Assembly (NCBI GenBank): GCA_050260055.1
Contig: JBLNBO010000046.1
Span: forward strand, 1,962-65,961
Length of the DNA: 64,000 nucleotides
Source of the DNA: Ignavibacteriales bacterium
GTDB taxonomy: Bacteria; Bacillota; Clostridia; Acetivibrionales; UBA4821
Reading direction: 5' to 3'
Numbering within the stretch: the first letter of the stretch is position 1; each line of letters starts with the position of its first letter. The position numbers were made by a program, and so were the translations under genes. This document shows, in pieces, positions 1 to 64,000 of this stretch. Below the pieces are notes generated by a model. That model ran no database searches and had not been told where the DNA came from. It saw only the letters and a list, made by a program, of their open reading frames with translations.

Positions 1-11
1 TAATGAATAAA

Positions 12-45
12 GCGAACTACTCATGCGAGTGGTTCGTTTTTATTT
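12..45 (+). terminator. Rho-independent terminator of the gene ending just upstream of the window
   Basis: 10-bp stem CGAACTACTC / GAGTGGTTCG (one U-G pair), loop ATGC, followed by a T-run. Confidence 0.6.
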
Positions 46-182
46 ATTAATATTTTTTTATGTTTCATCAAATAACCGTCAAAAATGCGCTTAAAAAATC
101 CAAGAATAGTTCAAAATACTTATCGCATAAAGCTGATTGTGCCGGAAATACTAATATGACAATAAAGTCGGGAGATGATATT

Positions 183-2219
183 ATGACAAATACAAATAAA
201 TTGTCTCAAGAAAAATCCCCATACCTTCTTCAACATGCTCACAATCCTGTCAACTGGTATCCTTGGGGAACTGAAGCTTTTGAAAAAGCAGCCCAGGAAG
301 ACAAGCCCATTTTCCTTTCTATAGGTTATTCTACTTGTCATTGGTGTCATGTAATGGAAAGGGAATCCTTTGAAGACCAAGATGTTGCAGATATTCTTAA
401 TAACTACTACATTTCAATCAAGGTTGACCGGGAAGAGCGACCGGATATAGACCATATTTATATGAGTGTATGTCAAGCATTAACCATGAGCGGCGGCTGG
501 CCGCTTACAATAATAATGACGCCTGATAAGAAACCGTTTTTCGCAGGCACATATTTCCCTAAGTATGCCAAGATGGGTTTACTAGGATTAATCGATATAT
601 TAACAGCCATTGCAAAAGCCTGGTCAGAAAATAAGAATCTGTTGTATCAATCCGGAGAAGATATTATAAATACAATAAAATCTGCAAATCAAGATAACCG
701 TGCCTCTATGCTCTCTGAAAATGATATAAGCAATGCATTTAAAGAACTTTCAAGGACTTTCGATTCTACTTACGGCGGCTTCGGCTGCGCTCCAAAATTT
801 CCAATGCCTCATAGTCTAATGTTCCTTCTTCGTTATTGGAAAAAATATAAAGAACAGCATGCTCTGGACATTGTTGAAAAGACTTTAACCAGCATGTACA
901 ATGGCGGGATTTTTGACCATATAGGCTTTGGCTTTTCAAGATACTCAACAGATAGGCAGTGGCTGGTACCCCACTTTGAAAAAATGCTTTATGACAATTC
1001 CCTTTTAGCAATTGCTTATTTAGAAGCTTTTCAGGCAACCGGCAAGGCAATTTACCGAAATGTTGCCGAAAAGATATTTGATTATGTTTTAAGGACTATG
1101 ACCTCTCCAGAAGGCGGCTTTTACTCAGCCGAGGACGCAGATTCTGAAGGAGAAGAAGGCAAATTCTATACATGGACAAAAAGTGAAATAGAATCATTGT
1201 TAGAGCCATCTGATGCAGAACTATTCTGTAGTCATTATGACATTACTTCAGGTGGAAACTTTGAAGAAAAAAATATCCCTAATCTAATTAGAAGCAAAAA
1301 AGATATTTCTATTGAAGAGGAAAAAAGATTGAATGCTTCCCGTGAAAAGCTCTTTGATTATCGTGAAAAAAAGGTCCACCCTTATAAAGATGATAAAATT
1401 CTTACCTCATGGAACGGCCTGATGATTTCTGCATTATCATTGGGTTATAGGGTTTTAGGCAATAAAAGTTATTTGAACTCTGCCGAAAAAGCCGCTTACT
1501 TTATTATTAACAATCTTACAGATAAGAATGGCAGACTGCTGGCAAGATATCGCGACGGTGAATCTGCTTACCCAGGCTATATTGATGATTACAGCTTTTT
1601 TATATGGGGCCTGATAGAACTTTATGAAGCCTCTCATAAGCCTGAACACCTTAAATATGCAATTGACTTTAATCAGCAATTGATAGATGCTTTTTGGGAT
1701 AAAGAAGACGGTGGCTTATATATGTATGGTAGTGACAGCGAGCAATTGCTTTTAAGACCTAAGGATTCATATGACGGAAGTACCCCATCCGGGAATTCTG
1801 TAAGCACTATGAACTTTTTAAGGCTTGCAAAGCTAACAGGGAAATTTGAACTTGAGGATTTTGCAAAAAAACAATTTGAAACCTTTGGAACTATGGTAAA
1901 ATCCTCTCCTGCTTCACATACCTTCTTTTTAATGAGTTATTTATTCTCACTAACCAATGCAAAAGAAGTAGTTATTGTTGGAGAACTTCATCAAGATCAA
2001 ACAAAAAAAATGATAGAAAAAATAAATTCTTTATTCCTCCCAGATATTGTTTTCCATGTTACGCCTGGCAACGGTGAATCCCAAGACCTTGCAGAAATAG
2101 CCCCATTTTTAGCAGGCCATAAATTAATAAATGATTCGGCAACTGCCTATATATGCAAAAACTTTTCCTGTCAGGAGCCAATTACAGATTTACAATATTT
2201 CGAAGAAGCAATAAAATAA
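183..2219 (+). CDS. Thioredoxin-domain protein of the YyaL/DUF255 family (thioredoxin-like N-domain plus GlcNAc-2-epimerase-like alpha/alpha barrel)
   Basis: ORF 60..2219. Motifs [18 protein letters not shown] and [14 protein letters not shown]. The ATG at 183 has a GGGAG Shine-Dalgarno 8 nt upstream, and the ATG at 60 has none. Confidence 0.85.
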
Positions 2220-2220
2220 T

Positions 2221-2273
2221 TACAAGATAAATAAATCTCCTTGCATCTGCAAGGAGATTTATTTATCTTGTAA
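2221..2273. terminator. Long bidirectional hairpin terminator between convergent genes
   Basis: Near-perfect palindrome TACAAGATAAATAAATCTCCTTGCA..TGCAAGGAGATTTATTTATCTTGTA. Confidence 0.8.
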
Positions 2274-2277
2274 TTTA

Positions 2278-3015
2278 TCAAGTATCAGCTTTTTTGCTTT
2301 TCTTTGAACCGTTCTGGGTATCAGTCGTGACAAAAACCACAGTCAAATCTCTATCCCTTGTACGTAAAAATTCTGATAATAAAATCATATCTTCCGAAGT
2401 AAATCTTTCCTTTATTTTTTTGACAACCTTTTTTTCAACTCTTGAGATATAAGCTTGTGAAGTTCCAACAATATCAGCGGTTTCTTTCTGGGTAATAATC
2501 TTGGAGTCATTAAGTCCGAATCTGTATCCAATAACAGTCCTGTACTTTTCAGATAATTTCCCAATAACCTGATTCAGCCTTTTTATAAGCTCCTGCTCAA
2601 CAATCTCACGTTCGATATCTACATCACATTTTATTGCATCAAAGAGAAATGTTTCGCTTCCGTCCGGGTGGATATAAATAGGTTCTTCAAGCGACATTTC
2701 TCCAATTTTTTTCCTGTTCTTTTTCAAGTACATTAATATTTCATTCTCAATGCACCTGGTGCTGTATGTAGATAACTTTATATTCTTTTCTACCTTAAAG
2801 GTATCCACTGCTTTAATTAACCCTATAGTACCCTCACTTACAAGGTCATCATAATCAATTCCTGTACTTAAGAATCTTTGTGCTATATAAGCTACAAGCC
2901 TTAAGTTTCCCTGAATCAACATTGCCCTAGCTTCCTTATCCCCATATTGAAGCCTTGCAATATAAGCCTCCTGCTCTTCTTCACAAAGGGCTGGCGGAAA
3001 ATAACTCCATTCCAA
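2278..3015 (-). CDS. Sigma-70 family sporulation-type sigma factor (SigE/SigK group) with no pro-sequence and a C-terminal tail
   Basis: Motifs LIQGNLRLVAYIAQRF, GTIGLIKAVDTF, STRCIENEILMYLKK and SQAYISRVEKK (region 4.2). Confidence 0.8.
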   Translation of the reverse strand: MEWSYFPPALCEEEQEAYIARLQYGDKEARAMLIQGNLRLVAYIAQRFLSTGIDYDDLVSEGTIGLIKAVDTFKVEKNIKLSTYSTRCIENEILMYLKKNRKKIGEMSLEEPIYIHPDGSETFLFDAIKCDVDIEREIVEQELIKRLNQVIGKLSEKYRTVIGYRFGLNDSKIITQKETADIVGTSQAYISRVEKKVVKKIKERFTSEDMILLSEFLRTRDRDLTVVFVTTDTQNGSKKSKKADT

Positions 3016-3484
3016 ATTTTAACACATCCTTTCACAAAAACTTCCTTATTTCTAACATCAAAACTGTCATAAAATAATCAGACAGTATTGTTAATCATCC
3101 ATAACTTAAATTTATATGTTATTTAAAGCCTTTCATATTTATCCACATTTTAACTATTATTATATATATTGTCAATTTATACATAGAAAAGCTTAGTATC
3201 CTAAAACACTAGGATTATTTATTTAACTTTAACCTTACCTTTCTTTTTGTTAAATAAGCTTTTATATCGGCAATGCCTTTAATTTTGTTTTTATATGGTT
3301 CTTAGCTGCCATCTTTCGCTCTTTATTCTTAGTAAGCACTTCTTATAGAGTATTTATAATACAATGATTATCTTTGCTGAGTTCTCATTATTAAAGCTCA
3401 TAATGGTTATAGTAAAATCTGTACAACTATAGTATATTAATATTTGAATAAAATACTTGGATAGTTTAATGGTGGAGAATACTA

Positions 3485-4252
3485 ATGCTTAATGAATTTT
3501 CAAGAACTGAATTATTGATAGGTAAAGAATCGCTAAAAAAACTTGCAAACAGCAAAGTTGCAGTTTTTGGAATTGGCGGAGTAGGAACCTTTGTCGTTGA
3601 AGGATTGATTAGAGCCGGCCTTGGCAAAATCGTCCTTATTGATGATGATTGTATCTGCCTTACTAATATCAATAGACAACTTCATGCTACTAAAAGTTCT
3701 GTAGGTAAGCCTAAAGTTGAAGTAATGAAAGAACGGATTCTTGATATAAATCCAAAAGTTGAAGTCACTACGCACCAAGTATTCTATATGCCAGAAACAT
3801 CTGAAACCTTAATATGCAAAGACTATGACTATATTGTAGATGCTATAGACACCGTAACCGGAAAGATTGACCTAGTGGTCAAATCAAGGGAAAACAATAT
3901 CCCAATTATCAGCTGTATGGGCGCAGGAAATAAACTTGATCCTACAAAATTCGAGGTTAGTGATATTTATAAAACATCGGTATGTCCGCTTGCCAAGGTT
4001 ATGAGGCAAGAATTGCGCAAACGTGGAATCGACTCATTAAAAGTTGTCTATTCTAAAGAAACTCCTATCAAACCATTTGAAGATAGTTCTTCAAGCTGTT
4101 CTGCCAACTGCATTTGTCCAAAAGGTACAACTCGAAAATGCACTGTACGCCATCAGATTCCTGGGAGCATTTCGTTTGTCCCATCTGTTGCAGGGCTGAT
4201 TATTGCCGGAGAAGTAGTAAAAGATTTAATCAAATTGCCCTCTACTACTTGA
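3485..4252 (+). CDS. tcdA: tRNA threonylcarbamoyladenosine dehydratase (ThiF/MoeB-like E1 fold)
   Basis: VAVFGIGGVGTFVVEGLIRAGLGKIVLIDDDCICLTNINRQ. Length is about 255 aa. GGTGGAG Shine-Dalgarno upstream. Confidence 0.85.
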   Translation: MLNEFSRTELLIGKESLKKLANSKVAVFGIGGVGTFVVEGLIRAGLGKIVLIDDDCICLTNINRQLHATKSSVGKPKVEVMKERILDINPKVEVTTHQVFYMPETSETLICKDYDYIVDAIDTVTGKIDLVVKSRENNIPIISCMGAGNKLDPTKFEVSDIYKTSVCPLAKVMRQELRKRGIDSLKVVYSKETPIKPFEDSSSSCSANCICPKGTTRKCTVRHQIPGSISFVPSVAGLIIAGEVVKDLIKLPSTT

Positions 4253-4273
4253 TTCTATTAAAAGATATCTCTA

Positions 4274-4310
4274 AAAATAAGACCAGCGTTTAACACAGGT
4301 CTTATTTTTT
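4274..4310 (+). terminator. Rho-independent terminator after tcdA
   Basis: AAAATAAGACC / GGTCTTATTTT stem followed by a T-run. Confidence 0.8.
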
Positions 4311-4487
4311 AGATTTCAATACTTTTTTAGCTCTTGATTCTTTTGCATACTCGTATTACAATATCTTACGTATGTTTAATTGTATCTATAGGATGAACTT
4401 TCATTTGGTTCAGCAAAGTATCGGAATTTTTGTTCCAACTTAGTGCAGATTTAAAATGGACGTATTAAGAAAAAGGAGGTCGTTTGT

Positions 4488-5168
4488 ATGAAAAGCAGTA
4501 TATTGAATTCTCTGTTTGTGACTTTACTGATTGCTGTTCTTGTTACCACCGGATGTACATCTTCAAGAGCTGAGGTTCTTACTACACCCATGGAACAACC
4601 ACCAGCAGTACAAGAACCGGTTTCAACACCGCCGGCAGCACTTCAAGTAACCGAAGTCCCCTATTCCTCAGCGGAAATATTTTTTGAGTATTCAAAAAAT
4701 ACCGACAATGCGGTTATTGGTATGCAGTATTTAAATGGCACTGTAGATGACGCAAATCTCCCTGTTGGCAGCTCTACCCCTATAAGCGGCCCTGTAAATG
4801 GTATTATTCTTCAACCCGGTGAAATATTTTCCTATAATCAGGTGATCGGAGAAAGAACTCTTGCCAGGTATTTTGTCTGGGGCAAAGATATCAATAATAA
4901 GAATACGGTAGGAGGCGGAGTTTGCCGCTTGGCAACAGTGATTTATCAGGCTGCAAGGTATGGAGGCTTTAAAATTATTGAAAGATGGCCACATTCAAAA
5001 CCTGTACATTACGCCAAAAGAGGCTGGGATGCAACAGTTCAGTATGGCGCTTTGGATTTTAAATTTCAAAACACCGGCTGCTACCCTATTAAAATCTATG
5101 GGACCTCTACCCCACAAAAAAACGGAGTACTCGTAAAAATAAATATTGTTTGCTTAGTAAGTGAATAA
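4488..5168 (+). CDS. VanW family lipoprotein
   Basis: Lipobox LVTTGC. VanW motifs PGEIFSYNQVIGERT, GGGVCRLATVIYQAA and DATVQYGALDFKFQN. Confidence 0.8.
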   Translation: MKSSILNSLFVTLLIAVLVTTGCTSSRAEVLTTPMEQPPAVQEPVSTPPAALQVTEVPYSSAEIFFEYSKNTDNAVIGMQYLNGTVDDANLPVGSSTPISGPVNGIILQPGEIFSYNQVIGERTLARYFVWGKDINNKNTVGGGVCRLATVIYQAARYGGFKIIERWPHSKPVHYAKRGWDATVQYGALDFKFQNTGCYPIKIYGTSTPQKNGVLVKINIVCLVSE

Positions 5169-5176
5169 TTCAAAGA

Positions 5177-5211
5177 AAACAGGCTAGGTTAATTAATCCA
5201 GCCTGTTTTTT
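5177..5211 (+). terminator. Rho-independent terminator after the VanW gene
   Basis: AAAACAGGCT / AGCCTGTTTT stem followed by a T-run. Confidence 0.75.
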
Positions 5212-5298
5212 ATCCATTTTTTCCCTTCATTTTTTGTGTACACTTTATTACCCCTTATGGTATAATCTAAGAAAATATCACCCAAGGGGTTGACTAAT

Positions 5299-7611
5299 AT
5301 GCTTTGTTCAATATGCAAAGAAAATATTGCAGTTGTCTTTGTGACGAAAATAGTAGATGGAAAGCAGACTCAGGAAGGTCTGTGCCTTACCTGTGCAAAA
5401 AAGCAGGGAATTCAGCCAATTAATCAGTTTCTTGACCAGGTTGGCCTTTCAGAAGAAGATTTAGATGACTTAAATAAGCAAGTTGGAAATATAGTTGAAA
5501 ACATGGATATAATTAATCAAGAAAATAAAACTGAGCCAACGCAAAATCCTGATAATAATCTTTTTGGCTTTTTAAGCAGATTTTTCCCAAAAGACGCTAA
5601 TCCTCTGGCTGAACAGCCAGATGTGCCGCCTATTGAAATATTTTCACAGCAAGATAAGGAAAAGACTACAAAAGTAAAAACCCAAGAGAAAAAAGCGCCA
5701 AAAAAGAAAAAATTTCTTGATGTTTATGGAACAAATCTTATAGAGCAGGCTAGAGAAAGCAAGATTGATAGAATAATCGGACGTGAAAAAGAAATAGAAA
5801 GAGTCATTCAAATATTAAACAGGAGAACAAAAAATAATCCTGTTCTTATTGGCGAGCCGGGAGTAGGTAAAACTGCAATTGCCGAAGGCCTTGCAATGCG
5901 TATCCTTAACAAGCAGGTTCCGGTTAAGCTTTTCAATCATGAAGTCTACCTGCTCGATATGACATCCCTTATTGCAGGAACACAATTCAGAGGACAGTTT
6001 GAAGGCAGAATGAAAAGTATCATTGAAGAAGCTAAAACACTCGGTAATATAATTTTGGTTATAGATGAACTTCACAATATAATGGGCGCCGGAGAAGCCG
6101 AGGGAGCTATGAACGCTGCCAATATACTGAAACCTGCTCTATCCAGGGGCGAAATCCAGGTTATTGGTGCAACAACCCTTAAAGAATATAGAAAGCACAT
6201 TGAGAAAGATTCGGCACTCGAGAGAAGATTTCAACCTGTCTTGGTTGAAGAATCCTCAATAGAGGAAACAATAGAAATCCTTCGCGGGATAAAAGATTAT
6301 TATGAAGATTACCACAAGATTAAAATTAGTGATGAAGTAATCAAGTCCGCAGCAGTATTATCAGAAAGATATATTACAGATAGGTTCCTTCCCGATAAGG
6401 CTATTGACATGATAGATGAAGCAGGCTCAAGAGCTAATTTGAGAAATACCCTCTTAGCAAGGCTTGAGCTTGTAAAGCAGGAGCTTAAAAAGGTTCAAGA
6501 GGATAAAGAATATGCAATTTCAGCCGACTCAATAGAAGATTACCAAAAAGCCGCTGATTTAAAAACCTTGGAATGTAAATTAACAACAGAAATAAAAGAA
6601 TTGGAAAACAAGCAGCAGGATATCGAGCTTACAATTGATGATGTAGCCTCTATTATAGAATCTTGGACCGGAATACCTGTACAAAGAATCAAAGAGGTAG
6701 AAACAGAAAAACTGCTAAACCTTGAAGAACGTCTAAAGCAAAGAATTATTGGCCAAGAACATGCACTTTCAAGTATTGCAAGTGCAATTAGACGCAACAG
6801 AACCGGCCTTAAGAATAAAAAACGCCCATCATCATTTATATTTGTCGGTCCTACTGGAGTTGGTAAAACCGAGCTTGCAAGAGCACTTTCTTGTGAACTA
6901 TTCGGAAATGAAGATGCAATGATAAGACTTGATATGTCAGAATATATGGAGAAGCACTCAGTCTCTAAGATTATTGGTTCACCTCCCGGTTATGTTGGCT
7001 TTGATGAAGCAGGGCAGCTTACAGAAAAAATCAGAAGAAAGCCCTACTCAGTTGTTTTATTTGACGAAATTGAAAAGGCACATGCAGATGTGTTTAATAT
7101 GCTCTTGCAGATACTGGATGATGGAAGACTTACAGACAGCCATGGAAGAGTAGTTAGCTTTGAAAATGCAATAATCATAATGACATCAAATGCCGGTTCA
7201 AATTTAAATATGAATTCAATGGGTTTTGGAAAAGAAGATTCATTTGAACTCGAAAACAGAATAAAATCTGTGCTTAAGGACACTTTCCGCCCTGAATTTT
7301 TAAATAGGCTGGATGAGATTATCGTATTTAAAGAGCTAGAAAACAAAGATTTAATTCAAATTATTGACTTGATGCTAAAAGAAGTTTCAGAGGAACTGGC
7401 TCACCGCAATATTACTCTTAACGTTACAAAAGAAGCAAAACAATTCATAGTTGATAAAAACTTTGATAAGAAGTATGGGGCAAGACCTCTTAGACGTGCA
7501 ATACAGAAAATGATTGAAAATAATATTTCAGACCTGCTTTTGAAAAACAAGTATAAAGATGGCTGCAAAATTAAGATTGATTTAAAAAACGGCGAACTAA
7601 AATTTAATTAA
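5299..7611 (+). CDS. clpE: Clp/Hsp100 AAA+ ATPase of ClpE type (N-terminal zinc ribbon, two AAA modules, UVR-like linker)
   Basis: N-terminus [18 protein letters not shown]. Walker A motifs GEPGVGKTA and GPTGVGKTE. Also ARPLRRAIQ. The ATG at 5299 follows an AAGGGG Shine-Dalgarno. Confidence 0.85.
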
Positions 7612-7710
7612 TTTAATTGGGCGAGCTATAGTCTCGCTCATACATAAACTAAACATTTTGCTTTTTGACTTTAATTCACAGATTTCTTACAATATTTTAG
7701 GGGGTGTATA

Positions 7711-8139
7711 ATGAAACTTACCTACGAATTACTCGATGCTACAGAAGCTGACCTCGATATGATAATACAAGCAGAAAAAGAAATTCTTGATCTTGAAAAC
7801 AGACATGCTGAAATAAACATTAAAAACATCCAAGAAGCAATAAAAAACAAGGAAATAAAAATTGTTGCAAATAAAGACGAAAAGCTTGGGTTTTTTTGGG
7901 CAAAACTGAATTTCTCTATTTCATATTTTGAGAGTGTTTTTTATGTACAGCTTACATACTTGAAAAAGCAATATCGTAAATTCTTCTACCCCTTTGTTCT
8001 TGAAGCAATAAAGGATTATGCAAAAGCAAATGGCTACAATGAAATATTCGGCGACGTATTCCACTCAAATATAGATTCCCTAAAGATGCACGGCAAGCTG
8101 GCCGAACCTGTATATACAGTTTTTAGAGCAACCATATGA
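7711..8139 (+). CDS. Small GNAT-like acetyltransferase (weak assignment)
   Basis: 142 aa. The C-terminal half resembles a GNAT core (YRKFFYPFVLEAIKDYAKANGYNEIFGDV). GGGGGTG Shine-Dalgarno. Confidence 0.4.
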   Translation: MKLTYELLDATEADLDMIIQAEKEILDLENRHAEINIKNIQEAIKNKEIKIVANKDEKLGFFWAKLNFSISYFESVFYVQLTYLKKQYRKFFYPFVLEAIKDYAKANGYNEIFGDVFHSNIDSLKMHGKLAEPVYTVFRATI

Positions 8140-8167
8140 GAAAAGACCTCCTGCGAGGTCTTTTTTA
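8139..8167. terminator. Bidirectional terminator between the GNAT-like gene and proA
   Basis: AAAAGACCTC ctgc GAGGTCTTTT. Confidence 0.8.
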
Positions 8168-8177
8168 TTTTCTTTAT

Positions 8178-9425
8178 TCATCTTATTTGCCCATTACCAT
8201 TAATAACATACTTTAATGTAGTAAGCTCTTTAAGCCCTATAGGCCCTCGTGCATGCAGCTTCTGGGTGCTTATTCCTATTTCCGCTCCGAAACCAAACTC
8301 AAACCCATCAGTAAATCTTGTTGATGCATTAACATAAACTGCTGCCGCATCAACCTCATTCTGAAACTTGCTTGCATTAAAGGCATCAGACGTTATAATA
8401 GCTTCTGAATGCCTTGTTCCATAATGATTGATATGTTCTATAGCTTCCTCAATATCTTTTACAACTTTTATCGCAATTATCAAATCCAGAAATTCTGTAT
8501 AATAATCATCTTCAGTCGCAGGCTTAACATCTAATAAAATTGCACATGTTTTTTCACATCCTCTGATTTCTACCTTTTTATCAGCCAGGCTCTTATAAAT
8601 CCGAGGCAGAAAACTATCTGCAATTTGCTGTTCAATCAGCAGAGTTTCTATTGCGTTGCATACACCAGGCCTGCTGGTTTTAGCATTGATTATAATTTTC
8701 TCTGCCATATCAAAATCAGCAAATCTATCTACAAAAACATGACAATTTCCTGTTCCTGTTTCTATTACCGGTACAGTAGCATTTTGAACCACTGTTTGAA
8801 TAAGGCCTGCTCCGCCCCTTGGAATCAACACATCAATATATTTATTTAATTTCATCATTTTAGCAGCAGTATCTCTATTAGTATCTTCTACAAGCTGAAT
8901 GCACCCGTTCGGTAATCTTGTCTTTTCAATTGCCTCATTAAGGACTTTTACAATAGCTTTGTTAGATAGTAATGCTTCGCTTCCTCCTCTTAAGATTACG
9001 GCATTGCCAGCTTTAATGCATAATCCCGCTGAATCCACAGTAACATTAGGCCTGGATTCATAAATCATCCCTATTACACCTATCGGAACTCTTTGCTGCG
9101 CAATTACTATTCCATTAGGCCTTTCCCATTTTGAAGCTATTTCTCCCACAGGATCTTCAAGTTCCTTAATCTGTTGAAGGCCTTGCGCCATAGCATCAAT
9201 TCTATCCTTATTAAGCATAAGTCTATCAACAAGCGAAGGTTTCATTCCGTTTTTCGATGCATTTTCTACATCAATAATATTCGCTGAAATTATCTCGCCA
9301 GCATTTATAATCAACTCTTCAGCCATTATTTCCAAAGCATAATCTTTCTCTTTGGTGTTTAAAACAGCTAATTTTCTAGACGCCTGTTTTGCATGCTCTC
9401 CTTTAATTATTAATTCTTCCATCAT
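8178..9425 (-). CDS. proA: Glutamate-5-semialdehyde dehydrogenase (gamma-glutamyl phosphate reductase)
   Basis: 415 aa. [50 protein letters not shown]. Confidence 0.95.
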
Positions 9426-9502
9426 TTCACCTCCAACATTCCAAGTATTTTAAGCTTTATTTAAGAAAAGAGACAAAATAATTGTTGAGCAAAATTTTTA
9501 AA

Positions 9503-10681
9503 TTATTTTTTTACTGTTCTTCTGTTTCCAAACAGGATTGGCGCCGCAGGCGTTTTATTTATAAGCTTGACTGCAAGCCACGAACCCGCAAGCGTCACGA
9601 CAAATGTAATACAAATCATTGTTGAATAAACAATCATGTTTGAACCACTTGCTCCAAGTATGTTTAATCTATGCATGGTCTTTAATATTAATAAATGTAA
9701 GAGAAAGATTCCGAAAGAACATGCTCCCAAATCAGCAAGGCTCTTCTTCAGCCATCCATTCCAATTGTTTGCAATATATAAGGATATTTCAAAGAAAATT
9801 AAGCTTGCACAAGTAACGTAAACATTACGTATAATAGCAATAATATTAGCGTCTGGCTGTCCAAGATACCAATTATTTATTGAAACATTTACAAAAAGCC
9901 ATCCAAAAATTACTGCTAAAGGATAAGTTATTACCCTTACAATTCCAACATATTTACACCAATTATCGTAATTATAGCCAATCCATAACCCTATACCGAT
10001 AGGCATAATATATGAAGGTAAAATCGAGCCAGGATACTTGAAATATGGATAGATATAATACTTATTCAATACAATAAATCCGAATTGGCACGCGGTAATC
10101 ATAAGAAAATACAAGCTGAAATTCATAATCCTTACACGAAGCAATTCCTTCTTCTGTTGGTCTTTGAACAAACTGTTATACATCTTTATAAAATAATTAA
10201 ATACCATGATTATTAATGGAAACACAATATAAAATTGTACAATAACCGATAAGAAATAAAGATGGAAATAACCTTTTCCAAGTAGCAAGGTTTTAATAGT
10301 AAATTTTGCATCATCACCTAATCCTGGTGTTGCTAGAAAGCTGAAGTGTTCATTATATACAAATGTTCTGTATAAAAGATATATTACCGTCCATACCAAA
10401 TAAGGAATAATTATTTGGGTCAATCTGCTCTTATAAAACTTTATCCAGTTGATGTTTTCCTCTTTAGAATACTTAAATGCAAGAACCAGCGCACTGATAA
10501 ATAAAAACATCGGAACTGCAAATGCAAGTGTATAGTTTATTGAAATAAAGAAATAGTATGTAAATGATTTTGGCCATAATAACGAGGTAGGCCCGGTTGA
10601 ATGAATAGCTAAAACCGCTAGTATTCCAAAGGCTCTCATAATATCAACTTCTTCAAGCCATCTCTTCTTCTGCGTACTCAT
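9503..10681 (-). CDS. Integral-membrane acyltransferase family 3 protein
   Basis: 392 aa with about 10 TM helices. N-terminal motif EEVDIMRAFGILAVLAIHST is typical of Acyl_transf_3. It starts 6 nt after the proB stop. Confidence 0.75.
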   Translation of the reverse strand: MSTQKKRWLEEVDIMRAFGILAVLAIHSTGPTSLLWPKSFTYYFFISINYTLAFAVPMFLFISALVLAFKYSKEENINWIKFYKSRLTQIIIPYLVWTVIYLLYRTFVYNEHFSFLATPGLGDDAKFTIKTLLLGKGYFHLYFLSVIVQFYIVFPLIIMVFNYFIKMYNSLFKDQQKKELLRVRIMNFSLYFLMITACQFGFIVLNKYYIYPYFKYPGSILPSYIMPIGIGLWIGYNYDNWCKYVGIVRVITYPLAVIFGWLFVNVSINNWYLGQPDANIIAIIRNVYVTCASLIFFEISLYIANNWNGWLKKSLADLGACSFGIFLLHLLILKTMHRLNILGASGSNMIVYSTMICITFVVTLAGSWLAVKLINKTPAAPILFGNRRTVKK

Positions 10682-10687
10682 ATTGAA

Positions 10688-11494
10688 TTATTTTTTCTCC
10701 TTTCTTGAAACAAACAGCGTTCCTATCTCGTCTCCGTCAATTATTCTTCTGATTACAAAAGGATCTGCCCCATTAGCAATAACCATATTGGTTCCTGCTT
10801 TAGCCGCAATTTTTGCAGCAGCTATTTTTGTAAGCATTCCCCCGGTCCCACGTGTTGTTCCTTTTTCACCCGCAGCCTTTTCAATAACCTCATCAATAAC
10901 TTCAACAAATGGTATAAGCTTTGCATTTTCATTTTCTCTAGGGTTTTTGTCGTACAACCCCTCTATATCTGAAAGTATTATTAAAAGTTCTGCACCTATA
11001 AGCTCTGATACAATGGCCGAAAGAGTATCATTGTCTCCAAACTCAATTTCTTCTGTAGCAATAGAATCATTCTCATTTACTATTGGAATCGCATTATAGT
11101 TCAATAATGTATCGAAGGTATTAATTACATTTCTCTTCCTTTTGCTGTCGCTAACATCTTCACGGGTTAAAAGGATTTGCCCAGTATGATAACCAAATTC
11201 TGCAAAAAGCTTATCATAAATATGCATAAGCTCGCACTGACCTATTGCAGCACTCGCCTGCTTTTCACTCATCTTTTCAGGCTTCTTTTTTAATCCAAGC
11301 TTTACACTTCCTACACCAATAGCTCCTGATGTAACTAGAATCACTCTCTTCCCTTGATTCTTCAAATCGGATATTACTAAAGCCAATTTTTCAAGAATGC
11401 CAAGGTTTAGCCTTCCGGTATCATATGTAATTGATGAGGTTCCAACTTTAATTACTATTGTTTCAGCTTTACTCAGAACTTTCCGATAATCCAT
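10688..11494 (-). CDS. proB: Glutamate 5-kinase (short form without PUA domain)
   Basis: 268 aa. IVIKVGTSSIT, ILVTSGAIG, ENDSIATEEIEFGDNDTLSA, GTGGMLTKIAAA. Confidence 0.95.
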   Translation of the reverse strand: MDYRKVLSKAETIVIKVGTSSITYDTGRLNLGILEKLALVISDLKNQGKRVILVTSGAIGVGSVKLGLKKKPEKMSEKQASAAIGQCELMHIYDKLFAEFGYHTGQILLTREDVSDSKRKRNVINTFDTLLNYNAIPIVNENDSIATEEIEFGDNDTLSAIVSELIGAELLIILSDIEGLYDKNPRENENAKLIPFVEVIDEVIEKAAGEKGTTRGTGGMLTKIAAAKIAAKAGTNMVIANGADPFVIRRIIDGDEIGTLFVSRKEKK

Positions 11495-13691
11495 AATCCT
11501 CAGATTTTAATCCTTCCATTCGATTTTTTTCATCTAGATATTCCTGTACTGCCCTTTCAATATCCTGTTTATTTATTAGCATTAATTTTTCCTTGGAATA
11601 ATCATTCTGATGGTTAGCAAGCCTGCTGGTTTGTTTTTTTACCGCTTTTTCAAAGATTTTTTTTGCCTCTCTGCCAAACTCAAAATCTGGATATGAATCT
11701 ACCAAATGCATGAAAGCTTTTTTCAGAACCTGCCTTGATTCATGGTTAAGCTGATATCTTTTTCCACAAAAATTCATTTCAAAAATCTTAATAAGTTCCT
11801 CAGGTCTTGAGTTCTCAAAGAAAATATAATTTGTAAATAATGATTCAAAATCCTCTCCTGTTGATTTTATTGCTTGGATTATCCCCTCAGGATAACCTGT
11901 CAAAGCACATGCAAACCTATCATTATGATTCTGTAGTGCACAAGCTATAAGCTTAACTACTTCTACCCCATATGCTTCTTCATTAAGAATCTTTTCAAAA
12001 CTTTTTATTAAAAGGAGCCCGCCGCTTTGCACCGCATCATTAATAACTTTTGTTGTTTTTCCTTCTGTTTCTTCAACACTTCTTCCAATCAACTCAGCTT
12101 TTCCAGCTTGGTGTATCTCATTATTTTTAATGACATCAAGCCCAAATAAGATTTTCGCAAGTATCCCAGCAAATGTGGTCTTTCCAGTACCAGGCCTTCC
12201 AACAAGAACAAAATTGCTGTTGATTCTTACTGGTGAAAGTCCTACATTTCTAGCATATCTATCAATTCTATGCTTATCAACGAATTCTTTTATTTCACTT
12301 TTTACACTATTTAAGCCTACTATATTCTCAAGTTCTCCCATTCCTTCAGCGAAAACTTCCTGTCTTGATTTAACTATAGGAATATTATATATACCTATTT
12401 CACTTTCACGCTTAATTTGTCCGTAGAATCCACTTTGCCTTTGATGTTCCACTTGGGGCCTTTGCTTATTTTGAGGAGCATCATATTCCTGAAATTCTTT
12501 TACGTCTTTTATTGTCTGCTCTTTTTTAACCACTTCAAGTTTATATATCTCGATTATTCCGGTCATTCTCTCAATGTCGTGCATATAGTCTCTTTCAATA
12601 CTAGTTTCTATTCTTTCTGGCATAATTTTATCGAATGTATCTTTGATTCTATTCATAAAATCGTTATAACAATGAAGTACTTTATCAAGAACGGTTATCT
12701 CTTTATGAATGGTGTTTACATCTAATGACTTTACTCTTTGTTCCCTAAATCTATTCAAGATATTATCAACTTCAGTAAATAACTCAAGTTCATACCGGTT
12801 AAGGTAAGGAGTGGTTGGATAAATAAAATTTTGTCCATTCAATGCAATTCCAACTTTACACTTGCGGGCAAAATCAGTTGTATTGGTAATATGATTATCC
12901 AGTCCTTTTATATACACAACAGGCACGCCGGCGTTAAACTCATATACAGGAAGTTTAATCCCTTCTGTCAATGTTACATATCCCTTAGCAAAATCTCCAG
13001 TATCTAAAACTACCTCTTCTCGTTGTTTCTCTTGTTTTAGTTTCTCTTCTGAGTACTCAGTAATTGTCTTATTAATATGTGATTCACATAATTCACATTT
13101 TATTTGATTATAGAATTGGTCTATATCATCTTTAATACTCTTACGTGTAGCTTCATCTTTGATTTTTACGCAGCTTGCTACAAATTCGCTTTTGAATTTC
13201 ATTACTGCATATTTTTTGGCAAACATGGCTAGTCCAGCAGGATTTTGACTACAGTTAACAAGATAATAATATCGGTTCCTAATAACCATATATACACCAA
13301 AGAAAAAAAATGGAGTAATTATTAGTGAATATTTTAAAGCTTCAAAAAAATCTATTTGAGAAATCTGTTGACAGTATACATATCCAACAGTAAGAACTAT
13401 TGCAACCGTCAGCTTTTCCTGAATATTCTTGTATGATGTAAAAAAAGCATATATTCCACAGATTATGGTATAAACTCCAAACAGCTCAACCATAATACTC
13501 GGTATATTATGCTCAAATAATTTTAGGATGAAATATAAATAAATTGGAATAGAAAACAATATTATTGATGCATAGCTTTTAAGCTCATCATTTGTGATGC
13601 AGTACTCATCAGAAAATCTTTCAAAATTTTTCATAATGAATTTAATGTTGTAATTATTAAATAGTTTTTTCAGCACTGCCACCACCTGCAA
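11469..13691 (-). CDS. Membrane-anchored SpoVK/CbbX-like AAA+ protein with a degenerate Walker B
   Basis: 740 aa. About 4 N-terminal TM helices, then about 300 aa of unknown domain. The C-terminal AAA module has Walker A GRPGTGKTT (nt 12174-12200), but GGLLLIKSFEK stands where GGVLFIDEAY is expected. The start (TTG at 13691 or ATG at 13634) is uncertain. Confidence 0.7.
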   Translation of the reverse strand: MQVVAVLKKLFNNYNIKFIMKNFERFSDEYCITNDELKSYASIILFSIPIYLYFILKLFEHNIPSIMVELFGVYTIICGIYAFFTSYKNIQEKLTVAIVLTVGYVYCQQISQIDFFEALKYSLIITPFFFFGVYMVIRNRYYYLVNCSQNPAGLAMFAKKYAVMKFKSEFVASCVKIKDEATRKSIKDDIDQFYNQIKCELCESHINKTITEYSEEKLKQEKQREEVVLDTGDFAKGYVTLTEGIKLPVYEFNAGVPVVYIKGLDNHITNTTDFARKCKVGIALNGQNFIYPTTPYLNRYELELFTEVDNILNRFREQRVKSLDVNTIHKEITVLDKVLHCYNDFMNRIKDTFDKIMPERIETSIERDYMHDIERMTGIIEIYKLEVVKKEQTIKDVKEFQEYDAPQNKQRPQVEHQRQSGFYGQIKRESEIGIYNIPIVKSRQEVFAEGMGELENIVGLNSVKSEIKEFVDKHRIDRYARNVGLSPVRINSNFVLVGRPGTGKTTFAGILAKILFGLDVIKNNEIHQAGKAELIGRSVEETEGKTTKVINDAVQSGGLLLIKSFEKILNEEAYGVEVVKLIACALQNHNDRFACALTGYPEGIIQAIKSTGEDFESLFTNYIFFENSRPEELIKIFEMNFCGKRYQLNHESRQVLKKAFMHLVDSYPDFEFGREAKKIFEKAVKKQTSRLANHQNDYSKEKLMLINKQDIERAVQEYLDEKNRMEGLKSEDYGLSESSE

Positions 13692-13826
13692 ATATAGGAT
13701 AATTATTCAATACTATAATCGGTAATATATATTATATCAAAATAATATCTAATGTCCAATTTAAGAATTAATTAGATTCAAATTTAATAATTAACAGCAT
13801 AAATCAGCTTTATTTCCACAAAATAT

Positions 13827-14048
13827 AAAGAGGATTCTTAAATTTAGCTGAATGTTTTTTTTAGCTAAATGCTAGAAGCCCTTATCCATGTGACGTACTA
13901 CCGCTTTCGAAAGATTAGCGGTAGTAGGAATCGGGTAAAGAGGATTCTTACATTTAGATAAATGATTTTTTTTATCTAAATGTTAGAAGCCCTTATCCAC
14001 GTGATGTACCGACGCTTTCTAAAGTATTAGCGTCGGTCAGAGTCGGGT
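13827..14048 (+). repeat. Tandem duplication of a 110/112-nt unit, each unit predicted to fold into two hairpins
   Basis: Unit 1 is 13827-13936 and unit 2 is 13937-14048. By-eye alignment shows most positions identical. Differences inside both stems are compensatory. Confidence 0.85.
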
Positions 14049-14159
14049 AAATGGTTAATTGTAATTTTGAGTCGTTAAACCTTTTAAAAAACCGGAATCA
14101 TGCAGTAATCTCCCCAAATATGTATGATTTCAATATATCAATGTAAAGGAGTGATTCGT

Positions 14160-14339
14160 ATGAAAACTCGTGAAGGAACAACCGCTACAATCGTTGGAAT
14201 AATTGTTGTCCTCGTAGGTTATGCCCTTTTTAGCTCTACTCCTATATGGGGTGCTGGAATTATCGGATTTGGTCTTGCACATGTAGTACTTGGAGTAATT
14301 GATTTAATGCAAAATAGTAATAGAAGAGTTAGAGACTAA
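14160..14339 (+). CDS. Small two-TM membrane protein (59 aa)
   Basis: AAGGAG Shine-Dalgarno 8 nt before the ATG at 14160. Two hydrophobic helices. Followed by a strong terminator. Confidence 0.55.
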   Translation: MKTREGTTATIVGIIVVLVGYALFSSTPIWGAGIIGFGLAHVVLGVIDLMQNSNRRVRD

Positions 14340-14343
14340 TAAT

Positions 14344-14368
14344 AAGGGGTCTATCCCCTTATTTTTTT
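14344..14368 (+). terminator. Rho-independent terminator
   Basis: AAGGGG tctat CCCCTT followed by ATTTTTTT. Confidence 0.8.
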
Positions 14369-14398
14369 GCATCAAATTTTATATGAAAGGATGAATAA

Positions 14399-15304
14399 AT
14401 TATAAATATTGGATATGCATGTCTTAATATAACATTAAAAACTGTATTCAGGGATTTAACCCTCAAAACATTAGAAAAGTTAAATACCCATCAAAAAATT
14501 GAAAAATTAAATTCAATAGCTTTAATTAATACAAATCAAATTGAACAAATTTTAGAATTTAATCACAATAATAATATTGGTCTATATAGAATGCCAACAA
14601 ATATTCTTCCCTTTCCTACACATCCTTCTGCGAAAGAATGGAATTGGAGAGAAATATTGCTTCCGTGCTTTCAACATATTGGTAAGCTGTCAAAAGAGTA
14701 TAACATACAGCTTTCTTTTCATGCTGATGAATATACTATTATCAATAGTATAAATGATATTGTATTAAACAATTCATTCAATACACTGCTTTATCTCTCA
14801 GATGTATTGGACTCTATGAATGTAGAATCTAAAATTATAATACATATCGGTGGAGTGTATGGAGATAAAATTGCTTCTAAAAAAAGGTTTGTTAAGAATT
14901 TTAGTAAACTTCCTATTGCTGTCAGAAAAAAGTTGGTACTGGAAAATGATGATAAGCAATACGATTGGAAAGATGTTTTAGATATTTCAAAAGAAGTTCA
15001 AGCTCCTATGGTTTTAGACATTCATCATTACAAGATAAATAATAACCATGGACCTATTACTTCTAAAGATATAAACGAAATTTTCTCAACATGGAAGGGC
15101 ATCACACCAAAAATTCATCTTTCCAGTCCTGAAAATACTAAAGATTTAAAACCGCATGCCGATTATATTAATGTAGAAGATTTTTTATGGTTTTATAATA
15201 CCGTAAAAGATTTCGATTATAATATAATGCTTGAGGCAAAAGCTAAAGAGCTTGCAGTATTAAAGTTTAGAGACGATTTAAAAATTCTAGGAATAAACAT
15301 CTAA
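14399..15304 (+). CDS. uvsE: UV damage endonuclease UvsE/UVDE, with no canonical start codon at the full-length N-terminus
   Basis: The frame is open from 14399 and encodes (I)INIGYACLNITLK...GLYRMPTNILPFPTHP...IIIHIGGVYGDK...VLENDD, which is typical UvsE. The first ATG in frame is at 14591, which would remove about 64 conserved residues. Confidence 0.75.
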   Translation: MINIGYACLNITLKTVFRDLTLKTLEKLNTHQKIEKLNSIALINTNQIEQILEFNHNNNIGLYRMPTNILPFPTHPSAKEWNWREILLPCFQHIGKLSKEYNIQLSFHADEYTIINSINDIVLNNSFNTLLYLSDVLDSMNVESKIIIHIGGVYGDKIASKKRFVKNFSKLPIAVRKKLVLENDDKQYDWKDVLDISKEVQAPMVLDIHHYKINNNHGPITSKDINEIFSTWKGITPKIHLSSPENTKDLKPHADYINVEDFLWFYNTVKDFDYNIMLEAKAKELAVLKFRDDLKILGINI

Positions 15305-15470
15305 TATTTAACTATAATATAACAAAATGTGAAAAATTCCCTAATATTTACAAGCAAATATGTAATAATAAACTGATATAATATAAATTAAAGAAATATT
15401 TATTAATTCGATTATTTCGTTGAACTCTGGCAAACGCAGCAAGAGCTACCTCCAGAGTATATCATAATTG

Positions 15471-15497
15471 AAAGGGCACCTACTTTTGGTGCCCTTT
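15471..15497 (+). terminator. Strong intrinsic terminator about 170 nt downstream of uvsE
   Basis: AAAGGGCACC tactttt GGTGCCCTTT followed by GAATTTTATT. Confidence 0.75.
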
Positions 15498-15597
15498 GAA
15501 TTTTATTCCTATTTAGAAAAGGTAAGAATTATATATTATGTAACTTCTTTTACTTAACATCATATTATGTGTTATAACAATATTTTTTGGAGGTAAG

Positions 15598-16104
15598 ATG
15601 GATTACTTTAACTCCTACAACTCTAGAGCAGCAGGTCCTTATATGTCCCCAAACATGCCTGTAATGCCAAATCAAATGATGATGAATGAAAGTCTACAGG
15701 TAGCAATAAAGTTAATTAGGGATGCCATATTGGGAGAGAGAGAAGACGAACTTTTTTATGATTACTTAATTAGCGAAGCTCCATCAGAAGAAGATAAGAA
15801 AATAATAGAAAGCATACGCAATGATGAAAGAAAACATAACAAGATGTTCAAGGAACTGTATACTGAGTTAACCGGCAATATGCCGCCCCAAGCTGAAGAA
15901 CCGGAATTTGTAAAACCTGAATCATATTTGGCAGGTATTCAAAAAGCATTATTTGGGGAGCTTGGAGCAGTAGAACGGTACAGAAGAATCTTGTTTGCTT
16001 TAACAAAAAGAAAAGACATAAACATGCTTACCGAAATAATTACTGATGAAATAAAACATTCAAGCAAATATAATTTCCTCTATGCAAAAAACAAGATAAA
16101 ATAA
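15598..16104 (+). CDS. Ferritin-like/rubrerythrin-like domain protein with a Met/Pro/Asn-rich N-terminus
   Basis: 168 aa. Paired helix motifs GEREDELFY..ERKHNKMF and GELGAVERY..DEIKHSSKY (ExxH-type). GGAGG Shine-Dalgarno. Confidence 0.6.
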   Translation: MDYFNSYNSRAAGPYMSPNMPVMPNQMMMNESLQVAIKLIRDAILGEREDELFYDYLISEAPSEEDKKIIESIRNDERKHNKMFKELYTELTGNMPPQAEEPEFVKPESYLAGIQKALFGELGAVERYRRILFALTKRKDINMLTEIITDEIKHSSKYNFLYAKNKIK

Positions 16105-16137
16105 ATAAAAGCCAGCTTGCGCTGGCTTTTATTTATT
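16105..16137. terminator. Bidirectional terminator
   Basis: AAAAGCCAGC ttgc GCTGGCTTTT. Confidence 0.85.
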
Positions 16138-17787
16138 TTATTGAACCTTTTCTTGTTCGAACATGAGGTTGTCAAAGCTTTCTATACTGGCAGTATTGTT
16201 TTTACCGTCATTGTACTTAACATCTACGGTATCACCAACTGCAGTAATAGGAATTTCCGGTGAAAGTCCCGCAGAGGCAGTGAATATTTTGTTGTCTACT
16301 CCCTCAATTATAAGGTAGTAATAACTTTCGCCGCCTACTATCTTCAGCCCGATCCTCTTGACTTTTCCTTGATACTGATACTTATAGGAAACCTTTTCGA
16401 AGGTTGCTTTGTTTCCTGTTTCGCTAAGGGCGTTCATATAAGCAAGCTTAGCCTCTTCGATTTGCTTCCCTACTCCTACCAGCCGGTAATCCTTGATGTT
16501 TACGAAGGCATACATCTTTACTACCCCTCCGTTATCCTTCAAGGTCATAAAGTAACTGGGCTCGCCGTTTACATTTACCGGCAGGGGAAAAGCCGCTGTG
16601 TATTCAAAGTCTTGGACTGCACCTTCAGCTGTCTGCTGAGCAGCCTGCTCATGAGCACCACTCATCTTATAGAAGAAGGTCTTTTTTGTACGGGTATCAC
16701 ACATTAAAAATCCAACCGTAGAGTCATCATTTCCCGCAGATGTCATTCCGGTAAAGAAGTAACACCGGCCTTTTGAGAATACAATTGCAGTTCCCGATGT
16801 AGGTGTGATTTTGTCCTTATCGCTCCAGTTCCAATATCCATGGACATATTCGCCGTAGTTATAAGATTGGTTATCGAATATCCACATCGGCTGGATTCGG
16901 TCAATCCATGCAGGTGCTTTATCAATGCTGTAATGCTTAATCTCGCCTGTCGTTGCATTAACCACGATTATACCTATCGCTTCTTGACCTCCCCAACCGA
17001 TCTGGTTTTCATATTCAGTCACACAGTAATATGGATATCCCTGGTCATCCAATTCAAAAGAATAATCGGTAAGTCCAGCTTTCATAAATCCGTGTGTCCT
17101 GATATGCCGTTCAAGGTCTTCATCAAAGAATGCACATGGCTGATACTTGATTGGAATTTTCTTGCCGTCGATATCGGTTACCAGTTTAACATCCTCAGGA
17201 TTTCTGGCAGATACCATGACATATCCCGGAGTGCCTCCCGGACTGGCCTTATACTTCCAAAAACCGGAGTGTTCCAGCGGGGCAACAAGCACAAGCTTCC
17301 CGTTTACGTTTTGGGTTGTGAATTCACCGATTTCCACCTGACTTCCCAGGGCAGTAATTTGGCCAAGTGTTTTTTTGCAAAGACTGGGCGCCCAATCCGG
17401 GTCCACAATCGGAATCTGATTTGCATCAAACAGTTCAAAATCTTTGGTATATTCAGCTTTTACCGGTGTTCCCAACTGCGCCTGGTATTTTTCAGCATTA
17501 AACATGTCCCAGCAAGAAACCCATTTGGCTCCAAAACCCAGAATCAAAACTACTGTTACAATCAGCGCCGGTACAAAAAGATCGCCGTCAGATATTTCGT
17601 CATATACATCGCTGAATGTGAAACACAGTGTCCACCCCATGGTTAGAATCACCAGCAGCAGCATGAATGTAGCACCCATGAAATTTAACGTTATCGGAAT
17701 ACATGCAGCCCAATACCAAAACCAGAAAAACAATGCCTCCAGCACTAAAAGGATAACCCCACCAATTCTAAAGTTTCTCATCGACAT
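16138..17787 (-). CDS. Hypothetical membrane-anchored protein with a large extracytoplasmic domain
   Basis: 549 aa. 3-4 N-terminal TM helices followed by about 430 aa of soluble Trp/Tyr/Gly-rich domain. No family recognised. The gene looks more GC-rich than its neighbours. Confidence 0.6.
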   Translation of the reverse strand: MSMRNFRIGGVILLVLEALFFWFWYWAACIPITLNFMGATFMLLLVILTMGWTLCFTFSDVYDEISDGDLFVPALIVTVVLILGFGAKWVSCWDMFNAEKYQAQLGTPVKAEYTKDFELFDANQIPIVDPDWAPSLCKKTLGQITALGSQVEIGEFTTQNVNGKLVLVAPLEHSGFWKYKASPGGTPGYVMVSARNPEDVKLVTDIDGKKIPIKYQPCAFFDEDLERHIRTHGFMKAGLTDYSFELDDQGYPYYCVTEYENQIGWGGQEAIGIIVVNATTGEIKHYSIDKAPAWIDRIQPMWIFDNQSYNYGEYVHGYWNWSDKDKITPTSGTAIVFSKGRCYFFTGMTSAGNDDSTVGFLMCDTRTKKTFFYKMSGAHEQAAQQTAEGAVQDFEYTAAFPLPVNVNGEPSYFMTLKDNGGVVKMYAFVNIKDYRLVGVGKQIEEAKLAYMNALSETGNKATFEKVSYKYQYQGKVKRIGLKIVGGESYYYLIIEGVDNKIFTASAGLSPEIPITAVGDTVDVKYNDGKNNTASIESFDNLMFEQEKVQ

Positions 17788-18223
17788 CCTCCTCTTTCTT
17801 TTTTCCTTGATTTTACGGGTAACATACTTATAGTTTTACCTATATTTAGCCTTCCCCCTTCCATAATCATCAACGTCTGCTCAATTAATTAGTTATTATG
17901 AGCTTATTGGTTTTATCCATCAATCGACAGATTTGAACTAGTAGAAACCCTACTGCGAATAAATTAAAATAAATAGACATTCTTTAATTATACACGCAAA
18001 TAGCACTTTTTTCAACTGTAATTCCTTTGGAAGTAGCGGCTTTTCCCCGAATTGGTATTTATTACTTGTAGATAATTACTTCATACGGGTTTATACTACA
18101 TGAGAATTTGAAAAACCACTACTAAGTGGTAAGCAAAAGCTCAAACCAAATAAAAGTGGCTTTTGTTGAGATGCTAGGTGAATTCTTCACAAAACAACTG
18201 GCATTTCAGGAAGGAGGAGCATT

Positions 18224-18628
18224 ATGCTTAAGAAACTAGTTGTGGGTGGAATAATCTCAATGTTTATGATGGTAACAGCAATTCCTAGCTTTGCAGCTAC
18301 AAGCTGCCCTTATTCAACAAATACTGCAAACGCTAGCCAGATTGCAAAAAGCTGCAATAATAACACGCAGTTGGCAAGCTTGCTAAAACAGCTTAAAGCA
18401 GGAAAATGCAGTAATAACAAAAACATTCAGGCACTACTCAATAAGCTGAATGCCTGTAAATCCACAAATTCAGTAAAGAGCTGTTCAACAGCAAATAACT
18501 GTGCGACAATCCGTTGTTCAAACGGCAAATGTTACACAATTAATTGTTCAACCGGCAGCTGCTTAACAAATTCATGCCCGGCAAACAGCTTGTTAAAAGG
18601 TTTATGCCAAACAGGAAGCTGTAGATAA
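18224..18628 (+). CDS. Secreted cysteine-rich small protein (signal peptide plus 110-aa mature part with 13 Cys)
   Basis: Signal peptide ending IPSFA-ATS. The mature part is rich in Asn, Ser, Thr and Cys, with repeated C-x4-6-C spacing. GGAAGGAGG Shine-Dalgarno. Confidence 0.7.
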   Translation: MLKKLVVGGIISMFMMVTAIPSFAATSCPYSTNTANASQIAKSCNNNTQLASLLKQLKAGKCSNNKNIQALLNKLNACKSTNSVKSCSTANNCATIRCSNGKCYTINCSTGSCLTNSCPANSLLKGLCQTGSCR

Positions 18629-18726
18629 GTATTTAGAATTTAAAAGATAAGTTTGATTTTTTGAGATTATTAAGATTTAAATATTTACCCACCCAGAGCT
18701 ATACAGTTATAAGCTGTATAGCTCTA

Positions 18727-18763
18727 AACAACAAAAGCCGGCAATCCGCCGGCTTTTGTTGTT
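18727..18763. terminator. Bidirectional terminator shared by the Cys-rich gene and ald
   Basis: AACAACAAAAGCCGGC aatcc GCCGGCTTTTGTTGTT. Confidence 0.85.
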
Positions 18764-18785
18764 TATTATGCTAATCAAAATTGGA

Positions 18786-19895
18786 CTAAGCTTCAAAAGG
18801 AACATACTCCAGATTGAGGCTGTCAGCCACTGCTTTGCATGTGACTTTTCCTTTATAAGTATTCAGTCCCAACATCAGCGATTTATCATCAATCATCGCC
18901 TTTTCCGGTCCTTTGTTTGCCAATTGCAGTAAATACGGAAGAGTTACCCCTGCAAGAGCGTAGGTTGAAGTCCTTGGGACAGCACCAGGGATATTAGCAA
19001 CCGAATAATGTATTACCCCATATTTCTCAAAGCAAGGATTATCATGTGTAGTCACTCTATCAATAGTTGCAATTGAGCCTCCCTGGTCTATTGCAACATC
19101 AACAATGACAGAACCCTTTTTCATACTCTTAACCATTTCTTCAGTTACAGTTTTAGGAGCCTTTGCCCCTGGAATAAGTACCGCTCCGACAAGTAAATCC
19201 ACTTTCTTGACCATATCAGCCACATTATATCCATTAAAAATAACCGTAGATATTCTGCCTGAGAATATATCATCAAGGTAAGACAACCGATTCTTGTTTA
19301 TATCCATTACAGTAACCCTTGCACCAAGTCCGACTGCCATTTTGGCAGCATTCGTACCAACGACACCTCCTCCAATTATTACAACTTCAGCAGGTGCAAC
19401 ACCAGGCACCCCTCCAAGTAATATTCCCGAACCGCCATTATATTTTTGAAGTAGATTTGCACCAATCTGTATCGACATTCTTCCTGCAACCTCACTCATA
19501 GGGGCTAGTAAAGGAAGCTGGCCATTTGGCAGTTGTACAGTTTCGTATGCAATTCCGGTTATTCTTTTTTCTATGAGAGCATTAGTAAGCGGCTTATTGC
19601 AAGCAAGATGAAGATATGTATAAATAACCTGCCCAGGCTTAAAGTATTCGTATTCGCTTTCCAATGGCTCTTTAACCTTTACAACAATATCACTTTCCTG
19701 ATATATATCTTTTGCTTTATCAATAATCTGAGCTCCGGCAGATATATACTCTTGATCATCTATACCGCTTCCCTCCCCAGCACTTTTTTCAACTAATACT
19801 TTGTGACCGCCCTTGACGAGTGCATCAACGCCTGCCGGTGTTAAACCAACCCTGTTTTCATTGTTTTTTATTTCCTTTGGCAACCCAATAATCAT
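18786..19895 (-). CDS. ald: Alanine dehydrogenase
   Basis: 369 aa. [23 protein letters not shown] and [28 protein letters not shown]. Confidence 0.95.
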
Positions 19896-19948
19896 GAATG
19901 ATCCCCCTTTTCATTTATAATATATTCTTAGACTTAGCCGCAAAAGAA

Positions 19949-20590
19949 CTATTCTTGGTATATGCCCTGCTTTAAAATATCAAAATATTCATTAATCTCA
20001 TTTATAAGCTTGTTCATATTCTCTAACATTTCATCGGCAGAATGATTTTTATATTGACCCATGTATTTTTGGGACAGTCCTCCAAGAAACAACATAATAA
20101 TCTCTACTGCTTTCTCCCTAGGCACTCCTTTACGGAGCTTGGAAATATCTATCCCCTCAAAAAATCTTGGCATGTGCTCACTATTTAATTGAACATACCT
20201 ACTTTCAATTTCTTCTTTCAATTCATCTGGAAAATTAATAAATGCATTGAAAACGAGGTTGAACATTAGGGGTTCTTCATACCACATCCTCATTTTCAAA
20301 AGACTTACCCACATCATTCTCTCAAAAAGATCCGAAGGCTTGTCCTCAGAAATATCATAGTATTTATTTAATATATAATTAATTGAATAATCCAGGGTAG
20401 ATAAAAAAACATTCTTTTTACTTCCAAAATAATGAAATAACAATCCTTTGGAAATGCCCGAGTTCCTCACGATAGAATTTGTTGAAGCCTTTTCATATCC
20501 ATTATTGGCGAATTCTTCTATGCATGCTGAAAGTATTTTATTTTTCTTATCTTCTGGCAGTATGTCAAACATTTCATTCAAAGAAATCAC
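19949..20590 (-). CDS. TetR/AcrR family transcriptional regulator, last gene of the efflux operon
   Basis: N-terminal HTH GYEKASTNSIVRNSGISKGLLFHYFGSKK. Its GTG start overlaps the adaptor stop as GTGA. Confidence 0.85.
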   Translation of the reverse strand: MISLNEMFDILPEDKKNKILSACIEEFANNGYEKASTNSIVRNSGISKGLLFHYFGSKKNVFLSTLDYSINYILNKYYDISEDKPSDLFERMMWVSLLKMRMWYEEPLMFNLVFNAFINFPDELKEEIESRYVQLNSEHMPRFFEGIDISKLRKGVPREKAVEIIMLFLGGLSQKYMGQYKNHSADEMLENMNKLINEINEYFDILKQGIYQE

Positions 20591-21870
20591 CTCTCCTTTC
20601 CTTTAACCTTCATTCCTTCTTTGATAGTATTATCCGGTTTAAGCAGTACACAATCCCCTTCTTTTAACCCCTCTAAAATTTCTATGAATTGATCATTCTC
20701 TAAACCAGTCTTCACCTGTCTAATTACTGTTTTACCATTTACTACAGCAAGTACACATGTCCTTCCTTTATAGTCAAATACTGAACCATCAAGTACAATA
20801 AGGGTCTTTTTCTTATCTGCCGTGATTATCTTTATATCAACTGTATAACCTGGCTTTAATATACTTTGCCCATTTGTAAACTGTATTGTTACCGGAACTC
20901 TCTTCTGATTAACTCCCAAGGTTGATGTAATGGTCTTAGCTGATGGGGCAATCTTGCTTACCCTGCCGTTTAATACTATATCTCCCAAAGGCTTTCCGGT
21001 TATCTCAACTTCATTACCTATTTTTACTTTACTGCTGTCATCTGCCAAAATGTTTGCTTCTAATTCCAGCCTTTTTACATCGCCAATCAAAAACACTGCA
21101 GTTCCGGCAGTTAATGGAGAATCCACATCAATATATTTTTCCAAGACAATTCCATCTATAGGAGCCTTTATTATCTGTTTACTGATATTTCTTAATATTC
21201 CATCCCTGAATATCAACGCTTGCTCTAATTGAGAAATATATGTGTTTTTTTGATAGCTCGGTGTTCCGCGCTTAATATCTGCAAGCTGAGCATTTGCCGC
21301 ATCTAGATTAGCTTTAGCCGTTTTATAAGCATCTTCTGATTTATCAAGCTCATTTTTGCTGATGGAACCCGCCGAAAGTAAGATTTTATTATTTTCGTAA
21401 TCTCTCAAAGCTGTGTCGTAAGCTATCTTGGCTTGTTCAACCGAAGCTTTTGCCGCCTCTATCTTATCAGCATAATTTTCATAATTTGTCCCTTTAATCT
21501 GCTCCCTAGCTGCATCAACCTTGGCATTTGCATCCTTTAATTGAAGCTCGAGATCAGCTTTGTCTAAAGTCAGTAATATATCACCCTCTAAAACAGAATC
21601 GCCAACATCAAAATTTACACTGGTAATCTTACCATTGCCTTCTGAATATACAGTCTGCTTCTCTTTGCTTTGAACATCTGCGGTATCTTCAAGGTATTGC
21701 TTTATTTCACCTTTTGCAACCTTTGCAATATCAACAGCCGTTCCACCCATAATTGGAATTAAAACACCTGCCATAATTGCAATTATTAAGACAACAATCC
21801 CAATCCAAATCCATTTTTTCATGTTAGACGCTCCCTTTACAATTGAATTTTTACTCTCCGAATTCTCCAT
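20587..21870 (-). CDS. Efflux transporter periplasmic adaptor subunit (HlyD/MacA-like membrane fusion protein)
   Basis: N-terminal TM helix, a long coiled-coil (LELQLKDANAKVDAAREQ...) and beta-barrel/lipoyl motifs. Confidence 0.85.
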   Translation of the reverse strand: MENSESKNSIVKGASNMKKWIWIGIVVLIIAIMAGVLIPIMGGTAVDIAKVAKGEIKQYLEDTADVQSKEKQTVYSEGNGKITSVNFDVGDSVLEGDILLTLDKADLELQLKDANAKVDAAREQIKGTNYENYADKIEAAKASVEQAKIAYDTALRDYENNKILLSAGSISKNELDKSEDAYKTAKANLDAANAQLADIKRGTPSYQKNTYISQLEQALIFRDGILRNISKQIIKAPIDGIVLEKYIDVDSPLTAGTAVFLIGDVKRLELEANILADDSSKVKIGNEVEITGKPLGDIVLNGRVSKIAPSAKTITSTLGVNQKRVPVTIQFTNGQSILKPGYTVDIKIITADKKKTLIVLDGSVFDYKGRTCVLAVVNGKTVIRQVKTGLENDQFIEILEGLKEGDCVLLKPDNTIKEGMKVKGKER

Positions 21871-21917
21871 TTACCTTCCTTCTCCTAATACTCCGGAAGA
21901 AGGGTTAAGAGAATTTT

Positions 21918-24287
21918 CTATTCATTGCTCTTTAACACCGCAATCATATCAATATCTCTAATCTTCTTTGTCAAAACGAAATTTGCCATTCCAGTAAATA
22001 TCATTGTTAATACAAGCGATAACAAGTAAGTCTGCAGCGTTACTATAAATGGGAAAGTATACGAATCCGTATTACTTACCGATAACATCGTATATCCCAT
22101 CCATAAGCCAGTAGGAAGTCCAATTAATCCGCCCCCAAATGCTATTATATAATTTTCATTAAAAACCAGTTTTTTAACTTCGGAATCTTTGAATCCCAAT
22201 ACTTTTAATGTTGCAAGCTCTCTTTGCCTTTCAAATATATTTATGGAAGCAATATTATACATAACAGCAATTGCAAGAATAGCTGCGAGAAAAATCATTA
22301 CTCCTATTGATGATGTCGATGCAGCCATATTTTCAGTCAAATTATTCAATGAATCCGATTTGGATTGGATTGAGCTTACTGCCGGTATATCCTTTAATTC
22401 ATCCATTACTTCTTTTTCAGCATTTGCATTATCAAGCTTCAATACTACCGAATTCGCACAAACACCTTCTCCTAGTATCCTGCCTGCATAATCAATACTA
22501 CAGTAAGCACTTTGACCTATATATTGAGCGATTATGCCTCTTACATAGGTTTCCTTCTTTTCTTTTCCAGGAAGAAGCGATTTAATATATACCATATCAT
22601 TGACTTTTACGCCTAATGTTTCAGCCATTTTTTGAGGTATCAAAATTCCCTGTTTTGGCAGTTTCGCAGCTTCCCCTTTCTTATCAGTTACTTTATACAT
22701 TTCAGGATTATCAATTAGGCCTGTGAAACCTGCGTCCTTTTTTCGCCATCCGTTTGAAATCTCTACCCCTGCTTCAACAACCGGTTCTAGCTTTGAAACA
22801 TGCGATATATTTCTTATTCGCGACATTTCTTCTGCATTTAAAAACTTATTAAAATTAACCTTGATATCATAATTCTGAATGTTTTTGTACTGCTGATCTA
22901 TCATATAATTAATTGAATCCAGCATACTTAAGGAAACCAGCACTAATGCAGTAGAAAATATTACACCTATTGAGGTCATCATGGCTCTTTTCTTATACCT
23001 GAATAAATTCCTTAAGATAATTTTCCAACTGTAATTTAAATTTCTCCAAAATGCTTTGATTCTTTCCAGCAATATCGTTTTCCCGCTTTTTGGTGCTTTC
23101 GGCCGCATTGCTTGACTTGGTGTAATCTTTAAAACAACTTTGCATGCATTATAACCAGCCAATATGCAAAAGAACAGTGTTATCACCGATGCTGGTATGA
23201 CAAGTTCCGGGTAAATCTTCATATCAGCAGGCGGAAGATGAAAATAAGCATTCTCCATATTTGTAAAACCAATTCCAAGATACATTCCACAAACCGCTCC
23301 TAAAGCGCACCCAATCAAAGCAACAAATATCGAATAAGATAAATAGTGAAAAAGCACCTGCATGTTGCTGAACCCGAATGCTTTTAGAATGCCAATCTGC
23401 GTCCTTTGATTTTCAACCATTCTTCCCATCATAATATAAATAATTACTGCAGCAACTAAAAAGAATACAATTGGGAAAGTACCTCCGGTAGCTTTCAGAC
23501 CTTTCATTTCTTCAGTCAGCATTCTATTGCTTATTTGGTCTTCGCTTCCAATAACACTTGTTGCTCCGTAGTTCTTTAGGATTTTTTTAAATTCATCCTT
23601 GGCATCCTCAATATCAGTACCATTTCTAAGGATTGCGGATATATTATTTATAGAACCGTTAAAATCAAAAATCGCCTGACCGAAAGAGTTCTTGATGTAA
23701 ACTATTCCAAATTTTGTATTATCAGGCATAAGCTCACCGCTGTCTTTCAAGACATAGACAAATTCAGGGCTCTTTACCGAGCCAGCCACTTTAAGTTTAA
23801 TCTCGTTTCCATTAATTATTGGGTATATATAATCTCCGCGGCTTAACTTATGCGCTTTATAAAATTCTTCTTCAATAAGGCATTGATTGCTTTCATTTTC
23901 TGAAAAATACTTTCCTGATTTTATAACTACATCATTGACAATATCTTGTTTTTTATCAGGCAGCGTGATTAGTCTCACTGTTGCATTCATATCAGAAATT
24001 TTCATTTTTGAATCTTGAACAATTCTTCCATTAGCCATTTTTACATATGGCAAAGCTTTTATTCTATCAATTATACCTTCAGGTGCTTTATAAAAATCGG
24101 CCCAAATATCTCCGAACCTGTATTCGCTATAGTATTTTGCGCTTGCTAAAGAAAGGTTCTTAAATGTCGCATTTATACCAGAATAGAACATAACACCAAT
24201 CATAACTATAACAATTATAGATATGAATTGGCCTTTCGCTTCATTTGCATCTCTGATTAGTTTTCTTAGCAAAATACCCATTACCAT
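21918..24287 (-). CDS. ABC transporter permease with two FtsX/MacB-type domains
   Basis: 789 aa. Two repeats of 4 TM helices with a large extracytoplasmic loop. QRTQIGILKAFGF and RQRELATLKVLGF motifs. Confidence 0.85.
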   Translation of the reverse strand: MVMGILLRKLIRDANEAKGQFISIIVIVMIGVMFYSGINATFKNLSLASAKYYSEYRFGDIWADFYKAPEGIIDRIKALPYVKMANGRIVQDSKMKISDMNATVRLITLPDKKQDIVNDVVIKSGKYFSENESNQCLIEEEFYKAHKLSRGDYIYPIINGNEIKLKVAGSVKSPEFVYVLKDSGELMPDNTKFGIVYIKNSFGQAIFDFNGSINNISAILRNGTDIEDAKDEFKKILKNYGATSVIGSEDQISNRMLTEEMKGLKATGGTFPIVFFLVAAVIIYIMMGRMVENQRTQIGILKAFGFSNMQVLFHYLSYSIFVALIGCALGAVCGMYLGIGFTNMENAYFHLPPADMKIYPELVIPASVITLFFCILAGYNACKVVLKITPSQAMRPKAPKSGKTILLERIKAFWRNLNYSWKIILRNLFRYKKRAMMTSIGVIFSTALVLVSLSMLDSINYMIDQQYKNIQNYDIKVNFNKFLNAEEMSRIRNISHVSKLEPVVEAGVEISNGWRKKDAGFTGLIDNPEMYKVTDKKGEAAKLPKQGILIPQKMAETLGVKVNDMVYIKSLLPGKEKKETYVRGIIAQYIGQSAYCSIDYAGRILGEGVCANSVVLKLDNANAEKEVMDELKDIPAVSSIQSKSDSLNNLTENMAASTSSIGVMIFLAAILAIAVMYNIASINIFERQRELATLKVLGFKDSEVKKLVFNENYIIAFGGGLIGLPTGLWMGYTMLSVSNTDSYTFPFIVTLQTYLLSLVLTMIFTGMANFVLTKKIRDIDMIAVLKSNE

Positions 24288-24985
24288 TCAATCCTTTCAG
24301 GCGGTACGGGGTTTTCATTTACAACAATATCTTCAACCATTCCGCTTTTAAGCTTTATAACCTTATCAGCCATTCCTGCAATCGCGGAATTATGAGTAAT
24401 TAGTATAGTAGTCCTCTTCATATTTTTATTCATATCATGTAAAAGCTTTAATACTATCTTGCCGGTTTTATAATCCAATGCTCCTGTAGGCTCATCGCAT
24501 AAAAGCACAAGGGGATTTTTAGCGATGGCTCGAGCTATAGCTACTCTCTGCTGTTCCCCTCCCGAGAGCTGAGCCGGGAAATTGCCTCCTCTTTCGCTTA
24601 GCCCAATATCTTTCAAAACTTCCTTTGCATTTAACGGACTGCTTACAGTCTGGGTTACTAATTCAACGTTTTCTATGGCAGTAAGATTAGGTATCAGATT
24701 GTAAAATTGGAATATAAATCCTACGTTATTTCTTCTATAGAGGGTAAGCTCTTTTTCCGAGAATTGTGCAATGTTTTTACCATCAACCAAAACCTCCCCT
24801 GAGGTTGGCTTATCCATTCCTCCGATGATGTTGAGTATAGTACTTTTACCCGAACCGCTAGGCCCAAGGACAACAACAAATTCGCCTCTGGTGATTTCGA
24901 AATTCATTCCATCACAGGCTTTTACAGTAACCTCTCCGGTTTTATATTCTTTACTTAGGTTTTTTACAACAATTATAGAATCCAA
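24281..24985 (-). CDS. ABC transporter ATP-binding protein (MacB/LolD type)
   Basis: Walker [10 protein letters not shown], signature [14 protein letters not shown], Walker [13 protein letters not shown]. The TTG at 24985 with a GGGGGA Shine-Dalgarno is preferred over the ORF-track start at 25027. Confidence 0.9.
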
Positions 24986-25033
24986 AGTAATCCCCCATCT
25001 ATTTTTTCTATTTGACCACCAAGTCAATCACCA

Positions 25034-25087
25034 ATGTAATTATAGCACTCCATTAACCGCCTGGTCAATAGAGCGCTATAATTACAT
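25034..25087 (-). promoter_or_regulatory. Putative promoter of the ABC efflux operon bracketed by a 13-bp perfect inverted repeat (candidate TetR operator)
   Basis: ATGTAATTATAGC (25034-25046) and GCTATAATTACAT (25075-25087). On the minus strand TTGACC, 18 nt, TATAAT lies between and over the arms. Confidence 0.5.
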
Positions 25088-25339
25088 ATGATTGGTTTTA
25101 TTCTGCATAAAATGGGCGCTCTGTTCTGTAGCTTACTGATTATCTGTCATGCTAGAAACAAAGGCCTTCTACCATTTTGCTACACCTAAAATCAGTTATA
25201 AAACATTCCCTTCCCCTATTTCTCTTGTTTAATCATTTCTAAAAGTGATATAATTTTATTAAGAAAAATAATGTATCTTCTCCGCGCTCTTCCATGCTTT
25301 GTATTAATTTCTACTGTTCTCTGAGGAGGCTTCTAAAAT

Positions 25340-26815
25340 TTGAATAACAATATATTTTTTGATAATGAAATAAAAATAAACCGCTTTCTAATAAGGAGCA
25401 ACTGGATTGCTATCCTTATCTCTTATCCATTGTTTTATTTCAATAGATTTATGGGTTTTACGAATATTAAATATGAAAACTTAACTATTGTATGTGTATT
25501 AACTGTTTTAATGGCACTTATATCTGAATTATGGTACTTATTTGAAGCAAAATACAATAAATTTGATTTAATCCTGAAATATTATATCGTAACCGTAATA
25601 TCAATATCCTTCACCATGCTTATTGCATTGATGGGCGATCCATTTCTTATCGGTATCTATGTCTATCTATTCATCGCTGCAGCCTTATACTTTGATATAA
25701 AAATAAAGATATATGCCGGATTCCTGAATATCTTTTTTGTATTTATTCTTACATACTTTAATTTAATAAATCCATTTTTACGTTTTAATTCAGTCATTTT
25801 TTATGCAGACATATTTACAACATCAATTCTCTGCCTCGTGCTTCTTAGTGCTTATTCCCATAGGTCTATGAAAATTATTAATTTAATTCAAAGTCAGCAG
25901 GAACAGCTTGCAGAATTAAATTCATCTTTAGAGTCTAAAGTTAAGAACCGTACAATGCAGCTTGAAACTGCCAACCAAGAGTTAAATGCAAAAAATCAGG
26001 AAATGCTTGCACTTAATCAACTACTTTCTGACTCAAATAAAAACTTACAAAAGGCTTACGAAGACCTTTCACATACCGAGACTCAGCTTATACAAAATGA
26101 GAAAATGGCTTCTCTTGGCATGCTGGTTGCTGGCGTTGCCCATGAAATAAATAATCCTCTTGCTGCTTTAAATAATAATATAAGTGTTTTTGATACCATG
26201 TTAAAAAAGCTTGAAGGCAGAACTTATGATGATGAAACCTTCGAAAAAATGATTGCTGATTTTTATGGTATAAACAATATAAACTCTATGGCATGTGAAA
26301 GAATTATAAAAATTGTCAAAAGTTTAAGGAGCTTTGCCCGGTTAGATGAAGCTGAATATGTCGAAACAGATATCCACGAAAGCCTTGATAATACCCTTAT
26401 TCTTCTAAACCATAAAATAAAAAACAATATTGAAATTATTAAGGAATATGGTGAAATTCCAAAAATCATGTGTTTTTCAAATCAAATCAATCAAGTCTTC
26501 ATGAACATTCTCTGCAACTCAATTGATGCAATAAATAATGAAGGTAAAATTCGGATAAGGACTGAACACAAAGATGATAAAATAATTGTTAAGATAAAAG
26601 ATACTGGGATAGGTATAAAGCCGGAGAACCTGAAGAAAATTTTCGACCCAGGGTTTACGACAAAGGGGGTTGGCGTTGGCACAGGGCTTGGTATGTCCAT
26701 TGTTTATAATATTATTGAAACTCACAAAGGAGAAATTCATGTTAATTCAGAACCAGGAGCTGGTACAGAAACTATCATAATACTTCCGATAAACTCTGAG
26801 CCTAATTACTCTTGA
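25340..26815 (+). CDS. Orphan sensor histidine kinase with a polytopic membrane N-domain
   Basis: About 6-7 TM helices, a coiled-coil, the HisKA H-box VAGVAHEINNPLAA, and HATPase_c N/G boxes (DTGIGI, GVGTGLGMS). Confidence 0.85.
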   Translation: MNNNIFFDNEIKINRFLIRSNWIAILISYPLFYFNRFMGFTNIKYENLTIVCVLTVLMALISELWYLFEAKYNKFDLILKYYIVTVISISFTMLIALMGDPFLIGIYVYLFIAAALYFDIKIKIYAGFLNIFFVFILTYFNLINPFLRFNSVIFYADIFTTSILCLVLLSAYSHRSMKIINLIQSQQEQLAELNSSLESKVKNRTMQLETANQELNAKNQEMLALNQLLSDSNKNLQKAYEDLSHTETQLIQNEKMASLGMLVAGVAHEINNPLAALNNNISVFDTMLKKLEGRTYDDETFEKMIADFYGINNINSMACERIIKIVKSLRSFARLDEAEYVETDIHESLDNTLILLNHKIKNNIEIIKEYGEIPKIMCFSNQINQVFMNILCNSIDAINNEGKIRIRTEHKDDKIIVKIKDTGIGIKPENLKKIFDPGFTTKGVGVGTGLGMSIVYNIIETHKGEIHVNSEPGAGTETIIILPINSEPNYS

Positions 26816-27070
26816 GTTAAAGCCTAAGAATTTATCAAAAAACTTTTAGGCTTTATTAGATTTTCTGCTTGGAAAAAAGATTTTCCAATTTGCTATCCTA
26901 TATACTTCTATTATTTATTTCCTGCAAAACCGGTCTCACTTTTTACTTTCAAAAACTGTAGTTATAGCTGCTATGCCGCTTTATATATTCCTTTTAATTC
27001 CTGAATTTTACTTTATTAGAAAAATGCGATATAATGAAATTGATAGCTTACAAAAAAAGGGGGGTTTTTC

Positions 27071-27928
27071 ATGGGTAGAGATGATAGAGATGGGCCAATT
27101 CGCCGCAGTATTAGCGAAATGAATAGTAGTATTAGGGATATGAATCGCAGTAATCTACAAAGAAGATCAACCTATCCAACACCTATGCAGGTTATCTCCC
27201 GAACCAGTAAGCCTGATAAGCCAAAAGAAGAGAAATCAAAACAACAAGATATTCAACCGCGTTCCAGGTTTGAGCCAGTTATCAGACAAATGGAAAAAAA
27301 GGACATTGATGAGGTAATTAACATATTTGATGCTGTTTATCCTGAACTTATAGGTTCTGAAGAGGATCAATGGCAGCCGGAACATCTATTGGTAAGTTCA
27401 GAGAAATTTCCGGAAGGCCATATGGTAGCAGTTGTTGATGGCAAAGTAGTTGGTTTTTCTCTTTCCTTTATTATAAATGAAGAGAGGCTCAAAAACGACA
27501 AGACTGAGGAAGACACAGAAGGTGATGGTTTTCTCGATACTCACGACCTTGAAAATGGGAATGTTCTCTATGTCAGTGAAGTTGTTGTACGTCCTGATTT
27601 ACAACATCAAGGCATTGGGAAAAACCTGATTTTAAACCAGAAAAACGTTGTAGAGAAATTCAAATTAAAAGGTGCCGCCGGAGCAAGCCTAGTTCCTGAT
27701 TATCATAAATACCATTTAGAACATCCTGACTGCGATATTCATGAATATGTAGGATTAAAGGATTCAGGCGGGAAACCTATTGACAGGAACATCAAGTTCT
27801 ACGAAAGCGCTTACTCTCACTACGGCGCTGAAGGCACCTTGACTCGATATGTCAAAGAAGGATATGTCGCAGACATAAATTCTGAAGGTAATGGTCTTAT
27901 TTATCTCTGGGAGCCCACTAAAGAATAA
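27071..27928 (+). CDS. GNAT family N-acetyltransferase with a disordered basic N-terminal region
   Basis: Motif A VVVRPDLQHQGIGKNLI. GGGGGG Shine-Dalgarno. Confidence 0.7.
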   Translation: MGRDDRDGPIRRSISEMNSSIRDMNRSNLQRRSTYPTPMQVISRTSKPDKPKEEKSKQQDIQPRSRFEPVIRQMEKKDIDEVINIFDAVYPELIGSEEDQWQPEHLLVSSEKFPEGHMVAVVDGKVVGFSLSFIINEERLKNDKTEEDTEGDGFLDTHDLENGNVLYVSEVVVRPDLQHQGIGKNLILNQKNVVEKFKLKGAAGASLVPDYHKYHLEHPDCDIHEYVGLKDSGGKPIDRNIKFYESAYSHYGAEGTLTRYVKEGYVADINSEGNGLIYLWEPTKE

Positions 27929-27932
27929 AACT

Positions 27933-28670
27933 TTACAGCCCCAATTTCATTCCATTTTTCTTCAACCATTGCCGAGCTTTTTTATGCTCAGGCATATGTA
28001 GAGCAACCATATTCCAATATTCCTTAGAATGGTTTAAATACCTTAAATGGCAAACCTCATGTATAATCACATAATCCGTTACCCACTGCGGTGACATTAT
28101 AAGCTTCCAGTTAAAATTTAAATTGCCCTTTTTTGAACAGCTGCCCCATCTGGTTTTCTGCTCCTTAACCCTCATAGTGTTATAATGAAATCCTATAATT
28201 CTGCAAAAATAATCAAGCCGTTCCTTAAAAGCTTTGTTTGCAGCCTCTATATACCATTTTTTTAAAGCATCCTCTATAGCGGCCTTTCTTTCATTTTCTT
28301 CGATATTTTCATTTACATATATGTCAAACAGCTTGCCATCAAAGTCAATGAATACTTTCTTGTTATTATATGTATAAATTGCAATGTTACACTCATCACC
28401 CTTAAAAAGAATTCTCTCGCCGGTTTTCCATTCTCTATCGCATTCTTCTGCTTTCACAGACTGAAGTTTCACATAGTTCTTGTATATCCAATTACTTTTT
28501 ATCTTTAAAACCTTTTCCACTTCATCAAGTTTGGTTCTTAAAGGTTTTGTAACCCTTAGCCCATCAGTCCCCATAACTAGCTTAATACACTTCGCCTTTT
28601 TATTTTCAGTAACATAGTAAGGTATGGATAAGCTGCCTATATTAAAATAGAACTCTTCATTAGTAATCAT
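27933..28670 (-). CDS. YgjP-like (DUF45/M48-related) metal-dependent hydrolase
   Basis: RWGSCSKKGNLNFNWKL and HEVCHLRYLNHSKEYW (HExxH). Confidence 0.85.
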   Translation of the reverse strand: MITNEEFYFNIGSLSIPYYVTENKKAKCIKLVMGTDGLRVTKPLRTKLDEVEKVLKIKSNWIYKNYVKLQSVKAEECDREWKTGERILFKGDECNIAIYTYNNKKVFIDFDGKLFDIYVNENIEENERKAAIEDALKKWYIEAANKAFKERLDYFCRIIGFHYNTMRVKEQKTRWGSCSKKGNLNFNWKLIMSPQWVTDYVIIHEVCHLRYLNHSKEYWNMVALHMPEHKKARQWLKKNGMKLGL

Positions 28671-28770
28671 ATTAACTCTTTTCCTTATTAAAATTGCTTT
28701 GAAACCTCTTTCTGCCTATATTATATAAGAATAAAGCGAACCTGCAAACGATTCGCCTTATTCCTTTCCC

Positions 28771-29202
28771 TTATTCTTTATTCTTTTTATTCAAAAAATC
28801 CAATGTATGCTTTATTGCCTCAAAAGCATCTGATGGATTCTCAATATCCTTGACAGTCTGTTCCATAGGGCAAAGGCCGGTTCCAGCGTGGTTTACAATA
28901 GTTTGAGTTAGCGTGTCATAGGAATATTGCACACCGTATTTCAGAAAAACCTTTAGAGCTTGTTCGCTCATTACGGAAGCATATATCTCTTTTACTCCCG
29001 CCAATACAAAAAGCATAGCTGCTGCCTTGCCTACAATCTTGTCCGCCGCGGAAAACCCATTCAAATCTATACCTGCAGTTATAAATTCTACCATAGGAGT
29101 AATGCCGCTTAGGGTACTTGTATGGGTGATGTCGTCTTTGCAAAGTACACAGGTATATCCACCACTTAGGAATAGTTTCTGTGCTTGTTCTATATTAGTC
29201 AT
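28771..29202 (-). CDS. DUF1893 (TM1506-like) domain protein
   Basis: LFLSGGYTCVLCKDD..TSTLSGITPM..DKIVGKAAAMLFVLAGVKEIYASVMSEQA. Overlaps the upstream ECF S-component stop. Confidence 0.75.
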   Translation of the reverse strand: MTNIEQAQKLFLSGGYTCVLCKDDITHTSTLSGITPMVEFITAGIDLNGFSAADKIVGKAAAMLFVLAGVKEIYASVMSEQALKVFLKYGVQYSYDTLTQTIVNHAGTGLCPMEQTVKDIENPSDAFEAIKHTLDFLNKKNKE

Positions 29203-29752
29203 TGTACTTTTTCCCACTTTCTATCCAGAACATTATCAGCGGGAACAAACACCATTGGAGCAGAATACCCGGCAGGCCACCGATTACAAAGTTCCAAATT
29301 CCAGCAGCATTTATAACCTGACTTTCTAACCCATAAACAGCAAACAGAATCGCCGAGGCTCTAAGCATTCGCCCAGCAATCTGTATCAGCAAAAGTTTGC
29401 TAAATGCCATCATTTTCACCTTACTTAACACTCCGGCAGCAAGGCCATAACCTGCTAGTTCGATTATTATAAAAGGAAGAATAACTGCCCCCGGCATACC
29501 AGAAAAACCAAAACTAATAAGTGGACTCAGGACGCCTACAACAATACCAACTATAGGCCCAGCAAGCAATCCAGCCAGAATCACTGGCAGCTGCATAGGC
29601 AGAAAGGTTTCACCCAAAGCAGCTCCCTGTCCAGAAATAACACCCACAGCGTGAAATATCTGGGGCAGAACCACAGCAGCAAGAATAGCTGCCGCAGTAG
29701 TTAATATTTTGGTTTTAAAGGTTATTTTATCTATCGTTAATAAATTCGTCAT
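29195..29752 (-). CDS. ECF transporter S (substrate-capture) component, substrate unknown
   Basis: 185 aa with 5-6 TM helices and a Gly/Ala-rich pattern typical of ECF S units. Confidence 0.6.
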   Translation of the reverse strand: MTNLLTIDKITFKTKILTTAAAILAAVVLPQIFHAVGVISGQGAALGETFLPMQLPVILAGLLAGPIVGIVVGVLSPLISFGFSGMPGAVILPFIIIELAGYGLAAGVLSKVKMMAFSKLLLIQIAGRMLRASAILFAVYGLESQVINAAGIWNFVIGGLPGILLQWCLFPLIMFWIESGKKYND

Positions 29753-29786
29753 GAAAGCATCTCCTTAATTTGAAAGTTATATAAAA

Positions 29787-30173
29787 CTAATTATCTAATC
29801 TTTTTAACTCTTTCTCTTTTACAACTACTCCCCGTTCATATCTTTCTATTTTGTAATCCAAGCGTTCAATTGTTTTCTTCATTTCTTCCATTTTTTCTAT
29901 TAACAGCTTACGCTGCTCGATTAAGAGTCTTTTTCTAGCATCAATAGTTTCATCACCCTGCTTGAACAGCGCAACATACTCAATCAATACTTCAATTGGA
30001 AGACCTGCATTTCTCATACATTTGATAAATTCAACCCACCTGCAGTCTTCTTCCGTATAATCCCTCATTCCACCTTTTTTGCGATTTACAGTAGGAATCA
30101 ATCCAATGCGTTCATAATAACGCAGAGTATCCTGCGAAAGATTATATTTTTTGCTTACTTCTGCAATCGTCAC
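29787..30173 (-). CDS. MerR family transcriptional regulator
   Basis: MTIAEVSKKYNLSQDTLRYYERIGLI HTH plus a C-terminal coiled-coil. GTG start. Confidence 0.9.
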   Translation of the reverse strand: MTIAEVSKKYNLSQDTLRYYERIGLIPTVNRKKGGMRDYTEEDCRWVEFIKCMRNAGLPIEVLIEYVALFKQGDETIDARKRLLIEQRKLLIEKMEEMKKTIERLDYKIERYERGVVVKEKELKRLDN

Positions 30174-30196
30174 GACTTCACCCCCTGATGTGTGAT

Positions 30197-30227
30197 ATTA
30201 TATCACCTAAAACTAGCTCCAAGTCAA
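30197..30227 (-). promoter_or_regulatory. MerR-type promoter with a 19-bp spacer upstream of the merR-family gene
   Basis: Minus strand reads TTGACT, then TGGAGCTAGTTTTAGGTGA (19 nt), then TATAAT. Confidence 0.65.
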
Positions 30228-30261
30228 ACCTTCAAAAAAATCTTCTATCCAGAAAATAGGG

Positions 30262-38596: not shown

Positions 38597-40486
38597 ATGC
38601 AGATTATTAATAAATTTCGGGAGGATGAACCGTTTCGCACATTATGTTTAACCATATTGTCAGGTATATTTTTGTTGGCAAGTTTCTTCAAATGGTCTAC
38701 AGGATTACCTTTTGATCCAGCCTGGATTGCTATTGTAATAAGTGGTATCCCCATTGTTTTTGGCGCAATCAAGGGATTGGTAACAGAGTTTGACGTGACT
38801 GCTGATGTGCTTGTTGCAATTGCCCTTGTCGCAGCGGTGGCCATCGGAGAATATTTTGCAGCTGGAGAAGTCGCTTTTATCATGCAGTTAGGTAAGGTAT
38901 TGGAGGATGTGACATCCGGAAGATCCCGTAAAAGTTTGCAGGCACTTATAAAACTTACCCCTCAAAAAGCTTGTATCCGCACAGCTGATGGTGATAAGGA
39001 AATATTGGCTTCAGAAGTGAAAATGGGAGATTTACTTTTGGTTCGTCCCGGCGAAGCTATTCCAGTGGATGGTAGAATTGTTCGGGGAACTACTTCAATT
39101 GACCAATCCGTTATGACTGGCGAATCGGTTCCTGTTGATAAAACAGAAGGAGACGAAGTTTATCAGGGAACTCTGAACCAGCAGGGAGTTATCGACATTG
39201 AAGCTACCAATGTAGGGGAAGAATCATCGCTCAAAAAGATGATACGTCTCGTAGAAGAAGCCGAAGAGAATAAGGCTCCTATTGTTCGGATTGCAGATAA
39301 ATGGGCACGCATTTTGGTTCCGGTTGCTTTGGGCTTTGCAATACTTATTCTGATACTTACAAAGGATATCTATCGGGCAGTAACCGCACTTGTTGTTTTC
39401 TGCCCATGTTCACTAATACTTGCTACACCCACAGCCATGATGGCTGCGATTGGTAATGCTACTAAAAAAGGCATACTCATTAAATCTGGTGCAGCGGTAG
39501 AAGCAGCAGCTAAGATTGATACATTTGTCATGGATAAAACAGGAACTTTGACCTATGGTAAACTTCAAGTTGAAGATATTCATATACTTGATGAAAGCAT
39601 AGATAAGAAAAAGTTTATAAACCTGATTGCAAGTGCAGAAAAATTCTCCGAACATCCATTAGGGAAAGCCATTCTAACATATAGTGAAAGCCAAGGTATT
39701 ACTGCAGAGGATCCCTCAACATTTGAAACACAGACAGGAAAAGGAGTTATAGCAACCATAGACGGACATGAAATTCAGATTGGAGAAAAAATCATCGGAC
39801 ATGATCGTATTCAAGAAAGTCAAGATACCTTGTCGCTTATTGAGCAAATGCAGTCACAAGGGAAAACCGTTCTTCCTGTGGCTTTGGATGGAAAGCTTGT
39901 TGGAATAATATCCATTGCGGATGTTCTTCGCAAAGAGACCAGAGACACAATCTCAGAGTTGAAAAAAATAGGTCTATCGCGTATTATTATGCTGACTGGT
40001 GACAACCAGACAGTTGCAAATTCCATTGGTCAAAGAACCGGTATTACGGAAATATTTGCTTCTCAACTACCCGAAGGCAAGGTCAACTCCATCAAGAGTT
40101 TGACTGAACAAGGACATTCGGTCGGCATGATAGGTGATGGTATCAATGATGCTCCTGCTCTTGCCATTGCATCTGTCGGAATCGTCATGGGTGCAATCGG
40201 ATCCGATGTTGCTATCGAGGCAGCTGATGTTGCTCTGATGAGCGATGATATAAGCAAGCTTCCTTTTTTGGTTCGGATTTGCCAAAAAACTAAAAAGCGC
40301 ATCATTTTCAACATTATAATTTCTATGTTTATTAACTTTGGTGCAATCATTCTTGCCGGTTTCGGTCTGCTAAACCCTGTAACCGCTGCACTTGTTCATA
40401 ATTTCGGGTCTGTGTTCGTGGTGGTTAATTCCGCATTACTGCTAACCTACAAGGAACAAGATTCAGCTTCACCAGTTCTGTCTTAA
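38597..40486 (+). CDS. Heavy-metal translocating P1B-type ATPase without an N-terminal HMA domain
   Basis: CPC motif VVFCPCSLILATP, phosphorylation site DKTGTLT, MLTGDN, GDGINDAPAL. ATG at 38597 after a TGGGGG Shine-Dalgarno. Confidence 0.9.
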   Translation: MQIINKFREDEPFRTLCLTILSGIFLLASFFKWSTGLPFDPAWIAIVISGIPIVFGAIKGLVTEFDVTADVLVAIALVAAVAIGEYFAAGEVAFIMQLGKVLEDVTSGRSRKSLQALIKLTPQKACIRTADGDKEILASEVKMGDLLLVRPGEAIPVDGRIVRGTTSIDQSVMTGESVPVDKTEGDEVYQGTLNQQGVIDIEATNVGEESSLKKMIRLVEEAEENKAPIVRIADKWARILVPVALGFAILILILTKDIYRAVTALVVFCPCSLILATPTAMMAAIGNATKKGILIKSGAAVEAAAKIDTFVMDKTGTLTYGKLQVEDIHILDESIDKKKFINLIASAEKFSEHPLGKAILTYSESQGITAEDPSTFETQTGKGVIATIDGHEIQIGEKIIGHDRIQESQDTLSLIEQMQSQGKTVLPVALDGKLVGIISIADVLRKETRDTISELKKIGLSRIIMLTGDNQTVANSIGQRTGITEIFASQLPEGKVNSIKSLTEQGHSVGMIGDGINDAPALAIASVGIVMGAIGSDVAIEAADVALMSDDISKLPFLVRICQKTKKRIIFNIIISMFINFGAIILAGFGLLNPVTAALVHNFGSVFVVVNSALLLTYKEQDSASPVLS

Positions 40487-40534
40487 TATTAATAGACCAT
40501 TATTATAATTAAGTTTAATAAAGGAGGACAACTT

Positions 40535-40816
40535 ATGCAAAAGTATCAACACCATGACGTTGAAAAACTTTGTCAACGAATCAGTAGAATTGAAGGACAA
40601 TTGGGGGGCATTCGAAAAATGCTTGAAAATGACAAGCCTTGCGATGAAGTCATTATTCAGCTTAATTCTGCAAAAGCAGCTTTGCAAAAAATCAGCCAGA
40701 TTATTCTGGAAGATCACCTTGACCACTGCGTACTTGACGCGCTTCGTGAAGGAAAGGGTGAAGTTCAGGTTGAGAGCTTAAAACGCGCCTTGAGTCAATA
40801 TACCAAGATGATTTAA
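40535..40816 (+). CDS. csoR: CsoR/RcnR (DUF156) family metal-sensing repressor, x-C-H-C type
   Basis: 93 aa. RISRIEGQLGGIRKMLENDKPCDEV..LEDHLDHC (Cys36, His61, Cys65). Confidence 0.88.
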   Translation: MQKYQHHDVEKLCQRISRIEGQLGGIRKMLENDKPCDEVIIQLNSAKAALQKISQIILEDHLDHCVLDALREGKGEVQVESLKRALSQYTKMI

Positions 40817-40929
40817 TATGAGGCTTTTCATACAAAAATCCTCCATATTTTTTACCACAGTTATTGAATAAGACGATAATTTGAATTATGCCCAAAAATT
40901 TGTCCCTTAAAAATTCGATGAAGCCATTT

Positions 40930-40963
40930 AAAATAAAAAACTACCGATATTATATCAGCAGCT
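40930..40963 (-). terminator. Probable terminator of glmS
   Basis: Minus strand reads CTGCTGAT ataat ATCGGTAG (two G-U pairs) followed by TTTTTTATTTT. Confidence 0.5.
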
Positions 40964-41039
40964 TTTTATTTTAAAACTTTTTACCCAGTCTAAGACTTTT
41001 TTACACAACTACAACTCAATGTAAATATAGCTTTATTCT

Positions 41040-42860
41040 TTATTCTACAGTTACGCTCTTTGCCAAGTTTCTCGGCTTATCTACGTCACAGCCCTTCTGA
41101 ACTGCTACATAATAAGCAAATAACTGCAGCGGTATTACCGTCAGAATCGAACTTAATACATCCTCAATCTTTGGAATATATAATACAAAGTCTGCAACCT
41201 TCTCAATCTCAGTATTTCCTTCCTGTGCAACCGCAAGCACAACAGCTCCCCTTGCCTTAACTTCCTTGATATTGCTCAACATTTTATCAAAAAGCTCTTC
41301 CTGCGTTGCAAGTGCAACAACCAGCGTTCCCTTTTCAATCAATGCAATTGTGCCGTGCTTTAATTCACCTGCAGCATAAGCTTCTGAATGGATATATGAT
41401 ATTTCCTTCAGCTTGAGCGAACCTTCAAGTGCAACAGTATAGTCCAATCCTCTACCCAGGAAGAATATATCCTTGGCATTATAGTGATTTGCAGCAAAGT
41501 ATTGAATTTTTTCCCTATGTTCAAGTACTTCCGCAACTTTATCAGGAAGCATCTTAAGATGCTCAAATATATCATTTGCCTGTTCATTGGTTATGGTACC
41601 CTTTTTAAGAGCAAAATCAACTGCTAAAAGATACATTGCTGCAAGCTGAGTCGTATATGCCTTTGTAGAAGCAACTGCAATCTCCGGCCCAGCCCATGTA
41701 TAAAGCACATTGTCTGACTCTCTTGCTATGGAGCTTCCAACAACATTCACAACCGAAATTACCTTTGTCCCATGCTTTTTGGCTTCTCTTAGAGCTGCCA
41801 GCGTATCCGCGGTTTCACCTGACTGGCTGATTATGATTACAAGCATTTTTTCATTCAGAACCGGATTACGGTATCTGAATTCTGAAGCAATATCAACCTC
41901 TACAGGAATTCTGGAAAGCTTTTCAATAAGATACTTTCCAACCATACCTGCATGATAAGCTGTTCCGCAGGCAACTATAAATATCTTTTCAATCCCTTCA
42001 AGCTCTTTAGAGCTTAATTCAAATTCAAACTCCGGTTTACCGTTTTTGATTCTTGGATTGATTGTATCTTTTATTACTTTCGGCTGTTCAAATATCTCCT
42101 TTAACATAAAGTGCTCATATCCGCCTTTTTCAGCAGAAGATACGTCCCATTCAACCTTATAGATTTCTTTTCTAACTTCTTCTCCATCTTTATTAAATAT
42201 TTTAACACCATCTTTTCTGAGCACAACTAATTCGTTATCATCGAGGAGATAAATATTTCTTGTGTGCTCCAAAATTGCAGGTATATCTGATGCAATAAAG
42301 TTCTCTCCTTCTCCAACTCCAACAATAAGCGGGCTGTCTTTTCTTACAGCAATAAACTGTTCGGGATGCTCTTGAGATAAAATACCTAATGCATACGAAC
42401 CTTCAAGCTTGGTCAAAGCCTTTCTAACCGCCTCAACAAGATTCCCTTCATAATAATACTCTATAAGATGTGCAATTATTTCTGTATCAGTTTCTGAAAG
42501 AAACTCAACGCCCTTGGATTGAAGAAACTCTTTAAGCCTTAGATAATTCTCGATTATTCCATTGTGAACAACCGCAATATGTCCTTTGAAACTGATATGC
42601 GGATGAGAATTCACATCAGATGGTTCTCCATGAGTTGCCCATCTGGTGTGGCCTATTCCAACCAAACTGGATACTTTCTCATCTGCAAGCTTTTCTTCAA
42701 GCATACTGAGCCTTCCCTTGCATTTAAGTATATCCAACTCTTTATTATTAATTATTGCTATTCCTGATGAATCATACCCTCTGTATTCAAGCTTCTTTAA
42801 CCCTTCTATCAGTACGGGAACTGAGTTTTTGTTCCCTATATAACCAACTATTCCACACAT
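41040..42860 (-). CDS. glmS: Glutamine--fructose-6-phosphate aminotransferase (isomerizing)
   Basis: Begins MCGIVGYIG (catalytic Cys2) after a GGGAGG Shine-Dalgarno. Two SIS domains. Ends NLAKSVTVE. Confidence 0.97.
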   Translation of the reverse strand: MCGIVGYIGNKNSVPVLIEGLKKLEYRGYDSSGIAIINNKELDILKCKGRLSMLEEKLADEKVSSLVGIGHTRWATHGEPSDVNSHPHISFKGHIAVVHNGIIENYLRLKEFLQSKGVEFLSETDTEIIAHLIEYYYEGNLVEAVRKALTKLEGSYALGILSQEHPEQFIAVRKDSPLIVGVGEGENFIASDIPAILEHTRNIYLLDDNELVVLRKDGVKIFNKDGEEVRKEIYKVEWDVSSAEKGGYEHFMLKEIFEQPKVIKDTINPRIKNGKPEFEFELSSKELEGIEKIFIVACGTAYHAGMVGKYLIEKLSRIPVEVDIASEFRYRNPVLNEKMLVIIISQSGETADTLAALREAKKHGTKVISVVNVVGSSIARESDNVLYTWAGPEIAVASTKAYTTQLAAMYLLAVDFALKKGTITNEQANDIFEHLKMLPDKVAEVLEHREKIQYFAANHYNAKDIFFLGRGLDYTVALEGSLKLKEISYIHSEAYAAGELKHGTIALIEKGTLVVALATQEELFDKMLSNIKEVKARGAVVLAVAQEGNTEIEKVADFVLYIPKIEDVLSSILTVIPLQLFAYYVAVQKGCDVDKPRNLAKSVTVE

Positions 42861-42884
42861 AATCGAAACCTCCCTTATCACAAT

Positions 42885-43078
42885 TTTTAAACAAAAAAAC
42901 CATAGGCAAAAAAACCTATAGTTTCTGTCCAATCTTGTACACTTGATTGTTTCTGTTCCCCGGTCGCCCGGGTATTTGTTCAATCAATTACGAACGTACC
43001 ATCCGTGAGGTCATCCGCCGAATTTTCGATAAACCCCACCCTCGTCATCTGACTTTCGTCAGTGCTGGCGCTCAATTA
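42885..43078 (-). ncRNA. glmS ribozyme: glmS ribozyme (GlcN6P-dependent self-cleaving riboswitch)
   Basis: Minus strand reads AGCGCCAGCACUGACGAAAGUCAGAUGACGAGGGUGGGGUUUAUCGAAAAUUCGGCGGAUGACCUCACGG...CCCGGGCGACCGGGGAAC. This matches the conserved core as I recall it, and it sits directly 5' of glmS. Confidence 0.9.
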
Positions 43079-43133
43079 AGTTTTTAACAAATCTTATCTT
43101 CTAACCTATACGCATCTCTCCTTTCATATACCC

Positions 43134-43194
43134 CTTCGTAGATTTTTGCTATTTCTTCCCTCTATAGCATAGAGAGGGAAGTTAGAAGGGTGAG
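43134..43194 (+). repeat. Hairpin repeat ending GGGTGAGTT, copy A
   Basis: CTTCGTAGATTTTTGCTATTTCTTCCCTCTATAGCATAGAGAGGGAAGTTAGAAGGGTGAG. Closely similar by eye to copy B at 61387-61444. Confidence 0.85.
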
Positions 43195-43393
43195 TTTTCA
43201 CCTTTAGTATATTATATTTTAATACTATTCGCAAGGTGAAAAAATATTAGACAATGATTTAATATTATTATAAAATGGTGCTGTTGTTTATAATTGAATT
43301 TTCGGAATAATACAGGCGGTAATGGCCGGTTAGGATTTTGAGAGGAGGAGATACGCCCTTATTGGCAATATCTTGAGAAAAGGAGTGATGAAG

Positions 43394-43960
43394 ATGAAAA
43401 ACAAAGCATCTGAGAATGCACGAAAACTACGTATAAAACAAAAGCAAGAAGAAGCTAGAAAACTTCGGAGAGAAATCGACTCATACATTGCTGAAGAAAG
43501 CGGTAATTTGCAGTTTTCCGATTGTTCAATTGAAAGGTCTGAAATTATTTATTCTCCGGCTTTTGTATTGTTCACAACTCCAGAGAATGATGGACAGCCT
43601 GAAGCGAACATAGGTTTATTCGTTCCTCAAGAAGTTTATGGAGATAAGGTTACGCGTGAAGAAATTGCATCATTGGTAACTTCCTCAAAAGATATTCTTG
43701 CTGAAACGTATATTGATTTGATGCAATACGAATGTGCCTTATCGGCTCAAAAAACTGGTAGCATATACGAAAAAAGTGAAGCAAATGGTTTTTGTTTTTT
43801 CGATATGATTTGTCTGTCAAGCAGATTTTGGAGCCTCAAATGGTTTACGGACGAAGTACTAGAAGAAATCATCAAAACCCCAGAGCTTCTGGCAAAAATT
43901 ATTATGGATGACCTTTGGAAAGTTGGCCAAGAATTTGGTAAATCCCTAAAAAATGCATAG
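43394..43960 (+). CDS. Hypothetical protein (basic coiled N-terminus, no recognised domain)
   Basis: ORF with an AAGGAG Shine-Dalgarno 8 nt before the ATG at 43394. Terminator at 43985-44020. Confidence 0.5.
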   Translation: MKNKASENARKLRIKQKQEEARKLRREIDSYIAEESGNLQFSDCSIERSEIIYSPAFVLFTTPENDGQPEANIGLFVPQEVYGDKVTREEIASLVTSSKDILAETYIDLMQYECALSAQKTGSIYEKSEANGFCFFDMICLSSRFWSLKWFTDEVLEEIIKTPELLAKIIMDDLWKVGQEFGKSLKNA

Positions 43961-43984
43961 ATATTTCTATTCATCAACTAATTT

Positions 43985-44020
43985 TAAAGAGCGTTTCATT
44001 TCGAAGCGCTCTTTAGAGTT
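43985..44020. terminator. Hairpin terminator between convergent genes
   Basis: AAAGAGCG tttcatttcgaag CGCTCTTT. Confidence 0.65.
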
Positions 44021-44605
44021 TTATCTGGAAAAGTTTTTTAATGCCTGCTTGATTATATCTTCAATCGCCGCATTTTCAACATCAATCTGATTAAGCACTC
44101 TTAATGCATCATTTGCCGAATATCCCAAAACCTGTAGAGCACTCATGGCTTCAAGTTTCTTTCCACCTATATCTGGGCTGCCTTCTACAACTTCTATTCC
44201 ATCCTCAGATTTAACCTTATCCTTCAATTCTAAAATTATTCTTTGTGCTGTTTTAAGACCAATACCAGAAATACTTTTTAAAGCCGCTGTATCATTAGTT
44301 ATAACTGCAAGACTGAATTTTGACGGAGATAAACCGGACAAAACTGAAATTGCAGCTTTTGGCCCAATTCCCGAAACTGAAATGAGAAGTTCAAAAACTC
44401 TTAGTTCTTCTTGTGTAAGGAACCCAAATAAACTAATATTATCTTCACGCACATGCATATAAGTATAAACTTTAGCTTCTTTTCCTGTTATAATCTTTTC
44501 TAATGTAGACAATGCAGAATGAACCTTAAAACCTACTCCGTTATTCTCAATTACCATATAATCCCTTGCAATTGCTTCTATTGTACCTTTTACAAAAGCA
44601 AACAT
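44021..44605 (-). CDS. ruvA: Holliday junction branch migration complex subunit RuvA
   Basis: MFAFVKGTI...GVGFKV...LISVSGIGPKAAISVLS...ISGIGLKTAQRIILELKDK. Confidence 0.93.
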   Translation of the reverse strand: MFAFVKGTIEAIARDYMVIENNGVGFKVHSALSTLEKIITGKEAKVYTYMHVREDNISLFGFLTQEELRVFELLISVSGIGPKAAISVLSGLSPSKFSLAVITNDTAALKSISGIGLKTAQRIILELKDKVKSEDGIEVVEGSPDIGGKKLEAMSALQVLGYSANDALRVLNQIDVENAAIEDIIKQALKNFSR

Positions 44606-44703
44606 AAAATTCACCGCCTTAAATTAAATAACCCTTAGGCAGGACTATTTCCCGTCTGTGGGTTTTTAATTGAATTTCTCATATGACTTTATTGATATTA
44701 TAC

Positions 44704-45486
44704 TTAGATATTCCTAACCTTCTGGTAAAAAAATGTACTTGCTGAAACAAAGTTATATCTTGAAGCAAGAATTATCTGCTCAGTACTTCCTACAAATAGT
44801 ACTCCACCGTCTCTAAGAGCCTTACTGAAACTAGTATAAACCTGCGACTTTGCCTCTTCTGTAAAGTATATAAGTACATTCCTGCAAACAATAAGATCTA
44901 CATCATCAGGATACTTATCTGCCAGAAGGTTATGATGCCTAAAATCAACGCATTGTTTTACTTCATTCTTTACTCTATAGAAATCGCCTTCCTCATGGAA
45001 ATACTTTGGAACCATTTCTCTTGGGAGGCTGTCAAGGCTCTTCGGGTTATAAATTCCAGTCTGTGCTTTTGATATTACTTCTCTGTCAATATCTGTAGCA
45101 ATTATCTTAATTTGGTTTAACGGAAGAAATTTGTTCATAGCAAACACAAGTGAATAAGGTTCTTCTCCTGTTGAACAAGCTGCACTCCAAATTTTTATAT
45201 TACTAACGCCTTTCATAAGCATAGGGAGGATTTCCTGTTCAAGAACTTCCCATTGCTTAGGATTCCGATAAAATTCTGAAACGTTAATTGTTATGTAATT
45301 AACAAATTCATCATATATAAGCTTATCTGTTTTTAATGCTTTAATATAGCTTTCATAGTCAGAAAAGTTCCTTTTCAGGATAAGTGAATCAATCCTTCTT
45401 TTCATTTGCCTTTCCTTGTAGCTTGCTAGATTAATCCCTGTTATTTGAAAAATAGCTTGTGTGAATTGTTCATAAGTATCTAACAT
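44704..45486 (-). CDS. cheR: Chemotaxis protein methyltransferase CheR
   Basis: ITINVSEFYRNP, IWSAACSTGEEPYS, DIDREVI, DLIVCRNVLIYF. Confidence 0.9.
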   Translation of the reverse strand: MLDTYEQFTQAIFQITGINLASYKERQMKRRIDSLILKRNFSDYESYIKALKTDKLIYDEFVNYITINVSEFYRNPKQWEVLEQEILPMLMKGVSNIKIWSAACSTGEEPYSLVFAMNKFLPLNQIKIIATDIDREVISKAQTGIYNPKSLDSLPREMVPKYFHEEGDFYRVKNEVKQCVDFRHHNLLADKYPDDVDLIVCRNVLIYFTEEAKSQVYTSFSKALRDGGVLFVGSTEQIILASRYNFVSASTFFYQKVRNI

Positions 45487-45509
45487 GTAATTCCCCTTCC
45501 AAAAATTTT

Positions 45510-45914
45510 TTATACTTCAGGGAAAAACCTTGCCACTTCAACTTCTGCACTTTCAACAGCATCAGAGCCGTGAATAAGATTTTCATAAGAGTTAAAACCA
45601 AAATCTCCTCTAATTGTACCAGGAGCGGCTTCAGTCACAAGAGTCTTGCCTATCATCATTCTCATCATTGTTATAACATCTTCGCCTTCTACTATCATTG
45701 CAACAACTTCACCAGAAGTCATATAATTAACCATATCATTAAAGAAGCTTTTTCCTTTGCAATGTGCATAATGTTCTTCAACTACAGCTTTATCAAGCTT
45801 TACCATCTTCATATGGGAAATCTTAAAACCCTTTCTTTCAATTCTTCCAACTATTTCTCCTACCAATCTCCTCTTTACTGCATCAGGTTTTAAGAGTATT
45901 ACCGTTCTTTCCAT
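45510..45914 (-). CDS. ndk: Nucleoside-diphosphate kinase
   Basis: MERTVILLKPDAV, RGDFG, NLIHGSD (active-site His). Confidence 0.95.
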   Translation of the reverse strand: MERTVILLKPDAVKRRLVGEIVGRIERKGFKISHMKMVKLDKAVVEEHYAHCKGKSFFNDMVNYMTSGEVVAMIVEGEDVITMMRMMIGKTLVTEAAPGTIRGDFGFNSYENLIHGSDAVESAEVEVARFFPEV

Positions 45915-46143
45915 ATTAATATTTCCTCCTTGTGAAAATTAAATTCAGTGGTTGTGATACGCCTATTATACACCTAAATTCTAACATATATTATTATAAA
46001 AAAAAAGCGTGACATTATAAAAATGTCACGAAAAATAATGTAAAGGGGGTCTCAATGTGTTTTGTGAGGTCATTAATTATTATTGACCCTTTTTCAAATT
46101 ATATACATTTTTATTTGAAAATTATTTTAAGAGCAAAAGCAAG

Positions 46144-46186
46144 AAAAAAAGGTCAACGAATCTTCAATTCGTTGACCTTTTTTCTT
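46144..46186. terminator. Terminator after the triple-fusion gene
   Basis: AAAAAGGTCAACGAAT cttca ATTCGTTGACCTTTTTT. Confidence 0.85.
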
Positions 46187-46187
46187 G

Positions 46188-47942
46188 TTATAACATTTTA
46201 CGTAAATAGGTCATTTTCTCTTTTTTGCCAACCACTTCAAATCCATGGCGCGTAGTATAGTATTCAACAACCCCGCAGCCATCCGCAGTTTCTATTCTGA
46301 GCTCATTGATTCCATATATCCGGCATAATTCAAAAGCAAGTTCAATCACTCTACTGCCGGTTCCATTTCCATCAGCTCTATATTCCGGCTTCAAATAGAC
46401 GGTAAAAACAGCAGTATTCAATCCCTGTCTGTTCAGCATCAAAACTCCCTTATTGGTACCTTTGTGCGAAACTGCAAAGCCATAGTCAGGGTTTAGGAAT
46501 GGGAGTTCGGATACAACCCCCTCTACCTCTCTGGTATGTACAATCCAATCATCAAACACAGCGTCATCATCCATGGATTTTATCCGGTGGATTGAAACGT
46601 AATTATCAAAAATTCCTTGTATTGTTTCCATGCACTCATCAAGGCTGTCGCCGATTGCAACAATACCGTGATTATAGATCTGAACCGCTTTTGCTGCAGC
46701 ATCTCTCTCGAAAGCAGAAATGATCCCCCTGCACTCGGCTTCAGTACCACAAGCAAAGTTCTCAACCATTGGGATGCCAGCAAATACTTCATCGGTATGA
46801 ATATGCATTATTGCTTTACAGCCGGTACTTTTGTACAGGAAACCATGTATTGCAGAATCGATTGAAGGCTTTACGAAACCGCAATATTTAACTTGGGCAT
46901 ATACATTTTCACCTTTCGACTCAATAACCGACCATACTCTCACCAAAGATTCTTTTTGCAGGTCTCCCTTGTTGACATTTCTTCCCGTTATTACCATGCC
47001 GTACTCATCCAACATTGACATGTTTCCATAGGTTCCACCTTCGACCACAGGTAAGAAGTTGCCTGCCGCAAGTTTCTGCCCCGCACTTCTCATAGCCAGG
47101 AAAGTTTCATCAGAAATATCTTCTTCATTTTGGATGAAGCCTTCACTTGTTATATACCTGGTATTTCCTCTTCTTAAAGCAGTCCGAACCAGTTCGCGCG
47201 CTATGCTATCCTTGCCATGAATGACTTCGCAGGATTTTTCCGGAAATATCAATAGGCCGGTATGGTCTCCTTCCCGAATTCTTGCCAGATCATTTGCCAG
47301 CACCAGGTTGCACCGGTTCTTCCTAAGGAGTTCAAACCCTACATCAAATAAGTGCTCCCGCGGAACTCCATTAAGCAGTTTGAATCCGACCAGAAATACA
47401 TGCGGCTGAATTTTTTTTATCCTTTCAATAATCTTAGGCGTTTGTTCAAGGAATACCATCATTCCTTGCTCCTTAGAAGAAATTTTGCTGCTTCTGTCAA
47501 TAGAGCCGCCGTTTTTCAGTGTTTCAACAATAATTTCTTCAATCCTTTTCTTACAGTACCCTTCTTTGAATGCCTTTACAACGGCTTCGCTAATTTCGGC
47601 AGCCATAATTGCCTGGCTTGAAACCTTGGATACTGAATAATCAGATACCGCAGCGGCATGAACCATAATATCAATTGTTTCATTTTTCAAAATTTCTTCA
47701 ACTGCATCAAGCATGGATTGAACTCCCGTTATATAAACCACTTTACCTTTGTCTACAGCTTTGGGAAGTATAGTTCTATTTGCACAAACATAGAAAATCT
47801 TCCCGAGGTTTTCTCCAAGCTGTTCGACAAACTCATCATAAATTTGAGCACCAAGCTTCCCTGTGCTCATATTTGTGATGGTTCTTACGGAGTCAATAGC
47901 CTCCGCGGTTCCCCCAGATGTAATCAAAATATTTACACCCAC
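46188..47942 (-). CDS. Triple-domain fusion of a CoaB-like (phosphopantothenate--cysteine ligase family) domain, a class II aldolase/adducin domain and a GNAT acetyltransferase
   Basis: N-terminal domain: ILITSGGTAEAIDSVRTITNMSTGKLG, HAAAVSDY, KISSKE, FLVGFKL. Middle domain: GGTYGNMSM, ITGRNV, AIMHIHTDEV. C-terminal domain: YRADGNGTGSRVIELAFE..HGFEVVGKK. Confidence 0.8.
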   Translation of the reverse strand: MGVNILITSGGTAEAIDSVRTITNMSTGKLGAQIYDEFVEQLGENLGKIFYVCANRTILPKAVDKGKVVYITGVQSMLDAVEEILKNETIDIMVHAAAVSDYSVSKVSSQAIMAAEISEAVVKAFKEGYCKKRIEEIIVETLKNGGSIDRSSKISSKEQGMMVFLEQTPKIIERIKKIQPHVFLVGFKLLNGVPREHLFDVGFELLRKNRCNLVLANDLARIREGDHTGLLIFPEKSCEVIHGKDSIARELVRTALRRGNTRYITSEGFIQNEEDISDETFLAMRSAGQKLAAGNFLPVVEGGTYGNMSMLDEYGMVITGRNVNKGDLQKESLVRVWSVIESKGENVYAQVKYCGFVKPSIDSAIHGFLYKSTGCKAIMHIHTDEVFAGIPMVENFACGTEAECRGIISAFERDAAAKAVQIYNHGIVAIGDSLDECMETIQGIFDNYVSIHRIKSMDDDAVFDDWIVHTREVEGVVSELPFLNPDYGFAVSHKGTNKGVLMLNRQGLNTAVFTVYLKPEYRADGNGTGSRVIELAFELCRIYGINELRIETADGCGVVEYYTTRHGFEVVGKKEKMTYLRKML

Positions 47943-48057
47943 TACTCATTCCTCCTTTAACGTCTGTTTGTTGAAATAAAAACAAACCATAAACCATGGA
48001 CACATATAATTCCAGATTTTATCATTATCTCATTACAATGTAAATATAAATATATAA

Positions 48058-48094
48058 AACACAAAAAAAGCGCTTAAGCGCTTTTTTTGTGTTT
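48058..48094. terminator. Bidirectional terminator
   Basis: ACACAAAAAAAGCGC TTAA GCGCTTTTTTTGTGT. Confidence 0.85.
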
Positions 48095-48100
48095 TATATA

Positions 48101-48475
48101 TTATAAGTTTGCAACTTTTACTGGCTCTTCGAATAACCCTCGTTTTACCTCTGTTGCAGTCATATGCTCGGCACAGAATTTTTCTGTTAGATAGTTACAT
48201 GAATCCCAAGGATTAATCCTGTCACCACATGTAAACACATCAACAGCCGCATAACCAAGCTCAGGCCAAGTATGAATTGTTAGGTGTGATTCTGATATTA
48301 CTACCACTCCGCTAACACCCTGCGGACTAAATTTATGGAAGGCAACTTCCCTTACCTCTGCTCCAGCCTCTAAAGCTGAATTAACCATAATTCTTTCAAT
48401 TTTGCCTGCATCATTAAGTATATCTGCAGAGCACCCATAAATTTCTGCCAATATATGACGGCCCAAAGTATTCAT
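48101..48475 (-). CDS. speH: S-adenosylmethionine decarboxylase proenzyme (small bacterial SpeH type)
   Basis: GRHILAEIYGC, VVVISESHLTIHTWPE (E-S self-cleavage site), VDVFTCG. Confidence 0.93.
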   Translation of the reverse strand: MNTLGRHILAEIYGCSADILNDAGKIERIMVNSALEAGAEVREVAFHKFSPQGVSGVVVISESHLTIHTWPELGYAAVDVFTCGDRINPWDSCNYLTEKFCAEHMTATEVKRGLFEEPVKVANL

Positions 48476-48685
48476 TTAGGTTCCTCCTTTAAAAAGAAAA
48501 ATTATCAACCACCTTTTCAATATTTTTTAAGGCAATGAAAATATTTTAGCAACTTTTGCTTAAAAGTCAATACTTTTTTATTATATTTTATTATTTTTTA
48601 AAGTTAATATAATTTATTCCTGCTTTCCTCCAAATCTCTCTGTTTTTTATATAAAGATTACATGTTTACTCAAACAATCTTACAT

Positions 48686-49714
48686 TTATTGTATGATTCT
48701 ATTCTGTAAAATTGAATAAATATCAATTATATTATAAAAAATAAATATTAGAATAATTAATATTACGGGCCAGCTTGAAATAATAGAAACAAAATCTCTT
48801 GAAATTGATGTTATCGGTTTCTTAAAGGGCCGGTATTCTTGTTCCGAACTCCCTAGAAAAGTCTTAAACAAAAGTCCCTTACTTGAAGAATTGTATCTTG
48901 GCGTTGTTACAAAATTAAACCCAATAATACAAACTGCAATTACCAGTAAAGCAAAGGCAACAAATATTGATAAAACAAAATATTCAGTCATGGTAGGAAG
49001 CCTCTCGGGCTGCTGGGGCATCGTCCTAGTGATATAATAAATACAAAGGCTGGTACCATTAAAAGTCATATGAGTCAATACTGCCGGAATTATTGAATTG
49101 GATTTCGCTACAAGATATCCTGCAAGAATTGCAATTATGAAAGGCCCTGCAACTCTAACAATTGAAATATGAATGATAGCAAAAAACAAGGCAGTAATTA
49201 CAATTGCTTTTACAGTACCTCTGTTTTCATATGCTTTCAGCACAATTCCCCTGAAAAGTGCCTCTTCACAAATTGCTGGTGTAATAGCAACAAGAAAGAA
49301 ACCAACATAAATATTTAAAGGAATAATATCGCTTACAGTATTATATGGCTTTCCAATAATAATTGTATATATATGATAAACTATCAGTGTTGTGAAGATG
49401 CTTACAACCCAAGCAGCTATAGCCATCAGAACAGTAAGGACCCCCGCAGAAAGATTAATTGGATTCAACCTAAATACTTCCTTAAAGCTCAATTTATTTG
49501 CGATTATAAAAATTATCACGGGAATCAGAATAAAAACGTATTGGTCAATTAATAGCAATACGGTTTTAAATGTTTCATTACTTTTTGAAAGTTCATTAAA
49601 ATCAAAATTAAGCATTAATTCTAATAATGGAATAATAATCTGTGGTAATATTGTAATAAAAAATACCACAATTAAAAGAAGATAGTTTGCATTTTTCACT
49701 TTAACTTTATTCAT
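48686..49714 (-). CDS. CPBP family intramembrane glutamic endopeptidase (CAAX protease-like)
   Basis: ICEEALFRG, FFAIIH, LTHMTFNG motifs. Polytopic. Confidence 0.85.
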   Translation of the reverse strand: MNKVKVKNANYLLLIVVFFITILPQIIIPLLELMLNFDFNELSKSNETFKTVLLLIDQYVFILIPVIIFIIANKLSFKEVFRLNPINLSAGVLTVLMAIAAWVVSIFTTLIVYHIYTIIIGKPYNTVSDIIPLNIYVGFFLVAITPAICEEALFRGIVLKAYENRGTVKAIVITALFFAIIHISIVRVAGPFIIAILAGYLVAKSNSIIPAVLTHMTFNGTSLCIYYITRTMPQQPERLPTMTEYFVLSIFVAFALLVIAVCIIGFNFVTTPRYNSSSKGLLFKTFLGSSEQEYRPFKKPITSISRDFVSIISSWPVILIILIFIFYNIIDIYSILQNRIIQ

Positions 49715-49730
49715 AAAAACTCCTTAAAGG

Positions 49731-50678
49731 TTAAATCCATTTTTTCTTTTTGAAATAAAATAGCATTCCAGTCGAAAGCAATCCCATCATTGTTATGACT
49801 CCATAGTAACCATACTTTAATCTGAGTTCAGGCATAAAGTCAAAATTCATTCCATATATACCCGCAATTAGTGTAAGAGGCAGGAATATTGTGGAAATCA
49901 TTGTAAATACCTTCATTGTCTGATTAAGCTGATTAGAAGTCTCAGATTCATATGCTTCCCTTAAGCTTGCAATAAATTGGTATAACTCGCTGATATCGCT
50001 GTCAAGCTTAGCAAACTTAATATCAATATTATTAAAGTATTTAATCATATCCTCATTAATGATTCCATTTTCATTTAAAAGCAAAACATCACTAATATAT
50101 GTAAGATAATTTAAATATCTTCTTACTTTAAAAACCTGTCTCCTCATGGTAATAAGCTCATTAACCATTACAGTTTTGCCTAGTTTCAGGACTTTCTCTT
50201 CCTGCGCTTCAATTCTTCTTTCCAGCTCTCTAATTACACCTAGACTTTTTTGCACCAATCTGTCAAATATCAAATAAAGCACCTTGTTTGTAGGATTCGG
50301 CATACCTTTTAATAACACTTCAGTTTTGCTTAAAAGTTCTCCTTCAATACTTTTAATCAAATCGTTTTCATCATTAGAGGAAATAATTAAATAATTCCTT
50401 CCAACATATAGTGCAGCCGGCTGCACTATAACTTTTCCCTCAACCATGCTTGGAATATTTAATGCAATAGCATAATAATTATTTTCTGTTTCTATTCCTA
50501 GATTATACTTTCTATTCATATAATCAGCATTTAAGCAAGTTTTTATATCAAATTTCCCACCAATAATATCGAATTCACTTTCATGAATTATTAGAAAGTA
50601 ATGCTTTAAATTGTCAATATTCTCATTTTGCACATTAAAATGCTTAATATTCTCGCCGTCAAAAAAATATGACCTCAT
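49731..50678 (-). CDS. corA: CorA family magnesium/cobalt transporter
   Basis: 315 aa. C-terminal two TM helices with the YGMNF signature. Confidence 0.9.
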   Translation of the reverse strand: MRSYFFDGENIKHFNVQNENIDNLKHYFLIIHESEFDIIGGKFDIKTCLNADYMNRKYNLGIETENNYYAIALNIPSMVEGKVIVQPAALYVGRNYLIISSNDENDLIKSIEGELLSKTEVLLKGMPNPTNKVLYLIFDRLVQKSLGVIRELERRIEAQEEKVLKLGKTVMVNELITMRRQVFKVRRYLNYLTYISDVLLLNENGIINEDMIKYFNNIDIKFAKLDSDISELYQFIASLREAYESETSNQLNQTMKVFTMISTIFLPLTLIAGIYGMNFDFMPELRLKYGYYGVITMMGLLSTGMLFYFKKKKWI

Positions 50679-50691
50679 TTTAATACCTCCC

Positions 50692-51267
50692 TCAAACCGT
50701 TATTATCCTTTTTTCGGTAATTATCATATCCATCTTTATATCATTCTCTTCAGAAGGAATATTCTCTAACACTTGAAAATCATAAGCCAAGGCAATCTTT
50801 GCAACCTTTTTTGATATATTTGACAGGAAGCTGTCATAGTATCCTTTGCCATATCCTATTCTATTTAAACTCAAATCAAACGCCACTCCAGGAATTATTA
50901 TTACCTCAGCATCCTGCTGTGAAACAAGTCCTACAGGATTTGGTATAGGCTCCAATATTCCATATCTTCCAACCATTAAGTCCTCATTCATATCAAAGAT
51001 TCTATAAAATTCTAGTTCAATAGAATCTTTTTTAGTCAGCGGCAGACATATATCTTTTTCTTCATTAATAATATCTTGTATTAGACTGGAAGTAGACACC
51101 TCATTTTTCGAACCGGCATAAGCAAATATAACTTTTGATTGTTTGAACTGCTCAAGTTCCCTAAGTTTTGAGCAAATAATCCTGCTGTATTCATTTATTT
51201 CTTTCTGGGTTAATAAATTCCGCCGGTTTAAAAGTGTTTTTCTGACTTCATTTTTAGTACTATTCAT
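50692..51267 (-). CDS. 5-formyltetrahydrofolate cyclo-ligase
   Basis: KNEVRKTLLNRRNLL..., GVAFDLSLNRIGYGKGYYD. Confidence 0.88.
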   Translation of the reverse strand: MNSTKNEVRKTLLNRRNLLTQKEINEYSRIICSKLRELEQFKQSKVIFAYAGSKNEVSTSSLIQDIINEEKDICLPLTKKDSIELEFYRIFDMNEDLMVGRYGILEPIPNPVGLVSQQDAEVIIIPGVAFDLSLNRIGYGKGYYDSFLSNISKKVAKIALAYDFQVLENIPSEENDIKMDMIITEKRIITV

Positions 51268-51294
51268 TTGATAAACTATCCTCCATAATGCAGC

Positions 51295-51990
51295 TTATGG
51301 TATTATACAGACTGATTTTAGAAAAGCTAATGGTATTGATAAATTTACTGCTCCTAAAAAATATCTTGAAAACAAATATAAGCATCCCAATATGCAAAAT
51401 ATCCCAACAATTGAAACTAGCTTCTTCTTTATCTTAGATTGAAATTCAAAAATAGAAACTACCGAATCAGCTATCATATAAAACATTGCTAACAAACCGG
51501 AAATCAAAAGCAAGCTGACAAAGAACCAGAGAATAATACCTTTATAAATAAAATATAGCAACAAAATCATAAAAAATAATGGAATTAATAATTCTTTCAA
51601 ACAACTAAAAGGCGGAATTTTACTATTATTATCTGGATGATAATTTCTAGCCACAGTAAAAAAAATAGCAAGCGGAAATCCAAAGAATCCGCCTGTCATC
51701 AGCCTGGTTAGATTATCCGAGTATCTTAGTCCAATATATGAAGTTGTGCCATCGATTATCATAGGAAACATCATTAGAATTAAAAGCAGTGCATGTTTAA
51801 CTTTTGGCGGCCAATCTGCATGGAATCTTTTCCTTGCAGTTAGAAAAATTATTCCTGAAATTACTCCGATATATATTCCAGTATCTCTAGCACAAGCCGG
51901 CAATGGAATATTATCAATAATCAGGGTTCTTTCTGGTATTTGATGGCACACAAGCGAACCCATAAATCTAAAAAAGTTCTCAAGAAACAT
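51295..51990 (-). CDS. DUF2085 family membrane protein
   Basis: CHQIPERT motif. Polytopic. Confidence 0.75.
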   Translation of the reverse strand: MFLENFFRFMGSLVCHQIPERTLIIDNIPLPACARDTGIYIGVISGIIFLTARKRFHADWPPKVKHALLLILMMFPMIIDGTTSYIGLRYSDNLTRLMTGGFFGFPLAIFFTVARNYHPDNNSKIPPFSCLKELLIPLFFMILLLYFIYKGIILWFFVSLLLISGLLAMFYMIADSVVSIFEFQSKIKKKLVSIVGIFCILGCLYLFSRYFLGAVNLSIPLAFLKSVCIIP

Positions 51991-52001
51991 TCTATCTACC
52001 T

Positions 52002-52481
52002 TTACTTTAACCTTAAATCCGGATTTGACATCATTACACTATAGACAACCAGCCCGTAGAGTATACAGCATATACTGATTACTGCAAAAATAATAAGTGA
52101 AGTAACCATCAATGCCTTTCCAAAAGATCTGCGGTCTGAATCTGTTTCATCAGACATAAATACTATAGCTATTATTATTCCAATAAGCTGGCCAAACCCT
52201 GGAATTGTGCACGATAGTGCTGTAAGAAAAACCTTTTTTGCATTGCTAAGCGGTTTCTGTGATATTGGATTATTTCTAACCTCAGAGGAAATTCCTGTAT
52301 TACCCATACTAGATTGCTGGTTTTCTTTTTCACCGCTTACTGATTCTTCAGAAACACTTGCATTCTCTTCCCCTGTAATTACTTCTTTTGGGACTTCGCT
52401 TACGATGCTTCCGCAAAATGGGCACCGTCTAGTATTAATATGTATTGATTCGCCGCAGTATTCGCACTTTTTCTTGTCCAA
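52002..52481 (-). CDS. Zinc-ribbon domain membrane protein
   Basis: CEYCGESI..RRCPFCGS zinc ribbon, a disordered linker and two TM helices. Confidence 0.65.
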   Translation of the reverse strand: MDKKKCEYCGESIHINTRRCPFCGSIVSEVPKEVITGEENASVSEESVSGEKENQQSSMGNTGISSEVRNNPISQKPLSNAKKVFLTALSCTIPGFGQLIGIIIAIVFMSDETDSDRRSFGKALMVTSLIIFAVISICCILYGLVVYSVMMSNPDLRLK

Positions 52482-52519
52482 GATTTATCCCCTCTTCCAA
52501 ATAAGTTGATATTTTATAA

Positions 52520-54100
52520 TCAAAAATTCAAATTACTTATGAACATTTCCTGAAAATCCTTATCTCTTCCAATATCATAATACTCAACTTGCCGCTGTAT
52601 TTTTAAGCATTTCTCGGTTAATTGATTATCTATCAGGCATTTCTCTGCACCTTTTATAGATGAATTTCCTACTATTACTATTTTATCCTTTAAAGGTTCA
52701 GGAATCAAACCAATTTTAATTGCATTATTAATATCTAAAAAAGTTCCAAAATTGCCTGCAATATATAGTTTATCCACATCTTTATAATCTATATTCAACC
52801 TTTTCATAATTAGATTTATTCCCGTAATAACAGCTGACTTTGCCAATTGAACCTTTCTTACGTCTTCTTGTGTAAATATAACTTGATTTTCACCTCGAGC
52901 AATTAAGAAAGCCGGCATACCTTTATATTCAATTACTTTTGAATTAGCAGATTCATCAGCGCTAATCATTCGTCCGTTTAGCTGAATGATTTCTTCTTGA
53001 AGCAATACTGCAGTCATATCAATAATTCCCGAACCACAGATAGATTTGGGCGGTATATTACCTATGGTTGAATACTCAACATCTCCGTCATGTAAGAATA
53101 CTTTATCGATCGCTCCTTTAACATTAATACTGCCGCATCTTATGCTCGCACCTTCGAATGCGGGACCAGCCGCAGTTGAACACCCAACCATCCTGGATTT
53201 ATTCCCTGCAACAATCTCTCCATTGGTCCCTATATCTAATAAAATGCTCATTTTTTCATTTTCAAATAATCTGGTTTCTAAAAGTCCCGAAACAATATCT
53301 GCTCCTAAAAATGCAGAAATGCAAGGAAGAATCAAAACTTCCGAGTCTTTTGCAATATTCAATCCTATTTTTTCCCCATTTTTAATTAAAACCCCAATAT
53401 TTTTTGCTTGGTATGGATACACACCTAATGATTGCACATCAAAGCCTAAAAACATATGCAGCATTACCGTATTCCCTGAAACTACCATCTTTGAAATACA
53501 ACTTTCTTTAAGCCCCAGACTTTTTAACGATAGAGAAATCAACCAATTAACAGCTGAAACCACCAACCCCTGCATTTCCTTGAGCTTTGACGGATTGCTC
53601 TCAACATATGCGATTCTGGATATGACATCTGCCCCATTAGCAATCTGAGGATTCATGGCGGACTCTGTACTGATTAGTTCTCCTGAAACCAAGTTAATAA
53701 TAGATAAAACAATTGTTGTAGTTCCAATATCTACCGCCGCACCAATTTTCCCAGTCCTATGCTTGGCCGAATAAATTGGTGCTGTTTGTTCAGCCTTCTC
53801 AAAAGGCCCCCCAATCCATATTTTCATCCCATTTACTGCTGGAATATGGCATGCAAGCCTTATGCCATTTTTTATTTCTTGTTCATCAAGATGCTTTCTC
53901 TCATCTTCATTAATATCTATGCTTATAGGCATCGATACCTTAACCTTGCATTTCCCGCATTTCCCAATTCCGCCGCATACTGCAGGAATAAAAAATCCCA
54001 AGGACTTTAAGGCTTGTAATACCGAATCCCCTTGACTGACTTCGTATTCAGTTGAATATTCATTTTCAATAACAGTGATTTTAATAAATGAATCATTCAT
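52520..54100 (-). CDS. RACo-like corrinoid reductive activase family protein (2Fe-2S ferredoxin plus ASKHA/DUF4445 ATPase)
   Basis: N-terminal CGGIGKCGKCKV 2Fe-2S domain, then actin-fold phosphate motifs (AAVDIGTTTIV, LLDIGTNGEIV). ATG at 54100 with an AGAGGA Shine-Dalgarno. Confidence 0.75.
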   Translation of the reverse strand: MNDSFIKITVIENEYSTEYEVSQGDSVLQALKSLGFFIPAVCGGIGKCGKCKVKVSMPISIDINEDERKHLDEQEIKNGIRLACHIPAVNGMKIWIGGPFEKAEQTAPIYSAKHRTGKIGAAVDIGTTTIVLSIINLVSGELISTESAMNPQIANGADVISRIAYVESNPSKLKEMQGLVVSAVNWLISLSLKSLGLKESCISKMVVSGNTVMLHMFLGFDVQSLGVYPYQAKNIGVLIKNGEKIGLNIAKDSEVLILPCISAFLGADIVSGLLETRLFENEKMSILLDIGTNGEIVAGNKSRMVGCSTAAGPAFEGASIRCGSINVKGAIDKVFLHDGDVEYSTIGNIPPKSICGSGIIDMTAVLLQEEIIQLNGRMISADESANSKVIEYKGMPAFLIARGENQVIFTQEDVRKVQLAKSAVITGINLIMKRLNIDYKDVDKLYIAGNFGTFLDINNAIKIGLIPEPLKDKIVIVGNSSIKGAEKCLIDNQLTEKCLKIQRQVEYYDIGRDKDFQEMFISNLNF

Positions 54101-54144
54101 AAGGAATCCTCTATTCTTAGAAGGAATCACGGGCAGATCACCAA

Positions 54145-54909
54145 CTAGATTCCCATTATATTAAACCCTGAATCCACCATAATTACTTCTCCGGTAATAG
54201 CTCTGGACATATTGCTCAAAAGGAATGATACGACATCTCCCACTTCCTTTATATCAATATTTCTTCTCAACGGAGATTTCTTCTCTACTGCATCTAAAAT
54301 TAAATCCAAATCTTTAACCCCTCTTGCAGAAAGAGTTTTAATCGGACCAGGCGAAACTGCATTTACCCTTATCCCTTGCGGACCCAAATCATTCGCAAGA
54401 TATCTGACACTGCACTCAAGAGCTGCCTTTGCAACTCCCATAACATTATAATTCGGCATTACTCTTTCAGAGCCTAAATAAGAAAGAGTAACAATTGAGC
54501 CTCCTTCACCCATAACTTCTTCAGCTTTATTTGAAACAGCCACGAGGGAAAATACACTTACGTTGTTTGCATGGGCGAATCCTTCCCTTGAAGTATGTAT
54601 GAACTGCTCCTGCAAATCTTCTACCTTTGCATTTGCTATGCTGTGCAATATCCCATGTATCACGCCATAATCCTTTTTTAGCTGTTCGAATAGTTTACTT
54701 ATATCATCATCATTTCCTACATCGCATTTATACATTTTTGAACCAGGAATAGATTTTGCGAGCTTTTCAATGTTTTCCTTTTTTTCTTCCGAGCGATATG
54801 TAAAAATCAGGTTCGCACCTTGCTCACTAGCAGATTGTGCAGCCCCCCATGCAATACTCCACTTGTTTCTAAGTCCCATTATTAAAATATTTTTATCTTT
54901 TAAAATCAT
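54145..54909 (-). CDS. fabI: Enoyl-[acyl-carrier-protein] reductase (NADH) FabI
   Basis: KNILIMGLRNKWSIAWG, YNVMGVAKAALE (Y-x6-K), SPGPIKTLSA. Confidence 0.93.
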   Translation of the reverse strand: MILKDKNILIMGLRNKWSIAWGAAQSASEQGANLIFTYRSEEKKENIEKLAKSIPGSKMYKCDVGNDDDISKLFEQLKKDYGVIHGILHSIANAKVEDLQEQFIHTSREGFAHANNVSVFSLVAVSNKAEEVMGEGGSIVTLSYLGSERVMPNYNVMGVAKAALECSVRYLANDLGPQGIRVNAVSPGPIKTLSARGVKDLDLILDAVEKKSPLRRNIDIKEVGDVVSFLLSNMSRAITGEVIMVDSGFNIMGI

Positions 54910-55081
54910 GTAAAGCCTCCCAAATATTTTTCTTGGCATCAATCTTTTTCATATTTTATCAAAATACTATCATACACATTAATTAAATTCAAATCAAAAT
55001 CTATTCTAAGCATGTATTGAAGATATATGCAAAAATCTGTATACTATAATTGAAAAATCATAATCTGATTTGGAGGAAAAT

Positions 55082-55792
55082 ATGGCTAAAGAATTAATAT
55101 ATGTAGTGGAAGACGAACAGCATATCCAGCAATTGATAAAGTACAATCTTGAAACAACCGGGTTCAAAGTCTCGGTATTTAATGATGGAGAATCTGCATT
55201 AGAAAACTATGAACTTGATAAGCCTGATATGTTTATACTTGATATAATGCTTCCCGGAATTGATGGTCTGGAAATATGCAAAAAACTTCGCACCAATCCA
55301 AAAACAAAGAATGTTCCTATAATAATGCTTACTGCTAAGGGTGAAGAATTTGACAGGGTTTTGGGATTAGAACTTGGGGCTGATGATTATATTACCAAAC
55401 CGTTTAGTGTCCGCGAATTGATTGCACGCGTAAAAGCTTTATTCAGAAGGACCTATTCTATTTCAAATGTTGAAGATTCATTGATTAAGTGCGGAGATAT
55501 AGTAATAGATTGCAGCAGGCACGAGGTAACCAAAAAGGGTGTTAAAATCGAACTGCCTCTTAAAGAATATGAACTTCTAAAGCTTTTGGCATTGAATCCT
55601 GGAATTGTTATGTCAAGAGAGCTTTTGCTCGAAAAGATTTGGGGGTTTGATTACTTTGGAGAAACTAGAACCGTGGATGTACATATTAGATATCTCAGAC
55701 AAAAAATCGAGGATGACGACAGCAATCCCACATATATAGAGACAGTACGGGGAATTGGATATAAATTTGCCGATAAGGGTGACAAACAGTGA
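55082..55792 (+). CDS. OmpR/PhoB family response regulator
   Basis: Receiver domain (DMFILDIMLPGIDG, MLTAKGE) plus winged helix (VRGIGYKF). GGAGG Shine-Dalgarno. Confidence 0.92.
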   Translation: MAKELIYVVEDEQHIQQLIKYNLETTGFKVSVFNDGESALENYELDKPDMFILDIMLPGIDGLEICKKLRTNPKTKNVPIIMLTAKGEEFDRVLGLELGADDYITKPFSVRELIARVKALFRRTYSISNVEDSLIKCGDIVIDCSRHEVTKKGVKIELPLKEYELLKLLALNPGIVMSRELLLEKIWGFDYFGETRTVDVHIRYLRQKIEDDDSNPTYIETVRGIGYKFADKGDKQ

Positions 55793-56808
55793 AACATTAT
55801 GAACTAATTGTAAACAGTATATCAAATGGTATAATCGCTGTAGACAAGAATCTAAAAACAATTCTAGTTAATCCTTTTGCATGTTCAATTCTGGATATTC
55901 CCTCCGAACAGCATATCTTGAATATTAAGATTCAAGATATAATAAATGATGAGGGAATCTGCAACCTTCTTGAAAAATCAATAATTGAAGATTGCAGTTT
56001 TTCTGAAGAAGTAACCTTAGATAACAACTCAAAAATTCTAAGCATAACAATAAATCCTATTAAATCCGATTCGAATATTATTGGCGCAGTCCTTTTTATT
56101 CAAGATATAACCAAAATGAGAAATTTAGAAAAAATAGGACAGGAATTTGTTTCAAATGTTTCGCATGAACTTAAAACCCCTCTAACCTCTATAAGAGGCT
56201 TTATTGAAACACTAAAAAACGGTGCAATCAATGACCATGCAGTTGCATACAAATTCCTAGATATTATTGATATAGAAGCTGAAAGGCTTTTTTTCCTTAT
56301 TAATGACATTCTTGCCCTTTCAGAAATCGAAACCATGAAACAAGATGCAGCAATCTCAAGCATTGCAATCGAAGAGATTATCAACGATTCTATCACTGTA
56401 CTTCAATGCCAGGCAGAAAAGAAAAGCATTTCAATCTATTATGATATAGAACCAAACTTAAAATTAAAGGTTAGTAAACATAAATTGATGCAGCTTGTCT
56501 TGAACTTAATGGATAATTCGATAAAATACTCTCCAGATTACAGCTGGATAAAAATCAAAGCCCATAAAACAAAAAACTCTATTGTAATGTCATTCAAAGA
56601 TTCAGGTATCGGCATACCAAAAGAACATCAGACACGAATCTTCGAAAGATTCTACCGTGTTGATAAAGGCCGTTCTAGAAGCCTTGGCGGAACAGGTTTG
56701 GGGCTGTCGATAGTCAAACATATTGTTGATATCTATAATGGCAAAATTGCCCTTGACAGCGAGGTAGGAAAAGGCTCTGAATTCATTATTACCTTTCCTA
56801 TCAAATAA
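55789..56808 (+). CDS. Cytoplasmic PAS-domain sensor histidine kinase (PhoR-like core, no TM segment)
   Basis: H-box FVSNVSHELKTPLTSI. N/G boxes DSGIGIP and GGTGLGLSIV. The GTGA overlap joins it to the response regulator stop. Confidence 0.88.
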   Translation: MKHYELIVNSISNGIIAVDKNLKTILVNPFACSILDIPSEQHILNIKIQDIINDEGICNLLEKSIIEDCSFSEEVTLDNNSKILSITINPIKSDSNIIGAVLFIQDITKMRNLEKIGQEFVSNVSHELKTPLTSIRGFIETLKNGAINDHAVAYKFLDIIDIEAERLFFLINDILALSEIETMKQDAAISSIAIEEIINDSITVLQCQAEKKSISIYYDIEPNLKLKVSKHKLMQLVLNLMDNSIKYSPDYSWIKIKAHKTKNSIVMSFKDSGIGIPKEHQTRIFERFYRVDKGRSRSLGGTGLGLSIVKHIVDIYNGKIALDSEVGKGSEFIITFPIK

Positions 56809-56868
56809 TCATTGTTTAACTGTAAGCTGATTACTATGAGCATGGCAGTATTAATTGGAGGTACAAGC

Positions 56869-57768
56869 TTGAAAATAAAAAATGCTTTGACAATATTCTT
56901 AATATTAACAATTATATTCTCTGCTGGTTGTGCCCGCAGAACTCAAAACCATCCGCAAAACTTGCAGAACAAGCTGTCAATTGCAACTTCATTTTATCCT
57001 ATTTATATATTAACGCTTAACGTTACAAAAGATATTGAAGGTGTAACAGTAACAAATATCTCGAAGCCGCAGACAGGATGCCTGCATGATTATCAGTTGA
57101 CTACTGATGATTTATCCATATTGGAGGACTCTCAGATTTTCATTATAAATGGCGCTGGAATGGAATCTTTTATAGATAAGGTTATCTCACAAATCCCAAA
57201 TATAAAAATAGTCAATTCTACCAAGGGTATTTCATTAATCAAAAATTCAGATGGAAAAACTGATAACCCCCATGCATGGCTGGATATAAACAATGCTATT
57301 AAGCAGGTCGAAAATATTGGCAATCAGTTGGCTGAAATTGATAAACCCAATGCTGATAAATATCGTCAAAATGTCAATAATTATATTAAGAAGCTTAAAA
57401 ATTTAGAAAATGAAATTAAAAACCAGCTATATGGAGTTAAAAACCGTGATATAATTACATTTCACGAAGCATTCCCTTACTTTGCAAAAGAATTTGGACT
57501 AAACATAGCAGCAGTTATCGAACGCGAACCAGGTTCTGAGCCAAGTGCTGGAGAATTAGCCGAAATAATAACAACAGTAAAAAATTTAAACATAGGGATA
57601 ATTTTCGCTGAGCCGCAGTATTCTGCAAAATCAGCCCAAACTATAGCCCGGGAAACAGGCGCAAAGCTATATACGCTTGATCCGATTGTAACCGGGCCCA
57701 ATGATGCTGATGCGTATATAAGTATAATGAAAAGAAATTTAGAAGTCTTAAAATCAGCACTTAAATAG
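56869..57768 (+). CDS. Metal (Zn/Mn-type) ABC transporter substrate-binding lipoprotein, cluster A-I/TroA fold
   Basis: Lipobox IFSAGC. HDYQLT, NPHAWLD, FHEAFPYFAKEF. TTG at 56869 after a GGAGG Shine-Dalgarno. Confidence 0.85.
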   Translation: MKIKNALTIFLILTIIFSAGCARRTQNHPQNLQNKLSIATSFYPIYILTLNVTKDIEGVTVTNISKPQTGCLHDYQLTTDDLSILEDSQIFIINGAGMESFIDKVISQIPNIKIVNSTKGISLIKNSDGKTDNPHAWLDINNAIKQVENIGNQLAEIDKPNADKYRQNVNNYIKKLKNLENEIKNQLYGVKNRDIITFHEAFPYFAKEFGLNIAAVIEREPGSEPSAGELAEIITTVKNLNIGIIFAEPQYSAKSAQTIARETGAKLYTLDPIVTGPNDADAYISIMKRNLEVLKSALK

Positions 57769-57778
57769 GAGCGAAAAA

Positions 57779-58570
57779 TTGAGTGAAGAATACACTGCTA
57801 ATCCAAGAAATTCTTGTGGATTATGTTGTACAAAAATTGAAAACATAGGAATTACCAGAGGCGGAAAAGATATACTTAAAGAGGTAAACCTGCACATCCA
57901 CTGTGGAGAAATGACTGCATTGATTGGCCCTAATGGGGCAGGCAAAAGCACTCTGCTCAAGGCAATTCTTGGAGAGATTAAACATACTGGGTGCCTTCAT
58001 TTCCTTGACCATAAAGGGAAACATACCGGACATCCTGTTATTGGTTATGTTCCTCAACATCTTTATTTCGATAGAAATTCTCCAGTGAGTGTCCTTGATT
58101 TCTTTTGTGCTGTAAAATCAAAAATTCCAATATGGTTTATGGAAAGTAGTTCTTTAAAGGAAGAAATAAGAAAAAGTCTTGAAAGAGTTCATGCTGACCA
58201 TTTATTGAATAAAAAATTAGGCTACCTTTCCGGTGGAGAACTTCAAAGGGTTCTTTTAGCACTTTCGATTGACCCGATTCCTGATATCCTTCTTTTGGAC
58301 GAACCTGTATCCGGTATTGACCAAAAAGGCATGGAAGTATTCTATCAGACCGTCTCTGAATTAAGAGAGAATTTTGATATGTCAATAATCTTAGTTTCTC
58401 ATGATTTTTCACTTGTAGCTGAATACTCTGACAGGGTTGCTCTGCTTGATAAGACAATTTTAAGCTGTGGTAAGCCATCCGAAGTATTTAGCAGTAAAGA
58501 ATTCATCAATATTTTTGGAGAAGTATGGTCTCGTGGGTTATTTGACGGCAAGGGGGGGAATCATCAATAA
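57779..58570 (+). CDS. Metal ABC transporter ATP-binding protein (ZnuC-like)
   Basis: GPNGAGKSTL, LSGGELQRVLLA, LLLDEP. Confidence 0.9.
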   Translation: MSEEYTANPRNSCGLCCTKIENIGITRGGKDILKEVNLHIHCGEMTALIGPNGAGKSTLLKAILGEIKHTGCLHFLDHKGKHTGHPVIGYVPQHLYFDRNSPVSVLDFFCAVKSKIPIWFMESSSLKEEIRKSLERVHADHLLNKKLGYLSGGELQRVLLALSIDPIPDILLLDEPVSGIDQKGMEVFYQTVSELRENFDMSIILVSHDFSLVAEYSDRVALLDKTILSCGKPSEVFSSKEFINIFGEVWSRGLFDGKGGNHQ

Positions 58571-59409
58571 TGGAACTTTGGTACTCCTTAGTTGATTTTC
58601 TGCTTCCCTTTGATTGGACAAACCATATGTTTATGAAAAATGCACTTCTGGCAGTAATACTTGTTTGTCCCTTGTTTGGGCTTTTAGGCACAATGATTGT
58701 TAATAATAAAATGGCTTTTTTCTCTGATGCAATTGGACATTCAGCACTTACAGGTATTGCAATCGGCGTACTTCTAGGCATGCAAAATCCTATTCTGTCT
58801 ATGCTGGCTTTTTCAATAATCCTGGCGCTTGGGATTTCTGCTGCAAGAAACATAAGCCTTAATTCTACTGATACAATCATAGGAACATTCTCATCAACCG
58901 CAGTTGCTCTTGGTATCGTAATACTTTCTAAGGGCGGGGGCTTTGCAAAATATTCTTCCTATTTGATTGGTGATTTGCTCAGTATTACACCAATGGATTT
59001 GGCATTATTGTTTTTCGTATTTATTTTCATAATTATTACCTGGATTTTGATATTCAACAAGCTTTTTTTAGCTAGTATAAATAAATCTCTAGCTGTAAGC
59101 AAAAAGGTAAATACCGTTTTTGTAGAAACAGCATTTACCCTTATTGTTGCAGTAATAGTAACTATATCAATTCAATGGCTCGGTATATTAATAATTAACT
59201 CTATGCTGGTTCTTCCTTCAGCTTCAGCCAGAAATCTTTCATCAAATATTAAGCAGTATCATATTTTTTCAATTCTCATCTCTCTTATCTCCGGAATAGC
59301 AGGTTTAATATTATCCTACTACTGGGGAACCGCAACCGGAGCGACTATTGTAATTGTTAGCGCAATCTTTTATTTGCTTTCACTTTTCATGGTAAGAACC
59401 AGAAATTGA
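58570..59409 (+). CDS. Metal ABC transporter permease (ZnuB-like)
   Basis: 279 aa with 8-9 TM helices. FFSDAIGHSALTG motif. Confidence 0.88.
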   Translation: MELWYSLVDFLLPFDWTNHMFMKNALLAVILVCPLFGLLGTMIVNNKMAFFSDAIGHSALTGIAIGVLLGMQNPILSMLAFSIILALGISAARNISLNSTDTIIGTFSSTAVALGIVILSKGGGFAKYSSYLIGDLLSITPMDLALLFFVFIFIIITWILIFNKLFLASINKSLAVSKKVNTVFVETAFTLIVAVIVTISIQWLGILIINSMLVLPSASARNLSSNIKQYHIFSILISLISGIAGLILSYYWGTATGATIVIVSAIFYLLSLFMVRTRN

Positions 59410-59410
59410 T

Positions 59411-59608
59411 TTATCTTTCTCGTGCTCTATTTGAGTTAATTCCAAGAAATGCATACATCGGGCAAGCACCTATAGAACCAGTTATTACGGGAAGCAGTCC
59501 AATCAATGCAAGATAGCTTATGGGCCTTTTAAGGATAAAATACAGACTAAATATTAGCATTCCTCCAATTACTCGTACAAACCTCTCAAATATTCCAATA
59601 TTAATCAA
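59411..59608 (-). CDS. DUF2892 (YgaP C-terminal-like) small membrane protein
   Basis: ERFVRVIGG...G.CPMY motif. 65 aa. Confidence 0.7.
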   Translation of the reverse strand: MINIGIFERFVRVIGGMLIFSLYFILKRPISYLALIGLLPVITGSIGACPMYAFLGINSNRARER

Positions 59609-59733
59609 CTTTTACCCTCCTTTATATTTAAACTAATACTATTATTATTTCTTTTTTCTATATATCTATTCCCATTATTTACAATTACTTCAGTCTAAAC
59701 AAAAGAAAAAATCCGGGAACCCCGGATTTCATT

Positions 59734-60927
59734 TTATACTTTTGCCCCGCCTTTTTGTCCTTGCTTGGCTTTATTCAATATATCTGAATTGTAACAATAT
59801 ATGTTCCTATTCTTTTCCTCATTAACCTTGTAAGCTATATCAATCAGCTTATCAATCAACTCAGGATATTTAATACCCGAATGTTCCCATAAGTAGAATG
59901 AGAAAGAACCTGGAATTGTATTTATTTCATTTATATAAGGCTTCATACCTTTTTTCTCAATTATGAAATCAATCCTCGCAACTCCCCTACAGTCCATAGC
60001 CGTAAATGCTGAAATGGAAAGCTTTTTAATTTTCTCAGCAAGCTCATCCTTAATTGGGGCAGGAATCTTTCTTTGCATGCTTTCCATACCTGCTTCTGCC
60101 GAATCTTTTACTCCTCTTGTGTATTTATCTTCGAATGTTAAAAACTCCTCCCAATTAATCGGCTGTTCACAAACAGATGCCTCGATATCATTCCCATATC
60201 CCATTACGGCACAGTTTATTTCAATTGGGCCTTCTACCCCCTGTTCAACAATAATCTTCCTATCATAGTAAACAGCTGTCTCAATAGCCCTTTCAAGTTC
60301 ATCCCTATTTTTAGCTTTACTGATTCCTATGCTTGAACCTAGATTTGCAGGTTTAACAAAAACAGGATATTCAAGTTCAGCTTCAATATTTTTAATGATT
60401 TTATCTTTATCTGCATCCCATTCAACTCTTAGGAAGGTTGAATATTTTAGTATTGGAAGGTCATTGCCTTTGAAAACCGACTTCATAACTGCTTTATCCA
60501 TTCCCACCGCAGAACCTACTACACCAGATCCGACATAAGGAATGTTTGCAAGTTCAAGAAGTCCCTGAATTGTTCCGTCTTCCCCATTCATCCCATGCAT
60601 GGCAGGAATAACAACATCTACTCCTCTGAAGACACTATTTGAAAATATTCCGAATTTCTTTGGATATTGCATTACACCTTTTATTGATGGAACCGGAGGA
60701 ACAAGTACTTTTTTAAATAAGCGTTCTTTATATTCAAAATCTTTGTATACCTCTATATCTAAAAGATTCTTGCCAGTAAACCATTCGCCCTTATTTGAAA
60801 TATAGATTGGAATGATATTGTATTTTTCTTTGTTAATATTCTCGATAAGCTGAAGTCCAGTAACAATTGATACTTCATGCTCAACAGAACATCCTCCGAA
60901 TATTACTGCAACGTTTTGCTTGCTCAT
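59734..60927 (-). CDS. ddl: D-alanine--D-alanine ligase
   Basis: VAVIFGGCSVEHEVS, HGMNGEDGTIQGLLE, PVFVKPANLGSSIGI, EINTIPG. Confidence 0.93.
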   Translation of the reverse strand: MSKQNVAVIFGGCSVEHEVSIVTGLQLIENINKEKYNIIPIYISNKGEWFTGKNLLDIEVYKDFEYKERLFKKVLVPPVPSIKGVMQYPKKFGIFSNSVFRGVDVVIPAMHGMNGEDGTIQGLLELANIPYVGSGVVGSAVGMDKAVMKSVFKGNDLPILKYSTFLRVEWDADKDKIIKNIEAELEYPVFVKPANLGSSIGISKAKNRDELERAIETAVYYDRKIIVEQGVEGPIEINCAVMGYGNDIEASVCEQPINWEEFLTFEDKYTRGVKDSAEAGMESMQRKIPAPIKDELAEKIKKLSISAFTAMDCRGVARIDFIIEKKGMKPYINEINTIPGSFSFYLWEHSGIKYPELIDKLIDIAYKVNEEKNRNIYCYNSDILNKAKQGQKGGAKV

Positions 60928-60944
60928 GGCTTTCCCCCCATTAA

Positions 60945-60986
60945 CTCACCCCCTAGCCCCCTCTCTTAAGATAGAGGGGGAATTGG
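60945..60986 (-). repeat. Hairpin repeat ending GGGTGAGTT, copy C (between ddl and the DUF559 gene)
   Basis: Minus strand reads CCAATTCCCCCTCTATCTTAAGAGAGGGGGCTAGGGGGTGAG. Confidence 0.8.
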
Positions 60987-60993
60987 CAAGTTT

Positions 60994-61332
60994 TTATAGT
61001 AGATTTTTTAAAATATTTTTTATTCTTTCAATATCATATAATTCTTCATTCTTAAATCTTACTACTTTTATATTTAATTGATTGATAATATAGGTTCTTA
61101 AATCATCATAATCTTTTTGTTCTTCATGAACTCCACCATCTATTTCAACTACTAATTTTTTCTCATGACAGAAAAAATCAGCAATAAAAAATCTACTTTG
61201 TCCTTGATATGTAAAGCATAATGCAAATTGTCTAACAAACTTTATACCTAACTTTCTGTTCCTTACAACATCCCAAAATATCTTTTCGCTTTCAGTTTGT
61301 TTTTTCCTTAAGTTTCTAGTTATCTCTATCAT
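60994..61332 (-). CDS. DUF559 endonuclease-domain protein (Vsr/restriction-endonuclease-like fold)
   Basis: 112 aa. RKKQTESEKIFW..LR......F.RQ......ADFFC.EKKLVVEIDGGVH......D..R. This is typical DUF559. Confidence 0.8.
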   Translation of the reverse strand: MIEITRNLRKKQTESEKIFWDVVRNRKLGIKFVRQFALCFTYQGQSRFFIADFFCHEKKLVVEIDGGVHEEQKDYDDLRTYIINQLNIKVVRFKNEELYDIERIKNILKNLL

Positions 61333-61354
61333 CTTTCTTCCTCATATGAACTTC

Positions 61355-61444
61355 TTTCCCTCTATTTTAAGAGAGAAAATTAAGGACTTCGTAGATTTTA
61401 CTATTTTTCCCTCTATCTCGAGAGAGGGAAGATAGAAGGGTGAG
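61355..61444 (+). repeat. Degenerate hairpin (B') followed by hairpin repeat copy B, ending one base before the murF-like stop codon
   Basis: B' is TTTCCCTCTATTTTAAGAGAGAAAA. B is CTTCGTAGATTTTACTATTTTTCCCTCTATCTCGAGAGAGGGAAGATAGAAGGGTGAG. Confidence 0.8.
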
Positions 61445-63058
61445 TTATTCATCGTAGTTATCAGGCAAATCATTTTCAAAGAGAATTACATCTCCTGCTT
61501 TAATTACAGCAGCAAGTTTCGAAGACGCCTCATCAAGACTTGCAGCAACTATTATATTCTCCATTGGAAAGCCTTTATCCTTCAAACCTTCCTGAATTGC
61601 TTCGGTTCTTTTTTTGCCAACCAGTATTGCAATATCTGCAGATTCGGCTATACCCCTGCCAAAATCCTTATTCAGCTCATATTCCTCTTCCCCCAGTTCT
61701 ACCATTCCCGGGGTAATAATTATCTTTCTTCCATGAAACTGTGTAAGGACTTCTAGTGCCATTCTTGCGCCAATAGGATTAGAATTGAATGCATCATCAA
61801 TTACTATTGTACCATTTTGGGTAGGCAAAATTTGCAACCTGTGTGGAACAGGTTGAATCTTGGCAATACCTGCAGAAATCTGCTCAAATGTAAGACCAAG
61901 ATGCTTGGCAATTGCTGCACAACCTAAAATATTAAGTACGTTATGCTTGCCAAGAAGTCTGGTTTTACACTTTACACTCTCACCATCTTTATCTATTAAA
62001 TCGAAATTGCTCCCTGTATCCGAAAGTTCAATGTTTTTTACATATATATCTACTTCATCGAGGTGTTTTTCTAATCCATATAAAATCTTTTCAGTATTTG
62101 CTTTCTTGTAGAGATCATAGCATACTTCATTATCTGATGGGAAAAATCCTATTCCTCCCTGTTCAAGCCCTTCAATTAGCTCATATTTGGTTTTTGCAAT
62201 ATTTTCAATAGTTTTGAAGGTTTCAAGGTGTTGTTTCCCTATTGAACTTATTATTCCGTATTTAGGTCTGACTATATCGCAAAGTTCTTTTATATCTCCT
62301 ATGTTTCTTGCCCCCATTTCGGAAATAAAAACTTGATGAGTATTGTCTAACATTTCGCGTATTACCTTTGTTGTCCCCATTGTTGTATTATAGCTTTCCG
62401 GAGTTGATAACACCTTGTATTTCTCACCTAAAATCGTGGCTAGTATAAATTTTGTACTTGTTTTTCCATAGCTTCCGGTTATCCCGATTTTGATAAGATT
62501 GTCCATTCCAGCAATCTTTTCCCGGGCAGATTCTATATAAGTTCCCTGCCTGTATTTCTCAAAAGGCAAAACGATAGTGTTTGCAAGAAGAGTATTAATC
62601 GGGCATAAAACAAGTGTAGCTGAAAACCAAACCAATAATAAATCAGCCTGCATTCCGGAGAGGAATAAGAATACTGCATAAGATTCGGCAATAATTACAA
62701 ATGCACTTACTACAGCAAGCCTAATCATTCTATGTGTAAATGCCAATGGCTTCTTAACCTTCTTCTTTTTATATGAAGTTATAAACGGCAGTACCGAAAT
62801 TGAAAGAACTGCTATAAGAATAGTAGACAAAAAAGGCATTGAAATATCTATTGCTCTGCCGATTACCAAAACAGCCATAACAAAAGAAAAAGTAAGCAAA
62901 GGCTGAGCAAAAGCAGAATAAAGATTCTTTCCAAGCCAATCTGAATACTGCTTATTTTTATATCCTTCAAGTTGAATGATATGAAGCTGTCTTTTAGCAT
63001 AAAATGCATAGACTGAAAATCCTAACAAATTTGAGAATATTATTAATAATTCTTCCAT
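61445..63058 (-). CDS. murF: MurF-like Mur ligase (UDP-MurNAc-tripeptide--D-Ala-D-Ala ligase family) with an N-terminal polytopic membrane domain
   Basis: Residues 1 to about 165 form 4-5 TM helices. Then GITGSYGKTSTK (P-loop), EMGARNIGDI, GKHNVLNILGCAAIA, IDDAFNSNP. Confidence 0.75.
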   Translation of the reverse strand: MEELLIIFSNLLGFSVYAFYAKRQLHIIQLEGYKNKQYSDWLGKNLYSAFAQPLLTFSFVMAVLVIGRAIDISMPFLSTILIAVLSISVLPFITSYKKKKVKKPLAFTHRMIRLAVVSAFVIIAESYAVFLFLSGMQADLLLVWFSATLVLCPINTLLANTIVLPFEKYRQGTYIESAREKIAGMDNLIKIGITGSYGKTSTKFILATILGEKYKVLSTPESYNTTMGTTKVIREMLDNTHQVFISEMGARNIGDIKELCDIVRPKYGIISSIGKQHLETFKTIENIAKTKYELIEGLEQGGIGFFPSDNEVCYDLYKKANTEKILYGLEKHLDEVDIYVKNIELSDTGSNFDLIDKDGESVKCKTRLLGKHNVLNILGCAAIAKHLGLTFEQISAGIAKIQPVPHRLQILPTQNGTIVIDDAFNSNPIGARMALEVLTQFHGRKIIITPGMVELGEEEYELNKDFGRGIAESADIAILVGKKRTEAIQEGLKDKGFPMENIIVAASLDEASSKLAAVIKAGDVILFENDLPDNYDE

Positions 63059-63060
63059 AA

Positions 63061-63096
63061 CTCACCCCTTAAGCCCCTCTCTTAAAATAGAGGAGT
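63061..63096 (-). repeat. Hairpin repeat ending GGGTGAGTT, copy D, filling the hydrolase-murF intergenic gap
   Basis: Minus strand reads ACTCCTCTATTTTAAGAGAGGGGCTTAAGGGGTGAG followed by TTATG (the murF start). Confidence 0.8.
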
Positions 63097-63098
63097 AA

Positions 63099-63863
63099 TT
63101 ATGCTCCGAAGAAGCTGTCAATAATTTTATTAAACTCCCCGCTTTTATCCAAGTAAGAAAAATGTCCTGCATTCTTTAAAATTACAAGGCCTGAATCATT
63201 TATTTCTCTCTCCATGATTTTACCCATATAAATCGGTGTATCTGTATCATTTTCACCCCAAATTATAAGGGTTGGGGATTTTATATTCTTTAAAAATATC
63301 TTTAAATCTTGATTCACTATCTTAATAAACGAACCCCGCATATTTTCGCTAAGCTCTTTATAATCTGCTGAACCATACTTGCTTCTTGCTTTATTTAGAA
63401 TATTTTCATAGGCTTGCTTATTCCGTACAAATAATTTTATAAGGGTTTTTACAAATTTATATGAATACACCTTAATATAATATTTCAATCTTCTTTTAGG
63501 CTTTATACCGCCACTGTCGACAAGAACAATCTTGTCTATCATTTCAGGGTGTTCTGAAGCAAGAATTATTGTAGCCCTTCCGCCAAAAGAATGGGCAATA
63601 ATGCTTGTCTTTTCAATCTTTAAGGCTTGTAGAAATTTTATAAGGCAATCAGTATATTCCGGCACTCCCCAAGGTGAATCCGGAATTGAACTTTTACCAT
63701 GCCCGGGGAAATCAAGTGAAATTACCCTGAAACGGCTTTTAAGGTGATTGATAACCGGCCTCATGCTGTTAATACAGCCGCCCCAACCGTGAAGAATCAG
63801 CATGTTTTCGCCTTCGCCTTCAATTTCATAATTAATTTTTACGTTTTCTATTTCAATAATCAT
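63099..63863 (-). CDS. Alpha/beta hydrolase fold protein
   Basis: LILHGWGG, nucleophile elbow AHSFGG, C-terminal GHF. Confidence 0.8.
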   Translation of the reverse strand: MIIEIENVKINYEIEGEGENMLILHGWGGCINSMRPVINHLKSRFRVISLDFPGHGKSSIPDSPWGVPEYTDCLIKFLQALKIEKTSIIAHSFGGRATIILASEHPEMIDKIVLVDSGGIKPKRRLKYYIKVYSYKFVKTLIKLFVRNKQAYENILNKARSKYGSADYKELSENMRGSFIKIVNQDLKIFLKNIKSPTLIIWGENDTDTPIYMGKIMEREINDSGLVILKNAGHFSYLDKSGEFNKIIDSFFGA

Positions 63864-63933
63864 CGTAAACCTTTTCTCTCGTCAAATTAAATGCTAGTAA
63901 TATTTTAATTCAATTTCATTTAGGTGTAAACAA

Positions 63934-63978
63934 ATAATACTAAAGGCATCCATATCGGATGCCTTTAGTATTATTTGT
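63934..63978. terminator. Long hairpin (terminator-like) at the window end
   Basis: AATAATACTAAAGGCATCC atatc GGATGCCTTTAGTATTATT. Confidence 0.7.
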
Positions 63979-64000
63979 TCTTTCCTTTTTTGCTTTAAAC

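What the first reader, a model, noticed from the sequence alone, without database searches (positions are those of the whole stretch)
13827..14048. Tandem pair of 110/112-nt structured units with compensatory base changes in both hairpins
Two head-to-tail units (13827-13936 and 13937-14048) lie in the 430-bp gap between the AAA+ gene and a 59-aa two-TM protein gene.
- Conserved 5' block: AAAGAGGATTCTTA.
- Long AU-rich hairpin: TTTAGCT..AGCTAAA in unit 1 versus TTTAGAT..ATCTAAA in unit 2, so C-G becomes A-T. The extended stem is TTCTTAMATTTAG / CTAAATGYTAGAA.
- Conserved single-stranded block: GAAGCCCTTATCCAYGTGAYGTAC.
- GC-rich hairpin, 9-10 bp: TACTACCGCT/AGCGGTAGTA (13896-13905 and 13917-13926) in unit 1 versus ACCGACGCT/AGCGTCGGT (14008-14016 and 14029-14037) in unit 2. 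Three consecutive base pairs are replaced compensatorily.
- Closing segment: GAATC or GAGTC, able to pair with GATTC in the 5' block, followed by GGGTAA.
Covariation between the copies argues for selection on the fold, either as RNA or as a DNA cruciform, rather than a recent inert duplication. It matches no riboswitch, T-box, terminator or CRISPR consensus I know.
Basis: seen in the sequence. Interest (0 to 1): 0.7.

Follow-up and report, generated by a model that had tools for sequence, protein, structure and literature searches.

The report
Small structured mobile repeat, tandem pair
The two 110-base folded units are real, but they are two copies of a small, previously uncatalogued mobile repeat that landed at the start of a sporulation-gene transcript, and not a regulator made for that gene.

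Summary
Two head-to-tail units lie at 13827-14048 (in my phase 13830-13939 and 13940-14051). They differ at 17 substitutions and 2 indels, and both hairpins keep pairing through compensatory changes.

Structure is conserved, but the unit is an insertion and not a gene-specific regulatory RNA.
- At least seven clearly distinct related lineages keep the same promoter and small gene with no unit.
- A near-identical strain has only unit 1.
- One other lineage has one full and one truncated unit at the same spot.
- Related units sit at two unrelated sites, one of which has an empty orthologue.

Every copy follows (A/G)TA(A/T)A and ends in a similar pentamer, usually ATAAA or GTAAA. There are no terminal inverted repeats and no Rfam match.

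The fold is two adjacent hairpin domains. Seven pairs carry double changes; no shuffle of 500 reached that.

In the window the pair starts 4 nt after the -10 box of a conserved sigma-G-type forespore promoter. It is therefore probably transcribed as the 5' leader.

The closest analogue is the bcr1 group of Bacillus cereus repeats, followed by REP and IS200/IS605-derived elements. The mobilising enzyme is unknown.

Verdict: new member of a known kind, of moderate interest.

The parts
13797..13825 (+). Forespore-type (sigma-G/F-like) promoter of the small gene: GCATA, 17-nt spacer, CAAAATA
   Evidence: The motif GHATR-N17-18-CAHWHTA is found upstream of the small gene in 10 of 14 loci, i.e. in 7 of 8 distinct lineages. 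It matches only 6 times in both strands of the window. The consensus itself is recalled from the B. subtilis literature and was not tested here.
13825..13829 (+). ATAAA pentamer on the 5' flank of unit 1 (insertion target, or the left copy of the direct repeat)
   Evidence: The empty sites L003 and L004 read CAAAATATAAA|TG. The filled sites carry the units right after this pentamer.
13830..13939 (+). Unit 1 (110 nt), ending in GTAAA. Hairpin domain 1 is at 13831-13881. TTATCC at 13882-13887 pairs with GGGTAA at 13933-13938. The GC hairpin is at 13896-13926.
   Evidence: The covariance model R1 scores it at 117 bits. Unit 1 alone is present in strain L002.
13940..14051 (+). Unit 2 (112 nt), ending in GTAAA. 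Hairpin domain 1 is at 13941-13992. TTATCC is at 13993-13998. The GC hairpin is at 14008-14037. GGGTAA is at 14045-14050.
   Evidence: R1 scores it at 115 bits. It is absent from L002, which otherwise differs by 3 SNPs in 4.2 kb.
14052..14159 (+). Original leader of the small gene, with the ribosome-binding site AAAGGAG at 14146-14152
   Evidence: The start of this leader (TGGTTAATTG) corresponds to TGATTAATTA, which directly follows the promoter in the empty site L004.
14160..14339 (+). Gene for a 59-aa protein with two predicted membrane helices, followed by a terminator-like hairpin at 14341-14363
   Evidence: No Pfam family matches. Homologues lie upstream of uvdE in most relatives.
14400..15304 (+). 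uvdE (UV-damage endonuclease). It is intact, and the reading frame is open from about 14400 with a non-ATG start.
   Evidence: Pfam PF03851, E = 1e-51. The N-terminal translation matches the relatives.
11469..13634 (-). Divergent gene for a membrane-anchored AAA+ protein (AAA plus AAA_lid_6). Its promoter-like site at 13758-13731 lies between the gene and the units.
   Evidence: The gene calls give 721 aa.

Best explanation
Each unit is a copy of a small (110-128 nt) non-autonomous mobile element from a family that is not in Rfam.

**Anatomy.** The element folds on one strand into two adjacent hairpin domains:
- an AT-rich hairpin closed by GGG:CCC;
- a GC-rich hairpin closed by UUAUCC:GGRUAA.

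It has no terminal inverted repeats. It is always found directly after an (A/G)TA(A/T)A pentamer, usually ATAAA, which reads TTTAT on the other strand. It ends in a similar pentamer (GTAAA, GTATA, ATAAA or ACAAA), so it is bracketed by a 4-5 nt direct repeat.

**In this genome.** Two diverged copies lie head to tail 4 nt downstream of the -10 box of a sigma-G-type forespore promoter. They are therefore probably transcribed as the first 222 nt of the mRNA for a small membrane protein, which may read through into uvdE.

**How it works (inferred).** The compensatory changes reflect constraint on the hairpins as recognition structures for whatever moves or maintains the element. They do not reflect ligand sensing for this gene. 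I infer mobilisation in trans by an enzyme encoded elsewhere. Two candidates:
- A single-strand HUH/Y1 transposase of the IS200/IS605-REP type. The internal TTAT in front of the second hairpin would then act as the guide for the ATAA cleavage and target site.
- Site-specific recombination across the pentamer core, as proposed for the bcr1 repeats. This would also explain tandem copies and precise gain or loss of one unit.

**Shown:** insertion and absence polymorphism, target pentamer, fold, covariation.
**Inferred:** transcription, the mobilising enzyme, and any effect on the host gene.
For: **Presence and absence at exact boundaries**
- The window and L001 have two units. L002 has only unit 1, with 0 mismatches in 2768 nt upstream and 3 in 1429 nt downstream.
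- The longest run shared by the units is 16 nt, so an assembly collapse at k=31 is unlikely (the k value is from my knowledge of Logan assemblies).
- At least seven clearly distinct related lineages keep the promoter, leader and gene with no unit.

**Copies in unrelated contexts**
- L012 (Peptococcaceae UBA5318): between GAPDH and an Orn/Lys/Arg decarboxylase gene.
- L013, L044, L045: directly after the stop codon of a type IV coupling-protein-like gene.
- The orthologous site in L046 is empty, with a 15-nt gap.

**Target pentamer**
- All three sites have TAAA or ATAAA on the 5' flank. The element ends in GTAAA (window), GTATA (L008), ATAAA (L012, L044) or ACAAA (L013).

**Recent spread or strong constraint**
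- The unit is 109/110 identical between L013 and L044, while the flanking coding DNA is 85-95% identical.

**Fold and covariation**
- Two-hairpin consensus, 33 pairs, 93.9% of cells paired.
- Seven pairs have double changes against 2.9 in shuffles, reached by 0 of 500 shuffles. Slid controls give 0-1.
- Independent minimum-energy folds of the L008 and L012 units give the same architecture.

**Other**
- No Rfam family matches.
- The literature analogue is bcr1: about 155 bp, 5-bp direct repeats, two stem-loops kept by compensatory changes, strain-variable distribution (PMC3184786), and a TTTAT motif (PMC6542083).
- In IS608 the cleavage sites are read by guide sequences 5' of the hairpin foot (PMC3201880).
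Against: - Copy number is low. There is one locus in the 64-kb window. Exact-block scans found one hit among 185,579 species genomes and two metagenome contigs. Typical MITE or REP families have tens to hundreds of copies.
- No transposase or recombinase gene was found in the window or next to any copy.
- No autonomous parent element was found.
- The two hairpins are unlike each other, whereas IS200/IS605 ends carry similar hairpins.
- Orientation relative to GC skew is not consistent. The structured strand is on the C-rich strand in the window and L008, and on the G-rich strand in L012 and L013/L044. In contrast, orientation is sense to the downstream gene at all three sites.
- The structured strand always folds better than its complement.
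- The unit evolves more slowly than the neighbouring coding DNA.
- The last three points would also fit a host-selected RNA function.
- L012 and L013 were found with a pattern containing the conserved blocks, so their conservation of those blocks is partly by construction.
Confidence: 0.6

Rival explanations
1. The unit is a host-selected structured RNA module, for example an mRNA-stabilising or processing element, a protein-binding leader, or an undiscovered self-cleaving RNA. It works in the sense strand of transcripts. It has been copied to a few loci, and mobility is secondary.
For: - Orientation is sense to the downstream gene at all three sites.
- It lies inside probable transcripts: 4 nt after a conserved sigma-G-type -10 box, and between two cistrons.
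- The structured strand is 3.6-11.8 kcal/mol more stable than its complement in all five units.
- Junction sequences are invariant while stems covary.
- The unit is more conserved than flanking genes: 109/110 against 85-95%.
- Copy number is low.
Against: - It is dispensable in at least seven clearly distinct related lineages at the leader site and in L046 at the other site.
- The second copies are decaying in L008 and in L013/L044.
- One unit is gained or lost between near-identical strains.
- The downstream genes share no function.
- There is no terminator or ribosome-binding-site-sequestering platform.
- Three sites are too few to show orientation bias.
Confidence: 0.22
2. The pair is a tandem riboswitch or other ligand- or signal-sensing leader dedicated to the 59-aa membrane protein gene.
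For: - It lies in the 5' leader, in sense orientation.
- It is a tandem arrangement like glycine riboswitches.
- It has conserved junction blocks and covarying stems.
Against: - No Rfam match even at permissive thresholds.
- Absent from the orthologous leader in at least seven related lineages that keep the promoter and gene.
- The number of units varies (0, 1, 2, or 1 plus a fragment).
- The same unit occurs at unrelated genes.
- No expression platform was detected.
Confidence: 0.05
3. It is a classical DDE-transposase MITE that makes a 4-5 bp target-site duplication of an AT-rich target. This is a specific variant of the mobile-element reading.
For: - TAAA or ATAAA is present on both sides at each site, while the empty site has one copy.
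- In L008 both the flank and the junction read TATA.
- Size and intergenic location are typical (PMC10969869, PMC3184786).
Against: - There are no terminal inverted repeats. The 5' end is GRGGATTC and the reverse complement of the 3' end is YCCGAT..., which share only GAT.
- The 3' pentamer is predicted to pair with the internal TTATCC, which suggests it belongs to the element.
- The matching TATA in L008 can also arise from local tandem duplication.
Confidence: 0.1
4. It is an inert local tandem duplication of ordinary intergenic DNA with no constraint on structure.
For: The head-to-tail arrangement, and the unit-sized indel between strains, could arise by slippage.
Against: - 8 of the 17 substitutions between the copies fall in four fully compensatory pairs, and three more create or improve pairs.
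- The unit has relatives at unrelated loci that keep the fold.
- The sequence is absent from orthologous intergenic regions.
Confidence: 0.02

Closest known systems
bcr1 (group A repeats bcr1-bcr3) of the Bacillus cereus group
   Same: - A small non-coding repeat in a Firmicute.
- Flanked by a 5-bp direct repeat. For bcr1 this is TTTAT, the reverse complement of the ATAAA seen here.
- A cruciform-like fold with two independent stem-loops kept by compensatory changes.
- Distribution differs between closely related strains.
- No transposase of its own, and an unknown mobilisation mechanism thought to resemble site-specific recombination (PMC3184786, PMC6542083).
   Different: - bcr1 is about 155 bp, has 11-130 copies per genome and is reported as restricted to the B. 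cereus group.
- This element is 110-128 nt, was seen at one to two loci per organism, and occurs in anaerobic Peptococcaceae-like spore formers.
- No sequence similarity was detected: blastn against plasmids, some of which carry bcr1, found nothing. The bcr1 consensus itself could not be obtained for a direct test.
IS200/IS605-derived non-autonomous elements and REP/BIME sequences (HUH Y1 transposases TnpA and TnpA-REP)
   Same: - No terminal inverted repeats.
- Hairpins near both ends.
- Insertion right after a fixed tetra- or pentanucleotide.
- The element's own 3' end resembles the target.
- A short sequence 5' of the hairpin foot (here TTAT) is complementary to the cleavage or target site (ATAA), like the guide sequences of IS608 (PMC3201880).
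- Precise gain and loss.
   Different: - The two hairpins here differ in sequence and length, whereas IS608 ends carry similar imperfect palindromes.
- There is no consistent orientation with respect to the replication strand, although IS608 and ISDra2 target the lagging-strand template (PMC6006769).
- No tnpA, tnpB or RAYT gene was found nearby.
- REPs are about 35 nt and highly repeated.
BOX elements of Streptococcus pneumoniae
   Same: Intergenic, transcribed, strongly folded modular repeats with tandem internal modules. They can alter expression of neighbouring genes (PMC3184786, PMC10969869).
   Different: BOX is built from boxA, boxB and boxC modules, is present in over 100 copies, and has inverted-repeat-like ends. 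There is no sequence relationship.
Tandem riboswitches (for example glycine)
   Same: Two similar structured domains head to tail in a 5' leader.
   Different: There is no conserved gene association, no expression platform and no Rfam match. The number of units varies between strains, and the units are absent from most orthologous leaders.

Membership tests
Any curated RNA family (Rfam 15), including riboswitches, T-box, ribozymes, IS605-orfB RNAs | Score at or above the family's gathering threshold | tested here: not met
   The only gathering-level hit in the window is glmS at 42933-43083. In 13650-14400 the best hits are miRNA hairpin models with E = 0.65-7, and IS605-orfB-II at 15 bits against a threshold of 88. 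Nothing matches at the units of L008, L012 or L013.
Gene-specific cis-regulatory leader or riboswitch | Conserved association with the regulated gene across orthologues | tested here: not met
   The units are absent upstream of the small gene in L003, L004/L006, L011, L037/L042, L038, L043 and L049. They are present only in the window lineage and the L008 lineage.
Gene-specific cis-regulatory leader or riboswitch | Expression platform (terminator/antiterminator, or sequestering of the ribosome-binding site) | tested here: not met
   No terminator-like site lies between 14051 and 14160. In the fold of 13800-14170, the ribosome-binding-site region does not pair with the units.
Classical MITE (DDE transposase-derived) | Terminal inverted repeats | tested here: not met
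   The 5' end is GRGGATTC and the reverse complement of the 3' end is YCCGAT. Only GAT is shared across the family.
Classical MITE (DDE transposase-derived) | Target-site duplication | tested here: inconclusive
   A 4-5 nt TAAA or ATAAA repeat sits on both sides, and the empty site has one copy. The 3' copy may instead belong to the element, since it pairs with TTATCC.
Classical MITE (DDE transposase-derived) | Many dispersed copies per genome | tested here: inconclusive
   One locus in the 64-kb window. Three insertion sites in all across the collections. Whole genomes were not available.
IS200/IS605-type or REP-type single-strand element | Subterminal hairpins, no inverted terminal repeats, insertion 3' of a fixed tetra- or pentanucleotide | tested here: met
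   Hairpin domains begin 1-2 nt from the 5' end and end 1-13 nt from the 3' end. The 5' flank is (A/G)TA(A/T)A at all sites.
IS200/IS605-type or REP-type single-strand element | Similar hairpins at both ends, bound by one TnpA | tested here: not met
   Hairpin 1 is AT-rich with about 17 pairs. Hairpin 2 is GC-rich with 10-13 pairs. They share no motif beyond TTAGC.
IS200/IS605-type or REP-type single-strand element | Active strand on the lagging-strand template | tested here: inconclusive
   GC skew of the strand carrying the structured unit is -0.13 in the window and -0.11 in L008. It is positive in L012, L013 and L044. Only three sites are available, and skew is a proxy.
IS200/IS605-type or REP-type single-strand element | A Y1 HUH transposase (TnpA or RAYT) encoded in the genome | not testable with these tools
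   None was found among 48 window proteins or the neighbours of the other copies. The rest of the genome is not held.
bcr1-type (group A) repeats | 5-bp TTTAT direct repeats on both flanks, and strain-variable insertion | tested here: met
   ATAAA (TTTAT on the other strand) is on both sides in L012 and L044. The window has ATAAA and GTAAA. Presence and absence between strains and species. The definition is from PMC3184786 and PMC6542083.
bcr1-type (group A) repeats | Two-stem-loop fold kept by compensatory changes | tested here: met
bcr1-type (group A) repeats | Sequence homology to the bcr1-3 consensus | not tested
   The consensus is not available (PMC524882 is not held). As an indirect test, blastn of the units against 72,556 plasmids gave no match.
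Type III toxin-antitoxin antitoxin repeats | Short tandem RNA repeats followed by a terminator and a ToxN/AbiE-like endoribonuclease gene | tested here: not met
   The downstream gene encodes a 59-aa membrane protein with no Pfam match. No terminator lies between the repeats and the gene. The repeats are absent in orthologues.
Integron attC site | RYYYAAC and GTTRRRY core sites at the two ends of a single imperfect hairpin | tested here: not met
   The ends read GRGGATTC and TCGGRTAAA. The fold is two hairpins, not one.

The most novel reading that the evidence does not exclude
The unit belongs to a wider, still unexplained class of two-hairpin elements that target TTTAT/ATAAA, to which bcr1 of Bacillus cereus would also belong. 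This class would be spread among distant spore-forming Firmicutes and moved by an enzyme or RNA-level mechanism not yet identified. Alternatively, the unit is a new functional RNA, such as a processing or self-cleaving element, that rides in sense orientation inside transcripts. The second reading would explain its higher conservation than the neighbouring genes and its sense orientation at all three sites.
Probability: 0.25. Interest if true: 0.6.

Novelty: new member of a known kind. Interest (0 to 1): 0.35.

Why it matters
- It shows that a pattern which looks like a new tandem riboswitch (covarying stems, conserved junctions, 5' leader position) can be produced by a small mobile repeat. 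This is a useful caution for RNA-motif discovery.
- The family is not in Rfam. It adds a second, phylogenetically distant example of the poorly understood bcr1 style of element: a 5-nt AT-rich direct repeat, two hairpins and no inverted repeats.
- The two-unit and one-unit alleles in near-identical strains, and the filled and empty sites, give a concrete handle for finding what mobilises such elements.
- For the host, the insertion puts 222 nt of stable structure at the 5' end of a probable forespore transcript. This could change mRNA stability or translation, and that is testable.

Tried and rejected
- **Rfam.** Searches at gathering and permissive thresholds on the window region and on three loci with relatives found nothing relevant.
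- **First genome scan.** The exact 23-nt block GAAGCCCTTATCCANGTGANGTA gave 0 hits. A gapped pattern built from the blocks shared with L008 was needed.
- **Viral contigs.** The 16-mer TAGAAGCCCTTATCCA gave 22 hits, all chance matches without a unit. The gapped pattern gave 0.
- **BLAST.** blastn against plasmids and phages found no match.
- **Full-text search** for the conserved block returned only unrelated primer sequences.
- **A peptide-coding reading.** There is a 30-aa ORF at 13869-13961. It was rejected because its start codon is not kept in L008, and L012 differs at the corresponding position.
- **A replication-orientation test** for the IS200/IS605 idea gave mixed signs.
- **Transposase search** by Pfam over 48 window proteins and the neighbours of other copies found none.
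- **Direct comparison with bcr1** was not possible because the original bcr1 paper is not held.
- **uvdE.** I suspected that uvdE was truncated (237 aa against about 290). It is intact with a non-ATG start.
Full report
**1. The observation**

- Tandem Repeats Finder reports 13826-14032 with period 111 and 1.9 copies.
- Aligned, the two units differ at 17 positions plus two 1-nt indels in 112 columns.
- The hairpin arms are at the stated coordinates. The GC hairpin carries three consecutive compensatory pair replacements, and the AT-rich hairpin carries one.
- In all, 8 substitutions fall in four fully compensatory pairs. Two more (columns 15 and 47) create two extra pairs in unit 2, and one turns G·U into A-U.
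- Each unit folds much better than shuffled controls: -39.3 and -41.7 kcal/mol, z = -5.7 and -7.8.
- The 24-nt central block occurs only twice in the window, with none expected by chance.

Minor corrections:
- The intergenic gap is 468-525 bp depending on the start chosen for the AAA+ gene.
- I phase the units as 13830-13939 and 13940-14051, for reasons given in section 3.

**2. No known RNA family**

- Rfam 15 at gathering thresholds finds only a glmS ribozyme far away.
- A permissive scan of 13650-14400 gives only weak hairpin-type hits, and an IS605-orfB-II hit at 15 bits against a threshold of 88.
- Relatives of the unit in other loci also match nothing.

**3. Relatives show that the units are an insertion**

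I collected homologues of the downstream 59-aa protein and fetched their contigs.

The window and its near relative:
- L001 is identical to the window over 6180 nt.
- L002 comes from a sister sample. It has 0 mismatches in 2768 nt upstream and 3 in 1429 nt downstream, but carries only unit 1. The missing segment is exactly unit 2.
- The units share no exact run longer than 16 nt. A k-mer collapse is therefore unlikely, and the three SNPs show that L002 is a separate haplotype.

Empty leader sites:
- L003, L004 and L006 have the same gene order and small-protein identity of about 80-83%. There the promoter is followed directly by the leader: CACAAAATATAAA|TGATTAATT.
- The window reads CACAAAATATAAA[GAGGATTC…CGGGTAAA][GAGGATTC…CGGGTAAA]TGGTTAATTG.
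- L011, L037, L038, L042, L043 and L049 also lack the unit. The covariance model finds nothing there.

The one other filled leader site:
- L007, L008, L009, L010 and L014 form a single lineage with an insert at the same spot. It has one full unit with a larger loop in the GC hairpin.
- Its second unit has about 60 extra nt in hairpin 1 and is cut off after GAAGCCCTTATC. Part of the leader is also deleted.

By UvdE identity, the window, L003, L004 and L008 are roughly equidistant at 68-72%. The two filled lineages are therefore not obviously sisters.

**4. The same element at unrelated sites**

A gapped pattern built from the blocks shared by the window and L008 found one genome hit and two metagenome contigs.
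- **L012** (Peptococcaceae bacterium UBA5318). A 128-nt unit lies between a divergent GAPDH gene and an Orn/Lys/Arg decarboxylase gene. It is in sense orientation to the decarboxylase gene.
- **L013.** A 110-nt unit starts at the stop codon of a type IV coupling-protein-like gene. It is followed by a 25-nt 5' fragment of a second unit and then the next gene.
- **Orthologues of the L013 site.** Using the protein encoded downstream, I fetched orthologous loci. L044 and L045 have the same unit plus fragment.
- **Empty orthologue.** L046 has only 15 nt between the two genes. L046 is from the same MAG as the empty leader site L004.

The fragment ends in GATGAGG next to a GATGAGG in the flank. This fits a microhomology deletion of a former second unit (inference).

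Three different sites are therefore occupied, and two of them have documented empty orthologues. Three of the four occupied loci show, or once showed, a tandem pair.

**5. Boundaries**

| Site | 5' flank | 3' end of the unit |
|---|---|---|
| Window | ATAAA | GTAAA (both units) |
| L008 | ATATA | GTATA |
| L012 | ATAAA | ATAAA |
| L044 | ATAAA | ATAAA |
| L013 | GTAAA | ACAAA |

- The empty leader site has a single TAAA.
- The element is therefore bracketed by a 4-5 nt direct repeat of an AT-rich pentamer, which reads TTTAT on the other strand.
- The sequence alone cannot say whether the 3' copy is a target-site duplication, a crossover core, or part of the element.
- There are no terminal inverted repeats.

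**6. Structure**

- RNAalifold on five distinct units gives two adjacent domains.
  - Domain 1: GGG…TTCT…ATTTAG-loop-CTAAAT…AGAA…CCC.
  - Domain 2: TTATCC…[GC hairpin]…GGRTAA.
- Counting pairs: 93.9% of cells are paired, and 7 pairs have changes on both sides against 2.9±1.2 in shuffles (0 of 500 shuffles reach 7). Slid controls give 0-1 such pairs.
- Covariation is confined to the upper part of hairpin 1 and to the GC hairpin. The lower helices are invariant and so neither supported nor contradicted.
- Independent folds of the L008 and L012 units recover the same architecture.
- In all five units the given strand is 3.6-11.8 kcal/mol more stable than its complement.
- Caveat: L012 and L013 were found with a pattern that contains GGATTCTTA and TAGAAGCCCTTATC. 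Only the window and L008 are independent witnesses for conservation of those blocks.

**7. Context in the window**

- Immediately upstream lies GCATA-17 nt-CAAAATA (13797-13825). This matches the forespore sigma-G consensus GHATR-N17-18-CAHWHTA, which I recall from B. subtilis work.
- The motif is kept upstream of the small gene in 10 of 14 loci, i.e. in 7 of 8 distinct lineages. It occurs only 6 times in both strands of the window.
- Unit 1 starts 4 nt after the -10 box. A transcript from this promoter would therefore begin at or within a few bases of the unit and carry both units as its leader (inference).
- Downstream are a terminator-like hairpin and an intact uvdE. The B. subtilis homologue of uvdE, ywjD, acts in sporulating cells and spores (PMC4773242).
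- The divergent AAA+ gene has its own promoter-like site between it and the units, so the units are not in its leader.
- No transposase or recombinase is encoded in the window or beside the other copies.

**8. Signs of recent spread or strong constraint**

- Between L013 and L044 the unit is 109/110 identical. It is the most conserved 110-nt stretch in 6 kb.
- Flanking coding DNA is 85-95% identical, and the adjacent fragment is about 83% identical.
- Between the window and L008, the 5' 60 nt of the unit are about 85% identical by my count of the aligned sequences. The UvdE proteins are 72% identical.
- This fits recent re-introduction or homogenisation of a mobile sequence. It also fits purifying selection on the whole unit.

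**9. Mechanism**

What is shown: precise gain and loss, a fixed pentamer at the boundary, a conserved two-hairpin fold, and no inverted terminal repeats.

From this I infer a non-autonomous element moved by an enzyme encoded elsewhere. Two models fit.

Model (a), a single-strand HUH/Y1 mechanism as in IS200/IS605 and REP elements:
- The hairpins would be the binding sites.
- The TTAT just 5' of the second hairpin domain is complementary to the ATAA of the 3' end and of the target. This resembles the guide and cleavage-site logic of IS608 (PMC3201880).
- Against it, the two hairpins are unlike each other.

Model (b), site-specific recombination between a circular form and a TTTAT/ATAAA core, as suggested for bcr1-type repeats (PMC6542083):
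- This would explain direct repeats equal to the target, tandem copies, and clean loss of one unit.

I cannot separate the two models with the data held.

The tandem pair itself may come from a second insertion. It may also come from unequal exchange between the flanking pentamers. In L008 both the flank and the junction read TATA, which fits duplication of pentamer plus unit.

**10. Rivals**

- **Host-selected RNA module.** This remains possible (0.22), given sense orientation at all three sites, strand asymmetry, low copy number and high conservation. Against it are dispensability in most relatives, decay of second copies and unrelated downstream genes.
- **Dedicated riboswitch.** Largely excluded by distribution.
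- **Classical MITE.** Lacks the inverted repeats.
- **Inert duplication.** Excluded by the family members elsewhere.

**11. Comparison with known systems**

- The closest described analogue is bcr1 of the Bacillus cereus group. It is about 155 bp with 5-bp direct repeats, two independent stem-loops kept by compensatory changes, a strain-variable distribution, and it is transcribed (PMC3184786). It carries a TTTAT motif (PMC6542083).
- Our pentamer is the reverse complement of that motif.
- Sequence homology could not be tested because the consensus was not available. blastn against plasmids found nothing.
- I therefore say it works like a bcr1-type element. I do not claim that it is a member of that family.

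**12. Verdict**

The feature is real and the covariation is real. The best reading is a new family of a known kind of small structured mobile repeat, not a novel regulatory RNA. Interest is moderate (0.35). It would rise if a census links it with bcr1 into a wider class and identifies the mobiliser, or if an RNA-level activity is found.

Noticed in passing
window 13797-13825 (+), and the corresponding positions in L003, L004, L006, L008, L011, L037, L042, L043: A sigma-G/F-type forespore promoter motif (GHATR-N17-CAHWHTA, here GCATA…CAAAATA) is conserved upstream of the 59-aa two-helix membrane protein gene, which usually precedes uvdE. This suggests an undescribed small forespore membrane protein.
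   Followed up: partly
window 42933-43083 (-): A glmS ribozyme (91 bits) lies upstream of the glmS-sized ORF at 41040-42983.
   Followed up: no
whole window; label: NCBI labels the source MAG 'Ignavibacteriales bacterium', and a related MAG 'Deltaproteobacteria bacterium'. The window, however, has a glmS ribozyme, a SpoVK-like AAA+ gene, a spore-germination-type permease, a sigma-G-type promoter and 36% GC. A family member of the element lies in a Peptococcaceae MAG. The labels look wrong, and the organism is probably a spore-forming Firmicute.
   Followed up: partly
L013 7779-7861 (+): A NiCo riboswitch (56 bits, E = 1e-10) lies upstream of a cation-efflux (CDF) gene, just downstream of the locus that carries the element.
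   Followed up: no
L013 4961-6829, L044 1978-3846, L046 2117-3985: A 622-aa type IV coupling-protein-like gene (T4SS-DNA_transf, TraG-D_C) is conserved in the same neighbourhood in three related organisms. It lies among small unknown genes, a 242-aa unknown gene, and CDF and MFS transporter genes. No other conjugation genes are in view.
   Followed up: no
L008 2850-2960: The degenerate second unit carries about 60 extra nt inside the loop of hairpin 1 (GTGATTTGGCTTATAATTTCTTGTTATCGTTAGATAACCTAGAAATCATTGCCCACCTTGTGT). Its origin is unknown. It may be a nested insertion or a longer variant of the element.
   Followed up: no
window 14400-14590: The uvdE reading frame is open and homologous to relatives from about 14400, but the first ATG is at 14591. 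The gene probably uses a non-ATG start, and automatic gene calls (237 aa) truncate it.
   Followed up: partly
window 16138-17787 (-) and 18224-18628 (+): A 549-aa ORF and a 134-aa ORF have no Pfam match.
   Followed up: no
window 13883-13992 (-): The covariance model also scores the opposite strand across the junction of the two units (49.5 bits). The reverse complement of GC hairpin plus AT hairpin mimics the order of domains. This symmetry could confuse strand assignment in automated searches.
   Followed up: no

What the first reader, a model, noticed from the sequence alone, without database searches (positions are those of the whole stretch)
46188..47942. Unusual triple fusion of a CoaB-like ligase, a class II aldolase/adducin domain and a GNAT acetyltransferase
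One 584-aa ORF joins three domains.
- A monofunctional CoaB-type domain (ILITSGGTAEAIDSVRTITNMSTGKLG, AAAVSDY, KISSKE, GFKL) that normally ligates cysteine to 4'-phosphopantothenate using a nucleotide-activated carboxylate.
- A class II aldolase/adducin domain (GTYGNMS, ITGRNV, HIHTDEV metal ligands).
- A GNAT domain.
CoaB is usually fused to the decarboxylase CoaC, not to an aldolase-fold or acetyltransferase domain. The gene is monocistronic between two strong terminators, next to speH (AdoMet decarboxylase). The combination suggests a three-step channelled pathway of ligation, dehydration or epimerisation or decarboxylation, and N-acetylation, acting on a small phospho-metabolite. That pathway would be distinct from CoA synthesis.
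Basis: partly seen in the sequence, partly recalled or inferred. Interest (0 to 1): 0.6.

Follow-up and report, generated by a model that had tools for sequence, protein, structure and literature searches.

The report
CoaB ligase fused to aldolase-like and GNAT domains
This is a real single gene in which the coenzyme A pathway enzyme CoaB carries two extra domains, a metal-binding aldolase-like domain and an acetyl-CoA-type GNAT domain. The same trio recurs, fused or as neighbouring genes, next to CoA-synthesis genes in uncultured bacteria and in one probably archaeal contig, so it looks like an undescribed add-on to an essential pathway rather than a separate pathway.

Summary
**Observation: confirmed.** Window 46188..47942 (-) is one intact 584-aa ORF. 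It has its own promoter-like site and Shine-Dalgarno sequence, and terminator hairpins on both sides. It has three confidently modelled domains (AF2 pLDDT 91):
- a CoaB/PPCS domain
- a class II aldolase-fold domain with all four metal ligands
- a GNAT-fold domain

**Not an assembly artefact.** About 75 protein clusters share the whole architecture at 33-49% identity.

**Interpretation: only partly supported.** The evidence places the gene inside CoA synthesis, not apart from it.
- The CoaB motifs are intact.
- The two closest full-length homologues sit next to a monofunctional coaC, in the slot where coaB sits in 78 of 80 Firmicutes coaB loci.
- Other relatives are CoaB-Ald-GNAT-CoaE, or CoaC-CoaB-Ald followed by an orthologous GNAT gene.
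- Others are coaB-coaC followed by a protein with a degenerate CoaB domain plus Ald and GNAT, or coaC-coaB followed by an Ald-containing gene.

**What is new.** The aldolase-like and GNAT domains form a conserved, apparently undescribed accessory module of the CoaB/CoaC step.

**Function of the module: unknown.** The aldolase-like domain keeps its metal site and part of its phosphate site, but appears to lack the acid/base loop of FucA and AraD. My preferred model is a module that binds phosphopantothenoyl-type ligands and acetyl-CoA and tunes PPC synthesis. An extra catalytic step on a pathway intermediate is the main rival.

The parts
46188..47942 (-). Whole gene: 584-aa CoaB - aldolase-like - GNAT fusion protein (GTG start at 47942, stop codon at 46188-46190).
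   Evidence: ORF list and sequence. Identical ORF on an independent Logan contig. Full-length homologues.
47157..47942 (-). CoaB / phosphopantothenate-cysteine ligase domain, residues 1-262.
   Evidence: Pfam DFP, E 1.2e-28. NCBIfam PRK06732, E 6.9e-61, but 206 bits against a cut-off of 265. Foldseek 2gk4, E 3e-21, TMt 0.85. phmmer 2gk4, E 1.4e-29. R20 and N24 align with E. coli R206 and N210.
47493..47633 (-). Helical insertion in the CoaB domain, residues about 104-150, between the AAAVSDY motif and the KISSK loop. Its length varies across the family and it is absent from some members.
   Evidence: Alignment A1, columns 190-240. AF2 helices at 110-127 and 131-144. Gap against 2gk4 in the HMMER alignment.
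46599..47156 (-). Class II aldolase/adducin-fold domain, residues 263-448. Invariant metal ligands D362, H380, H382 and H425. Invariant GTYGNMS, TGRNV and KPSID motifs.
   Evidence: Pfam Aldolase_II, E 1.3e-16. Domain profile against PDB: 2irp at 1.6e-8, FucA, AraD. Residue mapping to E. coli AraD and FucA. Invariant columns.
46191..46598 (-). GNAT-fold domain, residues 449-584. Motif A is R522-A-D-G-N-G527. Family-invariant residues are H469, F513, T552, C556 and Y562.
   Evidence: Pfam is weak, E 0.025. Family members hit GNAT models. Profile against PDB GNATs. AF2 pLDDT 93 with Foldseek GNAT hits at E 5e-8. Invariant columns.
47950..47958 (-). Shine-Dalgarno sequence AAAGGAGGA; its GGAGG core ends 8 nt upstream of the GTG start.
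   Evidence: Read directly from the sequence.
48016..48044 (-). Promoter-like site TTTACA-17-TAAAAT with an upstream TG. This is a consensus match only.
46144..46184 (-). Terminator-like hairpin with a T-run, 4 nt after the stop codon. Hairpins are predicted on both strands.
48054..48097 (-). Terminator-like hairpin of the upstream speH gene. It separates speH from the fusion gene.
   Evidence: speH identity.

Best explanation
**Overall.** The gene encodes a CoA-pathway phosphopantothenate-cysteine ligase (PPCS, CoaB) of the monofunctional Firmicutes type. It carries a conserved two-domain accessory module.

**Step 1 (inferred from intact motifs and synteny).** The N-terminal domain activates 4'-phosphopantothenate with CTP and ligates L-cysteine to give 4'-phosphopantothenoylcysteine (PPC).

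**Step 2 (inferred from conserved residues).** The aldolase-fold domain binds a divalent metal through D362, H380, H382 and H425. It binds a phosphate group through N307, S360 and R321. It appears to lack the FucA/AraD acid/base loop, so it most likely acts as a ligand-binding domain for a phosphorylated pathway molecule. My guess is the 4'-phosphopantoyl head group of phosphopantothenate, PPC, phosphopantetheine or CoA.

**Step 3 (inferred).** The GNAT domain binds acetyl-CoA or CoA. It has motif A (RADGNG), the Tyr at the usual general-acid position (Y562) and a family-specific invariant Cys556.

**Step 4 (hypothesis).** Together the module couples PPC synthesis to the acetyl-CoA/CoA pool. 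It could do this allosterically, or by acetylating the CoaB K-I-S-S-K loop.

**What is actually shown.** The architecture, its conservation, and its genomic and fusion linkage to coaC, coaB and coaE. The roles of the two extra domains are not shown.
For: **The CoaB domain looks like a working PPCS.**
- Pfam, NCBIfam, phmmer and Foldseek all match PPCS, best to S. pneumoniae CoaB 2gk4.
- T8, G10, G11, D17, V19, R20, N24, S26, G28, A98, D101, K153, N217 and D218 are invariant in 31 family members.
- R20 and N24 align with E. coli R206 and N210.

**Synteny with coaC.**
- In 78 of 80 monofunctional Firmicutes coaB loci, coaC is adjacent.
- P0002 (L001) and P0004 (L003) have the fusion gene in that position next to coaC. 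No second CoaB-like sequence was found within about 10 kb.

**Fusions and neighbours.**
- P0028 is CoaB-Ald-GNAT-CoaE.
- P0164 is CoaC-CoaB-Ald.
- In L099 and L107 a stand-alone GNAT gene follows within 2 nt or overlaps. Both match the family GNAT profile at 4e-18 and 7e-19, and both keep the T...C...YY signature.
- In L088 the order is coaB, coaC, then a 528-aa protein. That protein aligns to the query only from residue 170 onward (37% identity) and has no DFP hit.
- Eight loci have a gene next to coaC/coaB whose C-terminal domain is a specific relative of this Ald domain (hhalign probability 99.3%, E 5e-20).

**Phylogeny.** In a neighbour-joining tree, 30 of 31 fusion CoaB domains form one clade beside the monofunctional Firmicutes CoaBs.

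**Metal ligands.** They map onto AraD D76/H95/H97/H171 and FucA E73/H92/H94/H155.

**Precedent.** CoA and acyl-CoAs regulate the CoaB step in mycobacteria (PMC7794376, read).
Against: - The NCBIfam PPCS equivalog cut-offs are not reached: 206 against 265 bits, and 165.8 against 217.2.
- There is no coaC, and no other CoA gene that I searched for, in the 64-kb window. I could not check whether the genome also has a canonical coaBC.
- Only about 3 of 11 distinct fusion loci have coaC within 10 kb.
- Invariant metal ligands, and an invariant Tyr and Cys in the GNAT domain, fit real catalysis at least as well as sensing.
- Distant relatives add NUDIX or methyltransferase domains. That pattern looks more like small-molecule tailoring than regulation.
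- No experiment or structure links either extra domain to any ligand.
- Motif A of the GNAT domain varies across the family.
Confidence: 0.5

Rival explanations
1. **Extra catalytic step inside CoA synthesis.** The Ald domain holds the phosphopantoyl head group of PPC or 4'-phosphopantetheine. The GNAT domain then transfers an acetyl group from acetyl-CoA to the distal end of the same molecule. One example would be S-acetylation to S-acetyl-4'-phosphopantetheine, which CoaD and CoaE could take on to acetyl-CoA. Alternatively, the metal centre itself could perform a new reaction on the intermediate.
For: - The metal ligands are invariant, along with R321, K325 and K358.
- The GNAT domain has an invariant Y562 at the general-acid position and invariant C556, T552 and H469. 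These are also kept in the unfused orthologues.
- In P0028 the domain order places Ald and GNAT between CoaB and CoaE.
- Ald and GNAT stay together with CoaB across very different fusion states.
Against: - No free amine exists on PPC or phosphopantetheine for a normal N-acetyltransfer, and S-acetylation by GNATs is unusual.
- The FucA/AraD acid/base loop is shortened.
- The L17-type operons have the Ald domain without any GNAT nearby.
- No such intermediate is known in bacteria.
Confidence: 0.25
2. **The first reader's reading.** A self-contained three-step pathway of ligation, aldolase-fold chemistry and N-acetylation acts on some other small phospho-metabolite, unrelated to CoA synthesis. 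The CoaB-like domain would have changed its substrate.
For: - The scores are below the PPCS equivalog cut-offs.
- The gene is monocistronic and has no coa genes nearby in this window.
- Distant relatives are fused to NUDIX or methyltransferase domains.
- A methyltransferase-like gene lies upstream in L107.
Against: - All PPCS motifs are kept.
- Homologues show coaC adjacency, CoaC fusion and CoaE fusion.
- Where the fusion's CoaB domain has decayed, a normal coaB-coaC pair sits next to it.
- The fusion CoaB clade branches beside the housekeeping monofunctional CoaBs.
Confidence: 0.12
3. **Structural scaffold only.** The aldolase-fold domain is normally a tetramer-forming fold. Here, with the GNAT domain, it would serve only to assemble CoaB, and perhaps CoaC, CoaD and CoaE, into a complex. 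It would have no ligand binding or catalysis of its own.
For: - The CoaB active site lies at a dimer interface, and oligomeric state matters for CoaB activity (PMC7794376).
- Proteins with a degenerate CoaB domain plus Ald sit next to a real coaB, which suggests hetero-oligomers.
- The catalytic loop of the aldolases is shortened.
Against: - A purely structural domain would not be expected to keep all four metal ligands and the phosphate-site residues invariant across 31 sequences at 33-49% identity.
- It would also not be expected to keep the GNAT Tyr and Cys.
Confidence: 0.1
4. **Artefact.** Three separate genes were merged by a sequencing or assembly error.
For: None found.
Against: - There is one uninterrupted frame.
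- The identical ORF appears in a second assembly.
- A 424-aa fragment identical to the query, spanning the later part of CoaB, Ald and GNAT, appears on another contig.
- About 75 homologous clusters keep the same single-frame architecture.
- The AF2 model is confident across the domain junctions.
Confidence: 0.01

Closest known systems
Monofunctional phosphopantothenate-cysteine ligase CoaB of Streptococcus/Enterococcus type (TIGR02114 / PRK06732; structure 2gk4)
   Same: - Same fold and the same motifs (GGT.E.ID.VR.ITN.S.GK.G, AAVSDY, KISS, VGFKL, ANDL).
- Best sequence and structure match.
- The same gene neighbourhood, coaC adjacent, at the closest homologues.
   Different: - About 320 extra C-terminal residues forming two further domains.
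- A roughly 45-residue helical insertion.
- Scores below the equivalog cut-offs.
- No coaC near the gene in this window.
Bifunctional CoaBC (Dfp) of most bacteria and archaea (TIGR00521)
   Same: - It is also a CoaB fused to another domain of the same pathway.
- The CoaB step is known to be inhibited by CoA thioesters in mycobacteria (PMC7794376).
- A relative, P0164, is CoaC-CoaB-Ald.
   Different: - The window protein has no CoaC (flavoprotein) domain.
- Its partners are an aldolase-fold domain and a GNAT domain at the C-terminus, rather than a decarboxylase at the N-terminus.
Class II aldolase/adducin superfamily: L-ribulose-5-phosphate 4-epimerase AraD, L-fuculose-1-phosphate aldolase FucA, MtnB-like 2irp
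   Same: - Same fold.
- The metal ligands use Asp as in AraD (D362 aligns with AraD D76), plus the HxH pair and a distal His.
- The GN.S and PS phosphate-site motifs are present.
   Different: - The segment between HxH and the conserved P-C is about 15 residues shorter. That segment is where AraD D120 and FucA Y113 lie.
- There is no C-terminal Tyr tail.
- FucA T43/G44 are replaced by R321/N322.
- All NCBIfam equivalog scores are far below cut-off.
- It is never seen alone here, always with a CoaB-type partner.
GNAT acetyltransferases; as a concept, PanZ/PanM, a GNAT-fold acetyl-CoA sensor that controls PanD in pantothenate synthesis, and sensor-domain plus GNAT protein acetyltransferases such as Rv0998
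   Same: - GNAT fold.
- Motif A is present in the window protein.
- A GNAT-fold protein acting as a CoA-pool sensor in the same pathway has precedent. This is from my own knowledge of PanZ; PMC3496974 appeared in the listing but I did not read it.
   Different: - No detectable specific relationship to PanZ or Pat was tested or found.
- An invariant Cys556 replaces the usual Asn-type position of motif B.
- The domain is fused to CoaB rather than acting on PanD.

Membership tests
Phosphopantothenate-cysteine ligase (CoaB/PPCS, PF04127, EC 6.3.2.5) | CoaB (DFP C-terminal domain) fold and HMM match | tested here: met
   Pfam 100.6 bits against a cut-off of 22. Foldseek 2gk4 at E 3e-21 with TMt 0.85, and E. 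coli, M. smegmatis, yeast and human PPCS all at E<1e-10.
Phosphopantothenate-cysteine ligase (CoaB/PPCS, PF04127, EC 6.3.2.5) | Nucleotide and acyl-cytidylate site motifs: the Gly-rich GGT.E.ID.VR..N.S.GK.G motif with the Asn equivalent to E. coli N210; AAV.DY; and the Lys of the K-x-K-K loop | tested here: met
   R20 and N24 align with E. coli R206 and N210, and AAAVSDY aligns with AAVADY. These residues and K153 are invariant in 31 members. The register of K153 against E. coli K289 is ambiguous by 3 residues. The roles of N210 and K289 are from my knowledge of the E. coli literature.
Phosphopantothenate-cysteine ligase (CoaB/PPCS, PF04127, EC 6.3.2.5) | Score above NCBI's equivalog cut-off for monofunctional PPCS | tested here: not met
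   PRK06732 scores 206 against 265 bits. TIGR02114 scores 165.8 against 217.2. The roughly 45-residue insertion and general divergence lower the score.
Phosphopantothenate-cysteine ligase (CoaB/PPCS, PF04127, EC 6.3.2.5) | Genomic association with the next pathway enzyme, coaC | tested here: inconclusive
   Met for homologues L001, L003 and L088/L089, and for the fused P0164. Not met in this window or in about 8 other fusion loci.
Phosphopantothenate-cysteine ligase (CoaB/PPCS, PF04127, EC 6.3.2.5) | PPC-forming activity; being the only coaB of the genome | not testable with these tools
   This needs an enzyme assay or complementation, and the complete genome.
Bifunctional CoaBC (TIGR00521) | N-terminal flavoprotein (CoaC, PF02441) domain | tested here: not met
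   No PF02441 hit. TIGR00521 matches only model positions 186-299.
Class II aldolase/adducin family (PF00596) | HMM match above the gathering score, and the fold | tested here: met
   61.5 bits against 22.2. All 31 members hit. The domain profile hits 2irp, FucA, AraD, adducin and MtnB in the PDB.
Class II aldolase/adducin family (PF00596) | Metal ligands: an acidic residue plus three His | tested here: met
   D362, H380, H382 and H425 align with AraD D76/H95/H97/H171 and FucA E73/H92/H94/H155. They are invariant in the family.
Class II aldolase/adducin family (PF00596) | Second-sphere catalytic acid/base residues of the characterised enzymes (FucA Y113 and Y209; AraD D120 and Y229) | tested here: not met
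   In alignment A5 the segment carrying AraD D120 and FucA Y113 is about 15 residues shorter and has no equivalent residue. The C-terminal tail is replaced by the GNAT domain. This depends on the alignment; the residue roles are from my knowledge of the literature.
Class II aldolase/adducin family (PF00596) | Membership of a characterised subfamily (MtnB, AraD, FucA, OtnC and others) | tested here: not met
   The best equivalog is MtnB at 35.7 bits against a cut-off of 137. All others are far below cut-off.
GNAT acetyltransferases (PF00583 and clan) | HMM match above the gathering score | tested here: not met
   The window protein scores 15.3 bits against 20.7, E 0.025. Of 31 homologues, 7 hit PF13508 and 4 hit PF00583 at E<=0.01.
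GNAT acetyltransferases (PF00583 and clan) | GNAT fold | tested here: met
   The AF2 domain model has pLDDT 93. Foldseek finds 539 PDB matches at E<=0.001. The 50 listed are all GNAT-fold proteins, headed by NAGS 2r8v and HP0935 8iym at TMq 0.75-0.77. The domain profile hits PseH, Naa50 and other PDB GNATs.
GNAT acetyltransferases (PF00583 and clan) | Acetyl-CoA pyrophosphate-binding motif A (Q/R-x-x-G-x-G/A), and acetyl transfer activity | tested here: inconclusive
   The window protein has R522-A-D-G-N-G527. Many members fit [QR]xxGx[GASNH] but some do not (read by eye). Activity cannot be tested here.

The most novel reading that the evidence does not exclude
The aldolase-like and GNAT module is a previously unrecognised component of CoA biosynthesis that acts at the CoaB/CoaC step. 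It would either perform a new chemical step on phosphopantothenoylcysteine or 4'-phosphopantetheine, for example acetyl transfer guided by a metal- and phosphate-binding 'head-group' domain, or act as an acetyl-CoA-driven switch that acetylates or gates PPCS. It is conserved from uncultured Firmicutes to an apparently archaeal lineage, in at least six fusion or operon arrangements.
Probability: 0.3. Interest if true: 0.75.

Novelty: new variant of a known kind. Interest (0 to 1): 0.58.

Why it matters
CoA synthesis is one of the best-studied essential pathways. It is usually described as five steps, with regulation at PanK and, more recently shown, at CoaB in mycobacteria.

Here two extra domains keep turning up with PPCS and PPCDC, fused or as neighbouring genes. 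That means something about this step is still unknown, either a control mechanism or a reaction.

The module is found almost only in uncultured organisms, which may be why it has been missed.

It gives a concrete and cheap experimental target: one soluble protein, commercially available substrates, and clear point mutants. It also gives a rule for annotation. These proteins are currently unnamed or called simply 'phosphopantothenate-cysteine ligase'.

Tried and rejected
**Searches that gave little or nothing**
1. The genome-contig scan with the full-length family profile returned 80 loci ranked by best segment. Nearly all were monofunctional coaB. I therefore could not list which named species carry the fusion, and could not check for a second coaBC.
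2. The viral-contig scan with the aldolase-domain profile found nothing. GenBank phages hold only CoaB-only homologues, including the huge phages LR756500 and LR756501 at 28-29% identity, and no fusion. I had suspected that the long, poorly annotated contigs carrying homologues (180-652 kb) were phages. These searches gave no support for that.
3. The word-indexed homologue search with profile A3 gave only 7 hits. The exhaustive HMMER search was needed instead.
5. An Rfam scan of the gene and its flanks found only terminator-hairpin noise, all far below the gathering scores, and no riboswitch.
6. Six literature searches found no paper on a CoaB/aldolase/GNAT fusion. A 2025 review of CoA metabolism in gut bacteria mentions only coaBC and the split Streptococcus/Enterococcus genes.

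**Ideas rejected**
7. That the N-terminal domain of the roughly 375-aa 'L17-type' proteins is a degenerate CoaB. The full-length profile comparison suggested it, but the N-domain alone gives E 0.052 and probability 1%, which is not significant. The clear case of a degenerate CoaB domain is L088.
8. A search for other conserved neighbours among the fusion and L17-type loci found nothing recurrent except coaC, coaB and a divergent LysR gene. A 281-aa protein with a weak protein-kinase hit in L036 is not conserved.
9. That the aldolase domain replaces CoaC, or that Ald and GNAT replace CoaC and CoaD. The domain order in P0028 suggested this. I rejected it because coaC is adjacent or fused in several members and coaD lies nearby in L004 and L038.
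10. A functional link to speH and polyamines. No homologue locus has an AdoMet decarboxylase next to the gene.
11. That Cys398 in the 'PCG' motif is a special catalytic residue. The same P-C is present in E. coli AraD and FucA.
Full report
**1.
- Window 46188..47942 (-) is one uninterrupted ORF of 584 aa with a GTG start.
- A Shine-Dalgarno sequence AAAGGAGGA lies at 47950-47958, its GGAGG core ending 8 nt upstream of the start.
- A promoter-like site lies at 48044-48016.
- Terminator-like hairpins flank the gene. One is at 48097-48054, which closes the upstream gene. The other is at 46184-46144, 4 nt after the stop codon.
- The upstream gene is an AdoMet decarboxylase (TIGR03330 above its cut-off). 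The other neighbours are ndk, a CheR-like gene, ruvA, a CPBP protease, a CorA-like gene and MTHFS.

**2. The three domains are real.**
- Pfam gives DFP/CoaB at E 1.2e-28 and Aldolase_II at E 1.3e-16. GNAT reaches only E 0.025, below the gathering score.
- The GNAT call is rescued by three independent lines. Several homologues hit GNAT models. A profile of the C-terminal domain hits PseH, Naa50 and other PDB GNATs. A confident AF2 model (pLDDT 93) superposes on GNAT structures at E 5e-8 and TM about 0.75.
- The full-length model has pLDDT 91.3 and pTM 0.85, with no disordered linker.

**3. It is not a merge of three genes.**
- The identical ORF is called on a separate Logan assembly contig.
- A 424-aa fragment identical to the query lies on a third contig.
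- About 75 clusters at 33-49% identity share the full architecture.
- An exhaustive HMMER search with the aldolase-domain profile finds 34 representatives (at 50% clustering) with E<1e-30. The full-length ones among them have the domain at the same position.

**4. The CoaB domain looks like a working PPCS.**
- Its best matches are monofunctional PPCS models and the S. pneumoniae CoaB structure 2gk4.
- The Gly-rich motif, R20 and N24 (aligning with E. coli R206 and N210), AAAVSDY, the K-I-S-S-K loop, VGFKL and ANDL are present. They are invariant across the family.
- The NCBIfam equivalog cut-offs are not reached: 206 against 265 bits. Divergence and a roughly 45-residue helical insertion (residues about 104-150) contribute to this. 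The insertion varies in the family.
- In a neighbour-joining tree, 30 of 31 fusion CoaB domains form one clade next to the Firmicutes monofunctional CoaBs. There is no bootstrap, so treat this as indicative only.

**5. Context and fusion partners place the gene in CoA synthesis.**
- *The baseline.* Among 80 monofunctional coaB loci from species-representative genomes, 78 have coaC adjacent.
- *Fusion genes in the coaB slot.* The two closest full-length homologues, P0002 (49% identity) and P0004, occupy that position directly next to a 183-195-aa coaC.
- *CoaE fusion.* P0028 and P0053 append a dephospho-CoA kinase. P0028 still shows the GNAT signature before CoaE, which makes it CoaB-Ald-GNAT-CoaE.
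- *CoaC fusion.* P0164 is CoaC-CoaB-Ald. It lies on a contig with an archaeal-type GatD gene. A 163-aa GNAT gene follows it 2 nt later.
- *Split GNAT.* P0161 is CoaB-Ald with an overlapping 139-aa GNAT gene downstream. Both stand-alone GNATs match the family's GNAT profile at 4e-18 and 7e-19. Both keep the family signatures: E(W/F)..H, and T...C.V..YY.
- *Degenerate CoaB.* In L088/L089 the order is coaB (DFP E 6e-31), coaC, then a 528-aa protein. That protein aligns to the query only from residue 170 onward and has lost the nucleotide-binding half of CoaB.
- *L17-type genes.* Eight Bacilli/Clostridiales-type loci have coaC-coaB, or a fused coaBC, followed by a roughly 375-aa gene. Its C-terminal domain is a specific relative of this aldolase-like domain (hhalign E 5e-20). 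It is sometimes present as two tandem copies between coaC and coaB.
- *Other coa genes nearby.* L038 also has coaE and coaD within 10 kb, and L004 has a coaD about 5 kb downstream.
- *The conclusion.* The aldolase-like domain, usually with the GNAT, is a recurrent partner of the PPCS/PPCDC step.
- *What is missing in the window.* The window itself contains no coaC and no second coaB. The speH adjacency is not repeated at any homologue locus.

**6. What the extra domains can and cannot be.**
- *Metal site.* The aldolase-fold domain keeps the metal ligands. D362, H380, H382 and H425 align with AraD D76/H95/H97/H171 and FucA E73/H92/H94/H155.
- *Phosphate site.* It keeps part of the phosphate site. 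N307 aligns with FucA N29 and S360 with S71. R321 and N322 take the place of T43 and G44.
- *Catalytic loop.* The segment between HxH and the conserved P-C carries AraD D120 and FucA Y113. Here it is about 15 residues shorter. The C-terminal Tyr tail is replaced by the GNAT domain. No characterised subfamily model comes near its cut-off.
- *My reading.* This is a metal- and phosphate-binding site without the usual aldolase or epimerase machinery. The 4'-phosphopantoyl group has its phosphate three carbons from an alpha-hydroxy-carbonyl, as in AraD's substrate. It is therefore an attractive ligand, but that is inference only.
- *The GNAT domain.* It has motif A (R522-A-D-G-N-G527) in the window protein. 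It has an invariant Tyr562 at the usual general-acid position. It also has family-specific invariant Cys556, Thr552 and His469.

**7. Mechanism.**
- *Preferred model (confidence about 0.5 for the package, higher for 'this is the CoA-pathway PPCS').* CoaB makes PPC. The Ald-GNAT module binds a phosphopantothenoyl-type ligand and acetyl-CoA or CoA. It tunes the step either allosterically or by acetylating the CoaB lysine loop.
- *Precedent.* CoA thioesters inhibit the CoaB activity of M. tuberculosis CoaBC (PMC7794376).
- *Main rival (0.25).* A genuine extra reaction on PPC or phosphopantetheine. The strictly conserved metal ligands and GNAT residues fit this at least as well.

**8. Novelty.**
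- I found no description of this architecture or of the association.
- Source databases leave these proteins unnamed or call them 'phosphopantothenate-cysteine ligase'.
- I classify it as a new variant of a known kind: a PPCS with a conserved, uncharacterised accessory module.

**9. Limits.**
- The taxonomy of the fusion-bearing organisms is unresolved. Almost all come from metagenome assemblies.
- The rest of this genome could not be inspected.
- No ligand or activity was tested.
- The residue roles for AraD, FucA and E. coli CoaB rest on my knowledge of the literature, plus residue numbering that I verified on the E. coli sequences.

Noticed in passing
window 31569..34180 (-): A mercury-methylation gene pair sits about 12 kb from the finding. 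hgcA is at 32993..34180 (NF040863, 510 bits against a cut-off of 275). hgcB is at 32679..32981 (NF040864, 138 against 99). An ACR3 arsenite efflux gene follows directly at 31569..32657. A corrinoid reductive-activase-like gene lies at 52520..54130.
   Followed up: partly
window 8178..9425 (-) and the window as a whole: The ProA encoded here is identical to an NCBI MAG protein labelled 'Ignavibacteriales bacterium', on a 77.6-kb contig. The next named relatives, at 66-68% identity, are Clostridia (Pseudoclostridium thermosuccinogenes, Clostridia MAGs). The window's gene content is also Firmicutes-like. The MAG's taxonomic label therefore looks like a binning or labelling error.
   Followed up: partly
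L017 10701-11861, L026 4189-5340, L036 10701-11849, L056 2892-4019, L067 10700-11821, L018 2015-3163, L033 1650-3760, L038 7816-9999: A family of roughly 350-386-aa proteins combines an unknown N-terminal domain with an aldolase-like domain related to the one in the finding. It sits inside coaC-coaB operons of uncultured Bacilli, Erysipelotrichaceae and Clostridiales MAGs, often with a divergent LysR gene. In L033 and L038 there are two tandem copies between coaC and coaB. The N-domain has no Pfam or NCBIfam match.
   Followed up: partly
P0077, P0080, P0086, P0188 (L101/L102); P0082, P0083, P0087 (L100); L107: More distant architectures exist. CoaB-Ald-NUDIX occurs in proteins that NCBI names as Myxococcales and Planctomycetes MAG proteins and in groundwater contigs. 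Methyltransferase-CoaB-Ald occurs in a Woesearchaeota MAG. L107 has a methyltransferase-like gene directly upstream of CoaB-Ald and GNAT.
   Followed up: partly
GenBank phage records LR756500.1 (23450-24058) and LR756501.1/LR756503.1 (218579-219238): Huge uncultured phages (462 kb and 735 kb) encode CoaB-domain-only homologues at 28-29% identity to the query's CoaB domain.
   Followed up: no
L001 7143-8895: Directly upstream of the closest full-length homologue (P0002) lie a group II intron-type reverse transcriptase (RVT_1 plus GIIM) and an IS200-like Y1 transposase. This suggests mobile-element activity next to that copy of the gene.
   Followed up: no
P0248 (843 aa): This protein fuses a PLP-dependent Orn/Arg/DAP decarboxylase to a C-terminal class II aldolase-fold domain. 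It may be a polyamine / methylthioadenosine-salvage fusion and is unrelated to the CoaB family.
   Followed up: no
L004, L085/L086, L087, L093 (contigs of 75-652 kb carrying fusion homologues): The surroundings of several homologues are dense in short unannotated ORFs. They also contain genes such as anti-Pycsar Apyc1-like hydrolases, NrdD interrupted by a LAGLIDADG gene, T4-type RNA ligase/PNK, a CCA-adding enzyme and ClpB. I could not decide whether these are divergent small-genome bacteria or very large mobile elements. IMG/VR and GenBank phages gave no match to the fusion.
   Followed up: partly

What the first reader, a model, noticed from the sequence alone, without database searches (positions are those of the whole stretch)
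60945..63096. DUF559 endonuclease cassette flanked by inverted GGGTGAGTT-terminated hairpin repeats inside a hydrolase-murF-ddl operon
A family of short elements shares the structure CCCTCTAT-loop-AGAGAGGG, then 3-9 nt, then GGGTGAGTT.
- Copy C (60945-60986, minus orientation) and the composite copy B'/B (61355-61444, plus orientation) flank the 112-aa DUF559 gene as inverted repeats. The outward ends are CTCACC...GGTGAG.
- Copy B ends one base before the murF-like stop codon.
- Copy D (63061-63096) fills the whole 40-nt gap between the hydrolase and murF genes. Its GGGGTGAG end is positioned to serve as the murF Shine-Dalgarno.
- Copy A (43134-43194), closely similar to B, sits just upstream of the glmS ribozyme.
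- C translates as ...HPLAPSLKIEGE..., the kind of short pseudo-peptide I recall seeing next to DUF559 genes in other phyla. That is memory, not verified.
DUF559 has a Vsr/restriction-endonuclease-like fold. Taken together this looks like a small selfish or mobile cassette with a family of miniature (MITE/REP-like) derivatives that have been co-opted into operon punctuation.
Basis: partly seen in the sequence, partly recalled or inferred. Interest (0 to 1): 0.65.

Follow-up and report, generated by a model that had tools for sequence, protein, structure and literature searches.

The report
DUF559 nuclease cassette bounded by triplex repeats
A 0.5-kb insertion between two cell-wall genes carries a small nuclease gene bounded by inverted copies of a repeat built to fold into a DNA triple helix, and this pairing recurs across many bacterial phyla including E. 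coli, which offers a candidate partner protein for a repeat family whose origin has been unexplained for about 30 years.

Summary
The window holds four full copies and one decayed copy of the repeat, against zero expected by chance.

The repeat is more than a hairpin with a GGGTGAGTT tail. The tail mirrors the purine arm of the hairpin, so all three segments fit the rules of a purine-motif triple helix. This places it in the known BoxC / PIT / "TM" family of intrastrand triplex motifs, as an AT-richer variant. The literature I could search gives that family no function and no mobility gene.

- **Insertion.** Relatives with 84-92% identical Ddl have murF and ddl 17-18 nt apart with no DUF559 and no repeats. 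A 69%-identical DUF559 with the same repeat variant sits at a different locus.
- **Association.** Of 65 DUF559 genes sampled through the protein alone, 56 have a triplex motif within 200 bp. Motif density there is 44 times the density elsewhere in the same loci.
- **Breadth.** The pairing also holds in Deinococcus, Azospirillum, Synechocystis, Neisseria and E. coli (ycjD).

My best reading is a tiny selfish cassette whose solo repeats are non-autonomous derivatives, analogous to REP/RAYT. That DUF559 acts on the repeats is inferred, not shown.

The parts
60943..61446 (-). Whole inserted cassette: triplex motif B, decayed motif B', DUF559 gene and triplex motif C. It lies between the murF stop codon and the native ddl Shine-Dalgarno sequence.
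   Evidence: Relatives L241 and L243 have only 17-18 nt between murF and ddl and lack everything in this range. L237 has the same insert at 97% nucleotide identity.
60943..60980 (-). Triplex motif C. Y arm CCCCCTCTAT, loop ctta, R arm AGAGAGGGGG, linker cta, third strand GGGGGTGAGTT. It lies downstream of DUF559 with its tail pointing outward towards ddl.
   Evidence: 10 triplets, one Watson-Crick mismatch, no third-strand mismatch. The hairpin folds at -8.5 kcal/mol as DNA with the tail unpaired.
60994..61332 (-). DUF559 gene (112 aa), a Vsr-like PD-(D/E)XK endonuclease fold. The family-invariant residues D52, E63, D65 and H69 are present.
   Evidence: Pfam PF04480, E 1e-23. Invariant columns in alignment A2. 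PDB 3HRL 'endonuclease-like protein', E 2e-22.
61358..61385 (+). B', a decayed triplex motif. The Y arm and loop are intact, the R arm has degraded to AGAGAGAAAA, and there is no third strand.
   Evidence: A similarly decayed stretch occupies the same place in the L238 cassette.
61386..61406 (+). Extension of about 21 nt (CTTCGTAGATTTTACTATTTT) shared with copy A, internal to the cassette.
   Evidence: Alignment A4.
61407..61446 (+). Triplex motif B. Y arm TTCCCTCTAT, loop ctcg, R arm AGAGAGGGAA, linker gatag, third strand AAGGGTGAGTT. It lies upstream of DUF559 with its tail pointing outward. Its last TT overlaps the murF stop codon TAA.
63059..63094 (-). Solo triplex motif D with a degenerate Y arm (two mismatches). 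It fills the hydrolase-murF gap. Its third strand GGGGTGAGTT sits directly before the murF ATG and is the likely Shine-Dalgarno sequence.
   Evidence: Relatives L241 and L243 keep GGGGGTGAGTT(A)ATG before murF without the hairpin.
43134..43196 (+). Solo copy A: the shared extension of about 21 nt plus a triplex motif (CTTCCCTCTAT agcat AGAGAGGGAAG tta GAAGGGTGAGT). It lies between a promoter-like site and the glmS ribozyme, antisense to glmS.
   Evidence: (11 triplets). DNA fold z-score -4.2.
61445..63058 (-). Mur-ligase (murF-like) gene, the upstream flank of the insertion.
   Evidence: Pfam Mur_ligase_M and Mur_ligase_C. The hydrolase-murF-ddl order is conserved in L239, L241 and L243.
59734..60927 (-). 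ddl gene, the downstream flank. It keeps its own Shine-Dalgarno sequence (GGGGGGAAAGCC then ATG).
   Evidence: Pfam Dala_Dala_lig N- and C-terminal domains. The same Shine-Dalgarno context is present in the empty sites.

Best explanation
The feature is a 0.5-kb insertion cassette. It is a DUF559 (Vsr-like PD-(D/E)XK) endonuclease gene bounded by inverted copies of an intrastrand triplex motif (TM).

**Anatomy of the motif.** Each TM has three segments.
- A pyrimidine arm, (C)CCCTCTCTT.
- A purine arm that pairs with it, AAGAGAGGG(G).
- After 2-7 nt, a G/T/A segment, (G)GGGTGAGTT, which is the mirror image of the purine arm.

On a single DNA strand the third segment can fold back along the hairpin. 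Every position then forms a G*G:C, A*A:T or T*A:T triplet. The third-strand tails are the outward ends of the cassette.

**How I think it works.**
- Shown: the cassette was inserted as a unit between the murF stop codon and the ddl ribosome-binding site.
- Shown: TMs without a gene, whether solo (A, D) or in back-to-back pairs, are common.
- Inferred: these are non-autonomous derivatives, as REP/REPIN elements are to RAYT genes.
- Inferred: the DUF559 nuclease recognises the folded or duplex TM and nicks at or near its end. Host replication or repair then copies the element into new sites.
- Inferred: the element is tolerated inside operons for three reasons. It has no predicted terminator, its end can rebuild a TAA stop codon, and its G-rich tail can act as a Shine-Dalgarno sequence for the next gene (D before murF; L002 before cas2).
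For: **Triplex design.**
- In alignment A1 (132 elements) the G-run lengths of the purine arm and the tail track each other: 3/3, 4/4, 5/5.
- The T2 variant carries a matched extra base in all three segments: CCCCTTCTCTT / AAGAGAAGGGG / GGGGATGAGTT.
- My finder detects 333 TMs in 1.23 Mb against 7 in shuffled sequence.
- Among 437 hairpins not selected by the scan pattern, 101 have a mirror third strand with at most one mismatch. The controls give 8 (offset position), 3 (upstream) and 24 (direct-repeat rule).
- Arm-to-tail mismatch is 3.7% for true partners and 16.3% (sd 0.6) for permuted partners.
- Deinococcus has entirely different arms, CCTCCCCC / GGGGGAGG / GGAGGGGG, yet keeps the mirror rule.
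- The E. coli member forms a stable triplex in vitro as single-stranded DNA (PMC4666352).

**Insertion and mobility.**
- Empty sites exist in relatives with 84-92% identical Ddl.
- The same cassette, with the rare CTAT arm variant, sits at a different locus in L238.
- Another cassette lies between cas1 and cas2.

**Association with DUF559.**
- In loci chosen through the protein alone, 56 of 65 DUF559 genes have a TM within 200 bp and 41 of 65 have one on both sides.
- TM density is 5.4 per kb near the gene and 0.12 per kb elsewhere in the same loci.
- Of 23 tail-outward TM pairs spaced 201-700 bp, 22 enclose a DUF559 gene.
- Five of seven isolates from five phyla or classes also show the association.
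- In E. coli, ycjD has a full TM 186 bp downstream and a decayed one at its 3' end.
- In E. coli, TM-like places per genome have a median of 22 in sampled ycjD-positive genomes and 5.5 in ycjD-negative ones.

**Nuclease integrity.** The invariant D, E, D and H residues are present.
Against: - No biochemical data exist for any DUF559 protein acting on a TM.
- PD-(D/E)XK nucleases hydrolyse DNA and do not transfer strands, so DUF559 cannot be a complete transposase on its own.
- I found no target-site duplication.
- In the genome scan, 87% of pattern-matching TMs have no DUF559 within 300 bp.
- IMG/VR contigs carry 8-10 TMs with no DUF559 nearby.
- TMs persist in ycjD-negative E. coli, and that comparison is confounded by phylogroup (PMC12817139).
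- Other small genes (NYN, HicB-like, HepT, RRM) occasionally lie between TMs.
- Holder et al. saw no triplex footprint in vivo (PMC4666352).
- Nine of the 65 sampled DUF559 genes have no strict TM nearby.
Confidence: 0.55

Rival explanations
1. DUF559 is a free-standing homing endonuclease gene that targets pre-existing TM sites. TMs would be an independent repeat family spread by some other means. DUF559 cuts an unoccupied TM or TM pair and is copied in by recombination, with the TMs serving as homology arms.
For: - Tail-outward TM pairs spaced 0-60 bp are the commonest arrangement (62 cases). They look like unoccupied versions of the TM-DUF559-TM layout.
- Vsr-like PD-(D/E)XK homing endonucleases are known (my own knowledge: the I-Bth0305I family).
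- A second architecture has a TM pair on each side of the gene.
Against: - The empty murF-ddl sites in three relatives contain no TM at all, so here the TMs arrived together with the gene.
- The window and L238 cassettes share the rare CTAT arm variant at different loci, which points to movement of TMs and gene as one unit.
Confidence: 0.2
2. TMs are host-serving structural or regulatory DNA motifs. DUF559 would be a host nuclease that processes or repairs triplex-stalled DNA. Gene and motif would then be linked by function, not by shared mobility.
For: - TMs block DNA polymerase in vitro and associate with local genome instability (PMC4666352).
- Vsr is a repair nickase (my own knowledge).
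- The third strand doubles as a Shine-Dalgarno sequence before murF and cas2.
Against: - A repair gene has no need to be physically bounded by inverted copies of its substrate in 41 of 65 cases.
- The gene is present or absent between close relatives and sits at unrelated loci: murF/ddl, cas1/cas2, histidine kinase/ABC transporter, aminotransferase.
- PIT elements showed no promoter or terminator activity in E. coli (as summarised in PMC4666352).
Confidence: 0.15
3. The repeats are ordinary hairpins, either terminator or RNA-stabiliser elements, followed by a Shine-Dalgarno-like tail. The mirror symmetry and the DUF559 adjacency would be coincidental.
For: - GGGGTGA can pair with the anti-Shine-Dalgarno sequence (my own inspection).
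- Hairpin stabilities are modest, -3 to -9 kcal/mol.
Against: - Zero matches are expected by chance in the window.
- The three-segment covariation survives controls and permutation.
- TMs are enriched 44-fold next to DUF559 genes.
- Copies lie in both orientations relative to genes.
- No T-run terminator is predicted at the cassette.
- Rfam has no match even at E-value 1.
Confidence: 0.03

Closest known systems
BoxC / PIT / TMECO intrastrand triplex motifs of E. coli and other bacteria (Holder et al. 2015, PMC4666352; from memory, Hoyne et al. 2000 and Hoyne & Maher 2002, J Mol Biol)
   Same: - The three-segment design is the same: pyrimidine arm, loop, purine arm, short linker, mirror G/T/A third strand.
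- The core is the same: GAGAGGG in the arm mirrored by GGGTGAG in the tail.
- Both are intergenic and multi-copy.
- Both come in two subtypes that pair as inverted repeats.
- Both vary between close relatives.
   Different: - The window's arms are AT-richer: CCCTCT(C/A)TT / AAGAGAGGG / GGGTGAGTT. TMECO has CCCTCNCCC / GGGNGAGGG / GGGNGAGGG.
- The published pattern is therefore not met literally.
- The published work reports no associated mobility gene and does not mention DUF559.
REP / REPIN elements and their RAYT genes
   Same: - A single small nuclease-type gene is flanked by inverted copies of a short structured repeat.
- The same repeat is dispersed through the genome as solo units and inverted doublets.
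- Neither shows a target-site duplication.
   Different: - RAYTs are HUH/Y1 transposases that form covalent intermediates. DUF559 is a hydrolytic PD-(D/E)XK nuclease.
- REPs are simple hairpins with no third-strand segment.
MITEs and their autonomous parent transposons (for example Correia or Nezha elements)
   Same: - Terminal inverted repeats bound a small coding element.
- Many short derivatives without a gene consist of the two ends.
- Insertions occur inside operons with little polar effect.
   Different: - No target-site duplication was detected.
- There is no DDE transposase.
- The ends are triplex-type motifs, not plain inverted repeats.
IS200/IS605 family
   Same: - The ends are structured (hairpins).
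- There is no target-site duplication.
- Movement through single-stranded DNA is a plausible parallel.
   Different: - IS200/IS605 ends are not inverted repeats of each other.
- The enzyme is an HUH transposase.
- Those elements are larger.
Free-standing PD-(D/E)XK / Vsr-like homing endonucleases (I-Bth0305I-type; from memory)
   Same: - Both are small stand-alone nuclease genes of the Vsr-like fold.
- Both show presence/absence polymorphism at precise sites.
   Different: - Homing endonucleases sit in introns, inteins or conserved genes and depend on allelic homology.
- This cassette brings its own repeat ends to unrelated intergenic sites.

Membership tests
Intrastrand triplex motif (TM / PIT / BoxC) | A pyrimidine arm and a purine arm form a Watson-Crick hairpin. 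| tested here: met
   A, B and C have stems of 10-11 with one mismatch. D has two mismatches.
Intrastrand triplex motif (TM / PIT / BoxC) | A third segment after a short linker mirrors the purine arm, giving G*G:C, A*A:T and T*A:T triplets. | tested here: met
   A, B and C have no third-strand mismatch. Across the family, the mirror rule beats the controls and permutation.
Intrastrand triplex motif (TM / PIT / BoxC) | Literal TMECO pattern CCCTCNCCC-N3-6-GGGNGAGGG-N3-GGGNGAGGG. | tested here: not met
   The window arms end in ...CTAT / AGAG... and the tail ends in GAGTT. This is a sequence variant with the same design. The published pattern is quoted.
Intrastrand triplex motif (TM / PIT / BoxC) | Intergenic and multi-copy, occurring as solo units and inverted pairs. 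| tested here: met
   All window copies are intergenic. In the related loci, 62 inverted pairs lie 0-60 bp apart.
Intrastrand triplex motif (TM / PIT / BoxC) | Physical triplex formation by the single strand. | not testable with these tools
   Shown by CD and NMR only for the E. coli sequence (PMC4666352). The folding tool models Watson-Crick pairs only.
REP/RAYT system | The associated gene is an HUH/Y1 (RAYT) transposase. | tested here: not met
   The gene is PF04480 DUF559. Its nearest solved structure is 3HRL, an endonuclease-like protein.
REP/RAYT system | The gene is flanked by inverted copies of the genome's dispersed repeat. | tested here: met
   This holds in the window. It also holds for 41 of 65 sampled genes.
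MITE / terminal-inverted-repeat transposon | Target-site duplication flanking the element. | tested here: not met
   Flanking k-mers of 2-5 nt around 288 elements match no more often than in shuffled pairings.
MITE / terminal-inverted-repeat transposon | Insertion polymorphism with precise ends at the inverted repeats. | tested here: met
   The filled window site compared with the empty L241 and L243 sites. The insert runs from AACTCACC to GGTGAGTT.
Homing endonuclease gene | The empty allele contains the recognition site that the insertion splits. | tested here: inconclusive
   The three empty alleles contain no TM. They are 84-92% relatives, not the direct ancestor. TM pairs without a gene are common elsewhere.
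DUF559 (PF04480) | Pfam model match above the gathering score, with the conserved D...ExDG..H residues. | tested here: met
   83.7 bits against a cutoff of 20.6. D52, E63, D65 and H69 are invariant in alignment A2.

The most novel reading that the evidence does not exclude
DUF559 proteins, including E. coli YcjD, are the missing cognate enzymes of the BoxC/PIT/TM repeats. They would be structure-specific nucleases that recognise an intrastrand DNA triple helix and drive the spread of a minimal mobile element of about 0.5 kb. The ends of that element would be triplex motifs rather than plain inverted repeats. This would be a new class of prokaryotic mobile element, found from CPR bacteria to E. 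coli. It would also give the first biological role to both a large domain of unknown function and a natural DNA triplex.
Probability: 0.35. Interest if true: 0.9.

Novelty: new variant of a known kind. Interest (0 to 1): 0.75.

Why it matters
- BoxC/PIT/TM repeats have been known since the 1990s. They occur in thousands of copies across bacteria and form triplexes in vitro.
- The most thorough study concluded that no mobility function is ever found next to them, and their origin and role were left open (PMC4666352).
- DUF559 is a very widespread nuclease-fold domain with a solved structure (3HRL) and no known function.
- A strong physical link between the two, across many phyla and present in E. 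coli K-12, turns both open questions into one bench experiment: YcjD against TMECO DNA.
- If confirmed, it would show that a non-B DNA structure can act as the recognition element of a mobile element.
- It would also explain the "instability" reported around these motifs.
- For annotation, it explains the spurious PLS..GEG..GV/GEL-type peptide tails on many DUF559 gene calls.

Tried and rejected
- **T2 start-codon idea.** I tested whether the extra A in the T2 tail (GGGG-ATG-AGTT) is the DUF559 start codon. Only 4 of 79 genes have that ATG in frame, so I rejected it.
- **Target-site duplication.** I compared k-mers of 2-5 nt at four boundary offsets around 288 elements. There is no excess over shuffled pairings.
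- **Rfam.** At gathering thresholds the window matches nothing but glmS. At E-value up to 1 the region 60850-63150 matches nothing at all.
- **Clean empty site for ycjD in E. coli.** The ycjD-negative genomes carry a different multi-kb segment (TetR plus an RND pump, i.e. eefRABCD). No precise excision allele can be read.
- **Promoter in the extension shared by A and B.** The consensus scan does not place a promoter there. It places one further upstream of A.
- **Defence-gene reading.** PADLOC gives only weak nuclease-domain hits at E 4e-5 and 2e-4.
- **Integron attC analogy.** The inverted ends here flank the ORF instead of forming one site after it.
- **Resemblance of GGTGAGT to intron 5' splice sites.** No intron domains are present, and Rfam finds nothing.
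- **First literature search.** The search combining DUF559 with hairpin and repeat returned only unrelated triplet-repeat papers.
- **ddl mini-ORF.** The five-codon ORF after motif C (ATGGGGGGAAAGCCATGA) is not conserved in L237, so I treat it as incidental.
Full report
**1. The observation**

All genes lie on the minus strand:
- an alpha/beta hydrolase (63863..63099)
- a Mur-ligase gene (63058..61445)
- a 112-aa DUF559 gene (61332..60994; PF04480, E 1e-23)
- ddl (60927..59734)

The pattern CCTCT-N4-14-AGAGG-N2-14-GGTGAG matches four times, at A 43159-43194 (+), C 60945-60977 (-), B 61410-61444 (+) and D 63061-63093 (-). None of 100 shuffles produced any match. GGGTGAGTT occurs four times against 0.22 expected. 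A half copy, B', lies at 61358. A relaxed scan finds no further copies.

B and C flank DUF559 in inverted orientation, with their GGGTGAGTT tails pointing outward. D fills the hydrolase-murF gap. A lies next to the glmS ribozyme, which is the only Rfam match in the window.

**2. What the repeat is**

I scanned one genome per species with the exact pattern CCTCT-N4-12-AGAGAGGG-N2-9-GGGTGAGTT. My own estimate for random sequence of that size is about 5.

The record titles name many groups. They include Bacteroidota, Ignavibacteria, Calditrichia, Cloacimonadota, Latescibacterota, Spirochaetes, Bacillota, Proteobacteria and many CPR lineages. These are MAG labels as deposited.

Aligning 132 of these elements (A1) showed that conservation stops sharply at both ends. 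The alignment also showed that the G-run of the 3' arm and the G-run before TGAGTT have the same length: 3/3, 4/4 or 5/5.

Read 3' to 5', the purine arm AAGAGAGGGG is GGGGAGAGAA. The tail is GGGGTGAGTT. Every position is therefore G opposite G, or A/T opposite A. Those are exactly the triplets of an antiparallel purine-motif triple helix.

Several observations support this design.
- A second subtype, T2, has one extra base in all three segments: CCCCTTCTCTT / AAGAGAAGGGG / GGGGATGAGTT.
- Window copies A and B extend the design by two further triplets: TT in the pyrimidine arm, AA in the purine arm and AA in the tail.
- A finder I wrote for this three-segment rule detects 333 motifs in 1.23 Mb of fetched loci against 7 after shuffling.
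- Among 437 pyrimidine/purine hairpins that do not match the scan pattern, 101 carry a mirror third segment with at most one mismatch. The controls give 8 at an offset position, 3 upstream, and 24 under a direct-repeat rule.
- In a set chosen through the protein alone, arm and tail mismatch at 3.7% for true partners and 16.3% (sd 0.6) for permuted partners.

**3. This class is already described**

Holder et al. 2015 (PMC4666352) describe "TMECO". It is the same thing as the BoxC repeat of the 1990s and the PIT elements of Hoyne and Maher. Its pattern is CCCTCNCCC-N3-6-GGGNGAGGG-N3-GGGNGAGGG.
- It has 23 copies in E. coli MG1655, in two subtypes that pair as inverted repeats.
- As single-stranded DNA it forms a stable triplex in vitro, but no triplex was detected in vivo.
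- It showed no promoter or terminator activity.
- It is associated with local genome variability.

The authors state that they "never found" transposase or integrase remnants nearby. DUF559, ycjD and "endonuclease" do not occur in the paper. They also note that purine-motif triplexes do not form in RNA.

The window's repeat is thus an AT-richer sequence variant of a known structural class. Full-text searches for DUF559 (25 papers) and ycjD (17 papers) turned up nothing that links the gene to these repeats.

**4. The cassette is an insertion that moved as a unit**

Close homologues of the window's Ddl come from contigs with the same hydrolase-murF-ddl order but no DUF559.
- L241 (87% Ddl identity) and L243 (84%) have 17-18 nt between murF and ddl. 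L241 reads GATGAATAAAAACTGGGGGTATAACCATG.
- L239 (92%) has an AT-rich gap of 92 nt.
- None of the three has a triplex motif at this site.

In the window the insert runs from the murF stop (GATGAATAA|CTCACCC...) to ...GGGGGTGAGTTAA|TGGGGGGAAAGCCATG. Both genes and the native ddl ribosome-binding site stay intact.

L237 carries the same insert at 97% identity. Its upstream repeat region (B, the shared extension and B') is identical to the window's, motif C differs only in its loop, and the DUF559 gene has about 6% substitutions.

The next closest DUF559 (P0003, 69%) lies between an aminotransferase gene and an unrelated gene. It has the same layout and the same rare CTAT arm variant. Again the upstream gene's TAA abuts AACTCACC. 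It comes from the same sample (SRR30200691) as the empty allele L243.

Other homologues sit between cas1 and cas2 of a type II CRISPR locus, and between a histidine kinase gene and ABC transporter genes. Each is flanked by the same motifs.

**5. The association with DUF559 is general**

I fetched 80 metagenome loci through the protein alone. Of the DUF559 genes in them, 65 have at least 200 bp of flank on both sides.
- 56 have a strict triplex motif within 200 bp.
- 41 have one on both sides.
- Motif density is 5.4 per kb in those flanks and 0.12 per kb in the rest of the same loci, a 44-fold difference.

The commonest layout is the window's, with tails pointing outward on both sides. A second layout has a T1/T2 inverted pair on each side.

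Counting neighbouring motif pairs across all the loci fetched up to that point:
- 62 tail-outward pairs lie 0-60 bp apart with no gene between them.
- 23 lie 201-700 bp apart, and 22 of those enclose a DUF559 gene.

In the reverse direction, 18 of 135 pattern-selected motifs have a DUF559 gene within 300 bp. That is far more than a gene present once or a few times per genome would give by chance. It also means that most motifs are solo.

Isolates show the same association.
- Deinococcus proteolyticus has a perfect motif-DUF559-motif layout with unrelated arm sequences that still obey the mirror rule.
- Azospirillum lipoferum, Synechocystis sp. B12 and Neisseria gonorrhoeae have motifs within 200 bp of the gene.
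- Two cyanobacterial plasmids do not, under strict criteria.

In E. coli, ycjD has a decayed motif at its 3' end and a full TMECO 186 bp downstream.
- ycjD is present in 3377 of 5426 complete genomes.
- In an evenly spaced sample of genomes, motif-like matches have a median of 22 per ycjD-positive genome and 5.5 per ycjD-negative genome. Mann-Whitney p is 1e-8.
- This comparison is confounded by phylogroup, because ycjD alternates with eefRABCD between lineages (PMC12817139).

**6. How it most likely works**

Three things are shown.
- The unit bounded by the two tails is present or absent between close relatives.
- That unit occurs at unrelated loci.
- Its ends have a conserved triplex-compatible design.

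The rest is inferred. I propose that DUF559 acts on these ends. It is a Vsr-like PD-(D/E)XK nuclease with its invariant D, E, D and H residues intact. Its nearest solved structure is 3HRL, at E 2e-22. The solo and paired motifs would then be non-autonomous derivatives.

This is the logic of REP/REPIN elements and RAYT genes, but with a different enzyme class. A hydrolytic nuclease cannot transfer strands, so host replication or repair must complete any copying step. The absence of target-site duplications fits a copy or repair route better than DDE-type transposition.

Three features make the element tolerable inside operons.
- No terminator-like site is predicted in the cassette.
- The tail's end often completes a TAA stop for the converging gene. 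Of 73 motifs with a gene ending within 30 nt of the tail, 23 share the terminal TT with a TAA stop codon, as B does with murF.
- The G-rich tail lies at Shine-Dalgarno distance from the next start codon. Examples are D before murF (GGGGTGAGTTATG) and the motif before cas2 in L002 (GGGGGTGAGTTACATG).

Relatives L241 and L243 keep GGGGGTGAGTT(A)ATG before murF without the hairpin. The tail can therefore outlive the rest of the motif as a functional ribosome-binding site.

**7. Rival explanations**

- **Homing model.** DUF559 would home into pre-existing motif pairs. The abundant gene-less pairs fit this. The motif-free empty alleles here, and the movement of the CTAT variant together with the gene, argue against it.
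- **Host-function model.** A repair nuclease would sit next to its substrates. This does not explain why the gene is physically bounded by inverted motifs, or why it is polymorphic at unrelated loci.
- **Chance or plain hairpin plus Shine-Dalgarno.** The statistics above exclude this.

**8. Caveats**

- My motif finder is a rule-based script, not a thermodynamic model.
- MAG taxonomy labels are unverified. The window's own source is labelled "Ignavibacteriales", yet its best named Ddl homologues are Caloramator and other Clostridia at 55-59%.
- No experiment links DUF559 to the motif.

**9. Verdict**

The repeat is a new sequence variant of a known triplex-motif family. Its systematic linkage to DUF559 appears to be unreported in the searchable literature, and it can be tested directly in E. 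coli K-12.

Noticed in passing
window 42933-43240: Copy A lies between a promoter-like site on the minus strand (43240..43211, 10 of 12 matches) and the glmS ribozyme (42933-43083). It would therefore be transcribed in antisense orientation as part of the glmS leader, upstream of the ribozyme cleavage site. The tail of A also pairs with the following TTCACCTT to form a terminator-like hairpin on the plus strand.
   Followed up: partly
window 61445-63058: The 'murF' product is 537 aa. Its Mur-ligase middle domain only starts at residue 193, after a hydrophobic N-terminal region that matches no Pfam family. Together with the conserved hydrolase-ligase-ddl order in relatives, this may not be the housekeeping MurF.
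   Followed up: no
whole window; P0001, P0085: The identical DUF559 protein is deposited under 'MAG: Ignavibacteriales bacterium', and the 87% Ddl relative under 'Deltaproteobacteria bacterium'. The best named Ddl homologues are Caloramator, Oxobacter and other Clostridia. A related contig (L243) encodes SspH and sortase. The organism looks like a Clostridia-type Firmicute, so the MAG labels are doubtful.
   Followed up: partly
L002 9900-10470: A DUF559 cassette sits between cas1 and cas2 of a type II (cas9) locus. The cas1 reading frame runs through the first triplex motif. The called DUF559 ORF reads through the downstream motif, giving the tail ...SPLSEKRGAGGEL. The true cas2 start is probably the ATG right after GGGGGTGAGTTAC (MRFNEYRIMW...).
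   Followed up: partly
L010, L013, L019, L029, L032 (IMG/VR contigs 3300009320_001144 and 3300009431_001171): Two near-identical 'viral' contigs carry 8-10 triplex motifs in about 20-27 kb, all on one strand and antisense to the genes. Several have their tails abutting stop codons. No DUF559 gene is nearby, and the intervening ORFs match no Pfam family.
   Followed up: partly
L054 2714-4897; L149 3340-4417; L153 1992-2927: In CPR and other MAG contigs, tail-outward motif pairs about 1 kb apart enclose other small accessory genes instead of DUF559. These are a NYN-domain nuclease, a UPF0150 (HicB-like) protein, a HepT-like ribonuclease and an RRM protein.
   Followed up: partly
L156 1790-1960 (E. 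coli sapF-ycjD-fabI): Downstream of ycjD lies a partial duplicate of the gene's last 60 nt or so, followed by a decayed triplex motif and then the intact TMECO. In ycjD-negative E. coli the whole segment is replaced by a TetR plus RND-pump block (eefRABCD). The breakpoint falls about 40 nt past the TMECO.
   Followed up: partly
L243 2290-2370: The hydrolase-murF spacer of this relative contains a different small three-segment motif, CCTCCTATTAGGAGG-GATAG-GGAGGTATG. It sits upstream of the retained GGGGGTGAGTTAATG.
   Followed up: no
L142 (MAG labelled Methanoregula sp.): A contig assigned to a methanogenic archaeon carries bacterial-type triplex motifs. This is either contamination of the bin or evidence that the family reaches archaea.
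   Followed up: no
window 60928-60945: After motif C, the sequence GAGTTAATGGGGGGAAAGCCATGA creates a five-codon ORF that overlaps the ddl start codon. The 97%-identical L237 has a 2-nt insertion that removes the ATG, so the ORF is probably incidental.
   Followed up: yes
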